NCBI GenBank assembly: GCA_965220215.1
Contig: OZ244809.1
Location: 1,587,805-1,651,804, forward strand
DNA from: Dehalococcoidia bacterium
Lineage (GTDB): Bacteria > Chloroflexota > Dehalococcoidia > SHYD01
Length of the DNA: 64,000 nucleotides
Direction: 5' to 3'
The notes beneath the pieces are model-generated. The model worked only from the letters and a program-made list of their open reading frames with translations. It ran no database searches and was not told the DNA's origin. Both the position numbers and the translations under genes were made by a program. Each line of letters opens with the position of its first letter. Positions within the stretch are counted from its first letter, which is position 1. Shown here piece by piece: positions 1 to 64,000 of the stretch.

Positions 1-49
1 CAGACGCCTCCCGGAGTTCTCGAACTTGGGTAGCGGATATCTCGGCCAT
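1..49 (-). CDS. tsf: Elongation factor Ts, 5' end (runs off window)
   Basis: Reverse strand reads [16 protein letters not shown]; ATG overlaps the rpsB stop (TAATG); canonical rpsB-tsf order. Confidence 0.9.
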   Translation of the reverse strand, partial: MAEISATQVRELREAS

Positions 50-1206
50 TAAGTGCGCTCCTCCACTTCTGTCGCGGCCTTAGGAGCAGCGGAGGGCTCT
101 GCTTCGGGCTCGGTAGCCGCTTCCATAGCAGCCGGGGCGGCATCGGTTTCGGCTACGTCTGTTTCAGCGACGGCGTCTGTGACCGCCGCGTCTGTTGCTG
201 CTTCAGGTTCTGCAACCTCGGCCACGGCTTCTGTGACCGCCACGTCTGTTGCCGCTTCAGGTTCTGCGACCTCGGCTACGGCTTCTGTTACCGCCGCGTC
301 GGGTGCCGCTTCAGGTTCTGCGACCTCGGCTACGGCTTCTGTTACCGCCGCGTCGGGTACCGCTTCAGGTTCTACGACCTCGGCCACGGCTTCCACTTCT
401 GCCTCAGTCTCTGCTTCCGCCTCTGCGTCTGCGTCTGCAATGGCCTGCTCTTCAGTTGGGTCGTACACATGGCTTACGCCCATGTCTACAGCCTCTTCTT
501 CGCCGTAGTACTCTCTAGCTGCCATACCTTCCAGCACGGCCTCTGCAATCTTGCCCGATACCAGCTTCACCGCTCGGATAGCGTCGTCGTTGCCGGGAAT
601 GGGGAAGTCCATCTCATAGGGATCGCAGTTGGTGTCGGCCAGCGCTACGATGGGGATGCCAAGGCGTAATGCTTCTTTCACCGCGATGCGTTCTTTGGGT
701 GTATCGATGACGAAGAGTGCGCCGGGAAGACGGGTCATCTCTTTGATGCCGCCGAGCTGCCGGTTCAGCCGCTCGATCTCGTCGTCAAGCTTGAGCTGCT
801 CTTTCTTAGGCAGCCGCTCCAGCTCTCCTTTGGCCTTGCGATCTTCCAACCGCACCAGGTAGTCGATGCGGGACTGGATGGTGGCGAAGTTGGTCAAGGT
901 GCCGCCGAGCCAGCGCTGGCTCACAAAGTACATGCCGCAGCGCCCAGCCTCAGACTCCACCGCTTCCTGGGCCTGCTTCTTGGTGCCCACAAAAAGGAGG
1001 GTTTCGCCACGGGCTACCAGGTCTCGCACAAAGTCGTACGCTTCCTGGAGTTTCACCACTGTTTGTTGGAGATCGATGATGTGGATGCCGTTGCGCTCGG
1101 TAAAGATGAAGGTCTTCATCTTTGGGTTCCAACGGCGGGTCTGGTGACCGAAGTGGACGCCTGCTTCCAGCAGGGACTTCATCGGGATAGGGCTACTAGA
1201 TACCAA
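49..1206 (-). CDS. rpsB: 30S ribosomal protein S2 with long acidic Ala/Glu-rich C-terminal tail
   Basis: [19 protein letters not shown] and [10 protein letters not shown] motifs; likely TTG start at 1206 after GGAGG. Confidence 0.97.
170..392. repeat. About four 54-bp tandem repeats within the rpsB 3' end ([18 protein letters not shown])
   Basis: gcttcaggttct recurs at 200, 254, 308, 362. Confidence 0.9.
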
Positions 1207-1415
1207 TGCATTCCTCCGTCTGCTGTCCTTCCATTTCAAGAAGGGCTAAGGGGGCAGCCCCCGGATAGTCGCGGGCTCCAACCGGTCAGGTCTAGACCGC
1301 CCGACAAGTGTACCATAGGCCAGGCAGGCGGGGAAGGGATGGAGGGCGCGTATTGATTCCCTGCACTTCGCCAGGATACGCGCTCGGCTCATCCTGAACG
1401 GAGCGCCTAACGCAG

Positions 1416-2084
1416 CTACTTCCGCTGGAAGACCATAAGGTAGTCGTAGACGCCTTCCCACTGAGGGATGGCACACTCCTCTTTGCGCTCCCACCAGTCG
1501 GCCAGCAGCTTGTGGAACCGCTGCTCGCCTGTGTGGCCGCCGTCGCCCTCTCCTACATAGACCACGGTCCCTCCCTGGTACGCTTCCAGCGTCTGGGCGG
1601 GCCAGTCCTGGATGTCCGGCCAGCAGAGGAGCAGGGTGCGGCTATGCCCGTCCTCCTGCAGCGCCTCTACGCCTGACCTCTTCTTGACCGGGAAATGGAT
1701 CGGCTCCAGCCGTGCTTCCACGCCCTCCGGGTTCTTATAGACCGTGGTCACGGGGTCGCACGCGCGCACGTCTACGCCCAGCTCGGTGAGGAGCTTGGCC
1801 CAGTAGCCGGTGCCTGCGCCCACCTCCAGCACACCGTTGGGGCTCCACCGTTGGATGGCGCGGAGCGCGTCCTCATTGGGGATGCCAAAGGAGTACTGCT
1901 GCACCAGACGGTCCCGCGCTGCAAAGGGCAGCACGTCGTCGCTGATCTGGATCTTGTGATCGCTGGCGCGCCACCGCTCCTTCTCTTCCTGGTAGCGGGT
2001 CATCACCGCAACGTATTCCACTAGGTAGGGATTGTGCTCCCTATCCCAGGGTGTGAGGGTAAGGACGGGGCGCTGGTAGAGCAT
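1416..2084 (-). CDS. SAM-dependent methyltransferase-like hypothetical protein
   Basis: VLEVGAGTGYW motif I-like; LLLCWP. Confidence 0.65.
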   Translation of the reverse strand: MLYQRPVLTLTPWDREHNPYLVEYVAVMTRYQEEKERWRASDHKIQISDDVLPFAARDRLVQQYSFGIPNEDALRAIQRWSPNGVLEVGAGTGYWAKLLTELGVDVRACDPVTTVYKNPEGVEARLEPIHFPVKKRSGVEALQEDGHSRTLLLCWPDIQDWPAQTLEAYQGGTVVYVGEGDGGHTGEQRFHKLLADWWERKEECAIPQWEGVYDYLMVFQRK

Positions 2085-2366
2085 TATCTTTTGCAGTAGG
2101 CTGCGTCAGCAGCGCTAAAGTGGCCTCAGTATAGGGCGGCTAAGGCGCTCCCTTCAACGCACCTGGCACCTTCAACGTACTCTATTATGAAGACGTAGTA
2201 TGGGATTACGTTCAAACTGGGCATGCTCGGTTGAATCAAATCTGGGATATAGAGCGTTCTCTAGAAGGAGACAAGTTGCTATCAAGCTATGGCTTCACTC
2301 ACTGCTTGATAGCGGGCTTTGACAGAAGGGAGAACCCAAGGTAATTTGAGCTTAGGGGAGGGTGGT

Positions 2367-3092
2367 TTGGGTACGCTGTATCTTGTCTCAACGCCTATCG
2401 GAAACCTAGAAGACGTGACTATGCGGGCGCTGCGCGTCCTAAAAGAAGTAACGCTAATAGCTGCAGAAGACACGCGCACTACCCGGAAGCTCCTCACCCA
2501 CTATGGCATAAGGAATCACGTGGTCAGTTATCATCGGTACAGCGGCCCGGAGCGCGTCCGCGGCCTACTGCGCGCCCTGGAGCAGGAAGACGTAGCCGTG
2601 GTTTCGGACGCCGGCACGCCCTGCCTGAGCGATCCGGGCTATCCTTTGGTGCGGGCCGCTCTGGCCCACGGCATAACTGTAACGCCTATCCCCGGCCCTT
2701 CCGCCATCACCGCCGCGTTGACGTCTTCCGGCCTGCCCGCCGACCAGTTTCTCTTCTTGGGCTTTCTGCCGCGCCAGCGCGGGCCGCGCCAGAAGCTGTT
2801 AGCCACCCTCACCGAGGAACGCCGCAGCGCGGTGGCCCTGGAAGCGCCGCACCGTATACGCAAGAGCCTGGAGGACATCGCGAGTGTGCTGCCCGCCCGA
2901 CCGCTGGCGGTGTGCCGCGAGCTGACCAAGCAGTTCGAAGAACTTTTCTACGGTGATGCGGAGGCGGCTTTAGACCACTTTCAGCAGCCCCGGGGCGAGT
3001 TCACGCTAGTGGTGGGCGGCTGCCACCTAGACGCCGCGACCCAGTGGGAGAACGCCGCAGTGACTACCCGCTATGCGGCGGCGCGAGGATAA
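2367..3092 (+). CDS. rsmI: 16S rRNA (cytidine1402-2'-O)-methyltransferase
   Basis: LYLVSTPIGNLEDVT, AAEDTR, SDAGTP motifs. Confidence 0.95.
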   Translation: MGTLYLVSTPIGNLEDVTMRALRVLKEVTLIAAEDTRTTRKLLTHYGIRNHVVSYHRYSGPERVRGLLRALEQEDVAVVSDAGTPCLSDPGYPLVRAALAHGITVTPIPGPSAITAALTSSGLPADQFLFLGFLPRQRGPRQKLLATLTEERRSAVALEAPHRIRKSLEDIASVLPARPLAVCRELTKQFEELFYGDAEAALDHFQQPRGEFTLVVGGCHLDAATQWENAAVTTRYAAARG

Positions 3093-3097
3093 CGCTC

Positions 3098-4033
3098 ATG
3101 CATCTGGAACACCTACTTCGCTCCTCCGACCTCACCGCCGAGGATGTGCGGGGTCTCCTACAACGGGCTAGCTCGTTCAAAGAGCGCCGAGACCCCACTC
3201 GATTTCCCGACTATGGGCTGGCTTTGATGTTCGAGAAGCCATCACTGCGGACACGGGTGAGCTTCGAGATGGCGATGGTGCAGTTGGGCGGCCACAGCGT
3301 CTACCTCTCCCCGGACGACGTGGGTCTGGGCAAGCGGGAGAGCACCCGGGACGTGGCGCGGGTGTTAGGACGCTATGTGCACGCCATCGCAGCCCGCACG
3401 TTTGCCCAGGAGACCGTAGAGCAGCTTGCTGCCCACAGCGGCATCCCGGTCATCAATGCCCTCTCTGATGAAGACCACCCATGCCAGGGCCTGGCTGATC
3501 TCCTCACTCTTTGGGAACGGTATGGACGCTTTAACGATCTCACGCTGGCTTACGTGGGCGACGGCAACAACTGCGCTAACAGCCTGCTGGCCCTCACCGC
3601 GACCATGGGCATTCACTTCCGCATCGCTTCCCCGCCGGGCTATCACCTCGACCCGGCCCTCGTGGCCGAAGCGCGGGCCGCGGCGGAGCGTTCCGGGGCC
3701 ACGATTCTTGAGACCACAGAGCCGGAAGAGGCGGTCCGGAATGCCGACGCTATCTATACCGATGTTTGGACCAGCATGGGCCAGGAAGAGGAGCAGGAGG
3801 TACGCCGGCAGGTCTTTGGCCCCTATCAGATCAACGAAGCATTATTCAAAGCGGCCAAACCTACTGCTATGTTGCTGCACCCGCTGCCCGCGCACCACGG
3901 AGAGGAGGTCGCGGAGGGCGTGCTTTACCGACCCCACTCTGCGGTCTTTGACCAGGCCGAAAACCGCCTCCATGTCCAGAAAGCCATCCTCGCCACCCTA
4001 CTGGGCGGGCCCGACGGCGCGCCATCTAGGTAA
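3098..4033 (+). CDS. argF: Ornithine carbamoyltransferase
   Basis: FEKPSLRTR, HPCQ, DVWTSMGQE, HPLP, QAENRLH. Confidence 0.95.
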   Translation: MHLEHLLRSSDLTAEDVRGLLQRASSFKERRDPTRFPDYGLALMFEKPSLRTRVSFEMAMVQLGGHSVYLSPDDVGLGKRESTRDVARVLGRYVHAIAARTFAQETVEQLAAHSGIPVINALSDEDHPCQGLADLLTLWERYGRFNDLTLAYVGDGNNCANSLLALTATMGIHFRIASPPGYHLDPALVAEARAAAERSGATILETTEPEEAVRNADAIYTDVWTSMGQEEEQEVRRQVFGPYQINEALFKAAKPTAMLLHPLPAHHGEEVAEGVLYRPHSAVFDQAENRLHVQKAILATLLGGPDGAPSR

Positions 4034-4057
4034 CTAGGTAATAGGTAAGCTGAAGCT

Positions 4058-4272
4058 ATGACTGAATTCTTTACCTACGTCATCGGTATTTTCGCCCACT
4101 TTACTCTCCGTAGCGCCATAGACGTGGGCATCGTTGCTTAGTGCTCTTCTGGCTCTGCTCTGTGCTGCGAGGCACTACCACCATCACCCTGCTCCGGGGC
4201 ATCACTATTGTCTACGGCGTGGGGTTTCTTATGAGCGCAGGGTTGCAGCTTAGTATGGTGGGCCGGCTACTC
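4058..4272 (+). pseudogene. cdaA: Frameshifted, truncated N-terminal membrane part of a CdaA/DacA-type diadenylate cyclase
   Basis: MTEFF...AIDVGIVA, frameshift near 4140, then VLFWLCSVLRGTTTITLLRGI...LQLSMVGRLL; resembles CdaA TM1-TM2 (ID..IV....RGT.....L.G); no DAC domain follows. Confidence 0.6.
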
Positions 4273-4432
4273 TGTGCGTATAATGCTCAATGTAGGGGAA
4301 AAGGACGCCGGCACGTACCAGACCACGCCTCAGGTCAGCGTTCCTATAGGCATACGAGTGCTCAGAGTCAACCCGGAAACCATCCCTGTGACCATCCTTT
4401 CGACTAGCCCTGTGACTATCGAGTAACCAGTT

Positions 4433-5827
4433 ATGACTTCGACGCCGGAATCAATAACAGAAACGGATCTTAGCGCGGCAACAGCCGCAAAACCCATCAT
4501 TGCGATTGTGGGGCGGCCCAACGTGGGCAAGTCCACACTGTTCAATAGGCTGATTGGGCGGCGCAGCGCCATCGTCATGGATGAGCCGGGCACCACGCGT
4601 GATCGCGTCTACGGCGACATCGATTGGAACGGGAGCCTGCTTACTATCGTAGACACGGGCGGCCTTGACCCTCTGGGCGCCGGCGACTTTGTCGAAGAGG
4701 TGCAACTGCAGGCGCATCAGGCGCTCCAAGAGGCGGACGCTATTCTCTTCCTGGTTGACGCTAAGTCCGGCGTGACGCCTGTTGATAACGATGTCGCCGA
4801 CCTCCTCCGCAGGCAGGACCGCCCCGTATTGCTGGCCGTCAACAAGGTGGAGGGGCGTTCTCAGGAGGCAACCGTTCCCGAGTTCTACGCGCTGGGCCTG
4901 GGCGAGCCCACTGCCATCAGCGCGTACCACGGCGATGGCATCCGCGACCTTATGGGTCAGCTCTTTGATCTCCTCCCGCCTCAGCCATCCTCCACGCCGC
5001 AGACAGACCTCGGCATACAGGTAGCCATCTTGGGACGGCCCAACGTGGGTAAGTCCATGCTGGTGAATGCCATCATGGGTCAGGAGCGGGTAGTGGTCAG
5101 CCCTATCCCCGGCACCACAAGGGATGCTATCGACTCACCCTTTACGTATCAGAGCGTGCCCTTCACCCTCATCGACACCGCAGGTATCCGCCGCAGCGGC
5201 AGGGTGGACCGCGGCATCGAGCGGTATAGCGTTATGCGCGCGCTGCGGGCACTTGGCCGGGCAGACATCGCCGTCCTCGTCATTGACACCAGCGAAGGAC
5301 TCACCAGCCAGGATACCCATATTGCCGGCTATGCCAAGGAGAACTTCAAGGGCCTGGTGATAGCGGTCAACAAGTGGGACTTATCCAAAGAGATGGAACT
5401 AGAGCGACAAGCTGTGGCAGAGATGCTGCAGCACCGCATGCCCTTCTTCCCGGACGCGCCCATCGTCTTCACTTCCGCCAAACTGCGGCAGGGCATCCCC
5501 GGATTGCTGAACCAGATCCTCACGGTGCACACGGCACGACAGATACGCGTGCCTACGCCTATAGTCAATCAGTGTGTGCGGGATGCCTTCGTGAACCATC
5601 AGCCATCCACCATCCGCGGCAGGCAACTGAAGATCTTTTACGTCACCCAGGCGGAGGTCTCCCCACCCACGTTCGTGTTCTTTGTCAACGATCCCGCGCT
5701 GCTCCACTTCAGCTATCAGCGCTATCTGGAAAACCGCTTGCGGGACGCCTTTGGGTTTGAAGGCACGGCCCTTCGCCTCGTCTTCAAGAGCAGGAACGAG
5801 GGCAAAGGATGGAATACGGAGCGCTAA
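4433..5827 (+). CDS. der: Ribosome biogenesis GTPase Der (EngA)
   Basis: Two GRPNVGKS / GTTRD / DTxG / NKxD G-domains plus a KH-like tail. Confidence 0.97.
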   Translation: MTSTPESITETDLSAATAAKPIIAIVGRPNVGKSTLFNRLIGRRSAIVMDEPGTTRDRVYGDIDWNGSLLTIVDTGGLDPLGAGDFVEEVQLQAHQALQEADAILFLVDAKSGVTPVDNDVADLLRRQDRPVLLAVNKVEGRSQEATVPEFYALGLGEPTAISAYHGDGIRDLMGQLFDLLPPQPSSTPQTDLGIQVAILGRPNVGKSMLVNAIMGQERVVVSPIPGTTRDAIDSPFTYQSVPFTLIDTAGIRRSGRVDRGIERYSVMRALRALGRADIAVLVIDTSEGLTSQDTHIAGYAKENFKGLVIAVNKWDLSKEMELERQAVAEMLQHRMPFFPDAPIVFTSAKLRQGIPGLLNQILTVHTARQIRVPTPIVNQCVRDAFVNHQPSTIRGRQLKIFYVTQAEVSPPTFVFFVNDPALLHFSYQRYLENRLRDAFGFEGTALRLVFKSRNEGKGWNTER

Positions 5828-6420
5828 TCCTGGCGGGCTACCTGCTAGGCTCCTTTCCCACCGGCTATCTTGTAGGCAAAGCCCTAAGGAACAAGGATGT
5901 TCGGTCGTACGGCAGCGGCAGGATAGGCGCGGCAAATGTGCTGCGCGTCGTAGGATTTGGCCCATTCATTTTTGTGTTCTGTGTAGACTTTGCTAAGGGG
6001 TTTGCGCCTGCCTGGGCAGCTGGGCAGCTCTTTGCGGTCCCCTTCGCTCAGGAATCGATAGCCCTTGCGACGCTGGTGGGCCACAGCTGGCCTATCTTCC
6101 TTGGCTTTTCCGGTGGCCGCGGCGTAGCCACCGGGCTAGGCGGACTCTACGCCATTATGCCGCAAGCGGCCGCCCTCTCCTCGATTGTGACCTGCGTGCT
6201 CATGCTCGCCACCCGCTACATTTCCCTGGGCGCAATCGTTGGCGCAGCAATAGTTACTCCCATCACACTGGTGTATATTGCCCTGGGGCTAGAGCAGCCT
6301 TTAATGCTCCTCTATGTTATCCCCGGCGGGGCATTGATAGTTGGCAGGCACTGGGACAATATCCAGCGTTTGGCAAGCGGCACAGAGCGCAAGCTTGGGG
6401 AACAGGTGGAAACAGATTAG
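5809..6420 (+). CDS. plsY: Glycerol-3-phosphate acyltransferase
   Basis: YLLGSFP, GSGRIGAAN, GGRGVAT, RHWDNIQRL. Confidence 0.93.
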   Translation: MEYGALILAGYLLGSFPTGYLVGKALRNKDVRSYGSGRIGAANVLRVVGFGPFIFVFCVDFAKGFAPAWAAGQLFAVPFAQESIALATLVGHSWPIFLGFSGGRGVATGLGGLYAIMPQAAALSSIVTCVLMLATRYISLGAIVGAAIVTPITLVYIALGLEQPLMLLYVIPGGALIVGRHWDNIQRLASGTERKLGEQVETD

Positions 6421-6565
6421 CAAACGCTACAAGCCGTGAGCGCGCACCATCTTCTCCAGCGGCTACCTGACTGTCCGTCTTTTCTCTCTTTTAATGAGGC
6501 AGACGCGCCGCTGATGGAGTCCCGGCCCGCTGCAAACCATAGTGTTAGGAGCACTGCTAAGACGC

Positions 6566-7597
6566 ATGACAACTGAATTGCCCGGTAAGGTCGCAGTCAT
6601 TGGCACCACTATCTGGGGAACTACCCTGGCTGTGGTGATAGCCAGAAAGGGGCTTCCTGTTGCGCTATGGGCGCGCACGGCAGAGGAAGCCGCAGAAATG
6701 AACGATGCCGGCGCTAATGAAAAGCGTCTCGCCGGCATTCCCTTTCCGCCCTCCCTCAGCGTTAGCGCGGACTTGGCGGCCGTACTGGACGGTGCACAGG
6801 TTGCCATCGTCGCCGTGCCGTCGCAGACCGTACGGGCGAATATCCAGATCATGGCGCCGTATCTGCAAGAAGACACTATTGTGGTGAGCGCAGCAAAGGG
6901 GCTGGAGCTGGGCAGCCGGCTCCGCATGTCGCAGGTCATGCGTGAAGAGCTTCCCGAGCAGATGCATGACCGTTGCGCCGTACTCTCCGGCCCCAATATC
7001 TCATTGGAAATAGCGCAAGGGCTCCCTGCCGCGACGGTCATAGCTGCCGAGAACCTGGAGGTAGCTGCCGCCGCCCAGAACCTAGTGATGACGCCTCGCT
7101 TCCGGGTCTACACCAGCCAGGACGTGATAGGTGTTGAGCTTGGCGGCACGCTGAAGAACATCGTGGCTATGGGCGCAGGCTTGAACGATGGCTTGGGTTA
7201 TGGAGCAAACACCAAAGCCGTTTCTATGACGAGAGGCTTGGCAGAGATCACCCGTCTGGGCGTAGCGGCAGGAGCCAACCCCTTCACTTTCCTGGGCTTG
7301 GCCGGTCTGGGTGACCTGGTAGTCACGTGTACCAGTCCGCACAGCCGCAACCGCCGCGTAGGGGAAGAGCTGACTAAAGGACGACCGCTACAGGATATCC
7401 TTGCGACGCTGGTCGGAACTGCCGAGGGCATCACCACCACCGTTGCCGCCAATGAGCTGTCCAAGGAGCTTGGTGTCGAAATGCCCATCACGGAGGCAAC
7501 CTATCGTGTGCTCTACGAGGGCCTGGACCCCCGCCAGGCGATCGTCGAGCTGATGGCGCGAGAGCCCAAAAACGAGCTGGAGGGGCTGACTACTTAG
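6566..7597 (+). CDS. gpsA: NAD(P)H-dependent glycerol-3-phosphate dehydrogenase
   Basis: KGLE, SGPN, GVELGGTLKN, GLGDLVVTC..SRN. Confidence 0.95.
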   Translation: MTTELPGKVAVIGTTIWGTTLAVVIARKGLPVALWARTAEEAAEMNDAGANEKRLAGIPFPPSLSVSADLAAVLDGAQVAIVAVPSQTVRANIQIMAPYLQEDTIVVSAAKGLELGSRLRMSQVMREELPEQMHDRCAVLSGPNISLEIAQGLPAATVIAAENLEVAAAAQNLVMTPRFRVYTSQDVIGVELGGTLKNIVAMGAGLNDGLGYGANTKAVSMTRGLAEITRLGVAAGANPFTFLGLAGLGDLVVTCTSPHSRNRRVGEELTKGRPLQDILATLVGTAEGITTTVAANELSKELGVEMPITEATYRVLYEGLDPRQAIVELMAREPKNELEGLTT

Positions 7598-7598
7598 C

Positions 7599-8297
7599 AT
7601 GGCAGACGCAGAGCGCCCGTATCTCTCCGTGGTCATTCCGGTGTACAACGAAGCCCGCCACATTCGCGAGCTGCTGAAGCGAGTCAGGGCCGTCCCCATC
7701 GACAAAGAGATCATCTGCGTAGACGACTGCTCCACGGACGGCACCTGGGACCTCCTTCAAGAAGAGATGCAGCAGCCGGGCACGCGCGTGTTTCGTCACC
7801 CGCAGAACGGGGGCAAGGGCGCTGCCGTGCGCACAGGGCTGGAACAGGCACGGGGCCAGGTGATCCTAGTGCAAGACGCCGATCTTGAGTACGACCCCGA
7901 AGATTACCCCACGCTCCTGAAGCCGCTGCAGCGGGGCGAGACCCAGGTGGTCTACGGCTCCCGCTTCCTAGGAGAACGCAAAGATATGTCCTTGGCGCAC
8001 AACCTAGGCAACCGCGGCCTCACTCTGGCGGCGAATGTGCTCTATGGCGCCAAGCTCACAGACCTTGAGACCTGCTATAAGGTCTTCACTGCAGAGGTCT
8101 GCTCCAAACTACGCCTGGTGTCCCCGCGCTGGGGCTTTGACCCGGAGATCACGGCCAAAATCCGGCGGATGGGCTACACTATCAAAGAAGTGCCAATCTC
8201 CTATCATGGCCGCTCCTACGAGGAGGGCAAAGGCATCCACTGGCAGGACGGGATCACCGTGTTCCTGACCCTGGTGCGATTCCGTTTCCTTCCGTAA
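7599..8297 (+). CDS. GT2 glycosyltransferase (polyprenol-phosphate glycosyltransferase-like)
   Basis: IPVYNE, VDDCSTDG, QDADLEYDP, VYGSRF. Confidence 0.9.
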   Translation: MADAERPYLSVVIPVYNEARHIRELLKRVRAVPIDKEIICVDDCSTDGTWDLLQEEMQQPGTRVFRHPQNGGKGAAVRTGLEQARGQVILVQDADLEYDPEDYPTLLKPLQRGETQVVYGSRFLGERKDMSLAHNLGNRGLTLAANVLYGAKLTDLETCYKVFTAEVCSKLRLVSPRWGFDPEITAKIRRMGYTIKEVPISYHGRSYEEGKGIHWQDGITVFLTLVRFRFLP

Positions 8298-8346
8298 AGG
8301 GAGCGGTGTCTAGACTTCTCATCACGCTGTTCACTAAGCTCGTTCT

Positions 8347-11300
8347 GTGAACGACCCCGCCCTCGAGCCCTCCACCCCAGCGCCTGACGCGCCCGCCGCG
8401 CCCGGCCCGGCCCGCCCGCGGTTCCAATGGTTGCTTTACATCCCTATCAGACCGGTCTTGAACTTCGTCCCGGACATCGCCGCGATCCTCGTGCTGGGAG
8501 GCATCATCGTCCTGTTCCACCCGGCCCTTGCGCTGGCCAACACCGGCCTCACCGACTACGACCTCTTCACCTATTTCCACCCGTCGTGGCATTACCGGGC
8601 CCTTGTCCTGGAAGCAGGGCGGCTCCCCCTCTGGGATCCCTATACGTTCACCGGCGTGCCCTTCCTGGCCAACATCCAGACCGGCGTGCTCTACCTGCCG
8701 AACCTGCTCATGGCGCCACTGGAGGTTTCGCGGGCGCTGGCGCTCTCCTATCTGGGGCACCTCTGGCTAGCCGCAGCGGGGATGTACGTCATGCTGCGCC
8801 TTGGCACGGGGGCGGGCGTAGTGGGCGGCCTCACCGGCGGCATTGCATTTGCGCTGGGCGGCTTCCTGGCGGCACAGGCAGGGCACATCAACCAGGTGCA
8901 AGTAGCCAGCTGGTTGCCGCTGCTCACCCTGGGTATCCTACAGATCTGCCGCCACGTGAGCATCCCCTGGACCGTGTTCACCGCCGTAGGGTTCTTCATG
9001 CTCATCACTGCGGGCCATCCGCAGGAGACATACCTGGCCGCAGTGGCGATAGGCCTGCTGGCGATCTACGAGGGCACGCGCTGGGGCATCCTGGCGGCGC
9101 GCCGCGAGCTGGACAGGTTTCACCCGCAGCTGCAGCCCTTCGTCGCGCCGATCCACTTTGTGCTGCGCACTACGCTGGGTGGCGCGCTCTGTGCGCTGGC
9201 GGCCGTGCTGGGTGTGCTCATGGCCGCGGTGCAGCTTCTGCCCACACTGGAGCTTATTCAGTTTGGCAGCCGGGAGGGCGGCCTCCCCATCGAGACCGCG
9301 GCTTCCTTCTCCTTGCCGCCGTGGGAGATGTTGCCGACCCTGCTGCCCACCTACCAGGACCAGCCCTTCAGCGAGTTCAACGCCTATTTGGGCGTAGTCG
9401 CGCTCAGCCTGGCATGGCTTGCGTTAATGGGCTGGCGCACGCGAGGACACATCGCCTACTTTGCAGGCATCTCCGCCCTCGGCCTTTTCCTGGCCTTTGG
9501 CGGCTACAACCCGTACTATCCCTTCTTTTACGAGAACATACCGGGTATCGACCTCTTCCGCGTTCCCGCCCGCTGGCTCTTCCTCCCGGCCTTCGGCTTG
9601 GCCGCGCTGGCCGGCCTGGGCATGGACATTCTCTGGCGCAGGGAGCATCGCGCGCCAACCATGAATGCGGTAGGCCACGCGCTGGCCGGCGTCTTCCCGC
9701 CCATCTTCTTGGGCGCAGTAATCTTCGTCGTTGCAGCGGCGGTCATTCCACCTCCGCCCGAGCTGGCGGTGGCCATTTGGTTCGCTGGCGGGCTGACAGT
9801 GCTGACTATCTGCCTCTTTGGCTCCTTCCTGGTGCCGGGGAAATTCCTAACGCTTCCGCTCCTGCTCTTGCTCACGGTGGAGCTCTGGGTGGCCCACTTC
9901 CCGCTGCCCGTTGCCCATCCGGTGCCGGCGCAAGTCTACACGGCGATACGCCCCGGGCTGGCGCAGCTCATGCTCGATTCCAGCGTCCACCGCATATTGA
10001 GCTTGGCTAACCCCCGCTACGTGCCGGGTGACAGAGAGGAGATGCGAGAGAACCTGGGACGCACGCTTCCTGAAAAAGAGGTGGAAGAGTACATCGTTGC
10101 CACTAAGTACAAAGAGGCGTTCAACCCCAACATGGGGCTGCGTTTCGGGCTTGCCGGCCTGGACGGCTACGACGGCGGCCTCCTCCCGCTAAGGGACTTC
10201 GCCGATCTCAAAGGGAAGATCCTCGCCAGCGGCGACGCTCGCCCGCCCGTGAGCGATGGGCCTGCCGGCGACATAGAGCTCATCCGCGACCGCTTCTACA
10301 GCCTGCCGGATCTGACCCTGCTAGCAAACCTCAACGTCAAATATATTGTCATGGACCGCCTTTATGATAAGTGGGTGGATGGCTACTACGCCGACTTAGA
10401 TGCGCCGCAGATGATCAAGCCATTTACGGAGTACGTGTTCGAGGATGATTCCTGGGATGCTGCCACCACTCTCTTTGTCTATTCCTATCTCTCTGTCCAT
10501 TCAAGTGCGCCCCCCGGAGGCCCGGTGGCCCTTGTCTCCGTGACCGACGCGGAAGGCGCGGTCTACTCCTGGCCGCTGCGGTCCGGCATTGAGACGGCGA
10601 AGACCAACGGCTCCCTCAGCGTTGACGAGCCAGATGCCGGAAGAGTAGTGGGCACCAAGCGCGGCCATCCAGACGAGTACATCTTCCTGGCCCGCTTTGA
10701 ACTAACGGAGCCGCTGGTGCCGCGGAGTATTACTATCACCGACGTCGTGCCGGGGGGAGATCTCACCGTCGCCGCGCTGGTGCTAGCGGACACCCGCGTC
10801 GGAACAAGCGTGAGCCTGCCCCTGGATCCGCGCCTCAAGCGCATCTTCACCGGCGACGTGAAGATCTATCAGCTCGAGACGGCGCAGCCACGGGTGTATG
10901 TGGCCACCAACCCACGCTTGCTGCAGCCGCGCAAGGAGCAACTTAATGCGCTGCTAAACCTGGATCCGCAGGACGTGTTCCTTGACCGGTTGGGCGAGAT
11001 AGACATCGAGGCGCTCGATCCTGGCGCGTCAGGGACGGCTCGCATCCTCTCCCATAGACCGGAAGAAGTCGAAGTGCTGGTGACCATGCCTGCGGAAGGT
11101 TACCTGGTGCTGCACGACAGCTACTATCCTGGCTGGCGGGCATGGGTGGACGGCGAGGAAACGGAGGTGCTGAGGGCCAACTACCTCTTCCGAGCAGTGG
11201 TGGTTCCAGAAGGAGTACACAAAGTGCGATTCCGCTATCTGCCAACGACACTGGCAGAGGGCTGGGTGCTTACCCAACTAGCGCTGGCTATGGTGGGTCT

Positions 11301-11415
11301 CCTGCTCATCGGGGATCTTATCATCCGCACCTTGAAGGTGACGGTCTGGACCGCCCGCTGGATATACCGCCGCCTCCTGTATCCGAGAATGCAGCGCAGT
11401 CCTCCCGAGGATTAG
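8347..11415 (+). CDS. YfhO-family (GT-C) multi-pass membrane protein
   Basis: LPLWDPY..G.PF.AN, many TM helices, C-terminal DSYYPGWRAWVDG...ANYLFRAV. Confidence 0.85.
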   Translation: MNDPALEPSTPAPDAPAAPGPARPRFQWLLYIPIRPVLNFVPDIAAILVLGGIIVLFHPALALANTGLTDYDLFTYFHPSWHYRALVLEAGRLPLWDPYTFTGVPFLANIQTGVLYLPNLLMAPLEVSRALALSYLGHLWLAAAGMYVMLRLGTGAGVVGGLTGGIAFALGGFLAAQAGHINQVQVASWLPLLTLGILQICRHVSIPWTVFTAVGFFMLITAGHPQETYLAAVAIGLLAIYEGTRWGILAARRELDRFHPQLQPFVAPIHFVLRTTLGGALCALAAVLGVLMAAVQLLPTLELIQFGSREGGLPIETAASFSLPPWEMLPTLLPTYQDQPFSEFNAYLGVVALSLAWLALMGWRTRGHIAYFAGISALGLFLAFGGYNPYYPFFYENIPGIDLFRVPARWLFLPAFGLAALAGLGMDILWRREHRAPTMNAVGHALAGVFPPIFLGAVIFVVAAAVIPPPPELAVAIWFAGGLTVLTICLFGSFLVPGKFLTLPLLLLLTVELWVAHFPLPVAHPVPAQVYTAIRPGLAQLMLDSSVHRILSLANPRYVPGDREEMRENLGRTLPEKEVEEYIVATKYKEAFNPNMGLRFGLAGLDGYDGGLLPLRDFADLKGKILASGDARPPVSDGPAGDIELIRDRFYSLPDLTLLANLNVKYIVMDRLYDKWVDGYYADLDAPQMIKPFTEYVFEDDSWDAATTLFVYSYLSVHSSAPPGGPVALVSVTDAEGAVYSWPLRSGIETAKTNGSLSVDEPDAGRVVGTKRGHPDEYIFLARFELTEPLVPRSITITDVVPGGDLTVAALVLADTRVGTSVSLPLDPRLKRIFTGDVKIYQLETAQPRVYVATNPRLLQPRKEQLNALLNLDPQDVFLDRLGEIDIEALDPGASGTARILSHRPEEVEVLVTMPAEGYLVLHDSYYPGWRAWVDGEETEVLRANYLFRAVVVPEGVHKVRFRYLPTTLAEGWVLTQLALAMVGLLLIGDLIIRTLKVTVWTARWIYRRLLYPRMQRSPPED

Positions 11416-11418
11416 GGC

Positions 11419-12294
11419 TTATTCAAAGATAGTGGAGACCACCTCTTCCAGGCTTCGCTGCACGTCTCGCTCGTCACTCAACGCCCACACCACGGCCACC
11501 TGGCAGGCCCGGCGCGCCGGGATACCCTGACCGATGAGCCGCCCTGCATAGACGAGCAGGCGCGTGCTGACGCCCTCCTGGAGACCATGCTCAGTCAGGT
11601 TGCGCACCTTTTCCCCCAGCTTTGCAAGCTCTGCCGCATAGTGCGCGTCCACACCGCTTTCGTGTGCGATGATCTCCGCTTCCGCATCCCTGGGCGGGTA
11701 GCTGAATTCTAGTGACACGAACCGCTGGCGGGTGCTGTGCTTCAGGTCTTTGAGCACACTCTGGTAGCCGGGATTGTAAGAGATAACCAGGGCAAAGTCC
11801 GGATGGGCTTCCAGGATCTGCGACCGCTTCTCCACCGGCAAGATGCGCCGGTAGTCGGTGAGGGGATGTATGAGGACGGTGGTGTCTTTACGCGCTTCCA
11901 CAATCTCGTCGAGATAGCAGATGGCGCCGGAGCGCACGGCCCGGGTTAGCGGCCCATCGATCCACCTCGTGGACTCGCCCTCCAGCAGATAGCGTCCAAC
12001 TAGGTCGCTGGCGGTCAGGTCTTCGTGACAGGCAACCGTCACCAGGGGAAGACCGGCGCTCTCTTCTTCATCGCCCCGCACAACGGCCAGCTTGCGCCCC
12101 AAGCGCCACGCCATATGTTCTACAAAGCGGGTCTTGCCGCAGCCGGTGGGGCCTTTCAGCAGAATGGGGATATGTTCCGTGAAGGCTGCTTCGAAGACCG
12201 CAACCTCGTCGCCCATGGGCAGGTAGAAGGGCTCCTCCCTGGAGACGTACTCCTCCATGATGAGCGAGCTAGGGGTAACGTGCTCCTCTGTCAT
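11419..12294 (-). CDS. CbbQ/NirQ/NorQ-family AAA+ ATPase
   Basis: [31 protein letters not shown]; ATG at 12294 overlaps coaE stop. Confidence 0.9.
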
Positions 12295-12911
12295 TCCACC
12301 CTCCTTGGTTCCGGTGCTGTTCTGTGTATGGCAGCCCAGGCGCGCTCCACCTGTTGCCGCACCTCTTCCGGGCTGCCGTTGGTATCGATGACAACGGCTG
12401 CGGCCCGACGCCGCTCTTCTGGTGATAGCTGCGACTGGATGCGCTTGGCAACTTGCTCCGGCGTGAGTCCCCGCGACTGTTGCAGCCGCTCCGTCACCGT
12501 CTCCGGCGAAGCGTCGGTGACCCACACTGTGTCCGCCAGCGAACGGTGTCCCGTCTCCAAGAGCAGCGGCACCTCCACCGCTACGACCGCCGTCCCTGCT
12601 GCGTCCAACGCCGCAAGGCGCTCCTGTATTCTGCCATAAACCCAGGGATGGACAATCCCGTTGAGGCGCTGCAGCGCTTCCGGCTGCTGGAACACCCGCT
12701 GGCCCAACGTGCGCCGGTCAATGCTCCCATCTGCATTGAGCACGTCTATTCCGAACGCGTCCACTATGGCCCGACGCAGCGGTTCATCCTGCGCGTACCC
12801 CTCGTGGACGAGCTGGTCGGCGTCGATGACCGCTGCGCCGAGGGACGCCAGCAGCGCGGCCACCGTGCTCTTGCCGGTGCCTATACCGCCTGTCAGTCCG
12901 ATGACGAGCAT
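12291..12911 (-). CDS. coaE: Dephospho-CoA kinase
   Basis: [25 protein letters not shown]. Confidence 0.95.
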
Positions 12912-12984
12912 CCGTCGCGTCCTTGCATGTCAGTCATCGGCTCACTATAGCTCTGCACGGCGGGATGAGTAAACATCCCCTTCG

Positions 12985-13013
12985 TTGACGCCTGCGGCTT
13001 GGCTGTGTATAGT
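12985..13013 (+). promoter_or_regulatory. Sigma70-type promoter of rpsT
   Basis: TTGACG-17 nt-TATAGT with TG extension. Confidence 0.75.
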
Positions 13014-13043
13014 GGAGCAAAATAACCTAAGTGAGAATACTCC

Positions 13044-13319
13044 GTGGCAAATACCCATTCTGCGCTCAAACAGTGGCGCGTCAGCCTCAAGAAGCGTGCC
13101 CGCAACCGTGTAGCCCGCGGCTCTGCCCGCACCGTCATCACTAAGGCACGCCGCCTTATCAGGACTGCTGCAGCCTCAGACGAAGCGGCGGTGACAGTGA
13201 AAGACGCCCTCCGCGCTCTGGATAAGGGCGCTCAAAAGGGCGTGTTGCACCCTAACAACGCCGCCCGCCGCAAGTCCCGCTTGATGAAGCAACTCAACGC
13301 AGCCGCTTCTGCTTCCTAG
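13044..13319 (+). CDS. rpsT: 30S ribosomal protein S20
   Basis: MANTHSALK...KGVLHPNNAARRKSRL. Confidence 0.95.
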   Translation: MANTHSALKQWRVSLKKRARNRVARGSARTVITKARRLIRTAAASDEAAVTVKDALRALDKGAQKGVLHPNNAARRKSRLMKQLNAAASAS

Positions 13320-13434
13320 CAGCACCCAGTCTTTTTAGTACGCGAGACTCATAGAAGTGGAGCCGCGCCCATTCGCTATGCAACACACCCCTTAAAGTGT
13401 GCATTCCAGGCACGATAGTGCTATACTAGACGTG

Positions 13435-14400
13435 ATGACGCAGGTACAACCGCTAGGCGTATTTGCAACCCTGACGGAAGGTTTTTCCTCCCTCAATAAG
13501 CGTCTCTGGCTCCTCTTGGTGCCGATCCTTTTGGACCTGTTCTTAGCCTTTGGGCCAGGCTTATCCTTTGCTCCGCTGATAGACGAAGCCAACCGGCTCT
13601 TCCCAGAACCAGCGGTTACTGAGACAGCCGCAGCTGCCGAATCGCCGGAACTGATGCTTGATCGCATGAAGTCATCCAACATGCTCGGGCTGCTGGCCTG
13701 GCAGCTTCCCAGCTTAGTCGCCACCACCGCAATCACGCCCTTCCCGTCTGCTAATGAAACGCCTGCTGTAGAGATAGCCGAACCCGTGACCTTCATGCTC
13801 TTTCTAGTAGCGTTCATGGCACTGGGTTTGCTCGGCGCTAGCGTCTACCTGAGCGGTATTGCGGAGAGTATCAAAGAAAAGGAAATCGATAGCTCAGTGA
13901 TCCTCTCGGCTGCCATTGACGGCTGGCTACGCTATATGAAGCTTGTGCTGCTGCTGCTCCTGTTCGTTGTTCCCTTTACTCTAGTGGGAGCGTTGCTCAC
14001 CGGTGTGGCCGGCTTGCTTGGAGAAGGAGCGGGCGCACTCGTAGGCGCACTCGTCTTTACCCTTGCCTTGGCAGCCTTCTTCTACCTCGCTTTTGTGGAC
14101 GAGGCCATCTTTGCAACCTACGCCAAGCCTATGGAGGCTATTTGGGGCAGCATGCTCATCATCCGGACGCACTTCTGGTCTGCCGTGGGCTTGATAGTGC
14201 TCATCCAAGTCATCCTTATGGGGATGCCCTTAGCGCTGCGCTTGGTCGCAGAACATCCCATCGGCTTCTTTGGCGCAGTGGCAGTGCACGCCTATGTGGC
14301 GACTGGACTTGCCGCAGGCGCAATGCTCTTCTTCCGCCAACGTTATCTACTCTACTGGCACTCTCAAGCACAGGAGGAACCCCCTCTTACAACCGCATAA
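13435..14400 (+). CDS. Multi-pass membrane hypothetical protein
   Basis: Long ORF with about 7 hydrophobic segments. Confidence 0.75.
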   Translation: MTQVQPLGVFATLTEGFSSLNKRLWLLLVPILLDLFLAFGPGLSFAPLIDEANRLFPEPAVTETAAAAESPELMLDRMKSSNMLGLLAWQLPSLVATTAITPFPSANETPAVEIAEPVTFMLFLVAFMALGLLGASVYLSGIAESIKEKEIDSSVILSAAIDGWLRYMKLVLLLLLFVVPFTLVGALLTGVAGLLGEGAGALVGALVFTLALAAFFYLAFVDEAIFATYAKPMEAIWGSMLIIRTHFWSAVGLIVLIQVILMGMPLALRLVAEHPIGFFGAVAVHAYVATGLAAGAMLFFRQRYLLYWHSQAQEEPPLTTA

Positions 14401-14458
14401 TCACCGGGCCTCATTGCAGAAGCCCGAGACCATCCAGCCAGCACACAAGAGCGAGTAA

Positions 14459-16432
<1,974 letters not shown>

Positions 16433-16460
16433 GCTCCGCAGACAACTTCAACTGGTCAAC

Positions 16461-16916
16461 ATGATAGACGGCGTCGAGATAAAGCCCCTGGTCCGCCACG
16501 CGGACGACCGCGGTTACTTAGCCGAACTGCTGCGCGCGGACGAGCCCATCTTCAGCGGCTTTGGGCAGGCTAATGTGACCATGACGTATCCGGGCGTGGT
16601 GAAGGCGTGGCACTACCACAAGGAGCAGGACGACCTGTGGGTTTGCGTGAAGGGCATGATCCGCGCCGCGTTGTATGACATGCGGGAGGGCTCCGCTACC
16701 CAAGGCCAGGTGCAGGAAGTCTATCTGGGGGACAATAACCCGGCGCTGCTCAAGATACCCATTGGCGTAGCGCACGGCTACAAGGTTGTGGGCAACGAGC
16801 CCGCCATCCTCATCTACTTTGTCACCACGCCCTACGACAGGGCGCACCCCGACGAGTTCCGCATCCCCTGGAACGATCCCAGCATCCCCTTCGACTGGTC
16901 GCTCCAGAACCGCTAG
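16461..16916 (+). CDS. rmlC: dTDP-4-dehydrorhamnose 3,5-epimerase family cupin
   Basis: DDRGYL, KAWHYH, PIGVAHGY. Confidence 0.85.
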   Translation: MIDGVEIKPLVRHADDRGYLAELLRADEPIFSGFGQANVTMTYPGVVKAWHYHKEQDDLWVCVKGMIRAALYDMREGSATQGQVQEVYLGDNNPALLKIPIGVAHGYKVVGNEPAILIYFVTTPYDRAHPDEFRIPWNDPSIPFDWSLQNR

Positions 16917-16993
16917 CGCTTCCCCGCACTAGTCTCCCCCTACGCCCACGGCCGTCGGCCGGCGTGCCGCAGGCGGTGGGCATAGAGGGGGTC

Positions 16994-17110
16994 TTGTCAT
17001 GCTGAAGGACTCACATCTTGCAAGGACGGAACAATCCACAGTACAGACGCCCACAGTGGATTCTTCGCTTCGCTCAGAATGACAAGGCGTAGGCAGGCTC
17101 AGAATAACAA
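16994..17110. repeat. Family-A palindromic repeat pair (GTCATTCTGAG...GAAGAATC / GATTCTTCG...CTCAGAATGAC)
   Basis: gattcttcgcttcgctcagaatgacaag plus a degenerate inverted partner. Confidence 0.85.
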
Positions 17111-17135
17111 GTCCCCAGCCGCAGCCTCCTGTTAG

Positions 17136-17786
17136 CTAGGGACGTGTGTTCTGGCTGCTACGCCAGGACTGCACTTCTTCCAGCTCCCTTTGGGTGATGG
17201 AGCCCATGTCTTTGGCCTCCTCCAGCAGCGTGGAGATGTTGGACGCGACCAGCAGCTCCATGTTCGCCTCTGCAAAGCCCTGCGCGGCGGCGTCCAGATT
17301 GTAAGTGAAGATAGCGACGGAATGGCTTACCACCGCTCCGGCTTCTCGCAAACCGTCGGCGGTGCTCAACGCGCTGCGGCCCGTGGTGACCAGGTCCTCC
17401 ACTACCACCGCTCGCTGCTGTGGCTTTAGCACGCCTTCCACCCGCTGGCCCCGGCCGTACTCCTTGGGAGCGTCCCGCACATAGACCATGGGCTTGTCCA
17501 TGTACTCGGCCAGCCAGGCAGCGAAGGGGATGCCGGAAGTAGCCACGCCCGCCAGCACGTCAACCTCATCCAGGCCCACTTGGCTGGTGATCAGCTCCGC
17601 AAGGACCTTCACTACCTCCCGCCGCTCTTTGGGATAGGACATCAGCAGACGGTTATCGCAATAGATGGGGCTTTTGGCGCCGGAACTGTAGGTGAAGGGC
17701 TCTGCTACACTGAGGCTCACCGCTCCCACGGAAAGAAGCAGGCGTGCGATGGCTTTGCTCTGGGGACTAACGACGGTGTTGGGCAT
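17136..17786 (-). CDS. pyrE: Orotate phosphoribosyltransferase
   Basis: SGAKSPIYCDNR, VVEDLVTTGRS. Confidence 0.95.
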   Translation of the reverse strand: MPNTVVSPQSKAIARLLLSVGAVSLSVAEPFTYSSGAKSPIYCDNRLLMSYPKERREVVKVLAELITSQVGLDEVDVLAGVATSGIPFAAWLAEYMDKPMVYVRDAPKEYGRGQRVEGVLKPQQRAVVVEDLVTTGRSALSTADGLREAGAVVSHSVAIFTYNLDAAAQGFAEANMELLVASNISTLLEEAKDMGSITQRELEEVQSWRSSQNTRP

Positions 17787-17857
17787 GGGACATCCTTATC
17801 TTCGGCAATGGTGGCACAACCCCTGAGCGCTGTCTAGAAGGCTGGCCGGAGGCTTTG

Positions 17858-19096
17858 CTAGCTGTTCAGCGACTGGTACAGCTCCCGTAAATCCGCGCCC
17901 GGGTCCTGGAGCTGCGCCTTGATGCCCCCCAGGTCAAATCGCTGGCGGATCATCCGCTGCATGGGGATGAAGCTCCTGGGTGAAGTGTTCACGGCTAGGT
18001 AGGCCCGCAGCCGGGCGTCCTTCAGATACATCACGATGAAGCTGTCCTCGTCCTGGTTGCCCCGCACCAGCAGATCGTCATAGTCCTTCTCCTCCCCCGC
18101 AAACTCGATGTGCAGGTTGAAGATGTCCGACCAGACATAGGAGAGGAGGTCGTAGGACTGCTGTTTGCCGGTCATGTTCTGGGCCGCCAGCAGCCCGGTG
18201 TACTCGGCGTGGCCCCAGTGCTCCACCCGGCGGCGCTTCTCAAAGATATGGTCGTAGTAGTTTGCGACGTCGCCCGCGGCATAAACGTCGGGGTTAGACG
18301 TCAGCATGTACTCATCCACCGCCACACCGTTGTCCACCTGGAGTCCCGCCGCTTCCGCCAGCTCCACGTTGGGCTCTATGCCCACGCCCACGCACGCAAA
18401 GTCGCAGGGGATGACCGTGCCGCCCTCCATCGCCACGCCGGTGACCTGCTGCTGGCCGGTGAACCCCGTGGGGGTGACGCTGGCGTGGATGGTGACGCCC
18501 TGGGCTCTGCAGCGGGTCTGGAAATAGGTCGCGAGGTCCTGATCAAGGAAGCGGCTCCAGATATGGGGGAGCGCCTCCAGCACAGTGACGTGCACGCCCT
18601 GCTTGGTGAGAGAGGCTGCGACCTCCATGCCGATGAAGCCGCCGCCGATGATTACGGCGCGTTTTCCCGGCGCCGCCTCGTCCCTGATCGCGGTGCTGTC
18701 CTTCTGCGATCGGAGGTAGTAGATGCCCTGCAGGTCTGAACCCCTAAGCTTGAGGCGGCGCGGCCGCCCGCCGGTGGCATAGAGCAGCTTATCGTAAGAC
18801 ACCACTTCGCCGCCGGCCAGAACCACCGCTTTGCCTGCAAGGTCCAGTTTTTCCACCGGTCGGCCTAGCCGGACGTCTACATGATGCTCTTTGTAATAGT
18901 CTGCGCTGTTCAGCAGTATCTTCTCGGCGTCCCATTCGCCCCGCATGTACTCCTTGGACAACGGCGGTCTGTCGTAGGGCAGCACGTTCTCGTCGGAGAT
19001 CAGCGTAATCGTCGCGTCGTCCTCGGTGCGACGGAGCATCTCCGCCGCCTTAGTTGCCGCCAGCCCGCCGCCTATCAACACATACGATTGTGGCAT
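17858..19096 (-). CDS. FAD-dependent ferredoxin reductase-like oxidoreductase
   Basis: GGGLAA, YDRPPLSK, GGGFIGME, YAAGDVA, RVEHW, WSD. Confidence 0.9.
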   Translation of the reverse strand: MPQSYVLIGGGLAATKAAEMLRRTEDDATITLISDENVLPYDRPPLSKEYMRGEWDAEKILLNSADYYKEHHVDVRLGRPVEKLDLAGKAVVLAGGEVVSYDKLLYATGGRPRRLKLRGSDLQGIYYLRSQKDSTAIRDEAAPGKRAVIIGGGFIGMEVAASLTKQGVHVTVLEALPHIWSRFLDQDLATYFQTRCRAQGVTIHASVTPTGFTGQQQVTGVAMEGGTVIPCDFACVGVGIEPNVELAEAAGLQVDNGVAVDEYMLTSNPDVYAAGDVANYYDHIFEKRRRVEHWGHAEYTGLLAAQNMTGKQQSYDLLSYVWSDIFNLHIEFAGEEKDYDDLLVRGNQDEDSFIVMYLKDARLRAYLAVNTSPRSFIPMQRMIRQRFDLGGIKAQLQDPGADLRELYQSLNS

Positions 19097-19175
19097 GCCT
19101 ACCGCCTATCTCTACTAAAGTGTTGGGTATCGCAAGACGCATTGTAGCAAAAGCTGCGCCGCGGTCTACCCCACT

Positions 19176-20228
19176 GTGCCAGGATCCTCCGCATCGTATA
19201 TGATCAGTGGAGTCATGACCTTGTCTTCAGTAACCAGTATCACCCGGCCCAACACGGACTGGATCTACAACGGCATCAGCCACTTGCAGCTCCAGCCCTC
19301 CCACCGCCTCTTTCGTTTGCCCGAGGACGGCGCGGGCGTGGGCTACATTTCCCAGAGCGGATGCGCGCTTGTGCCTGGCCCGCCTATAGGTCCGCGCACG
19401 GCATGGGCGGCCCTCGCGGGCGCCTTTCAGGAGCACTGCGGCTCCCAGCAACTAAGCCCGGTCTATTGTGGCCTTGGCGAATGGGGACGGGACTTTTTTA
19501 GCGAACGAGGCTATAGCACCCTGAAGATGGGCGATGAAGCGGTGGTGCCGCTAGAACGCATGGTGCTGACCGGCCAGCCGTGGCGAGAGGTGCGCGCGGC
19601 CCTGAACCGCGCGCAGCGTTACACGATCACCTTCCGTTGGCTGGAGCACTCAGAGCGCCTAGCTCGCAGCGGCGAACTGCACGCCATCTCGCAGGCGTGG
19701 CTTGCGCGTCAGGCGTGGCCGGAGCTGCGCTTTGGCCTGGGGAATCTGGCGTCTCTCCACGACGAGCATACCCGCGTGGCTGTGGCGGAGGACGCCGCTG
19801 GCAAGCTCCTGGCCTTCACCACTTGGGTGCCGGTGCCTGCACGCCACGGCTGGATGCTGGACCTGATGCGTTACCGGCCTGGCAGCATGGCCGGTCTGAT
19901 GGACTTTCTCATTGCAAGAGCGCTGTTAGATTTCCGAGCGCAGGGGTATCACGAGGCCTCGCTGGGCGGAGTACCCTGTTCCAACGTCGGCGACGCGCCC
20001 CAAGGTATGCTTCGCAGGGTGCTGGATGCTGCGTTCCAGCGGTTGCGCCGTCCTTATAATCCAGGCTCGTTGCTCCACTTCAAGGACAAGTTCAACCCGG
20101 ACTGGCAACCCCTCTACCTGGCATGTGCGCCCCAGCAGCTCCTGCCGGTAGCACTGCTGGCCGTGGTTCAGGCGATGCTGCCCCCAGTACCGCTTCCACG
20201 GCTGCTCCTGGATGCGCTGTCCGGCTAA
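19176..20228 (+). CDS. Standalone MprF/LysX-type aminoacyl-phosphatidylglycerol synthase catalytic domain (DUF2156-like)
   Basis: KMGDEAVV, LDLMRY, GLMDFL, LLHFKDKFNPDWQPLYL. Confidence 0.8.
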   Translation: MPGSSASYMISGVMTLSSVTSITRPNTDWIYNGISHLQLQPSHRLFRLPEDGAGVGYISQSGCALVPGPPIGPRTAWAALAGAFQEHCGSQQLSPVYCGLGEWGRDFFSERGYSTLKMGDEAVVPLERMVLTGQPWREVRAALNRAQRYTITFRWLEHSERLARSGELHAISQAWLARQAWPELRFGLGNLASLHDEHTRVAVAEDAAGKLLAFTTWVPVPARHGWMLDLMRYRPGSMAGLMDFLIARALLDFRAQGYHEASLGGVPCSNVGDAPQGMLRRVLDAAFQRLRRPYNPGSLLHFKDKFNPDWQPLYLACAPQQLLPVALLAVVQAMLPPVPLPRLLLDALSG

Positions 20229-20314
20229 GGTACGCCGCCTGGGGAGTAAATGTCCCCGGCACGCAACGTCAGCGCCGAGGGGTGAGTGAATATGCAGTGT
20301 AGGAGCCTCGACCC

Positions 20315-20360
20315 CTGGTTCCGCCCCCCTCGCATGGGGGAAGGTTAGGATGGGGGTGCA
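20315..20360. repeat. Family-B palindromic repeat (CCCCATCCTAACCTTCCCCC-n-GGGGGAAGG)
   Basis: cccccctcgcatgggggaaggttaggatggggg; supplies the stop codon of the neighbouring ORF. Confidence 0.85.
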
Positions 20361-20860
20361 AAGGTCAATTGGCTCACGGTGCGCCAGACCTGCGGGTCCG
20401 CCTGCAAAAAGCGGATGAGCTGGCTGGTAGTGAGGCCCAACGCCCTGGCTGCAACGGCATAGCTGCCCTCCGCGGCCTGTAGCGCGTCCAGCGCAACGGC
20501 CACAATCAGCGGATAGGCCGAGTTGCTTTGCTTTACGGATATCCTTCCCTGGTTTGTCCGCTGCGCCAGGAGCTCTGCTGGGAGCGCCGGGTCTTTGAGG
20601 TCGAAGCTCCGGCGAAGCTGCAGCGCCTGTGTCATCCGCAGCCGACGTAACGCGCTGCGACGGTTCACCTCCCGCTCCCGGGACTCCACCGCCCGCGCCG
20701 TCACCCCCGACGGTTTGTGCAGCAGGCGCACTGCCGTCTCCACCTTGTTGCGGTGCTGCCCACCGGGGCCGGTCGCGCGGTAATACGACTCCTCACAGTC
20801 ATGGAGGAGCGCGGCGTCGTCCTGCCGGAGCCAGCGGTCGCGGTCGTCATTCTCTTTCAT
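20345..20860 (-). CDS. Peptide chain release factor-like (GGQ) protein
   Basis: RATGPGGQHRNKVETAVRLLH; C-terminal helix-turn-helix-like extension. Confidence 0.85.
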   Translation of the reverse strand: MKENDDRDRWLRQDDAALLHDCEESYYRATGPGGQHRNKVETAVRLLHKPSGVTARAVESREREVNRRSALRRLRMTQALQLRRSFDLKDPALPAELLAQRTNQGRISVKQSNSAYPLIVAVALDALQAAEGSYAVAARALGLTTSQLIRFLQADPQVWRTVSQLTFAPPS

Positions 20861-20931
20861 AGTTAGCGCAGCGGTTATAGATTTACTTCATTCAACAAGA
20901 ACAACGTGATAAAATATGGCACAAGCTAGCC

Positions 20932-22149
20932 ATGGTTGCTACTTCACCGCTTTCCCTGAACCCTCCCGACTTGTTCCCTGCTACTGCAGGGGTTCTGCCT
21001 TCCCAAGTTCTGCAGCAACTCGTCACGCAAAAAAGTATTGATGCAGATGAGCCGATAGAGGAAGGCCAGATACAGCCATCAAGTATAGACCTCCGGCTCG
21101 GTAATCATGGCTACCAAGTCTCTGCTAGTTTTCTGCCCGGTCGTAACAAGGCGCTTCTATCTAGACTAGAGACCGTTAGTGAGGGCGTTATTGACCTTCA
21201 GCGGCCTCAGATTCTGTATCGAGGGAAAGCTTACGTCTTTCCTCTGATGGAAAGGCTAAACCTAGCTGGCACCAATGTGTGGGGGCGAGCTAACCCCAAA
21301 AGCACAACGGGTCGCCTAGACGTTTTTACTAGACTTATCACCGATTATGCGACCCAGTTTGACTACGTTGAGAAGGACTATTGCGGCGACCTCTACGTAG
21401 AGGTTGCACCTAGAAGCTTCGACATCTTAGTGCATGCAGGCACAAAGCTAAACCAACTGCGCTTAATACGAGGAGACTCTCTTCTCTCAGACAGGAACCT
21501 AGCTGCATCTCACAAGCAAGAGCCTGTTGCATTCAGAGGAGATGGAACAAGTCTACCCAATCCAAAGTTTGAAGGCGGTCTCTGGCTCTCGGTTGATACG
21601 AAAGGCACTATCGCCGGGAACACTGTCGGCTACGTTGCCCGTTATCAGGAAAAGGCGATAGACCTCGACCGTATTAACTATTACGACCCTTGGGATTATT
21701 GGGACGAGGTAGTTCCAAACGCAGAGGGAATGATCCGCCTAAGACCCGATGCTTTCTATATTCTGGCATCCAAGGAACGTGTGCGGGTTCCCGCGGAGCT
21801 AGCAGCCGAGATGGTGAGTTTTGACCCGCTAATGGGTGAGTTCAGGGTGCACTATGCTGGATTCTTTGACCCCGGCTTTGGATTCGGTCAAGGTGATCTG
21901 ACAGGTACGGTGGCAGTACTGGAAGTACGGTCTCACCACGTACCATTCTTACTAGAAGATGGGCAGTACGTTGCTCGGCTCAAGTATGAGCGACTCATGC
22001 AAGAGCCTAGCATCCTTTATGGCGTAGCTGCCGGTTCTTCATACGAAAGCCAGCAGCTACGCTTGAGCAAACAGTTCAGAATCGCCTCCACTGTTCGCCA
22101 ATCTGCTTTTGATTCCCTGCTCGAGCAGTGGCCGCCAACTACGGCTTAG
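20932..22149 (+). CDS. dcd: dCTP deaminase, long two-domain type
   Basis: IQPSSIDLRLG, ANPKSTTGRLDVF, HYAGFFDPGFG, VLEVR. Confidence 0.88.
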   Translation: MVATSPLSLNPPDLFPATAGVLPSQVLQQLVTQKSIDADEPIEEGQIQPSSIDLRLGNHGYQVSASFLPGRNKALLSRLETVSEGVIDLQRPQILYRGKAYVFPLMERLNLAGTNVWGRANPKSTTGRLDVFTRLITDYATQFDYVEKDYCGDLYVEVAPRSFDILVHAGTKLNQLRLIRGDSLLSDRNLAASHKQEPVAFRGDGTSLPNPKFEGGLWLSVDTKGTIAGNTVGYVARYQEKAIDLDRINYYDPWDYWDEVVPNAEGMIRLRPDAFYILASKERVRVPAELAAEMVSFDPLMGEFRVHYAGFFDPGFGFGQGDLTGTVAVLEVRSHHVPFLLEDGQYVARLKYERLMQEPSILYGVAAGSSYESQQLRLSKQFRIASTVRQSAFDSLLEQWPPTTA

Positions 22150-22217
22150 CCAACACAACGGTATTCCCCACAGCGCAGTCTCTGCGTCCAGCATACCGCC
22201 GTGGTACAAGGTAGCAT

Positions 22218-22326
22218 TGTCATTCTGAGGGACTCGCCTCTAGCGAGGCCAGAAGAATCCACATAGAGTGCCCGCAGTGGATTCTTCGCTGCACCTGCCT
22301 GCGGTAGGCAGGCTCAGAATGACAAG
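22218..22326. repeat. Family-A inverted pair with nested GCCTGCC hairpin
   Basis: tgtcattctgagg...agaatccac / gtggattcttcg...cctgcctgcggtaggcaggc tcagaatgacaa. Confidence 0.9.
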
Positions 22327-22400
22327 GCGTGGTACTAGGGGAGCAACATGTTATGGCCTGTTTGCGGAACGGGGACGCGTTCCGCCACGGGGGTTGATGC

Positions 22401-23738
22401 TTAGGCCGGCTTAGTGCCAAAGGCGCAGTGGAACGGCCTCGCCGTCCAAGCGGGGAGGTTATCCCGCTCGATCCGCTCTAGGGCAAAACGCCACTCATCT
22501 GCTTCCGCGCCCTTAAGGCCGGCTAGTGTGGACTCCGTGAGCGAACGTCCCCAGCCATCGGTGATGCGCGCGGCCGCCATCTGGGGCAGCAGGCGCAGAT
22601 CCCCAAGCCCTGCGTCAGCGAGACGCTGGTAGAGGCTGGCATCGGCGCAGCCCCGCTCCACTACCGCGCCATTGCCACCACCACCGCCTTCCAGCTTTTG
22701 CCGCAACGCCGCGGAGATGGGGAGCGACAGCCAGGACGAGCGATCTGCTGCTCGCACCACTGCAACCACCTTCCCGCCCGGCTTCGTGATGCGCACCAGC
22801 TCCGCAATGGCGCGGTCGGCATCCACCTCCTCCAGTACGGTGCTGCACAGCACAAAGTCGTAGCCATCGTCCGGAAGCGGGATGGCTAGTGCACTGCCTT
22901 CGTGAAATGCGATGTTTGGCCCCCACTCCTCGCGTTGAGCGAACCTGGCGGCCTCTCGAAGAAAGAAGCGGTTGAAATCGAGCCCCGCGATGTGGCTTGT
23001 GAGGCCCAGCATTGCGACTACTTGCCGCAGCAACGCGCCCGAGCCGCAGCCCACCTCTATCAGGCTGTGTCCCGGACGCGCGCCCGCTTCTCGCAAGATA
23101 CGCATGACCATGCTGCCGTAGCCGGAAGACGCCCGCCCGTAGTGGTTGGCAACCGGGTCGAGATGCGCTCCACCCACCACGATGGTGGTGTAGCGGCTGT
23201 TCAGGCGCGGGAGCAGCGGCTCCCACTGAGAGGGCGCCAGGTCCAGCGGGAAGAGCACCAGGGGCGGGCCGGAGCCCTGTACCCGATAGGTGATGCCTGC
23301 AACCTCGCCCTCACCCTCACCAAGCGCGGCTGGTGCGAGAGGCGTCGTGCTATCACTGGTCTCCAGGAAGTCCAGCAACGCGTCGCCGATTTCAGGGCGC
23401 TCGACGAGCAGGTCCGTCCACAGGAACTCCCGATAGTCGTCTAGGGGGTGGACCGTAGTGTTGGCGCGCTTGAGGGCGTCGACTGCAGCCACCATCCGGG
23501 GGTTGCCTGCGCCGTAAACGCACAGGAAGGGACCGGCGTGCTGCGCGATGCCTGTGAGGCTCACGGCAGGTGTGCAGATGGAGGCAAGAGAGGCGATTTG
23601 CTCCGCGCACTGCTCTACCAGTCCTCCCAAGCTACGCGGTCCCCTGGGGCGTACCGCAAAGTGCGCTCGCTGCAGGCCGAGGGTCTGCAACAGCGTGACT
23701 ATCCTGTCTTCTAAGGCCAATTCAGGCATGCTGTTCAT
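22401..23738 (-). CDS. Fusion of degenerate alpha/beta-hydrolase-like region and class I SAM methyltransferase
   Basis: ITYRVQGSGPPLVL then LIEVGCGSG, LPDDGYD, RITKPGG. Confidence 0.75.
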   Translation of the reverse strand: MNSMPELALEDRIVTLLQTLGLQRAHFAVRPRGPRSLGGLVEQCAEQIASLASICTPAVSLTGIAQHAGPFLCVYGAGNPRMVAAVDALKRANTTVHPLDDYREFLWTDLLVERPEIGDALLDFLETSDSTTPLAPAALGEGEGEVAGITYRVQGSGPPLVLFPLDLAPSQWEPLLPRLNSRYTTIVVGGAHLDPVANHYGRASSGYGSMVMRILREAGARPGHSLIEVGCGSGALLRQVVAMLGLTSHIAGLDFNRFFLREAARFAQREEWGPNIAFHEGSALAIPLPDDGYDFVLCSTVLEEVDADRAIAELVRITKPGGKVVAVVRAADRSSWLSLPISAALRQKLEGGGGGNGAVVERGCADASLYQRLADAGLGDLRLLPQMAAARITDGWGRSLTESTLAGLKGAEADEWRFALERIERDNLPAWTARPFHCAFGTKPA

Positions 23739-23838
23739 GGTAAGACTATCCGTTCGTGTTTGGTGAGAGCCAAGTGCTTGTTGTCCAGCGTACTGTTGGC
23801 CGGTTGCCCTGCTGAAGCGCTAGGCCGTGGGCTTGCGC

Positions 23839-24846
23839 CTACTTCGAGAACCTTTCGAGGTCCGATGCCACCATCATCTGCATAAGCTCTGGGAAGCCTG
23901 TCTTTGGTTCCCAGCCTAGTAGCTTCTTAGCCAAGGCGTAGTTCCCTTTAAGCCGCTTTATCTCTGTCGGCCGGATAAGCGCCTCGTCTGTGACAACGTG
24001 CTTACGCCAGTCCAAGCCAACATAGTCGAACGCAATTTCGCAGGCTTGTTGAACCGAGTAGCTGGTGTTAGTCCCGATGACAAAATCACGGGGCTCGTCG
24101 TGCTGAACCATCGCAATCATTGCTGCCGCATACTCCTTGGCATAACCCCAATCGCGCTCAGCGTCCAGCCACCCTAAGTGCAGCTGTCCGTTAGCATCTA
24201 CTAGCGGTTCTCCACGTTCATCAGTGGGAGGATTCTCGACGCCGTTCTTAATGCACGCCGCCGCCGCAGAGATTTTTCTGGTTACAAAATGAAGGCTGCG
24301 GCGCGGGCTTTCGTGATTGAACAGGATGCCACACGTCACAAACAGGTTGTGCGCCTCGCGGTAGCAACGGGCCATCATGTGCGCGTAGGCTTTAGCGATT
24401 CCGTACGGATTGTTGGCATCTATTGGCGTATCCTCATCTGCGGACTCACCTGATATGTTCCCGTATATCTCGCGGCTCGTTGCCTGGTAGACCCGGGCGT
24501 TGGGAGCATACCTCCTCACTGCCTCAAGCACCCGCACAGCACCGACTCCGGTCACATCCGCAGTGTAGAAGGGCTGCGACCAGCTGTCCGCGGGTACCGA
24601 TTGAGCCGCTATGTTGTAGACCTCATCCGGCTCATATCTCTGAACCGTCTCGGCAATGCTGGTGAAGTCCGAAAGCTCGACGGCTTCTATTTTGATTGAG
24701 CCGTATAAGTGAGCCAGGTTTTCTCTTGCATACGTTGTAGTGCGGCGAATGGTTCCTACTACCTCATAGCCTCTTTCCAGTAGTAGATCGGCGAGATATG
24801 AACCATCCTGAGACGATACTCCTATTATTAGCGCTCGCTTTGGCAT
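23839..24846 (-). CDS. gmd: GDP-mannose 4,6-dehydratase
   Basis: GVSSQDGSYL, PYGIAK, GILFNHESPRR, FVTRKI, RDWG. Confidence 0.92.
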   Translation of the reverse strand: MPKRALIIGVSSQDGSYLADLLLERGYEVVGTIRRTTTYARENLAHLYGSIKIEAVELSDFTSIAETVQRYEPDEVYNIAAQSVPADSWSQPFYTADVTGVGAVRVLEAVRRYAPNARVYQATSREIYGNISGESADEDTPIDANNPYGIAKAYAHMMARCYREAHNLFVTCGILFNHESPRRSLHFVTRKISAAAACIKNGVENPPTDERGEPLVDANGQLHLGWLDAERDWGYAKEYAAAMIAMVQHDEPRDFVIGTNTSYSVQQACEIAFDYVGLDWRKHVVTDEALIRPTEIKRLKGNYALAKKLLGWEPKTGFPELMQMMVASDLERFSK

Positions 24847-25182
24847 TATCGTCCCGTCCCTTCAGTATCAAAGCAGTCGAGCGGATAGAGGCTTCCGGCC
24901 GAGATCAGCAGCCGCTACCAAGAGGTCGCATTGAATCGTGGCCTGCCGCCCCGTCCGCATACTGCGATGCGTAGCGGCAACAATGTCGGCCCCCGCATCC
25001 AACCCGTCTGCCGGCGGGAAAGAAGCGCCTCGTGCGCCCTATTGTGAAGAATCATTCGAGCTTCTTCAAGAGGCTAGGGGTAATGATACTAGCTGCAAGC
25101 TGGGCCGCCTACTGATGCCAAACGCTTTCCGGTGCGTCACCTGCTGTGAAAAGCGGCTCGTCTATGAAGCGCTGGGGGACGA

Positions 25183-25520
25183 CGCCCACCTTAGTCCTCC
25201 CCCTTTAATAGGGGAGGACATACCCAGGCACGCAAAGGCAACGCTGAGGCGTGAGCGCATATGCAGTGCAGGAACCCCGGCCCCTGTTCCTTCCCCCTCG
25301 TATGGGGGAAGGCTAGGATGGGGGTGCACTGATCAATAGAGCGGTTCTGGCACACCACGGTGTTTTCTTAGTGAGCTTTGGTGAAGCAGCGGATAGGCGA
25401 CGCGTTGGGCACGACCCCCACCTTAGTCCTCCCCCATTGAAGGGGGAGTAAACACGCCTTACGTTTACCCTCAGCGACGAGGCGTGAGCGCATATGCAGT
25501 GCAGGAACTACGGCCCTCAG
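25183..25520. repeat. Cluster of family-B composite repeats (about 231-bp period)
   Basis: cccaccttagtcctcccc near 25186 and 25417; gaggcgtgagcgcatatgcagtgcaggaac twice. Confidence 0.85.
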
Positions 25521-25539
25521 CGTAAACTGCCAACTTGCG

Positions 25540-25569
25540 TTGACCCAGTCAGAACGTACGTCTTACTCT
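25540..25569 (+). promoter_or_regulatory. Putative promoter of the capsid operon
   Basis: TTGACC-18 nt-TACTCT; spacer contains AGAACGTACGTCTT. Confidence 0.45.
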
Positions 25570-25668
25570 CTGTCAAGTCCTTCGGCTAGCTCGCCTCAAG
25601 CGGGCGGCTGTTGCCGGAGGCGAGTCGCTGCTGGCGACAGGACAAGCCCAAAGACAAGGAGGGACGCT

Positions 25669-26124
25669 ATGGCAGAGGAAACGGGTCCGCCCGGGGCGGC
25701 GGTTTCGGAGGAGGAGGGCGGCGAGGTGGCTTCGGGAGCCTCGGCCAACAGTGCGACGGCAGACCCCGCGGCGCGGATTGAGTCGCTGGAGGCGGAGCTG
25801 GCAACTGCGCACGCTGAGCGGGAGGTGCTGCACGAGCAACTCGCCTCGGCGCAAGACGCGCTTACGGTGAGCGCAGCGCATTATCGTGAGGCCGTGCTGG
25901 CAACCGCGCCGGAGGTGCCGCCGGAGCTCGTCGCGGGCGCATCGGTGGCGGAGGTAGACCGCTCGCTGGCGGCGGCGCGGGAGACTGTAGCCGCAGTGCA
26001 GCGCCGCCTGGCCGAGCGCGTCTCGGCGGAGCGGGTGCCTGCGGGCGCGCCCCCACGCGGCGGCGCAGACCTCTCAGCGCTCAGTCCCCGGGAAAAGATA
26101 GCCCTTGCCCTGAGCGCGGGGTAG
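25669..26124 (+). CDS. Putative capsid scaffolding protein
   Basis: AAGGAGG RBS; acidic disordered N-terminus, coiled coil, Pro/Gly linker and short terminal helix (LSPREKIALAL); directly upstream of the capsid gene. Confidence 0.7.
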   Translation: MAEETGPPGAAVSEEEGGEVASGASANSATADPAARIESLEAELATAHAEREVLHEQLASAQDALTVSAAHYREAVLATAPEVPPELVAGASVAEVDRSLAAARETVAAVQRRLAERVSAERVPAGAPPRGGADLSALSPREKIALALSAG

Positions 26125-26235
26125 TGCCCCCCTCCGGTTAAGTGATTGATGCAGGGGGCACATCCCCCAACCTTGTGCCAGCCGTCCCAAGCGACTGGAC
26201 TCCCGTTACACAGCTTACACACATAAGGAGTACAC

Positions 26236-27126
26236 ATGGCGCTAACCCTTACGGAGGCCTCCAAGCTCTCCAACGATATCCTGCTCTCTGGAGTCATCGA
26301 GACGGTGGTCTATGACAGCCCCGTTCTCCAGGCGCTCCCCTTCATCGAGATTGTGGGCAACGGTCTCACCTACAACCGGGAGAACGCCGCCGCCACTGCC
26401 GCCTTCTATGAAGTGGGCGACGCCTGGTCGGAGTCCACGCCCACCTTCACCCAGATCACGGCCACGCTCAAGATCTTGGGCGGTGATGCCGACGTGGACA
26501 ACTTCCTGCGGGCCACTCGCAGCAACCTCCAGGACCTTGAGGCCGCGGTGGTCCAGCTCAAGGCGAAGGCGGTGCAGCAGAAGTTCGACGATGCCTTCAT
26601 CAACGGCGATACCACTACCGACTCGAAGGCATTCGACGGTGTCGACAAGGCGTGCGCGGCCGGCCAGTCGGTCTCTATGGGGACCAACGGCGGCACCCTC
26701 ACCCTGGATAAGCTGGACGAGGCCATCGACAAGATCAAGGGCGGCAAGCCGGAGCTGCTGCTCATGTCCAAGCGGAGCCGCCGCAAGCTCACCAGCCTCA
26801 GCCGCGCCACCGGCAGCGGCATCCTGGAGAGCGACCGCAACCAGTTCGGCCAGATGGTGCAGTACTACGACGGCATCCCCGTAGGCGTCACTGAGTGGAT
26901 CGCCGACAACAAGACGGTGGGTTCCAGCACAGACTGCTCCACCATCTACGCGCTCCAGGTGGGCGAGGGCGCGGTCACCGGGCTAACCAGCCCCGGCGGC
27001 TTGCAGGTGGAGCGGGTAGGCAGCCTGGAGTCCAAGGACGCCAGCCGGGTGCGGGTGAAGTGGTACGCGTCCGTTGCCCTCTTCAACACCCTCAAGCTGT
27101 CCAAACTCAGCGGCGTGCGGGGCTAG
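26236..27126 (+). CDS. Phage-type major capsid protein (probably HK97 fold)
   Basis: MALTLTEASKLS, SPVLQALPFIE, GGDADVDNF, FINGD...AFDG, YDGIPV, RVKWYASVAL; TAAGGAG RBS; strongly biased codons. Confidence 0.85.
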   Translation: MALTLTEASKLSNDILLSGVIETVVYDSPVLQALPFIEIVGNGLTYNRENAAATAAFYEVGDAWSESTPTFTQITATLKILGGDADVDNFLRATRSNLQDLEAAVVQLKAKAVQQKFDDAFINGDTTTDSKAFDGVDKACAAGQSVSMGTNGGTLTLDKLDEAIDKIKGGKPELLLMSKRSRRKLTSLSRATGSGILESDRNQFGQMVQYYDGIPVGVTEWIADNKTVGSSTDCSTIYALQVGEGAVTGLTSPGGLQVERVGSLESKDASRVRVKWYASVALFNTLKLSKLSGVRG

Positions 27127-27154
27127 CAGCACTAAAGTCACGCTGAGCGTCCTC

Positions 27155-27202
27155 TTGTCATTCTGAGCCTGCCTACCGCAGGCAGGCGAAGCGAAGAATC
27201 CA
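27155..27202. repeat. Family-A repeat with nested hairpin after the capsid gene
   Basis: ttgtcattctgagcctgcctaccgcaggcaggcgaagcgaagaatcc. Confidence 0.9.
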
Positions 27203-27439
27203 AGTGGGGTGGTAGGTGAGCCTGGCGTTGCCCGCCACCTACCACCCCCTGGATGCCCGAGGCGGCGGCCGAAGATAGAGGCCTAGCGGTGACGGCTCAA
27301 AAGCTAATCTAACATGCAAAGATTGCACTTTTTCCAAGAAAACATTGCGAGTTTGACCACAACGGCGATGACACTGCTGTCATATAGCCTAACGCCCACG
27401 GCCAGCGGCATCCGCGAGCGAGACGAGGGGGTATAGCCT

Positions 27440-28081
27440 ATGCCATTCACGTTGAACCAGGCGCTCGAACAGGTGCGCCGAGAGCTGGGTGACACCGATG
27501 CGGCGAACGCCCGCTGGTCGGCGGATGACCTGGAGCAGCATCTGCGCCACGCACTGGAAGCGGTCTCCCTGGTGTTGCCCCGAGAAGAGCGGGCGGAGCT
27601 GCTGACCACCGCAGGATCGCGAGAGGTGAGCATCCAGACGCTGGCGGACCGCATCGCCGTGGAAGCGGTAGAGTATCCTGCCGGTAACTATCCCGCCACC
27701 TACACGGGCTTCTCAGTCTGGGGTGATACCCTTAGCCTGCTTGTGGACGCCACACCCGGTGGCGGTGAGCGTGTGCTGGTCTACTGGCGTGCCCTGCATA
27801 CCATCGATCTTGCGGGGAGCACTCTGCCCCCTTGGGCGGAGCACCTCGTGGTGCAGGGCGCGGCGGGCTATGCGGCGCTGGAGTGGGCGAGCCTGGCTGC
27901 GAACCGCGTGAATGTGGGCGGCGAGGAGACCTGGCGGCGCTACCTGGAGTGGGGTAAGGAGCGTCTTGCGGCCTTCCACCAAGGACTAGATGGCGTGCGT
28001 CGTCGCCGGGGGCTGCAGCGCCACCAGCTCTACGTGCCCGCAACGGGCAGGCCCGGCCAGTCCACGGACGGGGGGCCTTAG
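27440..28081 (+). CDS. Putative head-to-tail adaptor protein
   Basis: Helical N-terminus (VRRELGD...RWSADDL..HL..AL), beta insert, then helical C-terminus; position after capsid gene. Confidence 0.6.
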   Translation: MPFTLNQALEQVRRELGDTDAANARWSADDLEQHLRHALEAVSLVLPREERAELLTTAGSREVSIQTLADRIAVEAVEYPAGNYPATYTGFSVWGDTLSLLVDATPGGGERVLVYWRALHTIDLAGSTLPPWAEHLVVQGAAGYAALEWASLAANRVNVGGEETWRRYLEWGKERLAAFHQGLDGVRRRRGLQRHQLYVPATGRPGQSTDGGP

Positions 28082-30064
28082 GTGCGAAGAATACCCAGGG
28101 CCCTCACCGCCGCGCAGCAGAGTGCCAGCGCAGAGCCCTACGTGCGTTTGCTGGTCTCCAATCGCATCGCGGGCGTGCCTCGGCTGCGGTGGATCCGGCT
28201 CTACACAGGACTGGAAGAGGACTACTTCCACGCCGCTACGGTGCCGGGAGACGGCTCCCTCTTGCGCGCCCGTACTACAAGCGGCGGGCAGCTCTACCTC
28301 CAGCGCGTCGCCGGCCCAGGCCAGGGCAGCGACTTCGCTACTTGGAGCAACGAAGGCAGCGTCTCGGACAGCGCCGGCGTTGCGCTGACCAGCCTCGGCA
28401 GTATGGCGCTGCTCTTCTACGTGGACGCCGACGATGCGACTATCAAAGTGCGGGAGAGTAGCGATAACGGCCAGAGCTTTGGCGGCGCAACGAGTGTGGT
28501 CACTGCGGGCGGGGCGGCAAAGTGGCTGGCTGCGGGCGTCAACCCGTCGGGCGTGGTGGCCCTCTTTTACACCGTGGGCGCAACCGTGTACGCGGTCAAG
28601 CGCACGGCTGGCGTCTGGGGACAGCCGTCTGCGTGGACCAACACCGTGGCGAGCATCACCGGCCTGGGGTGCGCCTATCGCCTGGACTGGAACCTGGCCC
28701 TCACCGGGTCGGACGCCGCCGGTAACCAGTATCTCTGGACGCTCCTCTATGGGGACGGCTACGGTCAGAGCGCAAACACCTGGTCGGACCTGAACGTGGT
28801 GGAGCCTGCCAGCAGCGGGTCGGAGGTGGGGTTCCAGGCGCCCTTTGTGGACTATATGGACGTGTATCGTGTCTTTGCCGTGCAGACGTACGCAGGCGCG
28901 GTCTCCTACAGCCGTCCTTACTGGAGCGCTATGCCTGTATTTGGCGACTACGCCGACGGCTACTGGCGGGAGCCCATCCCCTTTGACCTGACCTCCGGCT
29001 ACGGCGTCGCGCTGGCGCACGGCAACGGGTACGGATGGCTCTCCACGCCCTTTGGTGTGTGGCAGGCCGTCCTTCCCGCAGCCTATGCGGACATCTCCGA
29101 GGACGTGCTGGCGCTGTCGCTGAGAGCAAACCCGACAGAGGGAAGCCTGAGCGTCACCCTGCGGAATGACGACGGCCGCTACAATGACGCCGCATACCAG
29201 GCTGACGGCAGCGCGCTGTTGAGCCTGGGGGAAGAGATTCAGGTAAGCCCTGGCTATCGGGCCGCCGGCCGCAACCTCTCAGCCCGCGGGCCTGCGTACT
29301 GGGTGGCTGGTTGGGAGCACCGCTCGGCCGGCGGGGAAGCCACAGTAACGCTTCACGCCGTGGACGGCTGGGGACTCCTGGCCGGCTGGCGCGCCCGCAG
29401 GCAGTTCACCTGGGCAGCAGGAAGCCGGAACGTCTTTCAGATCACGGCCTTTATTCTGGCCCGCGTAGGCTTGCGGATCAGCGCGAACAGCACCAGCGAT
29501 GCGCTAGGCGACCTGCAGCCTGCGTTCACTATCCAGCCGGGAGAGTCGGGCAAGTCGGCGGTGTTGCGTCTGCTGGACATGGTGCCGGACCGCCTCTTCT
29601 TCGAGGGTGCCCTAGGCGTGCTAGTGTATCCAGAGGCTTCGGACGAGAGCGGCTACAGCTACGGCGGTAGCCATGCGCTCCTGGAGGCCAGCTATGCGAC
29701 GCAGCCGTTGGCGGTGAACCAGGCTCAGGTGCATGGCAACGGCGTCTTTGCCGAGGCCTTCGATTGGGAGCAGATCGACCTCTTGGATGCCCGCGCCCGA
29801 CACGTGCTGGATCTGAACGTAGACGATGCCGGCAAGGCCACTGACCGGGCGCTCTACGAGCTGCGCCAGCAGGTGATGGACGCTCCTGCCGGGCACATCC
29901 TGACGCCGGTGAACTGCGCCCAGCAGATCTACGACGTTATTGCTGTAACCGATGAGCGCTGCGGACTTTCCGCCGCCAAACGGCGCGTGCAGAAGCTCAC
30001 CTTAACCTACCAGCGCCACCCCCGCAGCCGCTACGACATGCGCCTAGACCTTGGCGGCGTGTAG
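28082..30064 (+). CDS. Putative virion tail nozzle/hub protein
   Basis: Trp/Gly/Ser-rich beta-propeller-like N-terminal half; C-terminal half resembling tail/baseplate hub; abuts the adaptor gene. Confidence 0.55.
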   Translation: MRRIPRALTAAQQSASAEPYVRLLVSNRIAGVPRLRWIRLYTGLEEDYFHAATVPGDGSLLRARTTSGGQLYLQRVAGPGQGSDFATWSNEGSVSDSAGVALTSLGSMALLFYVDADDATIKVRESSDNGQSFGGATSVVTAGGAAKWLAAGVNPSGVVALFYTVGATVYAVKRTAGVWGQPSAWTNTVASITGLGCAYRLDWNLALTGSDAAGNQYLWTLLYGDGYGQSANTWSDLNVVEPASSGSEVGFQAPFVDYMDVYRVFAVQTYAGAVSYSRPYWSAMPVFGDYADGYWREPIPFDLTSGYGVALAHGNGYGWLSTPFGVWQAVLPAAYADISEDVLALSLRANPTEGSLSVTLRNDDGRYNDAAYQADGSALLSLGEEIQVSPGYRAAGRNLSARGPAYWVAGWEHRSAGGEATVTLHAVDGWGLLAGWRARRQFTWAAGSRNVFQITAFILARVGLRISANSTSDALGDLQPAFTIQPGESGKSAVLRLLDMVPDRLFFEGALGVLVYPEASDESGYSYGGSHALLEASYATQPLAVNQAQVHGNGVFAEAFDWEQIDLLDARARHVLDLNVDDAGKATDRALYELRQQVMDAPAGHILTPVNCAQQIYDVIAVTDERCGLSAAKRRVQKLTLTYQRHPRSRYDMRLDLGGV

Positions 30065-30075
30065 AGGGTCGAGAC

Positions 30076-30291
30076 ATGACAGAAACCAGACGGGGCATCC
30101 TAAAGAGCTTCGATACGGACACGTTCAAGGCAACAGTGCAGGTGGCGGGCAGCCTCAGCGTGTGGCTTGACGATGTCCCCGTTAGCCGCGGCATCGCCGG
30201 CGCAGAGATGGTGGCAGGCCGCTCCGTGGCCCTCCTATTCTTCGATCCCGCCAACCCGGAGGATGCGGTAGTGGTTGCGGTGTGGAGCTAA
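30076..30291 (+). CDS. Small beta-rich virion protein (OB-fold spike-like)
   Basis: RRGILKSFD...ATVQV...DDVPV...GRSVALLF...AVVVAVW; last gene of the module. Confidence 0.5.
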   Translation: MTETRRGILKSFDTDTFKATVQVAGSLSVWLDDVPVSRGIAGAEMVAGRSVALLFFDPANPEDAVVVAVWS

Positions 30292-30294
30292 GGG

Positions 30295-30753
30295 CTAGCG
30301 CGGCGGGAACTTGGCGCGCTCGCTGCGGAGTTGCGCTAACCAGAGGGCAGCCTCCTCCGTGGTGACCCGGAGGGTTGCCCACAGCAGCGGCTCTTCCCAG
30401 TTGGAGAAGTAGGTCCCGGGGGCGACCATAGCGTAGTCGAAGTACACTTCCAGAGTGACATGCTCTCCAACTCTCCCGGCGTACTGAAAGGTAAGCCCAG
30501 GATGGGAGAACAGCAGCCGATTATGGGCAACAGCAGTGCGGGGGAGTTTCTCCACCCATTCAATAAGCTGGTCTATCTCCCACGTTAGCAGGCAAGGGCT
30601 GGTCTTCTGCCATGCCTGGTCGTGAATGCTCGCCTCAACGGAGACCAGCAACCGGTTAGCGGCCTCATCCTGCTCCCCGCGGCTAGCGCGGTTAGGGTAC
30701 TGGTAGCCCTCCAGTGACAGCTGGAAGCTATTGCCGTCCGGTCCTGTCAGCAT
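30295..30753 (-). CDS. Hypothetical protein, WapI-like immunity family
   Basis: GYQYP...ANRLLV...PCLLTWEI..L.EW pattern. Confidence 0.55.
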   Translation of the reverse strand: MLTGPDGNSFQLSLEGYQYPNRASRGEQDEAANRLLVSVEASIHDQAWQKTSPCLLTWEIDQLIEWVEKLPRTAVAHNRLLFSHPGLTFQYAGRVGEHVTLEVYFDYAMVAPGTYFSNWEEPLLWATLRVTTEEAALWLAQLRSERAKFPPR

Positions 30754-30939
30754 GATAAAGCCAGGTTATTCTCCCATCCACTCGGCATGGGCTTCTGGCA
30801 GAGCCACTCCAAACCGCTGTTGAAGCGCCATCATATCTTGGTAATCCTTTTCTTTGAGCTCATAAGCGGTATGGTCTGTGACCTGAAACCCGCGGTTAGG
30901 CATTTCCATACAGGGATGTCTTCACGGACGGCTACCAGC

Positions 30940-31320
30940 TTACTCAATCGGCGGCACGGATGCCCGCAGGTGCTGGGCGCCGCGCAAGTAGACGTGCGCC
31001 ACCTGGTCCTGCCCCTTCTCAGTGTTCACATGGAGGAGCACCCGGATGCACATAGGGAGTGCGCCCGGCACTTCCATCTCCGCGCTGTCCATTAGCGCCA
31101 CGTGCGCCCAGCCGATCTGCCGGGCAGCCGTCGCCGGGAAGGCGGCGTTGAGGTCGGGTGTGGCGGTAAAGAAGGCGCTGGCCACGTCCTCCACCCGGAA
31201 GTCGTTGGTCTGTATGATCTGCTCCAGCAGCTCCCGCGTCGCAGCCAGAATGGCCGCGCTGGTGTTGGCCTCCGTCGTGGTCGCACCTCGCACGCCCCGA
31301 ATGCTCATCATCGTGGTCAC
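30940..31320 (-). CDS. aroH: Chorismate mutase, AroH class
   Basis: [37 protein letters not shown]. Confidence 0.93.
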
Positions 31321-32120
31321 GCTTTAGCGGGGGTCGCGCCGGCCAGTGTCGCTACGAAGGCTTGTACCGCCTCGGGCCGCTCGGCTGGCGCGCTCTTGTC
31401 GATGACGTCGATGAGGGCGCTGCCCACCACCGCCGTCTCTACGAGCTCACCCACCGCAGCCACGTGCTCCGGTGTGGAGATGCCGAACCCTACGGCCAGG
31501 GGCAGCTTGGTATGCTCCCGCACTCGCGCGATGAAGTCCGGCAAGCCCTCGCGCAGCTGCGTTCGAGCGCCGGTGACGCCGGCCAGGCTCACGCAGTAGA
31601 TGAAGCCCTGGGCCACCTCTGCCACGCGGCGGAGACGTTCATCGGTGCTGGTAGGGGCAAGGAGAAAGATAAGGCTCAGTCCCTGGCTAGCGGCTGCGCT
31701 CAGGAAGGGCTCCGCCTCTTCCGGTGGCAGGTCCACGCAGATAACGCCATCTGCGCCCGCCTCCTTTGCCTGCTGGCAGAACGCGGGCAGCCCGAAGCTC
31801 AGGAAGGTATTGTAGTAACCCATGAACAGCAGCGGGACGGTGACGCCTTTTGCGCGCACTGCCCTCGCCACGAGCAAGCTGTCGCTAAGGCGGACGCCCT
31901 GGTCCAGCGCGGCGCCGCTCGCCCGCTGGATGGTTGCGCCGTCTGCCAGCGGGTCACTGAAAGGAACGCCTAGCTCCACCATGCAGGCGCCGCCAGCCAC
32001 GGCCGCAGCCACCAGGTCGGGAGTCTCCGCCAGGGTGGGGTAGCCAACGGTGAGGTAGGGCACCAGGCCGGTGCGGCCCTCCGCGCTCAGCTTATCGAAG
32101 CAGTCTGTTATGCGTCCCAT
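31317..32120 (-). CDS. trpA: Tryptophan synthase alpha chain
   Basis: [35 protein letters not shown]. Confidence 0.96.
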
Positions 32121-32158
32121 ATTGAATACTTGTCGGTTAGATTAGTTTGGCTCAGACC

Positions 32159-32185
32159 TGTGGGGCCGGATTTCGGCCCCACGCG
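32159..32185 (-). terminator. GC hairpin downstream of the DsbA-like gene
   Basis: gtggggccg-gattt-cggccccac. Confidence 0.5.
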
Positions 32186-32207
32186 GCGTTGCTCTTTCTC
32201 GTCTCCG

Positions 32208-32867
32208 CTACTTTAGCGCTATCTGCTGTTCGCCTTCAGCCCGTTCTCTTATCACTCGCTCTACCACGCTCTTCATGAAGGAGTAGGGCTGTGCGCCAAA
32301 GAACAGGTACTTGCCCACGATGTAGGCGGGGATGGCGTTGATGCCTATCTCATTGGCGAGTTGCACCTGCTCCAGCACGGTCTGCTCAAAGCTCCGCGTC
32401 TCCAGTGCTTGCGCGAGCCCGTCCTGGTTCAGACCCACCTCTTTAGCTATGGAGAGGAGCACCTCCGTGTCCCCCAAGTTCTGGCTGTGCTCCCAGTAGG
32501 CCTTCAGGAGCGCCTCGTGGTACTGGTCCACAAGCCCCTGAGTCTTGGAGTACTCTGTGGCCTCCAACGCCAGACGAGTGTAAGGCGTCCGCTCGGAGCG
32601 CTTCATGATAAGCCCCTCCTCCGCGGCCTGCTCACCCAGTTGGCCGGTTACCTGCTCGCCTGCTTTGGTCGGCGGTTCACCGGGGCGCTGCCGTCGCGGC
32701 GCACCCTCAGGGGGAATGTCCGGGCGCAGGAAAAACGGCCGCCACTCTATCGCGAGGGGAAGCTCTTCGCCAACGCGCTCGATCCGTGACAGGCCGACGT
32801 AACACCACGGGCAGATATAGTCTGAGAAGACTTGGACGGGGACCGGTTCGATGTTGCGTATAGTCAT
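32208..32867 (-). CDS. DsbA/FrnE-family thioredoxin-fold oxidoreductase
   Basis: SDYICPWCYVG, WRPFFLRP, GINAIP, GAQP. Confidence 0.88.
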   Translation of the reverse strand: MTIRNIEPVPVQVFSDYICPWCYVGLSRIERVGEELPLAIEWRPFFLRPDIPPEGAPRRQRPGEPPTKAGEQVTGQLGEQAAEEGLIMKRSERTPYTRLALEATEYSKTQGLVDQYHEALLKAYWEHSQNLGDTEVLLSIAKEVGLNQDGLAQALETRSFEQTVLEQVQLANEIGINAIPAYIVGKYLFFGAQPYSFMKSVVERVIRERAEGEQQIALK

Positions 32868-32954
32868 GGCGACTCCTAGCTTGTATGTACAGCGCTGCGG
32901 TGCCTTTCGATAATACTTGCCCCACGGAACGCTGGCAAGCAAGCACGTTTTCCC

Positions 32955-33290
32955 CGCCCGCGCCGCTCATGGTGAGCCTGTCGAACCACCATCTGTCTTT
33001 GCGAGAAGCTCGCAGAGCGCCTCCCATTGTCATTCTGAGCCTGCCTACCGCAGGCAGGCGCAGCGAAGAATCTGGGGCGGTGGGGTGGCCCGTCCGGTGA
33101 GGAGGGAACGTCCCAAGCGCATACTAGGGGGCAACGTCTGCCCCCGGGTTGCTACATCTGCTACCCGCCTTCACGCAACGACAGCCGCCCGCGCCGCTCA
33201 TGGTGAGCCTGTCAAACCACGTCTGTCTTTGCGAGAAGCTCCGCAGAGCGCCGAAGCAATCTGGGGCGGTGGGGTGGCACGTCCCACGCG
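32955..33290. repeat. Two related ~230-bp units with family-C repeats (CCGCTCATGGTGAGCCTGTCGAACC) and a family-A copy
   Basis: cgccgctcatggtgagcctgtc near 32961 and 33192, each followed by tctgtctttgcgagaagct. Confidence 0.85.
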
Positions 33291-33365
33291 CCTGCCAGGT
33301 TGCCGCGCCGGCTGACGCCTCCTCGCGATGCAGCTTTTAGTGTTCTAGAGTAAGGTTGCGCGCCC

Positions 33366-33872
33366 TTAGATTGGCCATAACCACCCCCATCCTAACCTTC
33401 CCCCATGGGAGAGGGAAGGAATAGAGGGCCGGGGTTCCTACACTGCATGAGCGCTCACGCCTCGACGTGGACGGTAAACGTGAGGGGAATTTCCTCCCCC
33501 TTCAATAGGGGAGGACTAAGGTGGGGGTCGTCCCCCAGCGCTTCAAAGACGAGCCGCTTTTCAACGCAGGTGACGCCCCAGCAAACGTCCGAGGCCGGTG
33601 GGATTCAGACGCAGGTTGCGCACGTTTAGATTGGGCATCGCACCCCCATCCTAACCTTCCCCCATGGGAGAGGGAAGGAATAGAGGGCCGGGGTTCCTAC
33701 ACTGCATGAGCGCTCACGCCTCAACGTGGGCGGTAAACGTGAGGGGAATTTCCTCCCCCTTCAATGGGGGAGGACTAAGGTGGGGGTCGGCCCCCGATGC
33801 TTCAACGACGAGCCGTTTTTCAACGCAGGCGATGCCCCAGCAAACGTTCGGGGCCGGTGGGATTCAGACGTT
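33366..33872. repeat. 259-bp tandem duplication of a family-B composite repeat
   Basis: atgggagagggaaggaatagagggccggggttcc at 33405 and 33664. Confidence 0.92.
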
Positions 33873-33900
33873 GGTCTACCGGTCTTTGCCTAAGGCATAA

Positions 33901-33930
33901 GAAAAGCGGGCAGGTATTACCTGCCCGCTG
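33901..33930 (-). terminator. Rho-independent terminator
   Basis: agcgggcaggt-aat-acctgcccgct followed by a T run on the minus strand. Confidence 0.75.
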
Positions 33931-33959
33931 CTACTTACGGGGAGTGTACGGAGGGTTTG

Positions 33960-34151
33960 TTAAGCTGCCCGGGGAGCAGCCGCAGTTCGGCTAGTGGCGC
34001 TGCCCTGAGAACGGACACGGGACTGCAGTTCGAGTACGTGCTGTCCTGGGATTACATAGCCACACTGGAGGCACTTTACATCCAGCTCGCCCAGGAGCTT
34101 ATCCTCGAAGAGGTCTCCACCACATTTTGTGCACGCTTTTGGGTACCACAT
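33960..34151 (-). CDS. Small Zn-ribbon protein
   Basis: CTKCGG...CLQCG; AGGA RBS; followed by a terminator. Confidence 0.75.
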   Translation of the reverse strand: MWYPKACTKCGGDLFEDKLLGELDVKCLQCGYVIPGQHVLELQSRVRSQGSATSRTAAAPRAA

Positions 34152-34249
34152 CGTATTTTCCTAACTGTTTGTTGTTTGCCTTTGCATTAGTAACAACACC
34201 TTCCGACACAAAAAGTAACGCTAGAATGCCTGTGCTGTTACGATCTCGG

Positions 34250-34708
34250 TTAGCTGGCTTTGATGGGGATCTGGTGCGGCCGAGACTCTACGGTCTTCTG
34301 CAGCTTCAGGGTCAGCACGCCGTCCTTGAACTCGGCGTCCGCACTCTCCGCGTTCACCGCCGCCGGCAGCGGGATGGTGCGCACTAGATCGCCGTACCAC
34401 ACCTCGCGGTAGTGCCAGCGACGCTTGGTGTCGCTCTCCTGCTCCGCCTCGCTTGGGATGTGGGCCTGAATGGTCAGGTGACCCTTCTCGACGTTCAACT
34501 GTACCTGTGCGGGGTCTATCCCCGGTAGATGCGCCTTTACCAGGAGCTCGTCCGGCGTCTCGTACATATCGATGGGCAGGACGTAGCGGGATGCGCCGTT
34601 GTTCCTCAGAATGCGGGCGCTGCGGCCGAAAGCCTCGTCAAACATGCGGTCCATGGGGTTCCGAAACACGCCAAAGCGAGCCGATGGTTCCCAACGTGTA
34701 AGTGTCAT
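34250..34708 (-). CDS. Hsp20/alpha-crystallin small heat-shock protein
   Basis: DMYET, LPGID, A.FKDGVLTL. Confidence 0.93.
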   Translation of the reverse strand: MTLTRWEPSARFGVFRNPMDRMFDEAFGRSARILRNNGASRYVLPIDMYETPDELLVKAHLPGIDPAQVQLNVEKGHLTIQAHIPSEAEQESDTKRRWHYREVWYGDLVRTIPLPAAVNAESADAEFKDGVLTLKLQKTVESRPHQIPIKAS

Positions 34709-34774
34709 GAGTATCTCTCCTCCTATTGTGTGCTTTAGTGCAGGCACCTCACCTGCGCTACCAGTAGTATAAAC

Positions 34775-34818
34775 ATTGATATAAATCATGTCAAGATATA
34801 TTTTCTGAATATATCAAT
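34775..34818. promoter_or_regulatory. HAIR-like HspR operator between divergent hsp20 and hspR-dnaK
   Basis: TTGATA-N7-TGTCAAG at 34776-34795 (HAIR spacing); second half-site TATATCAAT at 34810. Confidence 0.55.
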
Positions 34819-34899
34819 AATTTTGTATGTATTATGTTGCCTTTCTTAGGTTGGTTTGCTATACTGCTCCTGTACTTTTCATAGCTCTCGCATGGAGTA

Positions 34900-35313
34900 A
34901 TGAACGTGGAACAACGAATCTCAGAAGAGCAAGCAGGTCTCTATATCATTAGCGTGGCGGCTCGGCTGCTGAGCATGCATCCCCAGACCCTGCGCAAGTA
35001 CGAGCGGGCGGGCTTTCTCTCCCCCAGCCGTACCGTAGGCATGCTGCGCCTCTACTCTGCGGAAGACCTGGCGCGGCTCCAGCTCATCAAGCACTTTGTG
35101 GAGGACATGAACCTCAACCTGGCCGGTGTGGAGATGGGTTTGGAGCTAGCCAAGGTCCTCGGAAAACTCCAGTACGACCTGGAAACTACCGGGGACCCGG
35201 AGCAGTTGCGGGCAAAGATGCAGAAGGGATTGCAGCAAGCGGCCAAAACCCTGAAGCTGGATGAAGTACAGCCGCCTACCGCGCCGCAGGCCACTATTAC
35301 TATCGAGTTTTAA
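34900..35313 (+). CDS. hspR: HspR-like MerR-family heat-shock repressor
   Basis: YIISVAARLLSMHPQTLRKYERAG, RLYS, NLAGV. Confidence 0.85.
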   Translation: MNVEQRISEEQAGLYIISVAARLLSMHPQTLRKYERAGFLSPSRTVGMLRLYSAEDLARLQLIKHFVEDMNLNLAGVEMGLELAKVLGKLQYDLETTGDPEQLRAKMQKGLQQAAKTLKLDEVQPPTAPQATITIEF

Positions 35314-35444
35314 GAAGCTAGGTCGTTCTGGGACCCACCCAGGCGGGGCCAAGAATCCACCCTGCTGGTTGGAGATGGATGCTTCGCTACACTCGGAACG
35401 ACGAATATGAACAACACACATCACTGGTGTGAGGAGAGCAGGAT

Positions 35445-37337
<1,893 letters not shown>

Positions 37338-37448
37338 GCCCAACTCCCCGCTCATGGTGAGCCGATAGTTTATCCTGAGCCTGCCTACCGCAGGCAGGCG
37401 GAGCGAAGGAACCCATGAGCCGCCCATAACGACCACCAACCGTAACGC

Positions 37449-37480
37449 AAACCGCCCGTGGGATATCCCACGGGCGGTTT
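37449..37480. terminator. Perfect 32-bp palindrome; probable bidirectional terminator
   Basis: AAACCGCCCGTGGGAT|ATCCCACGGGCGGTTT between convergent dnaK and REase genes. Confidence 0.7.
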
Positions 37481-37499
37481 AGTGCGTGCTAAGGCATAT

Positions 37500-38282
37500 C
37501 TACTCAATGAGCGGATCAGAATAACGCCAAAGCTCAGCTAGTCTGTCACTCCGCACACGGAACTTCTGTCCGTGATTGTGTCCTGTCCTCGCATCAAAGT
37601 CTATTCGCACAGCGTCATCTTCAACTGCATCTAGGAAGCTATCGATGTCAAAGCCTTGCAAAACTAATCCTGAAACTATTCTGAAGAGCTCCGTTTCCTG
37701 TGTCTTGGAGGTTTCAACTTCCACGTAAACAACGTTTAGTAGCTTTGTGCTTGCATTCAGCACTAACGATTTAATATCCCAGTACGGCTGAGGATTTAGA
37801 TCAGCCAATCCAACTCTAGCCTCGACGGTTCTTACCCAAGACTGATGCTTTGCTGCAATCATTGATGCATCAAAGAAAACTCGTATTGTTTGGTTAGTTC
37901 TATCAGTTTTGATTCCAAACCCACGGTCAGTAGTCCTTGATGCCCGAAGGGTCTGACGAAAGCTGTATTCGTCTGGCCCATATTGGGGTAAAGCCCAACC
38001 ATACTTAGGTAGAAGAATATTATTGACCACATAGCTAGTTCGTGGTTCCGGTTCCAAATGGAAAAGAGTAAGTAACGACTTACTCTTTATACGGTGCGAT
38101 TTGACTTCCCACTGTGCTGTATCAGGCACATTAAGGTTATTCTCAGATAGGCCCAGTAAATGGTCTATCGTGTTGCCTATACCGCCAGAATTAAGTGGGC
38201 GGATGCTTTTAACCCAGCCGGTTGCTGCAATTTGCCGCAGTCTATCGATGAGTTGCGTACGTGTAAGATAGCGAGCAACCAA
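37500..38282 (-). CDS. MvaI/BcnI-family type II restriction endonuclease
   Basis: GGIGNTI..LLG..ENN..PD...EVKS, LTLF, HNHG.KFR; low GC. Confidence 0.85.
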   Translation of the reverse strand: MVARYLTRTQLIDRLRQIAATGWVKSIRPLNSGGIGNTIDHLLGLSENNLNVPDTAQWEVKSHRIKSKSLLTLFHLEPEPRTSYVVNNILLPKYGWALPQYGPDEYSFRQTLRASRTTDRGFGIKTDRTNQTIRVFFDASMIAAKHQSWVRTVEARVGLADLNPQPYWDIKSLVLNASTKLLNVVYVEVETSKTQETELFRIVSGLVLQGFDIDSFLDAVEDDAVRIDFDARTGHNHGQKFRVRSDRLAELWRYSDPLIE

Positions 38283-38285
38283 GTC

Positions 38286-39194
38286 TTATGCACTTTCTGG
38301 TCGCCAGAAGTCTAGCAAGTACTCGAATGTCACGCCCATTGTGATGTAGTTGCTGGGCCATCCAAAAATCCCGACTCGGTTCACGATATTTGTCCTGTCC
38401 CAAATGATCGTATTCCTCAATTCATACCCCACTGATTCCAGAGCTTCAACAACGGCAATATGGATGGGGATACGCTTATTTTCCCACCACATATCAGGCA
38501 CATTAATGACGCAGTGGGCCTTAGGGCGTAAGAGAGTGAGCAGGCCGGCGAATATGCTAGCCATTTGTGCTTTGTATTCTTCCAAGGTTAGTGTACCGAG
38601 ATCCCGCGGGTCCTGAGAGTACTGCTCTACCTTCTGATATTGTTCATTGAGTCGCTCAACACCCCGGCGGGATTTATTCCTGCGCTTCCGGTTGAGAAGA
38701 TTGGCGTAAGGAGGAGACGTTGCTATCAAACTTAAGCTTTCAGGTTCAAGATAATTAGGTATGTTATGGGCATCATCACAGATGGCAAGCTGTTGAGTAC
38801 CGCCAAATAGACCTAATTGCTGCACACGCTCAACGCTGAGGTCTACATACTGCTGACTGAGATCAAAACCTACCGCATTACGATGCAGATCTCGTGCAGA
38901 AACTAGGGTTGTCCCGCTTCCTACAAATGGGTCGAGGACTAGCTCGCCTTTATGCGTAAAAAGCTCAATGAGCCTTGAAGATAGGGCTATTGGGTATGTA
39001 GCAGGGTGTTGAGATTTGTCACGGATATCGCGCGCCTCATAGAAGAACTGCCAAACCCCTATTTGAGCTTTCAGCCACTCTTTTGCAGTGAGACAGTTGA
39101 TGTGGTTTTGAGGGCAGTCGCAGGCCTTCGAATGAGGTACTTGGAGCTTACTTGAGTTTGCATCAACCGCATTGAAAGCAGCAATAGCTTCCAT
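38286..39194 (-). CDS. Amino-DNA methyltransferase (likely m4C), motif I before motif IV
   Basis: HPATYP, LDPFVGSGTT, then TSPPY; low GC. Confidence 0.88.
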   Translation of the reverse strand: MEAIAAFNAVDANSSKLQVPHSKACDCPQNHINCLTAKEWLKAQIGVWQFFYEARDIRDKSQHPATYPIALSSRLIELFTHKGELVLDPFVGSGTTLVSARDLHRNAVGFDLSQQYVDLSVERVQQLGLFGGTQQLAICDDAHNIPNYLEPESLSLIATSPPYANLLNRKRRNKSRRGVERLNEQYQKVEQYSQDPRDLGTLTLEEYKAQMASIFAGLLTLLRPKAHCVINVPDMWWENKRIPIHIAVVEALESVGYELRNTIIWDRTNIVNRVGIFGWPSNYITMGVTFEYLLDFWRPESA

Positions 39195-39294
39195 AGTTGC
39201 TCCTTAAATGGGACAGTAGTTCTAGATGTGACAGATTTTACTGCTAGAGCTTCTAGTACACAAGTTCCAAACGTATCAGTTTTAGAGATGTTTC

Positions 39295-40032
39295 TCACCC
39301 CGCCAGCGTGCCTGCTAGCAGCACGGTGATGAACGCAGCCACCGCAGCAGCGACCACCAGCGCCACCAGCGCCGCCCGACGCTGCCAGCCCGCGCGTTCG
39401 GCGCTCGCGTAGGCGGCCAGCGCGGCCGCGGCCAGGCTCATGGAGAGGGGGTAGAGCAGCGGCGCTGCCAGATTGCCCAGCGTCGGCACGGCGGTGACTA
39501 GGAGGATAACAGTGCCCAGCGCTTTCGCCCACCAGCGTAAGTTGCTCCCCTCCCCTTTGGCAGGCTCAGGACGGCGACTAACGCCCTCCCACACGGGGGG
39601 AGAGGACAGCTCGTCCTCCTCCTCGAAGGCAGGCTCCCTTGGCGACATCGTGGCAGAGGGGACGGACGCCGGTCCTGCGGCTAGGGTAGCCAGCGCGCCG
39701 CCCAGCACCACGTAGCTCCCGAACAGCGCCGTGAACACTCCTGTATCCAGCCAGTACCCCAGCGCCATGGTGCCCGAGAAGATGCTTACAAACTCTGGCA
39801 CGCCCGCGGCTTGGGCCGCCAGCCCTAGGATAGCGCCCACCCACGCGGAGCGGTGGGTCATTGCCCGCAGCAGCAGGCCGCCCAGGAGCGCCCCGGCCAG
39901 AGGCAGCAAGGTGCCCAGCGCCGCCTGGGTGATGGAGGACGCGTCGCTGGCGGCGAGGCGCGGCAGCACTTGTAGCACGATCACACCGGGTGCCGCTGCG
40001 GCCAGGCAAGCAATGAAGAGTGCACTTGGCAT
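39295..40032 (-). CDS. Membrane hypothetical protein
   Basis: Hydrophobic ORF with acidic central linker. Confidence 0.6.
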   Translation of the reverse strand: MPSALFIACLAAAAPGVIVLQVLPRLAASDASSITQAALGTLLPLAGALLGGLLLRAMTHRSAWVGAILGLAAQAAGVPEFVSIFSGTMALGYWLDTGVFTALFGSYVVLGGALATLAAGPASVPSATMSPREPAFEEEDELSSPPVWEGVSRRPEPAKGEGSNLRWWAKALGTVILLVTAVPTLGNLAAPLLYPLSMSLAAAALAAYASAERAGWQRRAALVALVVAAAVAAFITVLLAGTLAG

Positions 40033-40144
40033 TACGAGGAGCTCGCCTTTGGCATGAGTAGCGAAGCAGCCCTTACCGAGAGGGTAGAACGAGTTTGTGG
40101 ATTCTTCAGTCGCTGGGTTCTTTCAGAATGACAGACGTTTAGGA

Positions 40145-41281
40145 CTACTCAAACCGGGCGAGGGAGAAGGGCTCCAGGGAGATGCCGGTCTGACCGGTGG
40201 TGATATGCTCCGCAATGAGCTGTCCGGTGATGGGACTGAGCAGGATACCGCTGCGAAAGTGGCCGGTAGCCACGGTCAGCCCCACGTAGCCGGGGACCGG
40301 CCCCAGGATGGGCAGGCCGTCCGGCGTTCCCGGCCGCAGCCCAACGCTCACGCCGCCCACCGACGCATCGCCCAGCTCCGGCAGCAGTTGCATCGCCACC
40401 GAGAGCAGCCAGCTTGCGCCCTGGGCCGTGCTGCGGGTATCGAAGCCCGCTTCTTCTTGGGTTGCGCCCACCAGGACAGTGCCGTCCACTTTTGGTGTCA
40501 GATAGCCGTGGTCGTAGAAGACGTTGGTGCGCAGGGGCCGCGGCATGGTGTGCAGGCGGAGGATTTGTCCTCGCACCGGCCGCACCGGCAGGCGCACGCC
40601 CATGCCCGCTTGGCCGCTAGGTAGGTCTTCAAGCAGCGCGCTGCTCCAGGGACCTGCGGCCAGCACTACGTGGTCTGCGGTGACGTGCGAGCTATCGGCC
40701 AGGCGCACGCCGGTGATGCGGTCGCCCATGTAGGTGAGTCCCACCACTTGCTGCCCCAGCAGGAAGCGCGTGCGGCCGGTTTGCGCCTCAGCGGCCTGCG
40801 CAAAGCCCAGGGTCAGCCGCGCCGCCTGCACCTGGCGCTCGCCGGGAGTGAACAGCGCGCCCCGCGCATCCTGCGTCAGGCGCGGCTCTATCGACTGCAC
40901 CTCCTCGGAGGTGAGCCAGTCTCCCTCCAGCGCCGGGCGTACTTTGGCGATGAGCCCGCGCAACTCCCCCTCCTCGTCCTCAGTGAAGGCAAGGCGCAGG
41001 GTGCCGGCAGTGATGTATTCGGGGTCGATGCCGCTGGCCTCGTGGACGGCCTGCAACGTGTCCGGGAATGCCGCGAGGCTGGCGAGGCCAAGCTGGTACA
41101 GCGGCCCCGCTTCCAGCCGCTCGGCGACGGGTGTAAGCATCCCCGCCGCAATGCTGGACGCGCCCGCGCCAATGCCCTCCCGCTCAATGAGGATGCAGCT
41201 CACACCCTCCCGGGCAAGGTGGTAGGCAATGGAGGATCCAATGACACCCCCGCCCACGATGATTACGTCAGCTGCTGGCAT
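40145..41281 (-). CDS. thiO: Glycine oxidase
   Basis: GGGVIG, ASSIAAGML, PVRGQ, GLRP, GHFRSGILL. Confidence 0.9.
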   Translation of the reverse strand: MPAADVIIVGGGVIGSSIAYHLAREGVSCILIEREGIGAGASSIAAGMLTPVAERLEAGPLYQLGLASLAAFPDTLQAVHEASGIDPEYITAGTLRLAFTEDEEGELRGLIAKVRPALEGDWLTSEEVQSIEPRLTQDARGALFTPGERQVQAARLTLGFAQAAEAQTGRTRFLLGQQVVGLTYMGDRITGVRLADSSHVTADHVVLAAGPWSSALLEDLPSGQAGMGVRLPVRPVRGQILRLHTMPRPLRTNVFYDHGYLTPKVDGTVLVGATQEEAGFDTRSTAQGASWLLSVAMQLLPELGDASVGGVSVGLRPGTPDGLPILGPVPGYVGLTVATGHFRSGILLSPITGQLIAEHITTGQTGISLEPFSLARFE

Positions 41282-41384
41282 GGCCCTAGCTACATCCTTC
41301 TGAGAATAGTCGCCCTAAACAACCAACTAGAGAATCCACAGCCTGTCTGGCTCCTTTACGTAGAAGGCCATGATAGGCTATCTG

Positions 41385-41915
41385 CGCACCCTTCGACAGG
41401 CTCAGGATGAACGGGTTTAGCACGCTCGCGTTGGCGATCCAAAGTGTTAGAACAGATCCGCCCATTTGCAACAGTTCCCTTGTCTAGAAAAGCTTTGCTC
41501 ATTAGCAAAAGCACCGCTCATGGTGAGCCTGTCGAACCATCACCGCAGTGTTCCAGAACCGCTCCCTTGACCATTGCACCCCCATCCTAACCTTCCCCCA
41601 TACGAGGGGGAAGGAACCGAGTGCCGTGGTTTCTGAACTGCATAAGCTGTCTCGTCTCACTGTTGACGGTAAACGTCAGCGTCCTTTCCTCCCCCTTTGA
41701 TGGGGGAGGACTAAGGTGGGGGTCGTGCCCCACCGCTTCAAAGATCCTCTGCTTCACTGCACCCCCATCCTAACCTTCCCCCGTGCGAGGGGGAAGGAAC
41801 AGGGGGCGGTGGTTCCTATACTGCATATTCACTCACGCCTCGCCGTTGCCTTTGGGTGCCGGGGGTATTTCCTCCCCCTTTAATGGGGGAGGATTAAGGT
41901 GGGGGTCGTGCCCCA
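41385..41915. repeat. Cluster of family-C and family-B repeats
   Basis: cccttcgacaggctcagg near 41388; ccgctcatggtgagcctgtcgaacc near 41514; cacccccatcctaaccttcccc near 41578 and 41760. Confidence 0.88.
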
Positions 41916-42885
41916 CCGCGTCGACGCTCCGCTGCTTCACCGAATCTGGTTCAGAACTATCACCGGCTTTAGCACGATCGCTTTCGAGGTCCGTCCGCGC
42001 CTTGGCGATGCGCCCCTCCGCCAGCTCCACGTACGCTGCATCCGTCTCGTAGCCCACATACCGGCGCCCCGCCTGCAGCGCCGCGAGCGCCGTGCTGCCG
42101 CTGCCCATGAACGGATCGAGCACCACCTCGCCCTCGTAGGTGTAGAGCTGGATGAGGCCGAAAGGTAGCTTCACTGGAAAGGGCGCTGGATGCCCCACGC
42201 GAGACGCCGACTCGCCTGGAATGTTCCATATACTCTTTGTAAACTCAAGGAAGTCGTCACGGCTGATGGTGCTGCGGCGTCCCTCCACCTGCGGGCGGGA
42301 GAAGCTCTGCTTGGAAAAGATTAAGACATACTCATGAGTATCTCTTAGAGTCGGATTTGCGGGCGATTGCCAGGAACCCCAAGCTGTTGAAGGGTTAGGA
42401 CCCTTCTCCCAGAGGACCTCTCCCCGCATAAGGAAATTTAACTCCAACATAGCCTCGATGATGAATGAATGAAGCGGCAAATACGGCCGTCGTCCAAGAT
42501 TCGCAACGTTAATACAAGCGCGGCCTCCCGGTACGAGCACACGGTAGACCTCAGACATCACCTGTTTTAGAAAGGCTAGGTAATCGGTAAGAGATAAGTC
42601 CTCATCATAGTCTTTGCCCACGTTATAGGGGGGTGAAGTCACCATTAGATGAACACTACTGTCGAGAAGATCTTGCATGTTTTGACTACTCTTAGGAAAG
42701 ACTTTGTCAAGATTTTCTGGATCATTTGGGGTTTCTAGATAAAGAACAGCCTCTTCTTGAGGGAGACCCTTGTAAAGAAGGCGAGCATAGTAGGCTGATG
42801 AGTCATGGGCAAAACGACCTGACGTTCCAAATGCGCTGGTTTTAGTGCGGCGCCTCTGTTTGGGCTTTGGATCTGGTTCAGTCAT
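41833..42885 (-). CDS. Beta-class amino-DNA methyltransferase (likely m4C)
   Basis: VTSPPYN ... HPAPFP ... LDPFMGSG; C-terminus runs into a family-B repeat. Confidence 0.9.
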   Translation of the reverse strand: MTEPDPKPKQRRRTKTSAFGTSGRFAHDSSAYYARLLYKGLPQEEAVLYLETPNDPENLDKVFPKSSQNMQDLLDSSVHLMVTSPPYNVGKDYDEDLSLTDYLAFLKQVMSEVYRVLVPGGRACINVANLGRRPYLPLHSFIIEAMLELNFLMRGEVLWEKGPNPSTAWGSWQSPANPTLRDTHEYVLIFSKQSFSRPQVEGRRSTISRDDFLEFTKSIWNIPGESASRVGHPAPFPVKLPFGLIQLYTYEGEVVLDPFMGSGSTALAALQAGRRYVGYETDAAYVELAEGRIAKARTDLESDRAKAGDSSEPDSVKQRSVDAVGHDPHLNPPPLKGEEIPPAPKGNGEA

Positions 42886-42888
42886 TGC

Positions 42889-43527
42889 TCACCTCTCCCA
42901 GTAATCCAGCCAGCGTCTGATTGAATCAAAACGTTCACGTGGTCGCGTCCAATGTATAGGAATCTTCTTGACTCGTTCTTCATTTGAAAGCATTAATCTT
43001 AGTGCTTCTTTTGAGATTTCTACGCCCCTAGGATTAGTTCCTGGCTTTGGAGCCTTTAAGTAAGTCTCACTACCCAGTTTATCGTAGCTTTCTTGTTGCA
43101 AGTCGCTCGGAATCATTAACAAACCACCATCACCTTCCCATACGACATGAGCAAGAATTAAGTCTGAGACAGGAGTGTAAGTATTCAGGAATGACTGAAC
43201 CTTTTCGCTATCAACCGTCCATATCACTTTAATCCCTGGAACCGTTCCCCCAGGTTTTGTTGTAAAGGACTTGATTGAAATGGGGTCTCCGAATAAATGC
43301 AGGTCTACGTCGGCTTCATTAATCGGGCCTCTTGTTACGTTCTCTTCGCCGAATTTGTACATTAAGAGAGCCGTTATTATCTGCTCTCTTTTAGAACCGA
43401 CTTCCATACCAACTTTTCCATCGCGGGAACTCTCTATCTCAGCGAGATCAAAAAGCGATGGGAGTTTCTCACGAACCTTTTGTATTAGCGGCGCGTCGTT
43501 GAAGAGCTCCACTGCCCTACTAGGCAT
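42889..43527 (-). CDS. ThaI-family type II restriction endonuclease
   Basis: SSRDGKVGMEVGSKRE, DVDL, ISIKS, WTVD, GTNPRGVEIS; low GC. Confidence 0.8.
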   Translation of the reverse strand: MPSRAVELFNDAPLIQKVREKLPSLFDLAEIESSRDGKVGMEVGSKREQIITALLMYKFGEENVTRGPINEADVDLHLFGDPISIKSFTTKPGGTVPGIKVIWTVDSEKVQSFLNTYTPVSDLILAHVVWEGDGGLLMIPSDLQQESYDKLGSETYLKAPKPGTNPRGVEISKEALRLMLSNEERVKKIPIHWTRPRERFDSIRRWLDYWER

Positions 43528-43544
43528 CTCAGGTTACCTCTTCC

Positions 43545-44045
43545 TTACGCTACGCCTGGTGAGCGTAGGTAAAAGATGAGATCAATGTCGCCCGGCGAAT
43601 GGCCGAATGCGGTGAGCGCAACAGCAGCCTCGGCGCGAAACTGCGTGCCGTGGTTGACTACGTGCGCAAACATGTGGCCGAGTGGCTGGGTGAACTCCTC
43701 CTCACGCCTCTGATACGTAACCATCCGCTCCACGTCTTCATCCTTGAGCGTGTTCAGGTATGCTGCTAGCTCCTCCTCTTGTTGCTCCCAGCGTTCCCGT
43801 AAGGAAGCGAATGTTGGCAGGTCTTGCGCAGATAATATGGTAGTTGGAGACTCTTCCCGGTACCTTGAGACCCAGAAGATTTCCGTTCCCAATGTGTGGG
43901 CCAACACGCCCGCAATGTTGCCCATGCTTAAACCTGGGACAGGCTCCACATACTTCTCTGGGCTGAGTTCCGCGGCGCGGTCCAGGATGTGCGTGTTCGC
44001 CCAACGGTTGTAGCCAAACAGGAGCCGGAAGTAGTTGATGTCCAT
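43545..44045 (-). CDS. DinB/YfiT-family protein
   Basis: YNRWAN, LAH...E..W, HVVNHGTQFR. Confidence 0.85.
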   Translation of the reverse strand: MDINYFRLLFGYNRWANTHILDRAAELSPEKYVEPVPGLSMGNIAGVLAHTLGTEIFWVSRYREESPTTILSAQDLPTFASLRERWEQQEEELAAYLNTLKDEDVERMVTYQRREEEFTQPLGHMFAHVVNHGTQFRAEAAVALTAFGHSPGDIDLIFYLRSPGVA

Positions 44046-44049
44046 GGCA

Positions 44050-44907
44050 CTAACCGCCCGTGACCACGTCGGCCAGCCGCTGCACCTGGTCTACGTCTGC
44101 GGCACAGGGCCAGAGGAGTTGCTCGTCCATGCCCACGTCCTCATCCGCTTTGATGCGGTCTAGGATCTCCTGAGGCGTGCGCATCACTCCTTGCATCGGG
44201 TCGCTGAAGCGGCTGTAGTACGCCTGGCGATAGGCGAGGGCCTGCGCTTCTACGTCGTCGCCCAGGAAGTAGTAGCCGCCCGCCACAAAGCGAGGTTTGC
44301 CGGGCCGTCCCAGTGCTTGCCACGCCTCTGCGACGATGTCGTAGTTCTTCCTAGCGGCTTCTGGCCCGCTGCCACCTGAGATATAACCGTCGCCCCACTT
44401 GGCCGCTCGTTGCAAGGCTTGAGGCGCAGAGCCGCCAATGAGGAGGGGCGGGCCGCCTGCTCGTGCCGGTGGCGGGCCGATAGGCCCAACTTGCTCTGAT
44501 AGTGCGTCGCCTGCCCAGATGCGCTTCATCGTGGCGAGCTCCTGCTCAAAGCGCTTGCCCCGGGTGTGCATAGCCGCGGGCGCAGCCAGGAAGTCGTCCT
44601 CCCTGCCGCCAACTGCGATTCCTAGAGTGAGCCGCCCGCCGGAGAGCGCGTCCAGGGTAGCCACCTGCTTGGCCAGGATGCCCGCAGGGCGCAGCGTGGT
44701 GATAAGAATAGCGGTGAGCAAAGGGATGCGCGTGGTCACTGCCGCGGAGGCCGCAAGCGCGATGAGCGGCTCGTAGTTGGGGAAGACGATGCGGTCCAGG
44801 GTGCTCAGGCTGGAGAATGGGCCCGCGTCTGCCCGCCGCGCCCACTCCAGCGTGACGTCTCTGGTGACACCGGGAATGGTTATGGGAGCTCCTATGCCAA
44901 TGTCCAT
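44050..44907 (-). CDS. LLM-class flavin-dependent oxidoreductase
   Basis: LAKQVATLDALSGGRLTLG, PPLLIGG, RAAKWGDG. Confidence 0.9.
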   Translation of the reverse strand: MDIGIGAPITIPGVTRDVTLEWARRADAGPFSSLSTLDRIVFPNYEPLIALAASAAVTTRIPLLTAILITTLRPAGILAKQVATLDALSGGRLTLGIAVGGREDDFLAAPAAMHTRGKRFEQELATMKRIWAGDALSEQVGPIGPPPARAGGPPLLIGGSAPQALQRAAKWGDGYISGGSGPEAARKNYDIVAEAWQALGRPGKPRFVAGGYYFLGDDVEAQALAYRQAYYSRFSDPMQGVMRTPQEILDRIKADEDVGMDEQLLWPCAADVDQVQRLADVVTGG

Positions 44908-44912
44908 CGATC

Positions 44913-45131
44913 CTATCCTCCTCCAACCATGCGGACGATCTCCAGGGTATCACCGTCCTGCAAAACTACCTCGCGATACTCCGACTTCAGGAGCACCTCG
45001 CCGTTGCGCGCCACCGCCATGAAGGGGAGCATCAGATTATGAGCCTCCAGGTACTCCTGGACGGTTTGCGCCTGCTGCAGCGTCTTAGCCTCGCCGTTCA
45101 CGGTAAACGTCAGGGGCATTTCATTGACCAT
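44913..45131 (-). CDS. thiS: Sulfur carrier protein ThiS
   Basis: VNGE, AVARNG, C-terminal VGGG. Confidence 0.92.
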   Translation of the reverse strand: MVNEMPLTFTVNGEAKTLQQAQTVQEYLEAHNLMLPFMAVARNGEVLLKSEYREVVLQDGDTLEIVRMVGGG

Positions 45132-45133
45132 AG

Positions 45134-45215
45134 CACCCTCATCCTAACCTTCCCCCGTTGGAGGGGGAAGGAACCGAGGGTTGTGGTTCCTGTACTGCGT
45201 ATACTCTCATGCCTC
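45134..45215. repeat. Family-B repeat
   Basis: caccctcatcctaaccttcccccgttggagggggaagg. Confidence 0.85.
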
Positions 45216-45241
45216 TGCGGTGCCTTTGCGTGCCGTCATTA

Positions 45242-45520
45242 CTACTTAACCTGGTCCTTTTCCATGTACTCGCGGATCTTCCGCTCTTCCCACGCTTTGC
45301 CTGGGAAGTTAGGAAACACGAACACTCCTGCTCCGTGCACGCCCAAGCCGATGCCCCATCCAATGAGGGGCCAATAAAACCATAGCTCTCCTGGCGTCAT
45401 GACATCCAGAATAAAGAGTCCAAAATTGACCAAGAGATAGGCCAGGGCGTGACCGTAAAAGGCTTTTTCTTCATTCACACGCTTCTTGGCACGATTGTAA
45501 CGTTTAGTCTCAGACGGCAA
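45242..45520 (-). CDS. 2TM-domain small membrane protein
   Basis: RAKKRV..KAFYGH, WFYWPLIGWGIGL..H, WEERKIREYM. Confidence 0.85.
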   Translation of the reverse strand: MPSETKRYNRAKKRVNEEKAFYGHALAYLLVNFGLFILDVMTPGELWFYWPLIGWGIGLGVHGAGVFVFPNFPGKAWEERKIREYMEKDQVK

Positions 45521-45539
45521 GGTTGTTCTTCTCTGCCTC

Positions 45540-46193
45540 CTATCTGCTGAGGGCTGCCCAAAGCGCCTGTGCCGCATAGCGGGGGTCCTCCGCTTTCAGG
45601 ATAGCCGTTATTACTGCCACGCCCGCTGCTCCTGAGCCCATCACCTGGACCGCCCGGGCAGCATCAATGCCACCGATGGCCAGCACCGGCACCGGCGAGG
45701 CCTCTTGGGTGTCTTCCCGCAGGCCGGCGACCAAGCATTGCAAGATGTCCCACCCTAGGGCTGGCTCGTCCGGATGCGATGGCGATGGAAACACCGAGCC
45801 CAATATCAGATAGTCCGCCCCCTTGGCGGCTGCGACCTTGGCCCCCTCCTCGGAGTGCACCGACCGCCCGATAAGCTTGTCCGGCCCCAGCACCTTGCGC
45901 GCCGCCTCTACGCTGAGGCCATTCTCCGGAAGCTGCACGCCGTCTGCATCCAGCGCGTCCGCCACGTCCGCCCGGTCGTTGACAATGAGTAGCGCTCGGC
46001 CTGCAATGGCGCGCTGCAACTCTGTGCCCAGTTCAAACAACTCTGCCGTGGGCAGGTCTTTCTCCCGGAGTTGCACCAGGTTCACGCCGCCTTCAATCGC
46101 TTCCGTAACAACGTGCACCAGCGCCCCCTCAGCTACCGTATGGCGGTCCGTCACCAGCATGAGGGCAGGTCTGGGCAGCTGTACTCTAGACAT
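45540..46193 (-). CDS. thiE: Thiamine-phosphate synthase (or TenI-like)
   Basis: VQLREK, IVNDR, GRSVHS, AIGGI. Confidence 0.85.
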   Translation of the reverse strand: MSRVQLPRPALMLVTDRHTVAEGALVHVVTEAIEGGVNLVQLREKDLPTAELFELGTELQRAIAGRALLIVNDRADVADALDADGVQLPENGLSVEAARKVLGPDKLIGRSVHSEEGAKVAAAKGADYLILGSVFPSPSHPDEPALGWDILQCLVAGLREDTQEASPVPVLAIGGIDAARAVQVMGSGAAGVAVITAILKAEDPRYAAQALWAALSR

Positions 46194-46230
46194 GGGCGCG
46201 CATCCTAGTCACCGTCGTTCCTAACAACGC

Positions 46231-46412
46231 CTTGTCATTCTGAGCCTGCCTACCGCAGGAAGGCGGAGCGAAGAATCCACTGTGGGCGCTCGTATGGTGG
46301 ATTCTTCCGTCCTCGCCAGGGCGAGTCCTTCAGAATGACAGTGCCGCTGTGCAGGTGCCATTATGTGGCTTCTCTAGTCCTCGCGAGGGGCGAGTCCCTC
46401 AGAGCGACAGTG
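46231..46412. repeat. Family-A inverted pair with nested hairpin
   Basis: cttgtcattctgagcctgcctaccgcagg...gaagaatccac / gtggattcttc...cagaatgaca. Confidence 0.88.
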
Positions 46413-46416
46413 CCCC

Positions 46417-47205
46417 TTACCGTCCCACCGCCTGCGGCACGCCGGCCGTGGGACTGCTGGCCGCTGAGGCGTCTTTGCGCGGGATACGGCCGGCGATGTG
46501 CGCCTTGCGGCCTGCCTCCACGCCCTGCTTAAAGGCCTCTGCCATCAGGCCGGGGTCCTGTGCCTGCGCGATGGCCGTGTTCACCAGGCATGCGTCCGCG
46601 CCCACCTCCATCGCCAGTGATGCGTCTGAAGGAACGCCTAGTCCCGCGTCCACAACGACCGGTACGTGCGCCTGCTCAATGATGATACGGATCTCTTCCA
46701 GCGTCAGGATGCCCTGCCCGGAGCCGATGGGCGATCCCAGCGGCATCACCGTAGCGCAGCCGATCTCTTCCAGCCGCCTGGCCAGGATGGGGTCGGCGCC
46801 GATGTAGGGCAGCACGATAAAGCCCTCCTTGATGAGCATCTCTGCCGCCCGCAGCGTATCGATGGGGTCGGGCAGCAACGAGGCCGGGTCCGGCTGTACC
46901 TCCAGCTTGATCCAGGCGCTGCCGGTGACCTCCCGGGCCAGCCGTGCGGTGAACACGGCCTCTTCCGCAGTCTTTGCGCCCGCGGTGTTGGGCAGGATGA
47001 CGTACTTGTCCCAATCTATATAGTCCAGCAGCGTCTTTTTCTGTGGGTCGCTCAGGTCCAGGCGGCGGATGGCTACCGTGATCATCTCCACGCCGGACGC
47101 CTCGATGGCCGCCGACTGTTCTTCCATGGAGCGATACCGCCCCGTGCCGATGATCAGCCTGGTGTTGAACGTCCTACCTGCGATTATCAGTGGTTCGTCT
47201 TGCAT
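46417..47205 (-). CDS. thiG: Thiazole synthase
   Basis: LPNTAG, WIKLEV, MPLGSPIGSG, DAGLGVPSDA. Confidence 0.96.
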   Translation of the reverse strand: MQDEPLIIAGRTFNTRLIIGTGRYRSMEEQSAAIEASGVEMITVAIRRLDLSDPQKKTLLDYIDWDKYVILPNTAGAKTAEEAVFTARLAREVTGSAWIKLEVQPDPASLLPDPIDTLRAAEMLIKEGFIVLPYIGADPILARRLEEIGCATVMPLGSPIGSGQGILTLEEIRIIIEQAHVPVVVDAGLGVPSDASLAMEVGADACLVNTAIAQAQDPGLMAEAFKQGVEAGRKAHIAGRIPRKDASAASSPTAGVPQAVGR

Positions 47206-47284
47206 TGGGCTATCCTCTTGCTAACTTCTGGCCTCTGCCGGCTCCAACTCAAGGGTGCGGGCAAATACGCTAACGTCTCCGCTC

Positions 47285-47393
47285 GGCGTTCACCCACGCC
47301 ACTGGGTGGTTGGCTGCGTGGTACGCGCGGGAGATGGTGGTCTTATAGTGCCGTCCTCGTACGCCGTGCTCGCTGCCTTCAGGGAGCCGGCGC
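47285..47393 (-). pseudogene. Frameshifted fragment resembling a HEPN-domain N-terminus
   Basis: AGSLKAASTAYED(G), frameshift, then HYKTTISRAYHAANH; matches HEPN G.Y....SRAYYA..H pattern. Confidence 0.4.
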
Positions 47394-47870
47394 CTAGCTC
47401 CAACAGCCCGCCTGACTGCATAGATGTCCCTCCGGGTATGCTTCCTGTGCGGCGTCAGTGTCGGAGAAGGGGAGCCAGCCGCCGTTGGCCTTCAGCTCGC
47501 CCACCCCTTTGAGCGCAGTCTCCGACTTCTCTCTAACGTAGCGGCAGCCCTCGTCCCGATGAATGATGTAGCTCCTGTTGGCCTTGTCTACGTTCACCCA
47601 CACGGCAGCGGTTGTTGGCGCATCTGGCATGGCCGTGACGGGAGCTTCAGGCGCAGCCACTTCCTCGGCCTGCTCCAGCGTGGCCGAAGAGCCCTCCACC
47701 AATTCGTCATCTTTGGGAGACAGCAACTGGTCTGCCAGTATCTCCAACTCTCGCTTACCGCGGAACGCGCTGCGGATGGCGGTGTCGGCTAATGATTGGG
47801 CCTCACGCTTGTTTAGCCACACTACGAATGCGGCGGTGCCTGCGGCTAGTACTATGACTGCTGGCAGCAT
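47394..47870 (-). CDS. Hypothetical protein with N-terminal membrane anchor and C-terminal His/Cys cluster
   Basis: MLPAVIVLAAG...; IHRDEGCRY...HLCSQAGC. Confidence 0.6.
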   Translation of the reverse strand: MLPAVIVLAAGTAAFVVWLNKREAQSLADTAIRSAFRGKRELEILADQLLSPKDDELVEGSSATLEQAEEVAAPEAPVTAMPDAPTTAAVWVNVDKANRSYIIHRDEGCRYVREKSETALKGVGELKANGGWLPFSDTDAAQEAYPEGHLCSQAGCWS

Positions 47871-47874
47871 TGTT

Positions 47875-49800
<1,926 letters not shown>

Positions 49801-49913
49801 GCGGGCATCCAAATAGGTTTTTCTTCACTTTGCTCAGGACGACCGCTGTGCGTTGCAAACAAAACAGCCGCAAGCGCTGGTTGCTTGCGGCCTTCATGTG
49901 TGATGTTGCCTAC

Positions 49914-50000
49914 ACCGCTTTCCTCCGCTCGCATTACCGAGATCAGGTCTCTGGGGTCCTCTCTAAAGAGCTCTCAGCCGTTGCCAGCTCCCCCAGCGGT
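49914..50000 (-). ncRNA. TPP riboswitch
   Basis: Minus strand ACCGCTGGGGGAGC...GGCTGAGAG...GACCCC...ACCTGATC..GGTAATGC.AGCGGAGG...GCGGT upstream of thiC. Confidence 0.92.
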
Positions 50001-50024
50001 CTGCCATATTCAGTTCGTGCGGTT

Positions 50025-50053
50025 AGTGTACGTGGGCGGAAGCGCGGTGTCAA
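50025..50053 (-). promoter_or_regulatory. Sigma70 promoter of the thi operon
   Basis: TTGACA-17 nt-TACACT on the minus strand. Confidence 0.8.
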
Positions 50054-50114
50054 CTTGAGGGTGGTCGGGTAGGATGTAAGGGGATAAATAGGCACATCTT
50101 ACCCTGAAGACCGG

Positions 50115-50720
50115 CTAGATTGTTGAACTCATAGCCACGAGCTGCCCTGTCCCAAAGCTTACCTCATTAAAATCAACGGGTTTTCCATGGATTCCAGGTC
50201 GATATTTGTTTCGTAGCCACGTAATAGCCCTTTCAGGGTTACCTTTGCTGGAATGGCCACGTCCTTCAAGTAGAATCTCCTGACAATCTAAAGGAACTAA
50301 AGGGGCCTTCCTCCCGAAGTACCAATAGTTCTGTGAAATTAAGACATACTTGCCTTGGAGATCTGTTGCCTCGTCATCTTCACAGTGGAAACTGTCGCAC
50401 AAGCTTAGAGTTTCATCGGGATTGGGACGGTATATATTGTCTCCGCATCGTTGCTCTGGTGATCCGGTAAGTAATGGTTTTTTTGCTTCAAACCTGGGAT
50501 CAAGGTAGTAATCGCCCAAGGAGAGCACTTCGTCCACTTGCATCGCGTATATTAGACTGTGTGCCATACGGTTTGTAGCGCTGCCGAACCCAAATACCCA
50601 TTCACCCACTTTGGCTACTTTCCTGATGTTCGGCTTACATGTAGCAAGAGTACAGTAGCCCCAGAAAGGGTTAGGGGCAAATCCGGAGTCTTCCTTTACC
50701 ACGTATGAGTATGGTTTCAT
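50115..50720 (-). CDS. Nmad2-like (nucleotide modification-associated domain) protein
   Basis: YSYVVKEDSGFAPNPFWGYCTLATCKPNIR, YY.DPRF..KKP, GDNIY; low GC. Confidence 0.75.
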   Translation of the reverse strand: MKPYSYVVKEDSGFAPNPFWGYCTLATCKPNIRKVAKVGEWVFGFGSATNRMAHSLIYAMQVDEVLSLGDYYLDPRFEAKKPLLTGSPEQRCGDNIYRPNPDETLSLCDSFHCEDDEATDLQGKYVLISQNYWYFGRKAPLVPLDCQEILLEGRGHSSKGNPERAITWLRNKYRPGIHGKPVDFNEVSFGTGQLVAMSSTI

Positions 50721-50739
50721 TACTTTCCTCCAACGAATT

Positions 50740-51165
50740 TTATGGATACCAGGCGGTCTTCCAGCCGCGCTTTTTGCCATTGGTCTCAACTAGAAAAGTC
50801 AGCCAGCCCTTCTCATCCTGGTCAACCAGGATCGAAACTTGGTAGGTTCCTGGGTTATGAAAAACTACTTGATTAATAGTCAGTGCGTGATTAGTAATGA
50901 CAAGTTGACCGTTGTTACCTTCAGGAACAGTGATTTCGTCTGACCAGTCAATTAATTCCAATCCATCTTGGTCGAGGAGCTTTACGGTAACTTTTCGAGT
51001 TGTGTTGTACTCCACAGCACCTGCTCGCAAGCTGTAATAAACATCAAACGTTCTCGGCCGAGTTGGAAATACTGAATCCTCGATTCGATTGAAAACTCCG
51101 CGGATATCCCATTTGCCATCAGTGTAAGTAAGATTCTCGGCTACCAGCAGTGCCAACAAATCCAA
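50740..51165 (-). CDS. Ig-like hypothetical protein (DUF6941-like)
   Basis: GKWDIRGVF...F..PGTY; low GC. Confidence 0.6.
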   Translation of the reverse strand: MDLLALLVAENLTYTDGKWDIRGVFNRIEDSVFPTRPRTFDVYYSLRAGAVEYNTTRKVTVKLLDQDGLELIDWSDEITVPEGNNGQLVITNHALTINQVVFHNPGTYQVSILVDQDEKGWLTFLVETNGKKRGWKTAWYP

Positions 51166-51215
51166 TAGACTACTCCTCCTATCCTTTTCCAGAGGTAGCG
51201 GCTATTGCCCTTGTG

Positions 51216-51530
51216 TCAGGTTAGCCATCCTCTTTCGCTTGCTTCTCTAAAAACGTAATCTAAATCCTCAGGAAGAATAATCGTGCAGTACTGACCCCAA
51301 ACCCACCTGCCGATTCTTTTGCCATTTTTGCCTAGCATGTAGTAGCCCAGCCGCAGCAACGGCTTTTCCTGGCCATCAAATTCTAAGTACTGAAGGACGA
51401 TAATCTTCCCATTCGGAAGCTCCGTTGCAGGTCTGCGTATCTCGTCTGATATTTTGAATGTTTGTGTCTTACCGTCGATATCCTTGATACGTCTAATTTT
51501 GCCGATGTTTTTGGGCAAGCTGTATGTCAT
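51216..51530 (-). CDS. Hypothetical protein
   Basis: GGAGG RBS; LRLGYY...GRWVWGQY; low GC. Confidence 0.65.
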   Translation of the reverse strand: MTYSLPKNIGKIRRIKDIDGKTQTFKISDEIRRPATELPNGKIIVLQYLEFDGQEKPLLRLGYYMLGKNGKRIGRWVWGQYCTIILPEDLDYVFREASERGWLT

Positions 51531-51761
51531 CAGGTCAATAGAGCCCTCCTTGTCCAGATAACTAGCATGAAGGCGGCAAACAAAATGACCACGAACTTTA
51601 CGTGGTCTTGCAAAATACTGACTTGAATGTGGTTAATTAAGCAAAGTTTTGGGAGGAATCCGTAGCACTAAGAGCTCGCTGAGGTTTATTAACCATAACA
51701 TAATACTTTCCATAATGCAACTGTATTGCTACCATACTAACAGGAGTAAACTTGCGCGCCC

Positions 51762-52145
51762 CTACCGCCGCTTCACCGCTACCAGCAGCATGGCCCCCAG
51801 CGCAGTGAGCGCTGTGACGGCAAGCTTGGTCTTGTCCACGATGGGCTGCACGGATACTCCCTCCGGGCCAATCACTATGGCCGCCACCGGACGGCTGTGA
51901 CTGAACCCGCCTCCGCCACCTCCGCCGCCCTCTTGGGGCTCCTGTCCCGGCGCGCTCTGGGACCCGCTGCCGTAGCCAAACCCCATTCCCATCATGCCCT
52001 CGCTGGCGGTGATCACGGTGTAGTCGCCGGCGGTCACCGGCGCGCTGAACACTGCCTCGGCCCGCGCCGCTGCAGTCAGCTCTTGCAGCGGCTCTAAGGA
52101 CGGCTCTCCCGTCAAAGTGGCCTAGGTGTCATCTGCTTCAGTCAT
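51762..52145 (-). CDS. GerW/YtfJ-family protein (in-frame TAG at codon 8)
   Basis: VFSAPV..GD.TVI, GFGYG, GGGGGGG..RPVA.I; RBS-preceded ATG at 52145, TAG at 52124-52122. Confidence 0.65.
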
Positions 52146-52157
52146 GAATGTTCTTCC

Positions 52158-52439
52158 TCACTTGTTTCTCTTACTGCTTAATATAGTCATCAGCACAAAT
52201 GCGGCCGCGCAGCCGGCCACCATGCCCACTTGCGTGCGGCTTGTGGCGTCGGAGATGCCTGTGCGTTGGGACGCCTCCCCGCGACGGCGCGTCAGCACCG
52301 CCGTTGGGCGGTTCCACACCAACCCGCCGAAGGGAAGTCTCACTTCAAGCGCGCGGGACTCCAGCGTCAGCGTTGTGTCGCCAATGTCCTGGGATGCAGA
52401 CTCGTGCCGCTCCCAGCGCACTACGTTGCCAAGGTTCAT
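52158..52439 (-). CDS. Small membrane-anchored hypothetical protein
   Basis: AGGAGG RBS; GGLVWNRPTAV; C-terminal TM. Confidence 0.65.
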   Translation of the reverse strand: MNLGNVVRWERHESASQDIGDTTLTLESRALEVRLPFGGLVWNRPTAVLTRRRGEASQRTGISDATSRTQVGMVAGCAAAFVLMTILSSKRNK

Positions 52440-52496
52440 GCTCCCTCCTTCAAGCCGGACTACTTCTATTATCGCGCCGCGCCACGCCGTCCATAT

Positions 52497-52925
52497 CGTT
52501 CTGAGAAGCGGCGTGACGAAGAATCTGAAGCCGCTGGGTGGCCCGGCACGCGCTTGTGTAGATGACCGTCGCTCAAAGTACCACTACACCCAGGAGGAAG
52601 GTGCCCTGCGACAACTGAGGGAGCAGGACAGAGAAGACTTAAGCCGTGAGTGGGACACAGGGGGTGGATTCTTCGCTGCGCTCAGAATGACAAGGAGCGA
52701 GGAATCCAGTACGCTCCGCATTGTTGTCATTCTGAGGAAGGCGCCCTAACGACTGACGAAGAATCCACAAGCCCTCGACGCCCTTTGCTTCGTCAGTCGC
52801 CGGGGGTGACTTCCTCGCAACGACAGGTGATAGCGCCCGGCTTACCCTGCGCCTGCCGCCGCGGGCGAGTCCCTCAGCATGACGTGGGGAGCACGCATGG
52901 GTTTACCCTGAGCCTGCCGAAGGGC
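52497..52925. repeat. Degenerate GIY-YIG/family-A module upstream of murE
   Basis: gaagacttaagccgtgagtgg (3' end of the GIY-YIG gene) followed by gattcttcgctgcgctcagaatgac and an inverted partner. Confidence 0.8.
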
Positions 52926-52937
52926 TATCCTGAGAGC

Positions 52938-54455
52938 ATGACGCAGCCCTTCCCGCCTAAACCCTTGGGGCAGCTCTTGGCCGATGTCCCCATCCGCAGC
53001 CTGCAAGGCGACGCGACGGTTTCTGTTGCCCGCATCACCGCGGATAGCCGCACAATTGGCCCCGGCGACCTCTATGTCGCGCTGCGCGGGGCCACCTTTG
53101 ATGGGCATCAGTTCGTGCCGGAGGCCGTGGCGCGCGGCGCGGCTGCGGTCGTGGTCGGCGAGCCCGTGGACTCGGGCAGCGTCCCCCAGGTTCTCGTCGC
53201 CGATGCTCGCTACGCGCTGGCCCTCATGGCCGCCGCCTTCTATGATCACCCCTCGCGCAAGCTGCGCCTCATCGGCGTCACTGGCACAGACGGCAAGACC
53301 AGCACTACCACCCTCACCGCGGCCATCCTGCGGGCCTCGGGCCGCCGCGTCGCCCACAGCACCACGGTGGAGTTCCACAACGGCGTCACCGCGCGGGCCA
53401 ATCAGGCGGGCTACACCACGCCGCCCGCGCCCGCCATCCAGCGGGAGCTAGCCGATGCCGTGGCCGCGGGTGCGCAAGCCGCCGTGCTGGAGGTGAGCTC
53501 TCACGCTCTGGCTATAGATCGGGTGGCCGGCTGCGAGTTCGATGTGGCGGTGTTCACCAACCTGGCCCGGGAGCACCTGGACTTCCACGCAACCCTGGAG
53601 GAGTACCGGGCGGCCAAGCTCAAGCTCTTTGAGGGTCTGCAGGATCGCCGCACCAAGTCCTGGACGCCCCTGGGCATCGTGAACAGTGACGACGCCTCTG
53701 CCAGCTATTTCAGCGAAGCGTCTCCCGGTGTGGTGCGTTACGGCCTGGACGCCGCCGACCTGGATATCACCGCCCGAGACCTGGTCTGCGGGCCGGAGGG
53801 CTCTCGCTTCACCCTCTCCACACCACAGGGCGAGGCCGTGGTCACGACCCGTCTCCTGGGCCGCTTCAACGTACGCAACTGGCTGGCCGCGGCGGGCGCT
53901 GCCCTGGCCTGCGGCGCTACTCCGGCGGATGTGGCGAAGGCTGCGGAGCAGGTGGCTCCAGTGCCGGGCCGTATGGAACGGGTAGATGCTGGGCAGCCCT
54001 TCTCGGTCTACGTGGACTTTGCTCACACGCCGCAAGGGCTGGCGGCAGCCTTGGACTCGGTGCGGGAGCTGCATCCCGGCGGCCGCAGCATCGCGGTCTT
54101 CGGCCACGCGGGGCGTCGGGACACCGACCACCGCCGCGGGCTGGTGGAGGCTGCGCGGGGCCGCTGCGACCTGTTTATCCTAACCATGGACGACCCCTAC
54201 GACGAGGATCCGATGCTCATCCTGGAGACAATGCGCCGCGAGGCTCTGACTATGGGCTGCGTGGACGGCGCTGACTTCTTGTGTGTCCTCGACCGTCGAG
54301 AGGCATTCCAGCGCGCGCTGGAGCTCGCCAAGCCGGGCGATGCCGTGCTCCTAGCAGGCCGCGGCCATGAGACCACCATCCCCCTAGGCGCCGACACCCT
54401 CCCCTTCCACGACGCGTCCGTGGCTCTGGAACTGCTGTCCACCCCGTCATCCTGA
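52938..54455 (+). CDS. murE: UDP-MurNAc-dipeptide amino acid ligase MurE
   Basis: DSR, DGH, GVTGTDGKTST, EVSSH, FTNL..EHLDFH, VPGRME, DFAHTP, AGRGHE. Confidence 0.9.
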   Translation: MTQPFPPKPLGQLLADVPIRSLQGDATVSVARITADSRTIGPGDLYVALRGATFDGHQFVPEAVARGAAAVVVGEPVDSGSVPQVLVADARYALALMAAAFYDHPSRKLRLIGVTGTDGKTSTTTLTAAILRASGRRVAHSTTVEFHNGVTARANQAGYTTPPAPAIQRELADAVAAGAQAAVLEVSSHALAIDRVAGCEFDVAVFTNLAREHLDFHATLEEYRAAKLKLFEGLQDRRTKSWTPLGIVNSDDASASYFSEASPGVVRYGLDAADLDITARDLVCGPEGSRFTLSTPQGEAVVTTRLLGRFNVRNWLAAAGAALACGATPADVAKAAEQVAPVPGRMERVDAGQPFSVYVDFAHTPQGLAAALDSVRELHPGGRSIAVFGHAGRRDTDHRRGLVEAARGRCDLFILTMDDPYDEDPMLILETMRREALTMGCVDGADFLCVLDRREAFQRALELAKPGDAVLLAGRGHETTIPLGADTLPFHDASVALELLSTPSS

Positions 54456-54585
54456 CGAAGGCGCACTAGCGACTACTGAAGGAGCCATATTGGCAAGACT
54501 TAGCCGTTATTGGGACGCAGCGGGGGTGGATTCTTCGCTGTGCTCAGAATGACAAGGAGTGCGGGAGCCGAGTACACCCCGTGTA

Positions 54586-54970
54586 TTGTCATTCTGAGGA
54601 AGGCGCCCTAGCGACGGACGAAGAATCCACCAGCCCAGTGACGTGCGATGAATACCTACTACGTCTACATCATGACGAACCCGTCACGTACCCTGTACAC
54701 GGGGATAACCAATGACCTCGTGCGGAGGGTGGACCAGCACAAAAGGAAGGTCCTAGAAGGCTTTACCCAACGGTACGACCCGACCAGGCTGGTCTATTAC
54801 GAAGAAACACCGGACGTCCACGTCGCCATTGCGAGGGAGAAGCAGATTAAAGGCTGGCTACGAGCGCGGAAGATTGCGCTGGTAGAATCAATGAACCCGG
54901 ATTGGCAAGACTTAAGCCGTGAGTGGTATGAGGAGGGGGTGGACTCTTCGCGGGGCTCAGAATGACAAGG
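54586..54970 (+). mobile_element. GIY-YIG gene bracketed by inverted family-A palindromes (putative autonomous unit)
   Basis: Left ttgtcattctgagg...gaagaatcc; right ggactcttcgcggggctcagaatgacaa, which contains the gene's stop codon. Confidence 0.6.
54648..54965 (+). CDS. Small GIY-YIG nuclease
   Basis: YYVYIM...LYTGITNDL.RR..QH, LVYYE, AIAREKQIKGW.R..K..L....NP.W.DL. Confidence 0.93.
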   Translation: MNTYYVYIMTNPSRTLYTGITNDLVRRVDQHKRKVLEGFTQRYDPTRLVYYEETPDVHVAIAREKQIKGWLRARKIALVESMNPDWQDLSREWYEEGVDSSRGSE

Positions 54971-55552
54971 AGTGCGGGAGCCGGCACACTCCGTGTTATT
55001 GTCATTCTGAGGAAGGCGCCCTAGCGCCTGACGAAGAATCCAAAAGCCCTGTGACGCGCGATGAATACCTACTACGTCTGCATCGTGACGGCCCGGACGG
55101 GGAAGATTAGACTGTTAGGAGGTGTAGGGGGTGGATTCTTCGCGGGGCTCAGAATAACAAGGAGTGCGGGTGCCGGCACACTCCGTGTTATTGTCATTCT
55201 GAGGAAGGCGCCCTAGCGCCTGACGAAGAATCCAAAAGCCCTGTGACGCGCGATGAATACCTACTACGTCTGCATCGTGACGGCCCGGACGGGGAAGATT
55301 AGACTGTTAGGAGGTGTAGGGGGTGGATTCTTCGCGGGGCTCAGAATAACAAGGAGTGCGGGTGCCGGTACGCCCCATGCTATTGTCATTCTGAGGAAGG
55401 TGCCCTAGCGCCTGACGAAGAATCCAAAAGCCCTGTGACGCGCGATGAATACCAACTACGTCTGCATCGTGACGACCCCGGACGGGGAAGACTTAGACTG
55501 TGAGTGGGACGCAGCGGGGGTGGATTCTTCGCTGTGCTCAGAATGACAAGAG
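54970..55552 (+). repeat. Three 192-bp tandem units, each an internally deleted copy of the GIY-YIG element
   Basis: atgaatacc at 55061, 55253, 55445; each joins the first ~10 codons to the 3' end of the gene between inverted palindromes. Confidence 0.92.
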
Positions 55553-55675
55553 ACGAGGAATCCATCTTCTCAGATTGCGTGCTCCTTCCTTGTGTCGTGG
55601 CTGCCTCTGAAGCTCCGTGCTAGACTGGAGAGACGCCAGTCTTGGGGCTGGCATTGATTCTAGCAAGGGATAAGC

Positions 55676-57571
55676 ATGCTTCAGGTCACCGACCTCAATA
55701 AGGCCTTTGGGGCCGATGATATTCTCCACGGTCTTACGTTCCACATCTCGCCCAGGGACCGCGTAGGACTGGTAGCGGTTAACGGGACGGGGAAGACTAC
55801 GCTGCTGCGCATCATCGCGGGCGAGCTTGCTCCGGACGCCGGGACCGTTGCGGTGCTTAAGGGCGTCCAGGTAGGCTACCTTGCTCAAGAGGGTCAGGGT
55901 ACGCCGGGCAATACGGTGCGAGAGGAGATGCTCAGCGGGCGGCGGGAACTCGTGCAGGTGCAGGCAGAGCTGACCGCGCTCCAAGAGGAGCTGGCGGCGC
56001 TCACGCCCAATGACCCACGGCTGACCGATCTCATCGAGCGCGTCGGCCTGCTGCAGCACCGTTTTGACGGCCTCCGCGGCTACGACGTCGAAACGGAGAT
56101 CGGCATTGTGCTCCACGGTCTGGGGTTCTCTCAACAGGACGCCGACCGGCTTGTGGATACCTTCAGCGGCGGCTGGCAGATGCGTATTGCTTTAGGACGG
56201 TTGCTGCTCCAGCGCCCCGATCTCCTGCTGCTGGACGAGCCGACCAACCACCTGGACATGACCGCAGTGGAGTGGCTGGAATCGTACCTTCGCAGATACC
56301 CCGGTGCGCTCCTGATAGTGAGCCACGACCGCTACATCCTGGACCGGGTAACCACCCGCACGCTGGAACTCAGCAACGGCGTGCTGGAGGAGTACGCTGC
56401 CAATTACAGTGGCTTTGTGATAGAGAAAGCCCGTCGCCAGGAGGTTAAGACACAGGCCTACGAGCGGCAGCAGGAGTATATCGGCCGGACGCAGGAGTGG
56501 ATCGATCGCTTTCACGCCAAAGCCACCAAGGCAAGCCAAGCGAGTGCTCGCCAGCATGCACTGGAACGCTTGGAGCGGGTAGCGGCTCCAGACGCCAATG
56601 ACAAACAGATTGGACTTCGGTTTGATGCCGCGGCCCGTAGCGGCCGGGTGGTGGTGGAAGCGGAGGAGGTGCTCCGTTCCTTCGGCGCTTCTCCCGTGCT
56701 CAATCGAGTCAACCTAATGGTAGAGCGCGGCGACCGCATCGCCTTAGTGGGGCCAAACGGCGCGGGCAAGTCTACCTTGCTCCGTCTGCTGGCCAAGGTG
56801 GACGCGCCGGACGAAGGTGTGGTCAAGCTGGGGCACAACGTCCAGGCTGTATACTTTGCGCAGCATCAGGCGGAGGCGCTGGATCCAGAAAAGACGGTCC
56901 TGGAAGAAGCACTGCAGGGTAACCATCTCCCACAGAGCCAGCTAAGAAACCTCTTAGGGCGGTTTCTGTTCAGCGGGGACGAGGTGTTCAAGCGTGTGGA
57001 AGTGCTTTCCGGAGGGGAACGCAGCCGCCTCGCCTTTGCAAAATTGCTGATGCGCCCCTCAAACCTTCTGTTGCTGGACGAGCCGACCAACCACCTGGAC
57101 ATCCCGTCGCAGGAGGCGCTCGAACAAGCGCTCTTGGACTATCCGGGCGCGATCGTGCTGGCTTCCCACGATCACTATCTCATCGACCGCATTGCCACCA
57201 AAGTAGTCGTCGTTGAGAGCGGCGCTATCGAGCTGCATTTAGGGAACTACACCCAGTATAGAGAGCGGCAGCTTGCACGAGAACGGGCTGAAGCGCAAAC
57301 CCTGGTTGCCGCCGCCCGAGCCCAGAGGAGAGAGGCCTCGCCGGCAAGGGCGCGAGCGGAGACCGCCGCCGCCCGTAAGCGCGTGGGTGACCTAGAGGCC
57401 GCGGTTGCTGCGCTGGAGGCCGAGTTGGCCGAACTGGCGGACCGGCTAGCCCACCCGGACGTTTACGCCGACCACGAGCAGGTGCAGGCGATAACCGCAC
57501 GGCAGCAAGCGTGCACAGAGCAACTGGAAGCCCTGCTGTCGGCATGGGAACAGGCCGCCGCGGAAGTCTGA
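55676..57571 (+). CDS. ABC-F family ATPase (Uup/YheS-like)
   Basis: Two ABC domains (NGTGKTT, FSGGW, LDEPTNHLD; GPNGAGKST, LSGGE), no TM, C-terminal coiled coil. Confidence 0.93.
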   Translation: MLQVTDLNKAFGADDILHGLTFHISPRDRVGLVAVNGTGKTTLLRIIAGELAPDAGTVAVLKGVQVGYLAQEGQGTPGNTVREEMLSGRRELVQVQAELTALQEELAALTPNDPRLTDLIERVGLLQHRFDGLRGYDVETEIGIVLHGLGFSQQDADRLVDTFSGGWQMRIALGRLLLQRPDLLLLDEPTNHLDMTAVEWLESYLRRYPGALLIVSHDRYILDRVTTRTLELSNGVLEEYAANYSGFVIEKARRQEVKTQAYERQQEYIGRTQEWIDRFHAKATKASQASARQHALERLERVAAPDANDKQIGLRFDAAARSGRVVVEAEEVLRSFGASPVLNRVNLMVERGDRIALVGPNGAGKSTLLRLLAKVDAPDEGVVKLGHNVQAVYFAQHQAEALDPEKTVLEEALQGNHLPQSQLRNLLGRFLFSGDEVFKRVEVLSGGERSRLAFAKLLMRPSNLLLLDEPTNHLDIPSQEALEQALLDYPGAIVLASHDHYLIDRIATKVVVVESGAIELHLGNYTQYRERQLARERAEAQTLVAAARAQRREASPARARAETAAARKRVGDLEAAVAALEAELAELADRLAHPDVYADHEQVQAITARQQACTEQLEALLSAWEQAAAEV

Positions 57572-57589
57572 GGGCTAGCGCACTTATAC

Positions 57590-57705
57590 CCGCTCATGGT
57601 GAGCCAGTCGAACCAAGAAGGCTTACGCATAACCGCTCATGGTGAGCTTGTCGAACCAAGGGCGAGCCAGTATGTGTATGGCTCGCCCTTCGATAAACTT
57701 AGGCT
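57590..57705. repeat. Family-C repeat cluster
   Basis: ccgctcatggtgagc...tcgaacc twice plus inverted cccttcgataaacttagg. Confidence 0.85.
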
Positions 57706-57772
57706 GCAAAAAGCACGTCGAGCGCTGTCTTTGCGAGGTCGCCTAAGCGACCGTGGCAGTCTGGGGTGGGGA

Positions 57773-58375
57773 CTACGCTTCCAAATCCAATAACCTCAAC
57801 GGCACCCTGAACGCTTCAACCATCTGCCTAATTCTTCTCAGCCCAGTACCGCTCTGAGTGAGGATATTCAGCTCTTGTTCACGCTCGTCCGTTGCTCGTC
57901 TCCCTTCAAGGACTTGCTCGAAATAGACCAGCTTGGGATTCTTATTCCGAGTCTGTCCTTGTCGTCCGTCTCTATGTTCTCTTAACCGGATATTCAAGTC
58001 AGTTGTCTGGCCTACATAGTAGGTGTTGTCAGATAGTTTCAAGCAGTAAACATACCGAATAGTGCGCTGAATATCTGCATGGGCAAGTACTGGTTTGTTC
58101 ACCGCCTTTGGCCCCTCCCAAGGAACTGGTCGCCTCTGCTGTTGACAGACCATCCATAGACAATGATCGCAGTAGGGTGGGAACTCTTCAAACCATTCCA
58201 TTTCCCAGTACACGAACATTTCACCGCCGGTGCTGTTGTAGAACTGACGGCAGCGGTTGCACTCTTCTAAATCACCAGCATCCCACTCAAGCCAATGATC
58301 GTAACAGAGCGGCTTATCATAGGTAGCATTCTTATCGCATTCCGAGCGGGCGCAGTGTTGTGTCGCTGTAGTCAC
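57773..58375 (-). CDS. Cys-rich putative Zn-binding domain fused to a C-terminal GIY-YIG nuclease
   Basis: C..C/H clusters then YVYCLKLSDNTYYVGQT.DL..RL.EH; low GC. Confidence 0.75.
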   Translation of the reverse strand: MTTATQHCARSECDKNATYDKPLCYDHWLEWDAGDLEECNRCRQFYNSTGGEMFVYWEMEWFEEFPPYCDHCLWMVCQQQRRPVPWEGPKAVNKPVLAHADIQRTIRYVYCLKLSDNTYYVGQTTDLNIRLREHRDGRQGQTRNKNPKLVYFEQVLEGRRATDEREQELNILTQSGTGLRRIRQMVEAFRVPLRLLDLEA

Positions 58376-58386
58376 ACTGGCGCTCC

Positions 58387-58806
58387 CTACCCGTAACAGC
58401 GCAGCTCTAGCTGGGTGCCGTCTGGGTCCAACACATAGATGGACGCCCCGCGGCCGTGAGCGCCCCAGCGCATCGCCGGCTCGCCCAGCACCGTGACCCC
58501 CTTTGCCGTCAGGTCACGAGCCAACGCAGCCATATCCGTCGGCTCTATGACCATACAGAAGTGATCCAGGTTGCGGGCGGCATCCGGTGTCGCCAGCGTC
58601 TCTTTGCCCGGTTGGATATCGATGAGCGTATCGCTGGTAATGCGCACAGAAGGGAAGCCAACGGCGCCTGCCCGGTATTCCTCCAGCCGCTCACCCTGCA
58701 TACCCAGCACCCCAATATAGAACGCCAGGGAGCGCTCCACGTCTGCCACCCGTAGCACGATGTGGTCCATCTCGGTCACTTTGATAGAGGTCACATTGGT
58801 TGCCAT
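58387..58806 (-). CDS. VOC/glyoxalase-family protein
   Basis: DHIVLRVADVERS..FY, DHFC, YVLDPDG..LEL. Confidence 0.9.
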   Translation of the reverse strand: MATNVTSIKVTEMDHIVLRVADVERSLAFYIGVLGMQGERLEEYRAGAVGFPSVRITSDTLIDIQPGKETLATPDAARNLDHFCMVIEPTDMAALARDLTAKGVTVLGEPAMRWGAHGRGASIYVLDPDGTQLELRCYG

Positions 58807-58848
58807 GCCCGCTCCTCCTGACTAGGCTGCTGTTGGATGGAGGCTAGT

Positions 58849-59220
58849 TTACCCGCGCAGCGCGCTCACTACCAGCAGCGCCCAGCCTACGAGGAAGCAT
58901 ACGCCGCCCAGTGGGGTGATCGCACCCAGCCACCGGATGCCGGTGAGGGAGAGCAGGTAGAGGCTGCCGGAGAAGATGATGGTGCCTATGACGAACAGCC
59001 AGCCGGACGCGGTCAGCGTGCTGCTGCTGCCCCGCACTGCCGTCAGCAGGCCCACCGCCAGCAGCGCAAGGGCGTGGTACATCTGATAACGCACCCCCGT
59101 CTCGAAGATAGCGAGGGCGTCCGCAGCGAGGATGTTGCGCAGGCCATGCGCCCCGAATGCCCCAAGCGCGACGGCAAGGAAGGCGGAGGCGCTGCCTACA
59201 GCGAAAAAGAGGCGGTCCAC
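58849..59220 (-). CDS. DUF423 (YgdD/TMEM256-like) membrane protein
   Basis: GAFGAHGL, YQMYHA, FSGSLY, GAITPLGG. Confidence 0.9.
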   Translation of the reverse strand: MDRLFFAVGSASAFLAVALGAFGAHGLRNILAADALAIFETGVRYQMYHALALLAVGLLTAVRGSSSTLTASGWLFVIGTIIFSGSLYLLSLTGIRWLGAITPLGGVCFLVGWALLVVSALRG

Positions 59221-59229
59221 GCCAGTCTT

Positions 59230-59478
59230 CTAGGTGGCTTCTGTGGCCGGAACGCTTTTGGGCTTGCTCTTACGCTCCGCCATGCGGCAGGCATAGAAGG
59301 CGGCGATGTGCGTTTCCAGCACGGCATGCTTGTCATGCGGCGTGAGTTGACGCAGCGTCGTCTGGAACATCTGGGTCTCCATGAGCGACTCCAACGAGGC
59401 GGCGGATTCCAGTATTTTAGCTTCTAGAAACCGTCTGTCTTGGTTGCAATGTTCAGCAAGGGCGTCAAAGTCGATCAT
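59230..59478 (-). CDS. Small hypothetical protein
   Basis: GGAG RBS; fills the gap in a co-oriented run. Confidence 0.5.
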   Translation of the reverse strand: MIDFDALAEHCNQDRRFLEAKILESAASLESLMETQMFQTTLRQLTPHDKHAVLETHIAAFYACRMAERKSKPKSVPATEAT

Positions 59479-59525
59479 GGCGTATTTTGCTCCACACTCA
59501 TGCTAAAAGGGTGCGGCTGGCCCGC

Positions 59526-60788
59526 TTAACGGTAACGGGTGTAGCGATTGTGCGACCGGTACGCAGTAGAGCTTTTGCCGCTGGGACGCGCTGCCACCAG
59601 CTGACGCTCAGGGGCCATCTCCGCCTTCACCCAACGGGGCGGATTCGGTAGAATCTCGTCCGGGTGTCCCCAGCGTTTTCGAATCATCGGCTTGTCTAGC
59701 TCACGTTCCATCTGGCGCCACCTAGAGGCGTCTTCCGGCGTGATGAAGGTAATAGCTTCCCCGGATCTCCCCATGCGTCCCGTTCGTCCCGTGCGATGCG
59801 TAAACAGCTCCGCGGTCTCCGGTAGCTCGTAGTTTATCACTTGGCAGATGTCAATAATATCCAGACCCCGGGCGGCTACGTTGGTTGCCACCAGGATACT
59901 TATTCTGCCGCTACGGAAGTCGGCCAATACCCGTTCTCGGGCGCTCTGGGAGAGGTTGCCCTGCAGGGCATCAACGGAATAGCCCATGCGGATTAGCTTA
60001 TCAGCCAGCTTCCTAACGCCGTGCTTGGTCTTGCCAAAGACAAGGATGGGATCCATCCCCTGCTTGTCCAGCAATTCCCGCAGCGCATCAAACTTGGCGT
60101 TGGGGTCTATCTCGTAGACGGTGTGCTCAATCTCCGGCGGCGCTTGCAGACCGGAGTCTACTTGGAGCGTTACCGGGTTCTGGAGATGGCGAGCAGCGGT
60201 GGAGATCACCCACTGAGGAACCGTGGCTGATAGGAGCGCCGTCTGACGCTCCCGCGGCGTCTGGGAAAGGATCTGGTCAACGCTGGGGCCAAAGCCTCGG
60301 TCCAGCATCTCGTCGCCTTCGTCCAGCACAAAGATGCGCAGATTGCGCAGGGAAAGGGTGCGCTGCCGCAGGTGGTCCTGGACACGCCCCGGCGTACCTA
60401 TGATGATCTGCGGCCTGCTCACCAGTGCGCGACGCTCAGGCTCCAGGGATCGGCCGCCGTAGAGCAGGATGGTGCGCAGACGGCGCGTCTCGGCCAGTGG
60501 TCGCACAACGGAAGCCACCTGCATTGCCAGCTCTCTGGTGGGAACCAGCACAATCGCCTGGGTGAGCTGAACGGTAGGATCGCACAGTTCGGCTAGCGGG
60601 ATGGCGTAGGCCAGCGTCTTGCCCGAGCCGGTCCTGGCCTGGCCGATGATGTCTCGGCCTTCCAGCATGGCGGGGATGACTTGTTCTTGAATGGGGGTGG
60701 GGTTGATGATCCCCATTGCGGCTACTGCCGCTGCTACTCCGGGGTGGAGGTTAAACTCAGTGAACGTGGTTGCCAGGGTTGTGGTCAT
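59526..60788 (-). CDS. DEAD-box RNA helicase
   Basis: ARTGSGKT, PTRELA, DEGD, SAT, ARGLD, HRTGRTGR. Confidence 0.95.
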   Translation of the reverse strand: MTTTLATTFTEFNLHPGVAAAVAAMGIINPTPIQEQVIPAMLEGRDIIGQARTGSGKTLAYAIPLAELCDPTVQLTQAIVLVPTRELAMQVASVVRPLAETRRLRTILLYGGRSLEPERRALVSRPQIIIGTPGRVQDHLRQRTLSLRNLRIFVLDEGDEMLDRGFGPSVDQILSQTPRERQTALLSATVPQWVISTAARHLQNPVTLQVDSGLQAPPEIEHTVYEIDPNAKFDALRELLDKQGMDPILVFGKTKHGVRKLADKLIRMGYSVDALQGNLSQSARERVLADFRSGRISILVATNVAARGLDIIDICQVINYELPETAELFTHRTGRTGRMGRSGEAITFITPEDASRWRQMERELDKPMIRKRWGHPDEILPNPPRWVKAEMAPERQLVAARPSGKSSTAYRSHNRYTRYR

Positions 60789-61059
60789 TACGGGCGGCTC
60801 CCGTACTGACGGCTTCCGTCACTGTTTTGGCGCAGGCTTTTCCTGCGAATGGAAAGATACAGCATCTCGCGCTGACTCCTGAAGATGTTAGAGTTGGAAC
60901 TCCCGGTCAGCGCGATAGTAAAGAGCGAGGGGCAGGTGTTCGTAAATACGAAGCACCCCAACTAGATAGCGAGCCGCCGAATAGATACCACTAGCTGCTA
61001 GTATACCATAACTAGGCACGCCTAGCGCTGACCGCATTCCAGGTAAGGAAACGTGGCGG

Positions 61060-63690
61060 TTACCCCTTCGTTTCGCTTGCCCCGTTGCCGTTGAGCCGGG
61101 TCTCTATCTTGTCTAGGCGGTCCCGTAACTCCCGGTTCTCCTTCTGCACCTTCTCCAAGTCGTCCCGCAGCCGCTTCACCTCGTCAGTGGTGTTGGCGCC
61201 GCGGCGGATACGGGAGATGGCCTCCCGTGCGCGCCGCTGTACACGGCCGTCCAGGTCGCTTTGCACCGCTCGGTCCAGCGCAGAGATGGCCTTGGCATCC
61301 TTCAGCTCTTCCAGCGCGCCAATAGCGCTGAGCTTCACCCGCAGCCAAGGGTCGCTCACTAGCTCCGTCAGGGTTTCCCTGGCCTCATCCTTAGCTTTGT
61401 CCCCGGCGTTCTTGCTCAAGCGGGCCAGGGCGCTCACCGCCGTGCCCCGCGCCGGCTGCGGCTGTCCGTAGGCGCTGGCCTTGGCGACCATTGGGATGCT
61501 CTCTTCCTTGCCCAGCTCCGCATAGCCATCCAACGTGCTGGACAGGATGATGTCGTTAAGGGAGGGCTTGCCCAGAGCCTTTTCCAGCACGGGCAGTGCC
61601 TTGTCCGACTTGGTCTTCCCCAGTGACCGGCTGATCTCCGCCTCCACGTAGTAGCTGGGATCGCTCTGCTCAGCGAGGGCTACCAGCGCATCCACCGATG
61701 CCTCGTCCTTGTACTCGCCCAGGGCGCGCACCACGGCCCGCCGCGCCCTTGGGTGTGCCGCCCCGACGCCTTGCAGCAGTCCCTCCAGCGCGCTGGCGGA
61801 GTGGATTGCGCCTAAGGATTGGGCTGCCGCCGACTGCACCGCCCAGAAAGAGTCCTGCAACAGGGCCTCTGTGAGCGCCTTGATGGACTCCGGGTTGTTC
61901 TGCTTGCTCAGCCCCTGCGCTGCTTCTACACGTCCCCAGGCATCGGAGGAGTGCTGGAGCTGGTGGTGCAGCATGTCTTTGGAGCGGGTGAAGTCCAGCT
62001 TTTTGAGCACCCAGTTTTCGGGATCAAAGCGCACACTCTGGGGCTTCTGCGCCAGCGGGATATAGAAGACGTGCTCCTTCTCCGTAACCTCCACGCGGCG
62101 GGTCTCGGTGCCGCCGTCCGCAATGAAGGCCACGTCGATGGGCATGCGGAAGATGGGCGTGTTATTGTCCGTGGATTGGGTCTGGTTTACGGTCAGCTTG
62201 GCGGCCTTCAGGGTGTCGTCCCAGGAGTAGTCCACTTTGAACTCCGGATAGCCGGGCCGTAAGACCCACTCGTCAAAGAACCAGCCCATGCTGCGGCCTG
62301 TCGCCTCCTCCACCGCGCGCTGCAGATCACTGGTCACCACGTTCTGCTCCCGGTGCTTGGTAACGTAGTGGTGCATGGCCTTCCACCACGCATCTTCGCC
62401 CAGGACGTAGCGCAGCATGTGCAGCACCAGCGCGCCCTTCTCGTAGAGGTGGCGGTCAAAGAGATCGATGGGCGCGTGGTAGACGTTGGTGACGATGGGC
62501 CGGCGGTAGTGGCCGGGGTCCTCGCTGAAGTAGCTCTGCGACGTGCCGTACATCCAGTAGCGGAACTCGTCCTCGCCGTCGTGGTGCTGCTTGTAGAGCG
62601 CATCGAAGTAGGTGGCAAAGCCCTCGTTAAGCCAGCCGTGGGCCCACTCTTGACAGGTGAGCAGGTCACCGAACCACTGGTGGGCCAGCTCGTGGGCCAC
62701 CAGCGAGTTGGCGTTGTTGTCCAGGAATGCCCGCTCGTCCATGAGCGCGGTATCGGTAAGGGTGGTGGCGGTGGTGTTCTCCATCCCGCCAAAGATAAAG
62801 TCCCCCACAAAGACTTGGGCGTACTTGTTATAGGGGTAAGGGACATCTAGTTTGTCAGAGAAAAAGCTCACCATGTCGGGCGTGAGCTGGAGGGTGCGCT
62901 CGGCGTCCGCTTCCCGACCCTTCTGCACGTAGTACTGGATAGGGACGCCGTTGGCGTCTGTAGTGATCTCGGCGAAGTCGCCCACGGCCAGCATCATCAG
63001 ATAGCAGGAGTGGGGGACTTCCTGACGCCAGTGGAAGGTCTTGGTCTTGGCCGGCGCATCCTGCATGGTGTTCACTAGCGCGCCGTTGGAGAGGGCATAG
63101 AAAGGCTCCGGCACGGTGACAATAATCTCGCTGGTGGACTTCTGGTGCGGAAAGTCGTGGCACGGGAACCAGTAGCGGGAGTCTTCATCCTCGCCCTGAG
63201 TCCACGCCTGCACCGGCTTGTTTGGGTAGGCCGCGTCCGGCCCCACGAAGTAGAGCCCCCGTCGCGGCTCCGACGAATAGTGGATGGCTAGGCTGAAAGG
63301 CTGGCCTGCAGGCAAGGCCGTGGGCAGCTTCACCCGCAGCTTCTCGCCCTCCGTCTCGTAGGAGACGTCACCATGCCCCTCCAGAGTCACCTGCTGGATG
63401 TCCAGTTCCACGGCGTCCAGGTCCAGCTCTGTCAGGCTGTTGTTGATGGGAGCCAGCGTTAGGGTGGCAACGCCCGCAATGCCCTTCCGCTCGAAGTCCA
63501 GGGCGATCTCCAGTTTGATGTGCTGCACGGCCGCAACCTGGTCCGGCGGATAGTGCGGCGTGTCGCCTGGGAGTGCGTGAGACTTGTACTCGGCGGCCCC
63601 GGCGGTGAAGCGCTCGTCCAGGCGCAAGGCAGCGCCGCAGACGCCCAGTAAAGCTATCGTTTCTTCGTATTCAGAGCTGAATTCAGGCAT
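61060..63690 (-). CDS. pepN: M1-family aminopeptidase with C-terminal HEAT repeats and coiled coil
   Basis: GGMEN, HELAHQW...NEGFA, YEKG; HEAT-like repeats. Confidence 0.9.
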   Translation of the reverse strand: MPEFSSEYEETIALLGVCGAALRLDERFTAGAAEYKSHALPGDTPHYPPDQVAAVQHIKLEIALDFERKGIAGVATLTLAPINNSLTELDLDAVELDIQQVTLEGHGDVSYETEGEKLRVKLPTALPAGQPFSLAIHYSSEPRRGLYFVGPDAAYPNKPVQAWTQGEDEDSRYWFPCHDFPHQKSTSEIIVTVPEPFYALSNGALVNTMQDAPAKTKTFHWRQEVPHSCYLMMLAVGDFAEITTDANGVPIQYYVQKGREADAERTLQLTPDMVSFFSDKLDVPYPYNKYAQVFVGDFIFGGMENTTATTLTDTALMDERAFLDNNANSLVAHELAHQWFGDLLTCQEWAHGWLNEGFATYFDALYKQHHDGEDEFRYWMYGTSQSYFSEDPGHYRRPIVTNVYHAPIDLFDRHLYEKGALVLHMLRYVLGEDAWWKAMHHYVTKHREQNVVTSDLQRAVEEATGRSMGWFFDEWVLRPGYPEFKVDYSWDDTLKAAKLTVNQTQSTDNNTPIFRMPIDVAFIADGGTETRRVEVTEKEHVFYIPLAQKPQSVRFDPENWVLKKLDFTRSKDMLHHQLQHSSDAWGRVEAAQGLSKQNNPESIKALTEALLQDSFWAVQSAAAQSLGAIHSASALEGLLQGVGAAHPRARRAVVRALGEYKDEASVDALVALAEQSDPSYYVEAEISRSLGKTKSDKALPVLEKALGKPSLNDIILSSTLDGYAELGKEESIPMVAKASAYGQPQPARGTAVSALARLSKNAGDKAKDEARETLTELVSDPWLRVKLSAIGALEELKDAKAISALDRAVQSDLDGRVQRRAREAISRIRRGANTTDEVKRLRDDLEKVQKENRELRDRLDKIETRLNGNGASETKG

Positions 63691-63784
63691 GAGGCACTCC
63701 TCGGGGCAGTGTGATTAGCTGGCTAATTATAGCGCACCGCGCCGCTAAAGTGGGATGCGCGGGTGAGCTGATCTGTGGCGGGAG

Positions 63785-64000
63785 CTAGATCTTGTAGAAG
63801 CCGACCGCCGGGTCGGCGTTGCGCGGCTTCTCTTTGATGGTGACGAAGGTGAACTGGTAGCCAAAGAACGCCATAGCTACGCCGAAGATCTTCGCCAGCC
63901 AGAAGCCGTCTATCTGCCCCGCCAGCAGGCTCGCGCCGATGACTGAGACTGTGGCAGTTGGCGCGACGGCTAGGACGGTGCGCCCGCTCACGTTGCCAAG
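63785..64000 (-). CDS. 3' end of a membrane protein (possibly TauE/SafE exporter), truncated by the window
   Basis: Hydrophobic C-terminal helices IGASLLAGQI...LAKIFG. Confidence 0.45.
   Translation of the reverse strand, partial: LGNVSGRTVLAVAPTATVSVIGASLLAGQIDGFWLAKIFGVAMAFFGYQFTFVTIKEKPRNADPAVGFYKI

Follow-up and report, generated by a model that had tools for sequence, protein, structure and literature searches.

In the part of PMC11841831 available to us, gene transfer agents (GTAs) are described as holding packaging and structural genes only, as spread over several loci with distances of up to hundreds of kb, and as having multiple origins; the same source gives, after Stanton et al. 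(2009), the VSH-1 genome as also divided. Their traits, namely a chromosomal phage-derived gene set, clade conservation, purifying selection and host-optimised codons, are described in the available parts of PMC11841831, PMC9765227 and PMC10883770. We analysed a 64-kb window (the whole stretch of DNA under study) from the chromosome of a Dehalococcoidia bacterium. Five genes in this window probably make up one half, capsid and short tail, of a domesticated, phage-derived and GTA-like particle system that occupies two loci, is mainly inherited vertically and kept under purifying selection. The ancient virus-derived set looks like a new GTA-like system, not a dying prophage. An earlier interpretation of the same DNA, here called the sequence-only reading, had proposed a domesticated short-tailed particle with packaging genes elsewhere; this proposal was supported, the term GTA-like being one that we infer from genomics.

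Five co-oriented ORFs on the plus strand were found where that interpretation had placed them (Table 1), and the strong ribosome-binding sites (RBS) it had assigned to the first two genes were borne out. The host-like composition it had described was more pronounced than claimed, with the GC3 and CAI-like index of all five genes lying within or above the range of the genome's long ORFs (z=+2.2 and z=+2.3, respectively, for the MCP versus those ORFs). The surroundings are those of a host chromosome, as it had also said: ten of the genes in the flanks have housekeeping functions, among them GyrB, dCTP deaminase, a methyltransferase, gmd, chorismate mutase, TrpA, DsbA and DnaK, and the g5-aroH-trpA-dsbA adjacency is common to two genera of the window's family. 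A tRNA search of the 64-kb window found none. A WapI-family immunity protein gene adjoins g5, and a HicA-like toxin gene is another neighbour of the system in the window's genome. The REP-like palindromic repeat between g2 and g3 occurs in five copies in the window versus zero expected, and a 133-aa gene occupies its position in 21 of 101 clustered loci; the repeat is probably no functional part of the particle system.

Table 1. Features of the structural module and of the packaging locus found elsewhere in the chromosome.
Feature	Position	Strand	Basis or location
g1, scaffold-like protein, 151 aa	25669..26124	+	ORF and RBS; mechanical ORF begins at TTG 25540
g2, HK97-type major capsid protein (MCP), 296 aa	26236..27126	+	phrog_212, PF05065
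REP-like palindromic repeat	27159..27191	+	within 313-bp g2-g3 spacer
g3, probable SU10 (podovirus)-type portal adaptor, 213 aa	27440..28081	+	PF24175
g4, two-domain protein, 660 aa	28082..30064	+	AlphaFold2 model, position after adaptor
g5, conserved small protein, 71 aa	30076..30291	+	position after g4
Packaging locus: 118-aa TerS candidate, TerL, 104-aa Mor-like HTH, SPP1-type portal, in order	genome 1,784,529-1,788,334	-	outside window

The MCP matched the major head protein family phrog_212 at 1.4e-70 over residues 1-294, and PF05065 at 1.3e-10 with 41.6 bits, above the cut-off of 24.2, which bears out the label capsid-like given to this gene. On these family matches its assignment to the HK97-fold major capsid proteins appears solid, and it is the one PF05065 gene in the whole genome. 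Its neighbour g1 most likely starts at ATG 25669, since the RBS AAGGAGGG lies at 25656-25663, 5 nt upstream of this codon, and since the alignment of the orthologues begins only at about residue 17-44. Of 20 loci in relatives, 15 have g1 immediately 5' of the MCP. It had a dN/dS of 0.34 against the same-genus genome G001 and, as its sole family match, a weak coiled-coil one (ATG16 at 0.038); position and size suggest that it may be a scaffold. Among the window proteins no Pfam or PHROG family was matched by the genes that had been called scaffold, nozzle/hub and spike, and these names are labels given by position.

The adaptor-like label of g3 found support at the level of its family. PF24175 (SU10_adaptor) was matched by 45 of 48 orthologues at E<=0.01 (best 4.8e-13), whereas the window protein itself, at 3.4e-5 and 24.8 bits, fell under the cut-off of 27. 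A g3 profile matched a solved chain, PDB entry 7wmp_m ('Adaptor protein gp12'), with an E value of 9e-4 that is confined to residues 2-70; direct profile comparisons with SU10 gp011 (by hhalign) and gp012 were negative (E 0.18 and 0.36). In relatives' loci g4 lies invariably directly 3' of the adaptor. Its AlphaFold2 model (pLDDT 93.2, pTM 0.90) comprises an all-beta part at residues 18-337, in which 24 strands form six groups of four, and a mixed alpha/beta part at residues 342-660. The protein has a single conserved Asp-box-like S-x-D-x-G with weak BNR/sialidase matches (E 0.025-0.9); 5 of 48 orthologues weakly matched phrog_1887 ('tail protein'), and look-alikes in the ESM Atlas include Sipho_Gp37 tail-protein clusters at 0.92. 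We regard g4 as a probable tail hub or nozzle, and possibly as the receptor-binding part as well. The small protein g5 follows g4 directly in 15 of 20 relatives' loci, with a mean column identity of 51% in an alignment of 37 orthologues. It matched nothing in the Pfam and PHROG family collections or the PDB, and its position makes it a candidate tail tip or plug.

The sequence-only reading had expected an orphan portal and TerL elsewhere, and both were found in the same genome. HMMs built from relatives' orthologues gave one match each for TerL (5e-203), portal (1e-222), HTH protein (4e-29) and the 118-aa protein (8e-36), in a locus flanked by housekeeping genes about 166 kb from the five-gene module on the same 2.2-Mb chromosome. 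The module is therefore not quite isolated, as it had been called, the five genes being half of a two-locus system. The portal matched phrog_64 at 3e-30 and PF05133 at 3.6e-21 with 76.1 bits over residues 15-440; this lies above the curated threshold of 25.5 and indicates a portal of the SPP1 type, the only such gene in the whole genome. TerL had no match in Pfam but shared 30% identity with annotated Bacillus phage terminases along 98% of its length (E 2e-35), and an orthologue matched phrog_2 at 1.5e-11. The ATPase- and nuclease-like motifs of TerL, named after those of T4 gp17, are kept in 33 orthologues, which points to DNA packaging; homology and these catalytic-type motifs together indicate that it is a large terminase. 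The gene of the TerS candidate has been duplicated along with TerL four times in G029, and the Mor-like HTH gene keeps its place between TerL and portal in relatives.

The proposed conservation across the Dehalococcoidia held up. Among 401 genomes of the class with a completeness of at least 90%, 234 contained the MCP, mostly as a single copy, and these carriers spanned 130 of 207 genera. Presence is clade-structured, with the MCP in 21/23 genomes of family f8, 31/34 of f18 and 10/10 of f23, and in none of f25 (0/34), f27 (0/11) and f31 (0/10). Whole families without the system show that it is dispensable, which counts against the GTA-like reading. In a sample of 41 relatives, 26 carried the MCP, always with the portal (26/26) and in 24 cases with TerL, and all three genes were absent in 9. 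Single-protein and profile searches found no TerL in G030 (95% complete) and G036 (84% complete), a further point against that reading; both retain intact MCP, portal and g3-g5. Around the MCP at 101 loci only the five genes were conserved, TerL being a same-strand upstream neighbour in 23 and the portal in 22. A contiguous TerL-portal-scaffold-MCP-adaptor-660-71 cluster is present in G034, G023, G019 and G032; in G000, G001, G005, G014, G015, G028 and G029 the cluster is split with its genes intact, at distances of 11 kb to >500 kb or on other contigs. Accessory genes differ among relatives at the MCP-adaptor and portal-scaffold intervals.

Module genes and host flanks were compared between G000 and the same-genus G001. 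The dS of the module genes (0.07-0.15) equalled that of the host flanks (0.10-0.17), and dN/dS was 0.045 for MCP, 0.063 for portal, 0.068 for g3, 0.086 for g5, 0.095 for TerL and 0.159 for g4, the flanks lying at 0.06-0.14. The dN/dS check that had been suggested thus returned purifying selection (0.05-0.16). Relative to RpoB, rates were 0.70 for MCP, 1.18 for portal and 1.30 for TerL. Gene trees, from quick LG+G4 searches with 12-18 taxa, recovered well-supported RpoB clades, with partial congruence for MCP, g3 and g4; the window's family formed one clade in all of them, and the pairs (G016,G032) and (G022,G023) recurred as in the RpoB tree. Distance correlations with RpoB, much of which is driven by the kinship of the window's family, were 0.60 for both portal (a value reached in 0 of 5000 permutations) and TerL (p=4e-4) and a modest 0.33 for MCP (p=0.047); those for g3 (r about 0) and g4 (r=0.34, p=0.12) lacked significance. 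Genomes of the same family sometimes shared only 65-68% MCP identity, versus 81% for genomes of other families, and together with the uneven RpoB congruence this makes some horizontal exchange or rate variation likely. One branch with support 91/96 split 21 Dehalococcoidia MCPs from the four nearest phage MCPs; the MCP of G587, a Chloroflexota genome of another class, grouped with the phages outside the chromosomal clade, which counts against the GTA-like reading. Over the clade as a whole, the system is inherited mainly vertically under purifying selection, as is expected of a GTA.

Comparison with 50,697 phage records yielded no closely related complete phage, a relationship that would have spoken against domestication. 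The best identities to cultured phages were 39% for MCP (nearest to the siphoviruses Xp15, Ab18 and Rowa), 30% for TerL and 22% for portal, and g3 and g4 had no match among these records. IMG/VR lists 209 relatives, whose contigs are short (the longest 27 kb) and contain this module too, and ten flank ORFs from them showed no integrase, replication or lysis family. The claim that integrase and portal are missing from the 64 kb is supported by whole-genome searches, which placed the sole portal and the recombinases outside the window; only two tyrosine recombinases exist in the genome, the nearer one a little beyond the window's edge at 37 kb from the module, the other >1 Mb away. No integrase, replication or lysis gene was linked to the two loci. 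The chromosome thus carries a structural and packaging set free of replication, integration and immunity genes, as described for GTAs. Two results count against this interpretation: the two loci yielded no lysis gene, tail fibre or ejection protein, and the module sequence was absent from the RNA runs searched. ComEC and DprA are encoded by the host, and are uninformative on DNA uptake because they are likewise common to 10-11 of 14 control genomes.

That the genes are a functionless prophage relic in slow decay is very improbable, and the selection data bring this explanation close to refutation. A relic would fit the restriction to structural and packaging genes set among host genes, the many lineages without the system, and the clearly decayed copies in G012 and G013, which we read as decay where selection lapses. 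However, dN/dS is low and dS equals that of host genes, the MCP evolves more slowly than RpoB, codon usage lies at or above the host optimum, and both loci have kept intact reading frames in many families through repeated rearrangements. A helper-dependent satellite, or a highly conserved and still mobile family of defective prophages, is unlikely but has more in its favour. Capsid-forming satellites carry a gene set of the TerS-like, TerL, portal, scaffold, MCP and adaptor kind, which the present set resembles, and capsid-forming phage-inducible islands depend on an infecting phage for tail fibres, lysis and perhaps replication; the module would then make heads and connector only. The missing fibre and lysis genes, the listing of the 209 relatives as viral contigs, the fourfold TerS-TerL pair in G029, the imperfect RpoB congruence of MCP, g3 and g4 and the variable accessory genes at the two intervals are all consistent with such an element. 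Yet the system has no linked integrase and the two recombinases are remote, most of the 234 genomes have it in one copy, its dS is that of the host flanks, its adjacency to aroH-trpA-dsbA is kept across two genera, and the short IMG/VR contigs contain the module and nothing else. In several lineages the system is split by 166 kb and more with all genes intact, and a mobile island divided in this way could be neither excised nor packaged in one piece.

That the particle is domesticated but serves some purpose besides gene transfer is quite unlikely; it might then be an anti-phage capsid that acts as a decoy or interferes with related phages, a particle for killing or adhesion, or a compartment storing DNA or protein. 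Conservation and purifying selection show usefulness and not its nature, G030 and G036 have intact MCP, portal and tail genes with no TerL found, the beta-rich, Asp-box-bearing domain in the g4 model could bind glycans, and the WapI immunity protein and HicA-like toxin genes are neighbours. Against this stand the co-occurrence of TerL and portal with the MCP, the catalytic-type motifs of TerL in 33 orthologues and the lack of any cargo-type gene or encapsulin family match; the adjacency of WapI and HicA to the module is not kept in other genera.

For the GTA-like system that we favour, the following sequence can be proposed. The MCP and the g1 scaffold would assemble around the portal ring under host control, with the Mor-like HTH protein as a possible regulator, and the TerS-like protein and TerL would pump DNA into the head. 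The SU10-type adaptor g3 would seal the portal and bear g4 and g5 as a minimal podovirus-like tail; a tail of adaptor and two proteins only would be unusually minimal, which counts against the proposal. With no linked gene for replication, integration or lysis, and with about 166 kb between the loci, the particle could not move its own genes as a unit, and it would therefore most likely carry host DNA in GTA fashion, with release from the producing cell and uptake by another as presumed later steps. More tentatively, and with rather less confidence than in the system itself, we suggest an ancient, independent GTA with a minimal podovirus-type tail and about nine possibly scattered genes, found in over half of the species of the class and perhaps reaching deeper into the Chloroflexota. 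If this is true, a GTA would be a main gene-exchange route in the small-genome, hard-to-culture Dehalococcoidia.

Among known systems, encapsulins resemble the present one in that an HK97-fold shell protein is retained by the host (PMC8346489, in the part available). They differ in that portal, terminase and adaptor co-occur with the Dehalococcoidia shell protein, and a family search of the window proteins found neither an encapsulin match nor a cargo-type gene. Capsid-forming satellites of the cf-PICI type are likewise small islands with their own capsid, portal, terminase and connector and without tail fibres. They carry an integrase and att sites, are regulated by a helper phage and are distributed patchily at the level of strains, whereas the Dehalococcoidia system has no integrase, has split loci and is inherited at the level of clades. 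The contiguous form in relatives follows the gene order of Kuravirus SU10 (NC_027395), TerL-portal-(small gene)-scaffold-MCP-(small gene)-adaptor-large tail protein, and probably shares the adaptor family PF24175 with it. SU10, however, continues with fibres, holin, endolysin, ejection proteins and a replication module, none of which is linked in the Dehalococcoidia, and the nearest phage relatives of our MCP are siphoviruses.

The likeness to RcGTA of the Alphaproteobacteria (Rhodobacter, Caulobacter) extends to chromosomal phage-derived head, packaging and tail genes without replication or integration genes, to more than one distant locus, and to large-clade conservation, purifying selection and host-optimised codons. 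RcGTA belongs to another phylum and its tail is siphovirus-like, whereas the Dehalococcoidia system has a probable podovirus SU10-type adaptor, lacks genes for a tail tube or tape measure, comprises a far smaller gene set of about 7.5 kb altogether, and is known from genomes alone; no sequence relationship was detected in searches whose queries included no GTA gene. VSH-1 (Brachyspira), Dd1 (Desulfovibrio), VTA (Methanococcus voltae) and BaGTA (Bartonella), to whose genes the same searches likewise showed no relationship, were found by experiment in single genera, whereas the Dehalococcoidia system was found in genomes only and is class-wide; like them, it would be a further independent domestication.

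All five plus-strand ORFs claimed by the sequence-only reading were present at exactly the coordinates it gave, in a genome assembled as a single 2.22-Mb contig at 98% completeness, of which the window spans bases 1,587,805-1,651,804. The strong ribosome-binding sites that it described for the first two genes were also there, ahead of the scaffold-like gene (g1) as listed in the table and as AAGGAG, placed 6 nt before the ATG of g2. The g2 product is unambiguously predicted to be an HK97-type major capsid protein (MCP), with matches to phrog_212 at 1.4e-70 and to PF05065 above the cut-off. Ordinary host neighbours and host-like GC and codon bias had likewise been proposed. The ten flanking genes proved to be housekeeping genes (GyrB, dCTP deaminase, gmd, chorismate mutase, TrpA, DsbA, DnaK and others), and in GC3 and a CAI-like index all five module genes lay inside or above the host range, the MCP gene reaching z=+2.2 (GC3) and z=+2.3 (CAI-like) relative to 676 long ORFs, some of which are spurious frames. 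No tRNA was found in the window. The WapI-family gene beside g5 is kept there in the same-genus genome only. The window contains 5 copies of a REP-like palindromic repeat, for which 0 would be expected by chance; one copy lies within the spacer separating the capsid and adaptor genes, and similar spurious ORF translations point to longer, seemingly related repeats.

Taken alone, the 213-aa g3 protein scored just under the Pfam cut-off for SU10_adaptor. The same family was matched by 45 of 48 g3 orthologues (best 4.8e-13), and the orthologue profile found the solved chain 'Adaptor protein gp12' at 9e-4. No support came from hhalign comparisons of the g3 profile with SU10 gp011 (E 0.18) or of the g4 profile with SU10 gp012 (E 0.36). 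The window's g4 (660 aa) and g5 (71 aa) proteins matched no Pfam or PHROG family, and the g5 profile found nothing in the PDB or PHROGs. In the structure model of g4 (pLDDT 93.2, pTM 0.90), residues 18-337 are all-beta, with 24 strands in six groups of four that are compatible with a six-bladed propeller, and residues 342-660 are mixed alpha/beta. A single Asp-box-like motif is conserved in g4, and against PDB sequences its profile gave BNR/sialidase matches only, weak and sub-threshold. Two weak leads pointed to a tail protein, namely phrog_1887, matched by 5 of 48 g4 orthologues, and a Sipho_Gp37 cluster at 0.92 in the ESM Atlas. A protein search with the g4 profile returned 435 matches, and all source names among the best 120 of the 435 read 'hypothetical protein'. 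From the position of g4 behind the adaptor, we infer a 'nozzle/hub' role. Some g4 homologues (P0106, P0116 and P0119) reach about 980 aa and have PF10102 as an additional domain.

All ORFs from the regions around the MCP in 100 related genomes were clustered, giving 101 loci, many of them on truncated contigs. The only genes recurring around the MCP (101/101) were g3 (79), g4 (78), g5 (61) and g1 (57); upstream on the same strand, 23 of the 101 loci held a TerL-like gene and 22 a portal-like gene, with two small genes alongside. HMMs built from these relatives' genes each had one match in the window's genome, about 166 kb downstream of the module on the minus strand. The packaging genes that had been predicted to lie elsewhere were thus found, as an orphan TerL and portal. 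The portal matched PF05133 at 3.6e-21 and is the sole such gene in the genome. TerL had no Pfam match, a Terminase_6N search of its own genome was also empty, and the gene was detected only via the HMM built from relatives. Along 98% of the TerL sequence, identity to annotated terminases from two Bacillus phages is 30% (E 2e-35), an orthologue matched phrog_2 at 1.5e-11, and ATPase- and nuclease-type motifs, under names that we assigned presumptively from T4 gp17, are kept in 33 TerL orthologues. As a whole-genome TerL probe, phrog_2 was rejected as unspecific, matching 13 of 14 control genomes and missing the true TerL of the relative G034.

Between TerL and the portal, the 104-aa HTH protein shows likeness to Mor-type activators (1.1e-5). 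Because the 118-aa gene always lies directly upstream of TerL, and because the pair occurs four times in the relative G029, we regard it as a small-terminase candidate. The second locus is flanked by methyladenine glycosylase and DeoC aldolase genes. The four TerS-like/TerL copies of the 3-Mb G029 genome (L324, L325, L326 and L147) share about 80% nucleotide identity, and one adjoins a portal while the others do not; G010 has several TerL copies as well. In the window's genome, the portal is followed immediately downstream by two ORFs, one of 119 aa and one HicA-like, which may form a toxin-antitoxin pair. Against the same-genus locus L135, the Mor-like HTH gene had a dS of 0.013 and a dN of 0, compared with a dS of about 0.09-0.12 for its neighbours, and at family distance its dS was ordinary. 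The low value could reflect chance, gene conversion or a constrained DNA site, for example a packaging signal.

Coordinates of features in the window, at the second locus and in the relative G034
Feature	Position	Strand	Details
Five-gene module	window 25540-30291	+	
g1, scaffold-like	window, ATG 25669 most likely start	+	151 aa; AAGGAGGG ahead of start
Inverted repeat	window 26124-26235		GTGCCCCCC ... GGGGGCAC, in 111-bp scaffold-like/capsid gene spacer
WapI-family immunity protein	window 30295-30753	-	PF24716, 1.7e-22; abuts 71-aa gene
REP-like repeat	window 22289-22321, 27159-27191, 33031-33063, 37371-37403, 46236-46268		core CCTGCCTACCGCAGGCAGG
Longer, seemingly related repeats	window ~25160-25360, 33000-33900		
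Second locus	genome 1,784,529-1,788,334	-	118-aa protein; TerL 455 aa; 104-aa HTH protein; portal 441 aa
Mor-like HTH gene	L114 7952-8266	-	
119-aa ORF and HicA-like 96-aa ORF	L114 5742-6384 = genome 1,783,741-1,784,383	-	PF07927 6e-4, below cut-off
G034 extra genes, portal-scaffold	L022 7537-9201		188, 90, 138, 137 aa
G034 extra genes, MCP-adaptor	L022 10942-12472		132, 286, 82 aa

In the relatives G034, G023, G019 and G032 the genes form one cluster, TerL-HTH-portal-...-scaffold-MCP-...-adaptor-g4-g5, and the podovirus SU10 has the same gene order as this contiguous form. Elsewhere the cluster is split, by 11 kb and onto opposite strands in G029, by 32 kb in G015, by 47 kb in G014, by 170 kb from MCP to portal in the window's genome and 187 kb in its congener, by more than 0.5 Mb in G005, and onto different contigs in G028. 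Since the genes are contiguous in some relatives and separated at many distances in others, a single ancestral cluster has been repeatedly broken with every gene left intact. The adjacency g5-aroH-trpA-dsbA is common to the window's genome and another genus of the same family. The extra small genes of the G034 cluster had no family match; the window's genome lacks the 132-aa type, which recurs at 21 loci. In the same-genus genome G001 (L014), frame breaks affect gmd and trpA as well as g3, and since two housekeeping genes are broken along with the adaptor, assembly indel errors seem likelier than pseudogenes.

The relatives are Dehalococcoidia, Chloroflexota, by their record titles. Of 41 relatives, 26 carried the MCP, 32 the portal and 30 TerL, and among the 26 MCP carriers the portal was found in all and TerL in 24. 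All three were absent from 9 of the 41, five of these nine being at least 97% complete. In a class sample restricted to a completeness of 90% or more, 234 of 401 genomes, from 130 of 207 genera, carried the MCP, almost always as a single copy; one positive is the unpublished genome G220, on which no other result depends. The conservation across Dehalococcoidia that was to be checked was therefore found, as clade-wise presence. Families were mostly all-or-none for the MCP (21/23, 31/34 and 10/10 versus 0/34, 0/11 and 0/10), as were genera g76 (6/6) and g51 (0/3). In other Chloroflexota classes, 20 genomes had an MCP at 46-56% identity; at the three loci searched (L158, L159 and L160, MCP identity 50-55%), no g3-g5 lay within 20 kb and a portal adjoined in two. 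Protein and profile searches found no TerL in G030 (L321) or G036 (L322), where the MCP, portal and g3-g5 are intact; in G036 the HTH gene still adjoins the portal. G012 (L032) has fragmented, decayed copies of MCP and portal, and in G013 (contigs C199 and C138) the portal and TerL contain stop codons and no MCP was found.

If the module were a decaying relic, its genes would be expected to erode. Decay does occur in the class; among the 41 relatives, the six genomes with a portal and no MCP are either incomplete or carry decayed copies. Measured against the same-genus genome, dS of the module genes (0.07-0.15) matched that of the host flanks (0.10-0.17), and the dN/dS values that had been called for fell in the purifying range for the MCP (0.045), portal (0.063), g3 (0.068), g5 (0.086), TerL (0.095) and g4 (0.159), with g1 at 0.34 and the flanking genes at 0.06-0.14. 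The evidence is strong against a decaying relic.

For a mobile satellite or prophage family, the contrary evidence is of moderate strength. Patristic distances relative to RpoB, a host reference protein, were 0.70 for the MCP, 1.18 for the portal, 1.30 for TerL and about 1.7 for g3 and g4, so that, over divergence at class level, a capsid gene can be under tighter constraint than RpoB. In tests that kinship among taxa inflates, distances correlated with those of RpoB for the portal (0.60, 0/5000 permutations as high), TerL (0.60, p=4e-4) and the MCP (0.33, p=0.047), and not significantly for g3 and g4. Quick LG+G4 trees recovered the window's family as a clade for every gene, and the pairs (G016,G032) and (G022,G023) recurred as in RpoB. 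The expected congruence of capsid and species trees thus stood for the family clade and these pairs and, with an MCP correlation of 0.33, was partial overall. A more careful tree that included phage MCPs placed all 21 Dehalococcoidia MCPs together, set apart by a branch with support 91/96; of the three other-class copies, two were sister to them and the third grouped with phages. Close homologues in complete phages, named beforehand as evidence to the contrary, were not found among 50,697 phage records: the MCP matched 283, all below 40% identity, the best identities were 30% for TerL and 22% for the portal, and tblastn with g3 and g4 gave no match. The genome's only two tyrosine recombinases are remote from either locus. 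Of the 209 relatives in IMG/VR, 80 were examined, all on short contigs (median piece 6.2 kb, longest contig 27 kb), the six entries mapped each contain the same module, and ten flank ORFs matched no integrase, replication or lysis family, so these entries look like a chromosomal module labelled viral rather than complete phages.

We favour a domesticated, GTA-like short-tailed particle system over both alternatives. Several findings count against this reading or limit it: searches turned up no gene for lysis, fibres or ejection, none located TerL in G030 or G036, agreement with RpoB is partial, and entire families are devoid of the system. Among the sequencing runs listed for the sequence, none was an RNA run. 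If DNA is transferred, the system would bear on gene exchange in Dehalococcoidia, which by record titles span groundwater, soil and marine lineages and which include organohalide respirers, and virus catalogues would be affected, since such loci are now counted as viruses in the 209 IMG/VR entries. ComEC and DprA are present in the window's host and do not discriminate it from control genomes. Direct testing is possible because the class has cultured members; one MAG of the genus Tepidiforma carries the MCP, and cultured Tepidiforma strains exist.

No such system for Chloroflexota was described in the literature searched, which comprised open-access main texts. The sections of a 2024 GTA review used here make no mention of Chloroflexota or of podovirus-type GTAs, and pose the question whether non-alphaproteobacterial GTAs are outliers or whether their homologues are widespread (PMC11841831). 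They describe GTAs as remnants of several origins that keep packaging and structural genes only, in loci often hundreds of kb apart (PMC11841831). The predicted particle system fits that description. We rate it as a putative, independently domesticated GTA-like particle system with an SU10-type adaptor, a minimal tail and class-wide occurrence. Known GTAs are few, and this candidate differs from them in phylum and tail type and has a very small gene set.

Follow-up and report, generated by a model that had tools for sequence, protein, structure and literature searches.

A 64,000-nt stretch of a Dehalococcoidia genome (contig OZ244809.1, positions 1,587,805 to 1,651,804), hereafter the window, holds a small GIY-YIG nuclease gene that lies between inverted hairpins and is followed by shortened copies of itself. 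The locus raises the question of whether such a nuclease has a part in the spread of the repeats that surround it. Bacterial genomes commonly carry short palindromic repeats; to our knowledge, only the REP repeats have a known dedicated enzyme, the HUH-type RAYT. A sequence-only reading of the window had proposed a REP/RAYT-like layout with neither an HUH enzyme nor a transposase. The analysis bears this out: inverted copies of a dispersed hairpin stand on either side of the gene, the search for HUH enzymes gave nothing over the cut-off, and PF01609, PF00665 and PF07282, which with PF01797 were the families covered, have no match in the source genome (G000).

Results

Anatomy of the locus

The ORF at 54648–54965 (+) is an intact 105-aa GIY-YIG nuclease gene. 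The features at and near it are as follows.

52633–52665, +: remnant of the gene 3′ end, 5′ of murE (repeat families D3/D6 and sequence comparison)
52666–52766, no strand: large hairpin H0, made of a short unit hairpin (+, 52666–52691), a 34-nt loop and a long unit hairpin (−, 52726–52766)
54446–54486, −: degenerate long unit hairpin, containing the last murE codons and TGA (ORF end 54455)
54487–54527, +: remnant of the gene 3′ end (repeat family D3 and sequence comparison)
54528–54553, +: short unit hairpin (two-box motif scan)
54554–54587, +: 34-nt spacer that forms the loop of the large hairpin and has a homologue in each unit
54588–54628, −: long unit hairpin 5′ of the gene (two-box motif scan)
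54629–54647, +: 19-nt leader (sequence, comparison between units)
54648–54965, +: GIY-YIG nuclease gene of predicted Slx1/UPF0213 type, with a conserved core (residues 1–93) and a hairpin-coded tail
54941–54966, +: short unit hairpin with one mismatch in the stem, which encodes the stop of the gene and the 8 codons before it
54967–55158, +: deleted unit 1, with spacer, long hairpin (−, 55001–55041), leader and gene remnant (55042–55132) and short hairpin (+, 55133–55158)
55159–55350, +: deleted unit 2, 98% identical to unit 1, with long hairpin (−, 55193–55233), remnant (55234–55324) and short hairpin (+, 55325–55350)
55351–55547, +: deleted unit 3, 83% identical to unit 1, with long hairpin (−, 55385–55425), remnant (55426–55521, an in-frame 33-codon mini-ORF) and short hairpin (+, 55522–55547)

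The upstream hairpin copy stops at 54628, 19 nt ahead of the nuclease ATG, and the TGA (54963–54965) lies within the inverted copy at 54941–54966, much as the sequence-only reading had described (a start about 20 nt past one palindrome, a stop taken from the inverted one). The inverted structures that it called palindromes are real, but each is an inverted pair of smaller unit hairpins. H0 folds at −53.3 kcal/mol (z −3.8) and is followed by a leader remnant to about 52783. The 3′-end remnants expected near 52633 and 54490 were found at 52633–52665 and 54487–54527. The former sits in a 363-nt block (52484–52846) that is absent from the sister genome (G001); the latter forms, with its two adjoining hairpins, a gene-less element that G001 also carries, as it does the arrangement in which murE ends within the degenerate long hairpin. 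At this locus two real genes, murE and that of the nuclease, take their stop codons and tails from hairpins, and predicted proteins acquire spurious tails or N-terminal extensions from translated hairpins.

Downstream of the gene lie three 192-nt units, which are internally deleted gene copies. Each retains the 19-nt leader, the first 10–11 codons and the last codons of the gene, and the join is the repeated word GAACCCG (AACCCG at 54678 and 54894, 216 nt apart). Tandem Repeats Finder reports a period of 192 with 3.2 copies and 94% matches over 54934–55550, and a repeat search of the locus gave start-to-start spacings of 413, 192 and 192. In units, spacing and join alike, this is what had been read from the letters. 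The further claim, that the deleted copies are the non-autonomous members of the family, is not supported: the dispersed family is the bare hairpin, and deleted units occur at one locus. Since genome comparison finds their leader and coding remnants at this locus only, the deleted copies are local tandem duplicates, not dispersed MITEs.

Short-read unitigs from runs of two studies reproduce the gene with both flanks (54528–55009, 0 differences in X1), 55040–55201 in deleted unit 1 (0 differences), 55232–55347 in deleted unit 2 (X2 and X3), and 55318–55431 and 55424–55534 in the region of deleted unit 3. The copy number of three is the assembly count and is unverified, because no unitig record covers the whole array; read-coverage bins without cover are uninformative. 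That the array is a mis-assembled repeat is nevertheless hardly credible. No contig or read of the runs compared spans it, and units 1 and 2 are 98% alike, but junctions and variants specific to single units appear in unitigs from runs of two studies, unit 3, at only 83% identity to unit 1, links the array to unique downstream DNA (55521–56000) in records of four runs, and comparable arrays exist in other assemblies. The array is thus no obvious assembly artefact, and the doubt raised on this point by the earlier reading is answered for parts of the array, not for its full length. "Skip" joints at 90% likeness were also seen, such as 54564 to 55516 in X2; they may stem from relatives or other loci.

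The nuclease

The 105-aa protein matches PF01541 with 63 bits against a cut-off of 22.6 (E 3.2e-17, residues 4–75), and this is its single Pfam domain; it has no NUMOD or separate DNA-binding domain. NCBIfam has no family for it and PHROGs none, and PADLOC gave only a 13.9-bit partial match. All of 29 homologues of 62–90% identity share Y7, Y17, G19, R27, E64 and N83, and conservation of H31 is at least 90%. The first five, which we take to be the equivalents of the I-TevI active-site residues, supply the Tyr-Tyr-Gly, Arg and Glu that are conserved in the GIY-YIG active site (PMC1564403). The same source, from which the division into an HEase/UvrC and an Slx1 branch is taken, describes the C-terminal catalytic Asn as absent from the Slx1/UPF0213 branch (PMC1564403); N83, invariant in the 29 sequences, could be a counterpart of the Asn of UvrC and I-TevI. 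The nearest solved relative is the UPF0213 protein BH0048 (1ZG2; phmmer E 5.4e-5, Foldseek E 5e-5). Foldseek ranks 1–10 are UPF0213 and Slx1 entries, and after BH0048 the structural neighbours are Slx1 and At-HIGLE, cutters of branched DNA. The predicted structure has a pLDDT of 85.5, with residues 97–105 disordered. Homology and the structural model place the nuclease in the Slx1/UPF0213 branch, not in the HEase/UvrC branch.

The hairpin family

The unit hairpin is 25–45 nt long, with a short form of 26 nt and a long form of 41 nt, and has two covarying stems in a nearly invariant frame, G-(5-bp stem)-TC-(second stem and loop)-TC-(stem)-GAC. The source genome (2.22 Mb) contains 80–92 copies, mostly intergenic: 70 of 85 lie outside crude ORFs, in a genome that is 87% coding. 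The two-box motif has 80 matches there against 0, 0, 1, 0 and 0 in five shuffles, an abundance that is not chance. Twelve close (−,+) doublets were found, with no consistent target-site duplication around them. The five large hairpins have fold z-scores of −3.5 to −5.5. In 39 sequences chosen without regard to stem 1, 96.3% of its cells pair, against 23–46% when the stem is slid, and changes on both sides number 37, against 8.7 ± 3.6 in shuffles (0/500 reach 37). Of 44 distinct sequences chosen without regard to stem 2, 42 pair there.

Two covarying stems, an intergenic location and a hairpin 5–70 nt ahead of the start codon in most loci could also be read at the level of RNA, with the hairpins conserved because they terminate or stabilise transcripts or regulate translation of the nuclease. 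This is very unlikely: Rfam has 0 matches in 52000–56000 at E up to 1, no T run follows the hairpins, and their two orientations, inverted pairs, tandem arrays, nested forms and copy numbers of up to hundreds per genome are typical of DNA repeats.

Five kb from the host Rieske gene lies an internally deleted copy of it, flanked by hairpins, in which the 5′ and 3′ ends are kept. A 180-nt array repeats the last about 25 nt of this gene, and hairpin arrays are also seen away from any GIY gene, for example at G000:C1:1765374–1768388.

Linkage of gene and hairpin across bacteria

A census of the palindrome against this GIY-YIG clade, the check that the sequence-only reading had named, finds the two linked. 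In 71 of 79 loci, from 16 phyla, a hairpin lies within −200/+150 nt of a relative of the nuclease; 48 of the 79 have hairpins on both sides of the gene, and the commonest layout, (−) upstream and (+) downstream, accounts for 24. Hairpin density is 5.65 per kb near the gene against 0.29 per kb elsewhere in the loci, a 20-fold difference, and a decoy motif gave 4 matches. Per genome, co-presence of gene and hairpin has odds ratios of 6.5 (41 genomes) and 7.1 (301 genomes), values that kinship inflates. Seven other loci (L070, L116, L078, L048, L157, L062 and L054) have arrays of hairpin units adjoining the gene. In G300 two gene copies are alike only from hairpin to hairpin, and at L087 two copies 1.4 kb apart match over 427 nt with 100% identity. 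On the protein tree, phylum labels change 29 times (minimum 15, shuffles 41–46) and identity between phyla is 55–73%, which would fit horizontal spread. A different GIY-YIG clade, UPF0213-like or Cys-rich, adjoins a different repeat in G001 and in the window, GGTTCGAC..CTCACCATGAGCGG.

These data bear on the view that the hairpins are independent REP-like repeats, spread by host processes or another enzyme, that they accumulate in intergenic DNA and promote local recombination, and that the gene is one of several small genes passively caught between them, the array then arising by unequal recombination or slippage. The Rieske gene has just such a deleted, hairpin-flanked copy, with a 180-nt array repeating its end; arrays occur away from any GIY gene, hairpins are abundant in genomes without the gene, and the deleted GIY units are purely local. 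Yet chance neighbourhood would have to account for a 20-fold enrichment at one gene family, with a preferred orientation, in 71 of 79 loci and 16 phyla. It would also have to explain why several unrelated homologues end their reading frame in a hairpin in the same phase, why hairpins bound duplicated gene copies, and why near-identical 25-mers in distant phyla accompany the 55–73% identical protein. We regard this account as unlikely.

The link has exceptions. Four of the hairpin-richest genomes in the sample gave no match to the gene, namely G202 (522 hairpins), G137 (174), G249 (97) and G234 (69); the GIY-YIG matches of G202, G249 and G234 are UvrC-sized only, and G137 has one weak 140-aa match. 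The hairpins therefore persist, or multiply, without the gene. In G334 the gene flanks are the sole two ATTCC-type short hairpins of the genome, where 58 of ATTCT type are dispersed. The canonical short form is absent from 61 of 84 gene-bearing genomes, in a scan for that form alone, and distant clades of about 47% identity (G017, G197, G152, G109 and G207) are mostly without hairpins of the strict definition. In G017 the copies and their variant hairpin are part of a larger element, which has terminal inverted repeats of its own; one perfect 8-bp target duplication (L145) and two imperfect ones (L140, L142) are too few to call.

Such exceptions weigh on a full analogue of REP/RAYT, the strong form of the sequence-only reading, which had suggested that a GIY-YIG nickase may propagate the repeats. 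In it the GIY-YIG protein would excise or copy hairpins and insert them at new sites, the dispersed hairpins being its non-autonomous elements. Several observations speak for it: the RAYT-like layout with a single gene between inverted repeats, the 12 close doublets, the 70 of 85 hairpins outside crude ORFs, the genome-level odds ratios, and a source genome with only two tyrosine recombinases, no Y1 transposase over the cut-off and no DDE_Tnp_1, rve or TnpB-type match. The flanking stem type also tracks the protein tree (25 changes against a shuffle mean of 30.4 and, in a second comparison, 26 against 33.0; 0/500 shuffles are as low), and another GIY-YIG clade adjoins another repeat family in G001 and the window. 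Against this, the hairpin-richest genomes have no gene, the gene flanks in G334 are unlike the dispersed hairpins, and the doublets have no target-site duplication. Moreover, we know of GIY-YIG enzymes only as hydrolytic nucleases, with no known strand-transfer chemistry. We consider such transposition improbable.

Comparison with the sister genome

Where the source genome has the gene and its array, the sister species (G001, about 93% identity) has a single element without a gene. The difference amounts to 994 nt and is bounded by 77-nt direct repeats. The nuclease gene is absent from the G001 site and its 3′-end remnant is present, so gene loss is as likely as gain, in a comparison that takes in these two genomes and no outgroup. 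For the contrast of empty and filled sites that the earlier reading had named, G001 offers a site that lacks the gene but carries the remnant and is not cleanly empty. Over about 400 kb of the two genomes many indels touch repeat arrays, and no clean single-hairpin insertion with defined ends was found.

Discussion

Taken as a whole, the data lead us to favour, tentatively and at a little under an even chance, a selfish Slx1/UPF0213-type nuclease gene living in a REP-like hairpin family, probably cutting there and spreading by break repair. The locus would be one active-looking copy of a widespread selfish unit, a GIY-YIG nuclease gene with a core of about 93 aa between inverted unit hairpins. 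The nuclease may recognise the hairpin itself, or cruciform or branched DNA extruded by inverted hairpin pairs, and cut there. Repair of the break would use another hairpin-flanked copy as template, in the manner of homing or synthesis-dependent strand annealing, and would in this way bring the gene into other hairpin doublets and copy any DNA between hairpins. The 192-nt units would be by-products: interrupted repair or a template switch at GAACCCG may have removed 216 nt, and unequal repair between repeated hairpins may then have tandemly duplicated the remnant. The roughly 85 dispersed hairpins would form a REP/REPIN-like family serving as landing pads and homology arms.

Cleavage at hairpins and spread by repair, which we infer, are favoured because the catalytic set is conserved, the relatives are UPF0213 and Slx1, the hairpin covaries and 71 of 79 loci show the linkage; hairpin-bounded duplicates, the gene-less site in G001, the other arrays and the mixing of phyla point the same way. 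A deleted Rieske copy is also expected, because inter-hairpin DNA would be copied, and sometimes truncated, by break repair. Several observations argue against it: a 105-aa protein without a separate DNA-binding domain, the hairpin-rich genomes without the gene, the flanks in G334, the 61 of 84 genomes without the canonical form, and distant clades that mostly lack hairpins. The break-repair model also leaves the arrival of hairpins at new sites unexplained.

In broader terms, the minimal Slx1-like nuclease and its covarying hairpin might represent a mobile element class found across phyla, a GIY-YIG counterpart of REP/RAYT that spreads by structure-specific cutting and host repair and is the origin of hairpin repeats present in tens to hundreds of copies in many genomes; we put this forward as possible rather than probable. 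In at least 16 phyla, in any case, a hairpin family is physically linked to a second, unrelated nuclease fold. No description of this link was found in the full-text literature searched, a body that leaves most subscription journals out of its scope. If the nuclease acts on the hairpins, the source of a very widespread repeat would be explained, stand-alone bacterial Slx1/UPF0213 proteins would gain a function, and nuclease-only, repair-driven spread would be added to the kinds of prokaryotic mobile DNA.

Comparison with known systems

Like a MITE and its parent IS, the locus pairs a coding element that has inverted ends with shorter copies in which the ends are kept and the middle is lost, deleted at microhomology; unlike them, it showed no transposase of the families covered and no target duplication, and its deleted copies are tandem and local. 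An integron cassette was considered and rejected: the two tyrosine recombinases of the source genome (323- and 309-aa frames) are not at the locus, and the hairpins flank the gene in inverted orientation, unlike the same-orientation attC array.

Free-standing GIY-YIG homing endonucleases of the I-TevI type share a gene presence that is polymorphic between close relatives, a spread that cleavage followed by repair off a filled copy could explain, and truncated copies that abortive repair could explain. The present protein differs in having 105 aa in all and no DNA-binding or NUMOD domain, its gene lies outside any intron or phage, and in place of a unique allele it has a repeated hairpin as its putative target.

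The Slx1/UPF0213 (YhbQ-like) proteins provide the best sequence and fold matches (1ZG2, 1YWL, Slx1) and share the minimal single-domain architecture, whereas the present clade has an extra conserved C-terminal helix region, K68–W93. Dunin-Horkawicz et al. 2006 (PMC1564403) regard the Slx1-like proteins of prokaryotes as a repair-type group with vertical inheritance, in a section (11) that makes no mention of flanking repeats, and describe one recent insertion of a GIY-YIG domain into an HsdR gene.

A RAYT identity was rejected in G000, where the best PF01797 match has 19.8 bits against a 23-bit cut-off, and in G014, which has 85 hairpins and no match. The likeness to REP/REPIN-RAYT lies in the layout and the population of repeats: a single-copy nuclease gene between inverted short palindromic repeats, tens to hundreds of mostly intergenic copies, often in inverted doublets, and repeat populations that outlast the gene. 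RAYT is a Y1 HUH enzyme, and here a GIY-YIG hydrolytic nuclease takes its place. RAYT families are mostly lineage-bound, whereas here the same hairpin sequence accompanies a 55–73% identical protein across 16 phyla.

The GIY-YIG locus and its array

The nuclease gene lies between murE and an ABC-F type ATPase gene, in the following arrangement (window positions).

52633-52665: remnant of the GIY-YIG gene's 3' end, from sequence comparison
ORF end at 54455: murE (Mur ligase domains), upstream neighbour of the GIY-YIG gene
54487-54527: another remnant of the gene's 3' end, from sequence comparison
54648-54965 (+): GIY-YIG gene
54934-55550: array of period 192 nt, 3.2 copies, 94% matches (Tandem Repeats Finder)
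55676-57571: ABC-F type ATPase gene, neighbour on the other side

The 105-aa product matches the Pfam GIY-YIG model (PF01541) over residues 4-75, with an E value of 3.2e-17. A repeat search placed a 117-nt block five times, at 52659, 54521, 54934, 55126 and 55318, with start-to-start spacings of 413, 192 and 192 nt at the array, and all five blocks fold into long imperfect hairpins of -53 to -64 kcal/mol (z -3.5 to -5.5 against shuffles). Each of the three units that follow the gene retains the 34-nt spacer and the 19-nt leader and, of the coding sequence, the first 10-11 codons plus the final ones. The units are joined at the word GAACCCG, which is present twice in the gene (54677-54683 and 54893-54899), so that 216 nt are missing from them. 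Units 1 and 2 share 98% identity, and both are frame-shifted; unit 3, with 83% identity to unit 1, carries an in-frame 33-codon mini-ORF. The sequence-only reading had described the ORF, the 192-nt array, the AACCCG join and the 3'-end remnants, and every particular was borne out. A decayed hairpin at 54446-54486 contains the last codons and the stop of murE, both in G000, the genome holding the window, and in its sister genome G001; murE, a housekeeping gene, took its end from the repeat.

Unitigs from public runs of two studies were compared with the locus. One from run X1, which may be the source sample, covers the gene and both flanks (54528-55009) with 0 differences, and others cover the joint of the first deleted unit (55040-55201), the stretches 55232-55347, 55318-55431 and 55424-55534 (zero or few differences) and the exit into unique DNA (55521-56000). 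No record crosses the whole array; what is confirmed is therefore the kinds of unit, not their number. That the array is a product of the assembly is hardly credible.

The nuclease protein

Across 29 homologues with 62-90% identity to the protein of the window, residues Y7, Y17, G19, R27, E64 and N83 never vary, conservation of H31 is at least 90%, and a further conserved stretch reaches W93; past W93 the tails are variable, and several are translated hairpin. UPF0213 protein BH0048 (1ZG2, E 5.4e-5) is the sole solved relative found by sequence. It is also the structure nearest to the AlphaFold model (pLDDT 85.5; E 5e-5), followed by Slx1 structures, EF2693, At-HIGLE and the UvrC N-terminal domain. 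This sequence relative and these structural neighbours identify the protein as a minimal stand-alone nuclease of the Slx1/UPF0213 branch, whose characterised members cleave branched DNA, according to PDB entry titles and abstracts. Searches of NCBIfam, PHROGs and PADLOC with the protein gave nothing useful. In public collections, proteins P0007, P0008, P0066, P0109 and P0042 have N-terminal extensions or tails that are translated hairpins, which means that gene callers carry ORFs too far, into these repeats.

A second GIY-YIG protein, of 200 aa with a Cys-rich N-terminal half, is encoded at 57773-58375 (-). Its gene is followed at 57588-57655 by a different repeat in two copies, GGTTCGAC..CTCACCATGAGCGG, and this repeat also stands on both sides of a UPF0213-like GIY-YIG gene of G001 (C2:636383-636640). 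It may be that separate GIY-YIG clades are each paired with a repeat family of their own.

The unit hairpin

The palindromes of the sequence-only reading are indeed inverted structures, but each is a pair of smaller hairpins: every large hairpin in the window consists of a short form (+), a 34-nt loop and a long form (-). The underlying two-box motif (GGATTCTTC, a 7-23 nt spacer, TCAGAATGAC) occurs 80 times in the 2.22-Mb single contig of G000, and 0, 0, 1, 0 and 0 times in five shuffles. Its short form measures 26 nt, and its long form, of 32-42 nt, has an extra small hairpin within the spacer. In variants at homologous loci both boxes change together, for instance from ATTCT/AGAAT to ATGCT/AGCAT, ACTCT/AGAGT or ATTCC/GGAAT, so each "half-site" is itself a hairpin, with the frame G, 5-bp stem 1, TC, stem 2 and loop, TC, stem 1', GAC.

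To avoid circularity, stem 1 was assessed in hairpins chosen by the frame and a fixed stem 2 only (38 distinct sequences from 79 cross-phylum loci plus one from the window). Here 96.3% of cells pair, against 23-46% with the partner slid, and both-side changes are found in four of the five pairs, in 37 cells against 8.7 +/- 3.6 after shuffling (0 of 500 shuffles reach 37). Stem 2, in 44 distinct sequences chosen by a perfect stem 1 only, pairs at both positions in 42, with several pair types. That these hairpins have a role as RNA appears very improbable to us.

A general frame scan of G000 gave 92 hairpins, 80 of them with stem ATTCT, against 9 for a decoy whose stem was reversed without complementing. 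Among hairpins with stems ATTCT, ATTGC or ATGCT, 70 of 85 lie outside crude ORFs, which make up 87% of the genome. Where hairpins lie close together, the most frequent order is (-) then (+), no more than 60 nt apart (n=12); this gives a doublet of about 86 nt with the GTCATTC... words as its outer ends. The GIY-YIG gene occupies the place of the ~20-nt apex of such a doublet.

Other unit hairpins in the window, with no GIY-YIG gene nearby, lie at 16996-17083, 22219-22260, 40099-40132, 46299-46339 and 49683-49796; these five sites are one doublet, three single long forms and two tandem long forms. Arrays of same-orientation short hairpins, with periods of about 44 and 140 nt (L159; G000:C1:1765374-1768388 and 1761399-1761705), are interleaved with two other repeat families, the GGTTCGAC..CATGAGCGG type and the CCCTCTCC..GGAGAGGG hairpin, and their copy number differs in G001. 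Two hairpin doublets lie just upstream of one of the two tyrosine-recombinase genes of G000 (G000:C1:386839-388351; match 387878-388351), which may be coincidence.

Linkage of gene and hairpin

Among 601 candidate stretches of a species-genome collection, 569 relatives of the gene were confirmed, and the best 79 of these 569 loci, at 55-73% identity, come from 16 named phyla. In 71 of the 79 the gene has at least one hairpin close by, no further than 200 nt on its upstream side or 150 nt on its downstream side. Both sides carry hairpins in 48 loci (the same stem on both in 35), and the commonest layout, (-) upstream and (+) downstream, is found in 24; the gap between hairpin and gene has a median of 41 nt upstream and 36 nt downstream. 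Hairpin density is 5.65 per kb beside the gene and 0.29 per kb in the remainder of the loci, and a decoy motif gave 4 hits in total. Phylum labels change 29 times on the protein tree (minimum 15, shuffles 41-46) and flank stem types track that tree slightly better than chance, a pattern that fits hairpins travelling between phyla with the gene.

Co-occurrence in genomes scanned for the canonical stem and short form only
41 same-class genomes: hairpin 17, gene 21; both 13, hairpin only 4, gene only 8, neither 16
301 phylum genomes, at least 90% complete: hairpin 34, gene 84; both 23, hairpin only 11, gene only 61, neither 206

The odds ratio was 6.5 in the 41 genomes (Fisher p 0.011) and 7.1 in the 301 (p 3e-7), p values that overstate significance because kin are non-independent. 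The restricted scan in turn understates the link; genome G004 is tallied as gene only, yet ATGCT-type hairpins surround its gene. The proposed association of palindrome and GIY-YIG clade stands at the level of loci and of genomes, and we consider it unlikely to be passive.

The strong form of the REP/RAYT likeness, in which the enzyme makes the repeats, also seems unlikely, and several observations argue against it. Four of the hairpin-richest genomes sampled, G202 (522 copies), G137 (174), G249 (97) and G234 (69), gave no match to the nuclease; the Pfam GIY-YIG model finds only UvrC-sized frames of 645-730 aa in G202, G249 and G234, and UvrC-sized frames plus one weak 140-aa frame in G137. 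In G334 the ATTCC-type short forms stand only at the gene's two flanks and the 58 dispersed copies are ATTCT-type, and in G335 the gene-side array contains 8 of the 10 hairpin copies. Clades at about 47% identity (G017, G197, G152, G109 and G207) are mostly without hairpins under the strict definition. G017 has 25 matches to the nuclease (L138-L147), partly decayed; in-frame stops interrupt many of them, and many lie at contig ends. They carry a variant perfect hairpin on both gene sides inside a ~560-nt unit. Its complete copies have outer inverted repeats of ~28 nt and inner variant hairpins, and flanking duplications are a perfect 8 bp in one copy and imperfect in two. This unit looks like a proliferating element whose sole ORF is the GIY-YIG gene.

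Local duplication and possible movement

The deleted copies had been taken for a MITE-like non-autonomous family, a view we abandon: their leader and coding remnants occur nowhere else in G000 or in the 400 kb of G001 examined, so they are local tandem duplicates and not dispersed elements. At the same site G001, ~93% identical here, has a single element without the gene, in which a 39-nt remnant of the 3' end stands between a degenerate long hairpin and a short one. G000 is longer by 994 nt, between 77-nt direct repeats (54480-54556 and 55474-55550), a difference that, with no outgroup, may be gain or loss. A 363-nt block with the large hairpin H0, upstream of murE, is missing from G001.

In G300 the likeness between two gene copies starts at the upstream hairpin and stops at the downstream one. 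L087 has a second copy of the gene 1.4 kb from the first, 100% identical over 427 nt. Tandem gene copies are found in G197, G152, G109 and G207. Gene-side arrays of 3' flank plus 5' flank units at L070, L116, L078, L048, L157, L062 and L054 make the gene in one slot of a hairpin array a recurrent architecture. A decayed second nuclease-gene copy in G000 (L160; C1:715617-715866) lacks its 5' third and is frame-shifted, with stops; an ATGCT-type long hairpin lies ahead of the remnant, and none was seen after it.

The nuclease gene is not alone in showing a hairpin-flanked deletion. Two hairpin doublets enclose a 142-nt stretch (L158; G000:C1:1377880-1378021) that copies a Rieske-type ferredoxin gene without its middle: the upstream flank and first ~70 nt (78% identity) are joined to the last 42 nt (86%). 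Two intact tandem paralogues lie 5 kb away (G000:C1:1383458-1384250 region), and a 180-nt array after the intact Rieske-type gene repeats its last ~25 nt and a doublet. In G000 no Y1/HUH transposase exceeded the cut-off (best 19.8 bits), DDE_Tnp_1, rve and TnpB-type gave no match, and the only two tyrosine recombinases are not at the GIY-YIG locus.

A possible mechanism and known systems

Since the hairpins bracket the gene, bound its duplications, travel with it and supply its stop codon, we tentatively regard it as a selfish nuclease gene living inside, and using, a REP/REPIN-like hairpin family. Inverted hairpin doublets can extrude branched structures, of the type cut by the protein's relatives. 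We infer that the nuclease would cut at a doublet and that the gene would be carried over when a filled doublet serves as the template for copying; a hydrolytic nuclease can spread only through host repair. Tandem arrays could come from misaligned or interrupted copying, and the same miscopying might yield copies with both ends intact and the middle lost at a microhomology, a pattern seen for both the nuclease gene and the Rieske gene. Internally deleted P and Ac/Ds elements have a similar origin. This proposal would account neither for bare hairpins reaching new sites nor for the hundreds of gene-free copies in some genomes.

Literature full text, mostly outside subscription journals, yielded no link between a small GIY-YIG gene and flanking hairpin repeats. 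The portion of a 2006 superfamily survey considered here (PMC1564403) describes prokaryotic Slx1-like proteins as minimal nucleases of ancient, vertical inheritance, mentions no repeats and reports the recent insertion of a GIY-YIG domain into an HsdR gene. That gene and hairpin together form a distinct class of mobile element is conceivable but doubtful; among known kinds, we would file the gene as a repeat-associated selfish nuclease gene.
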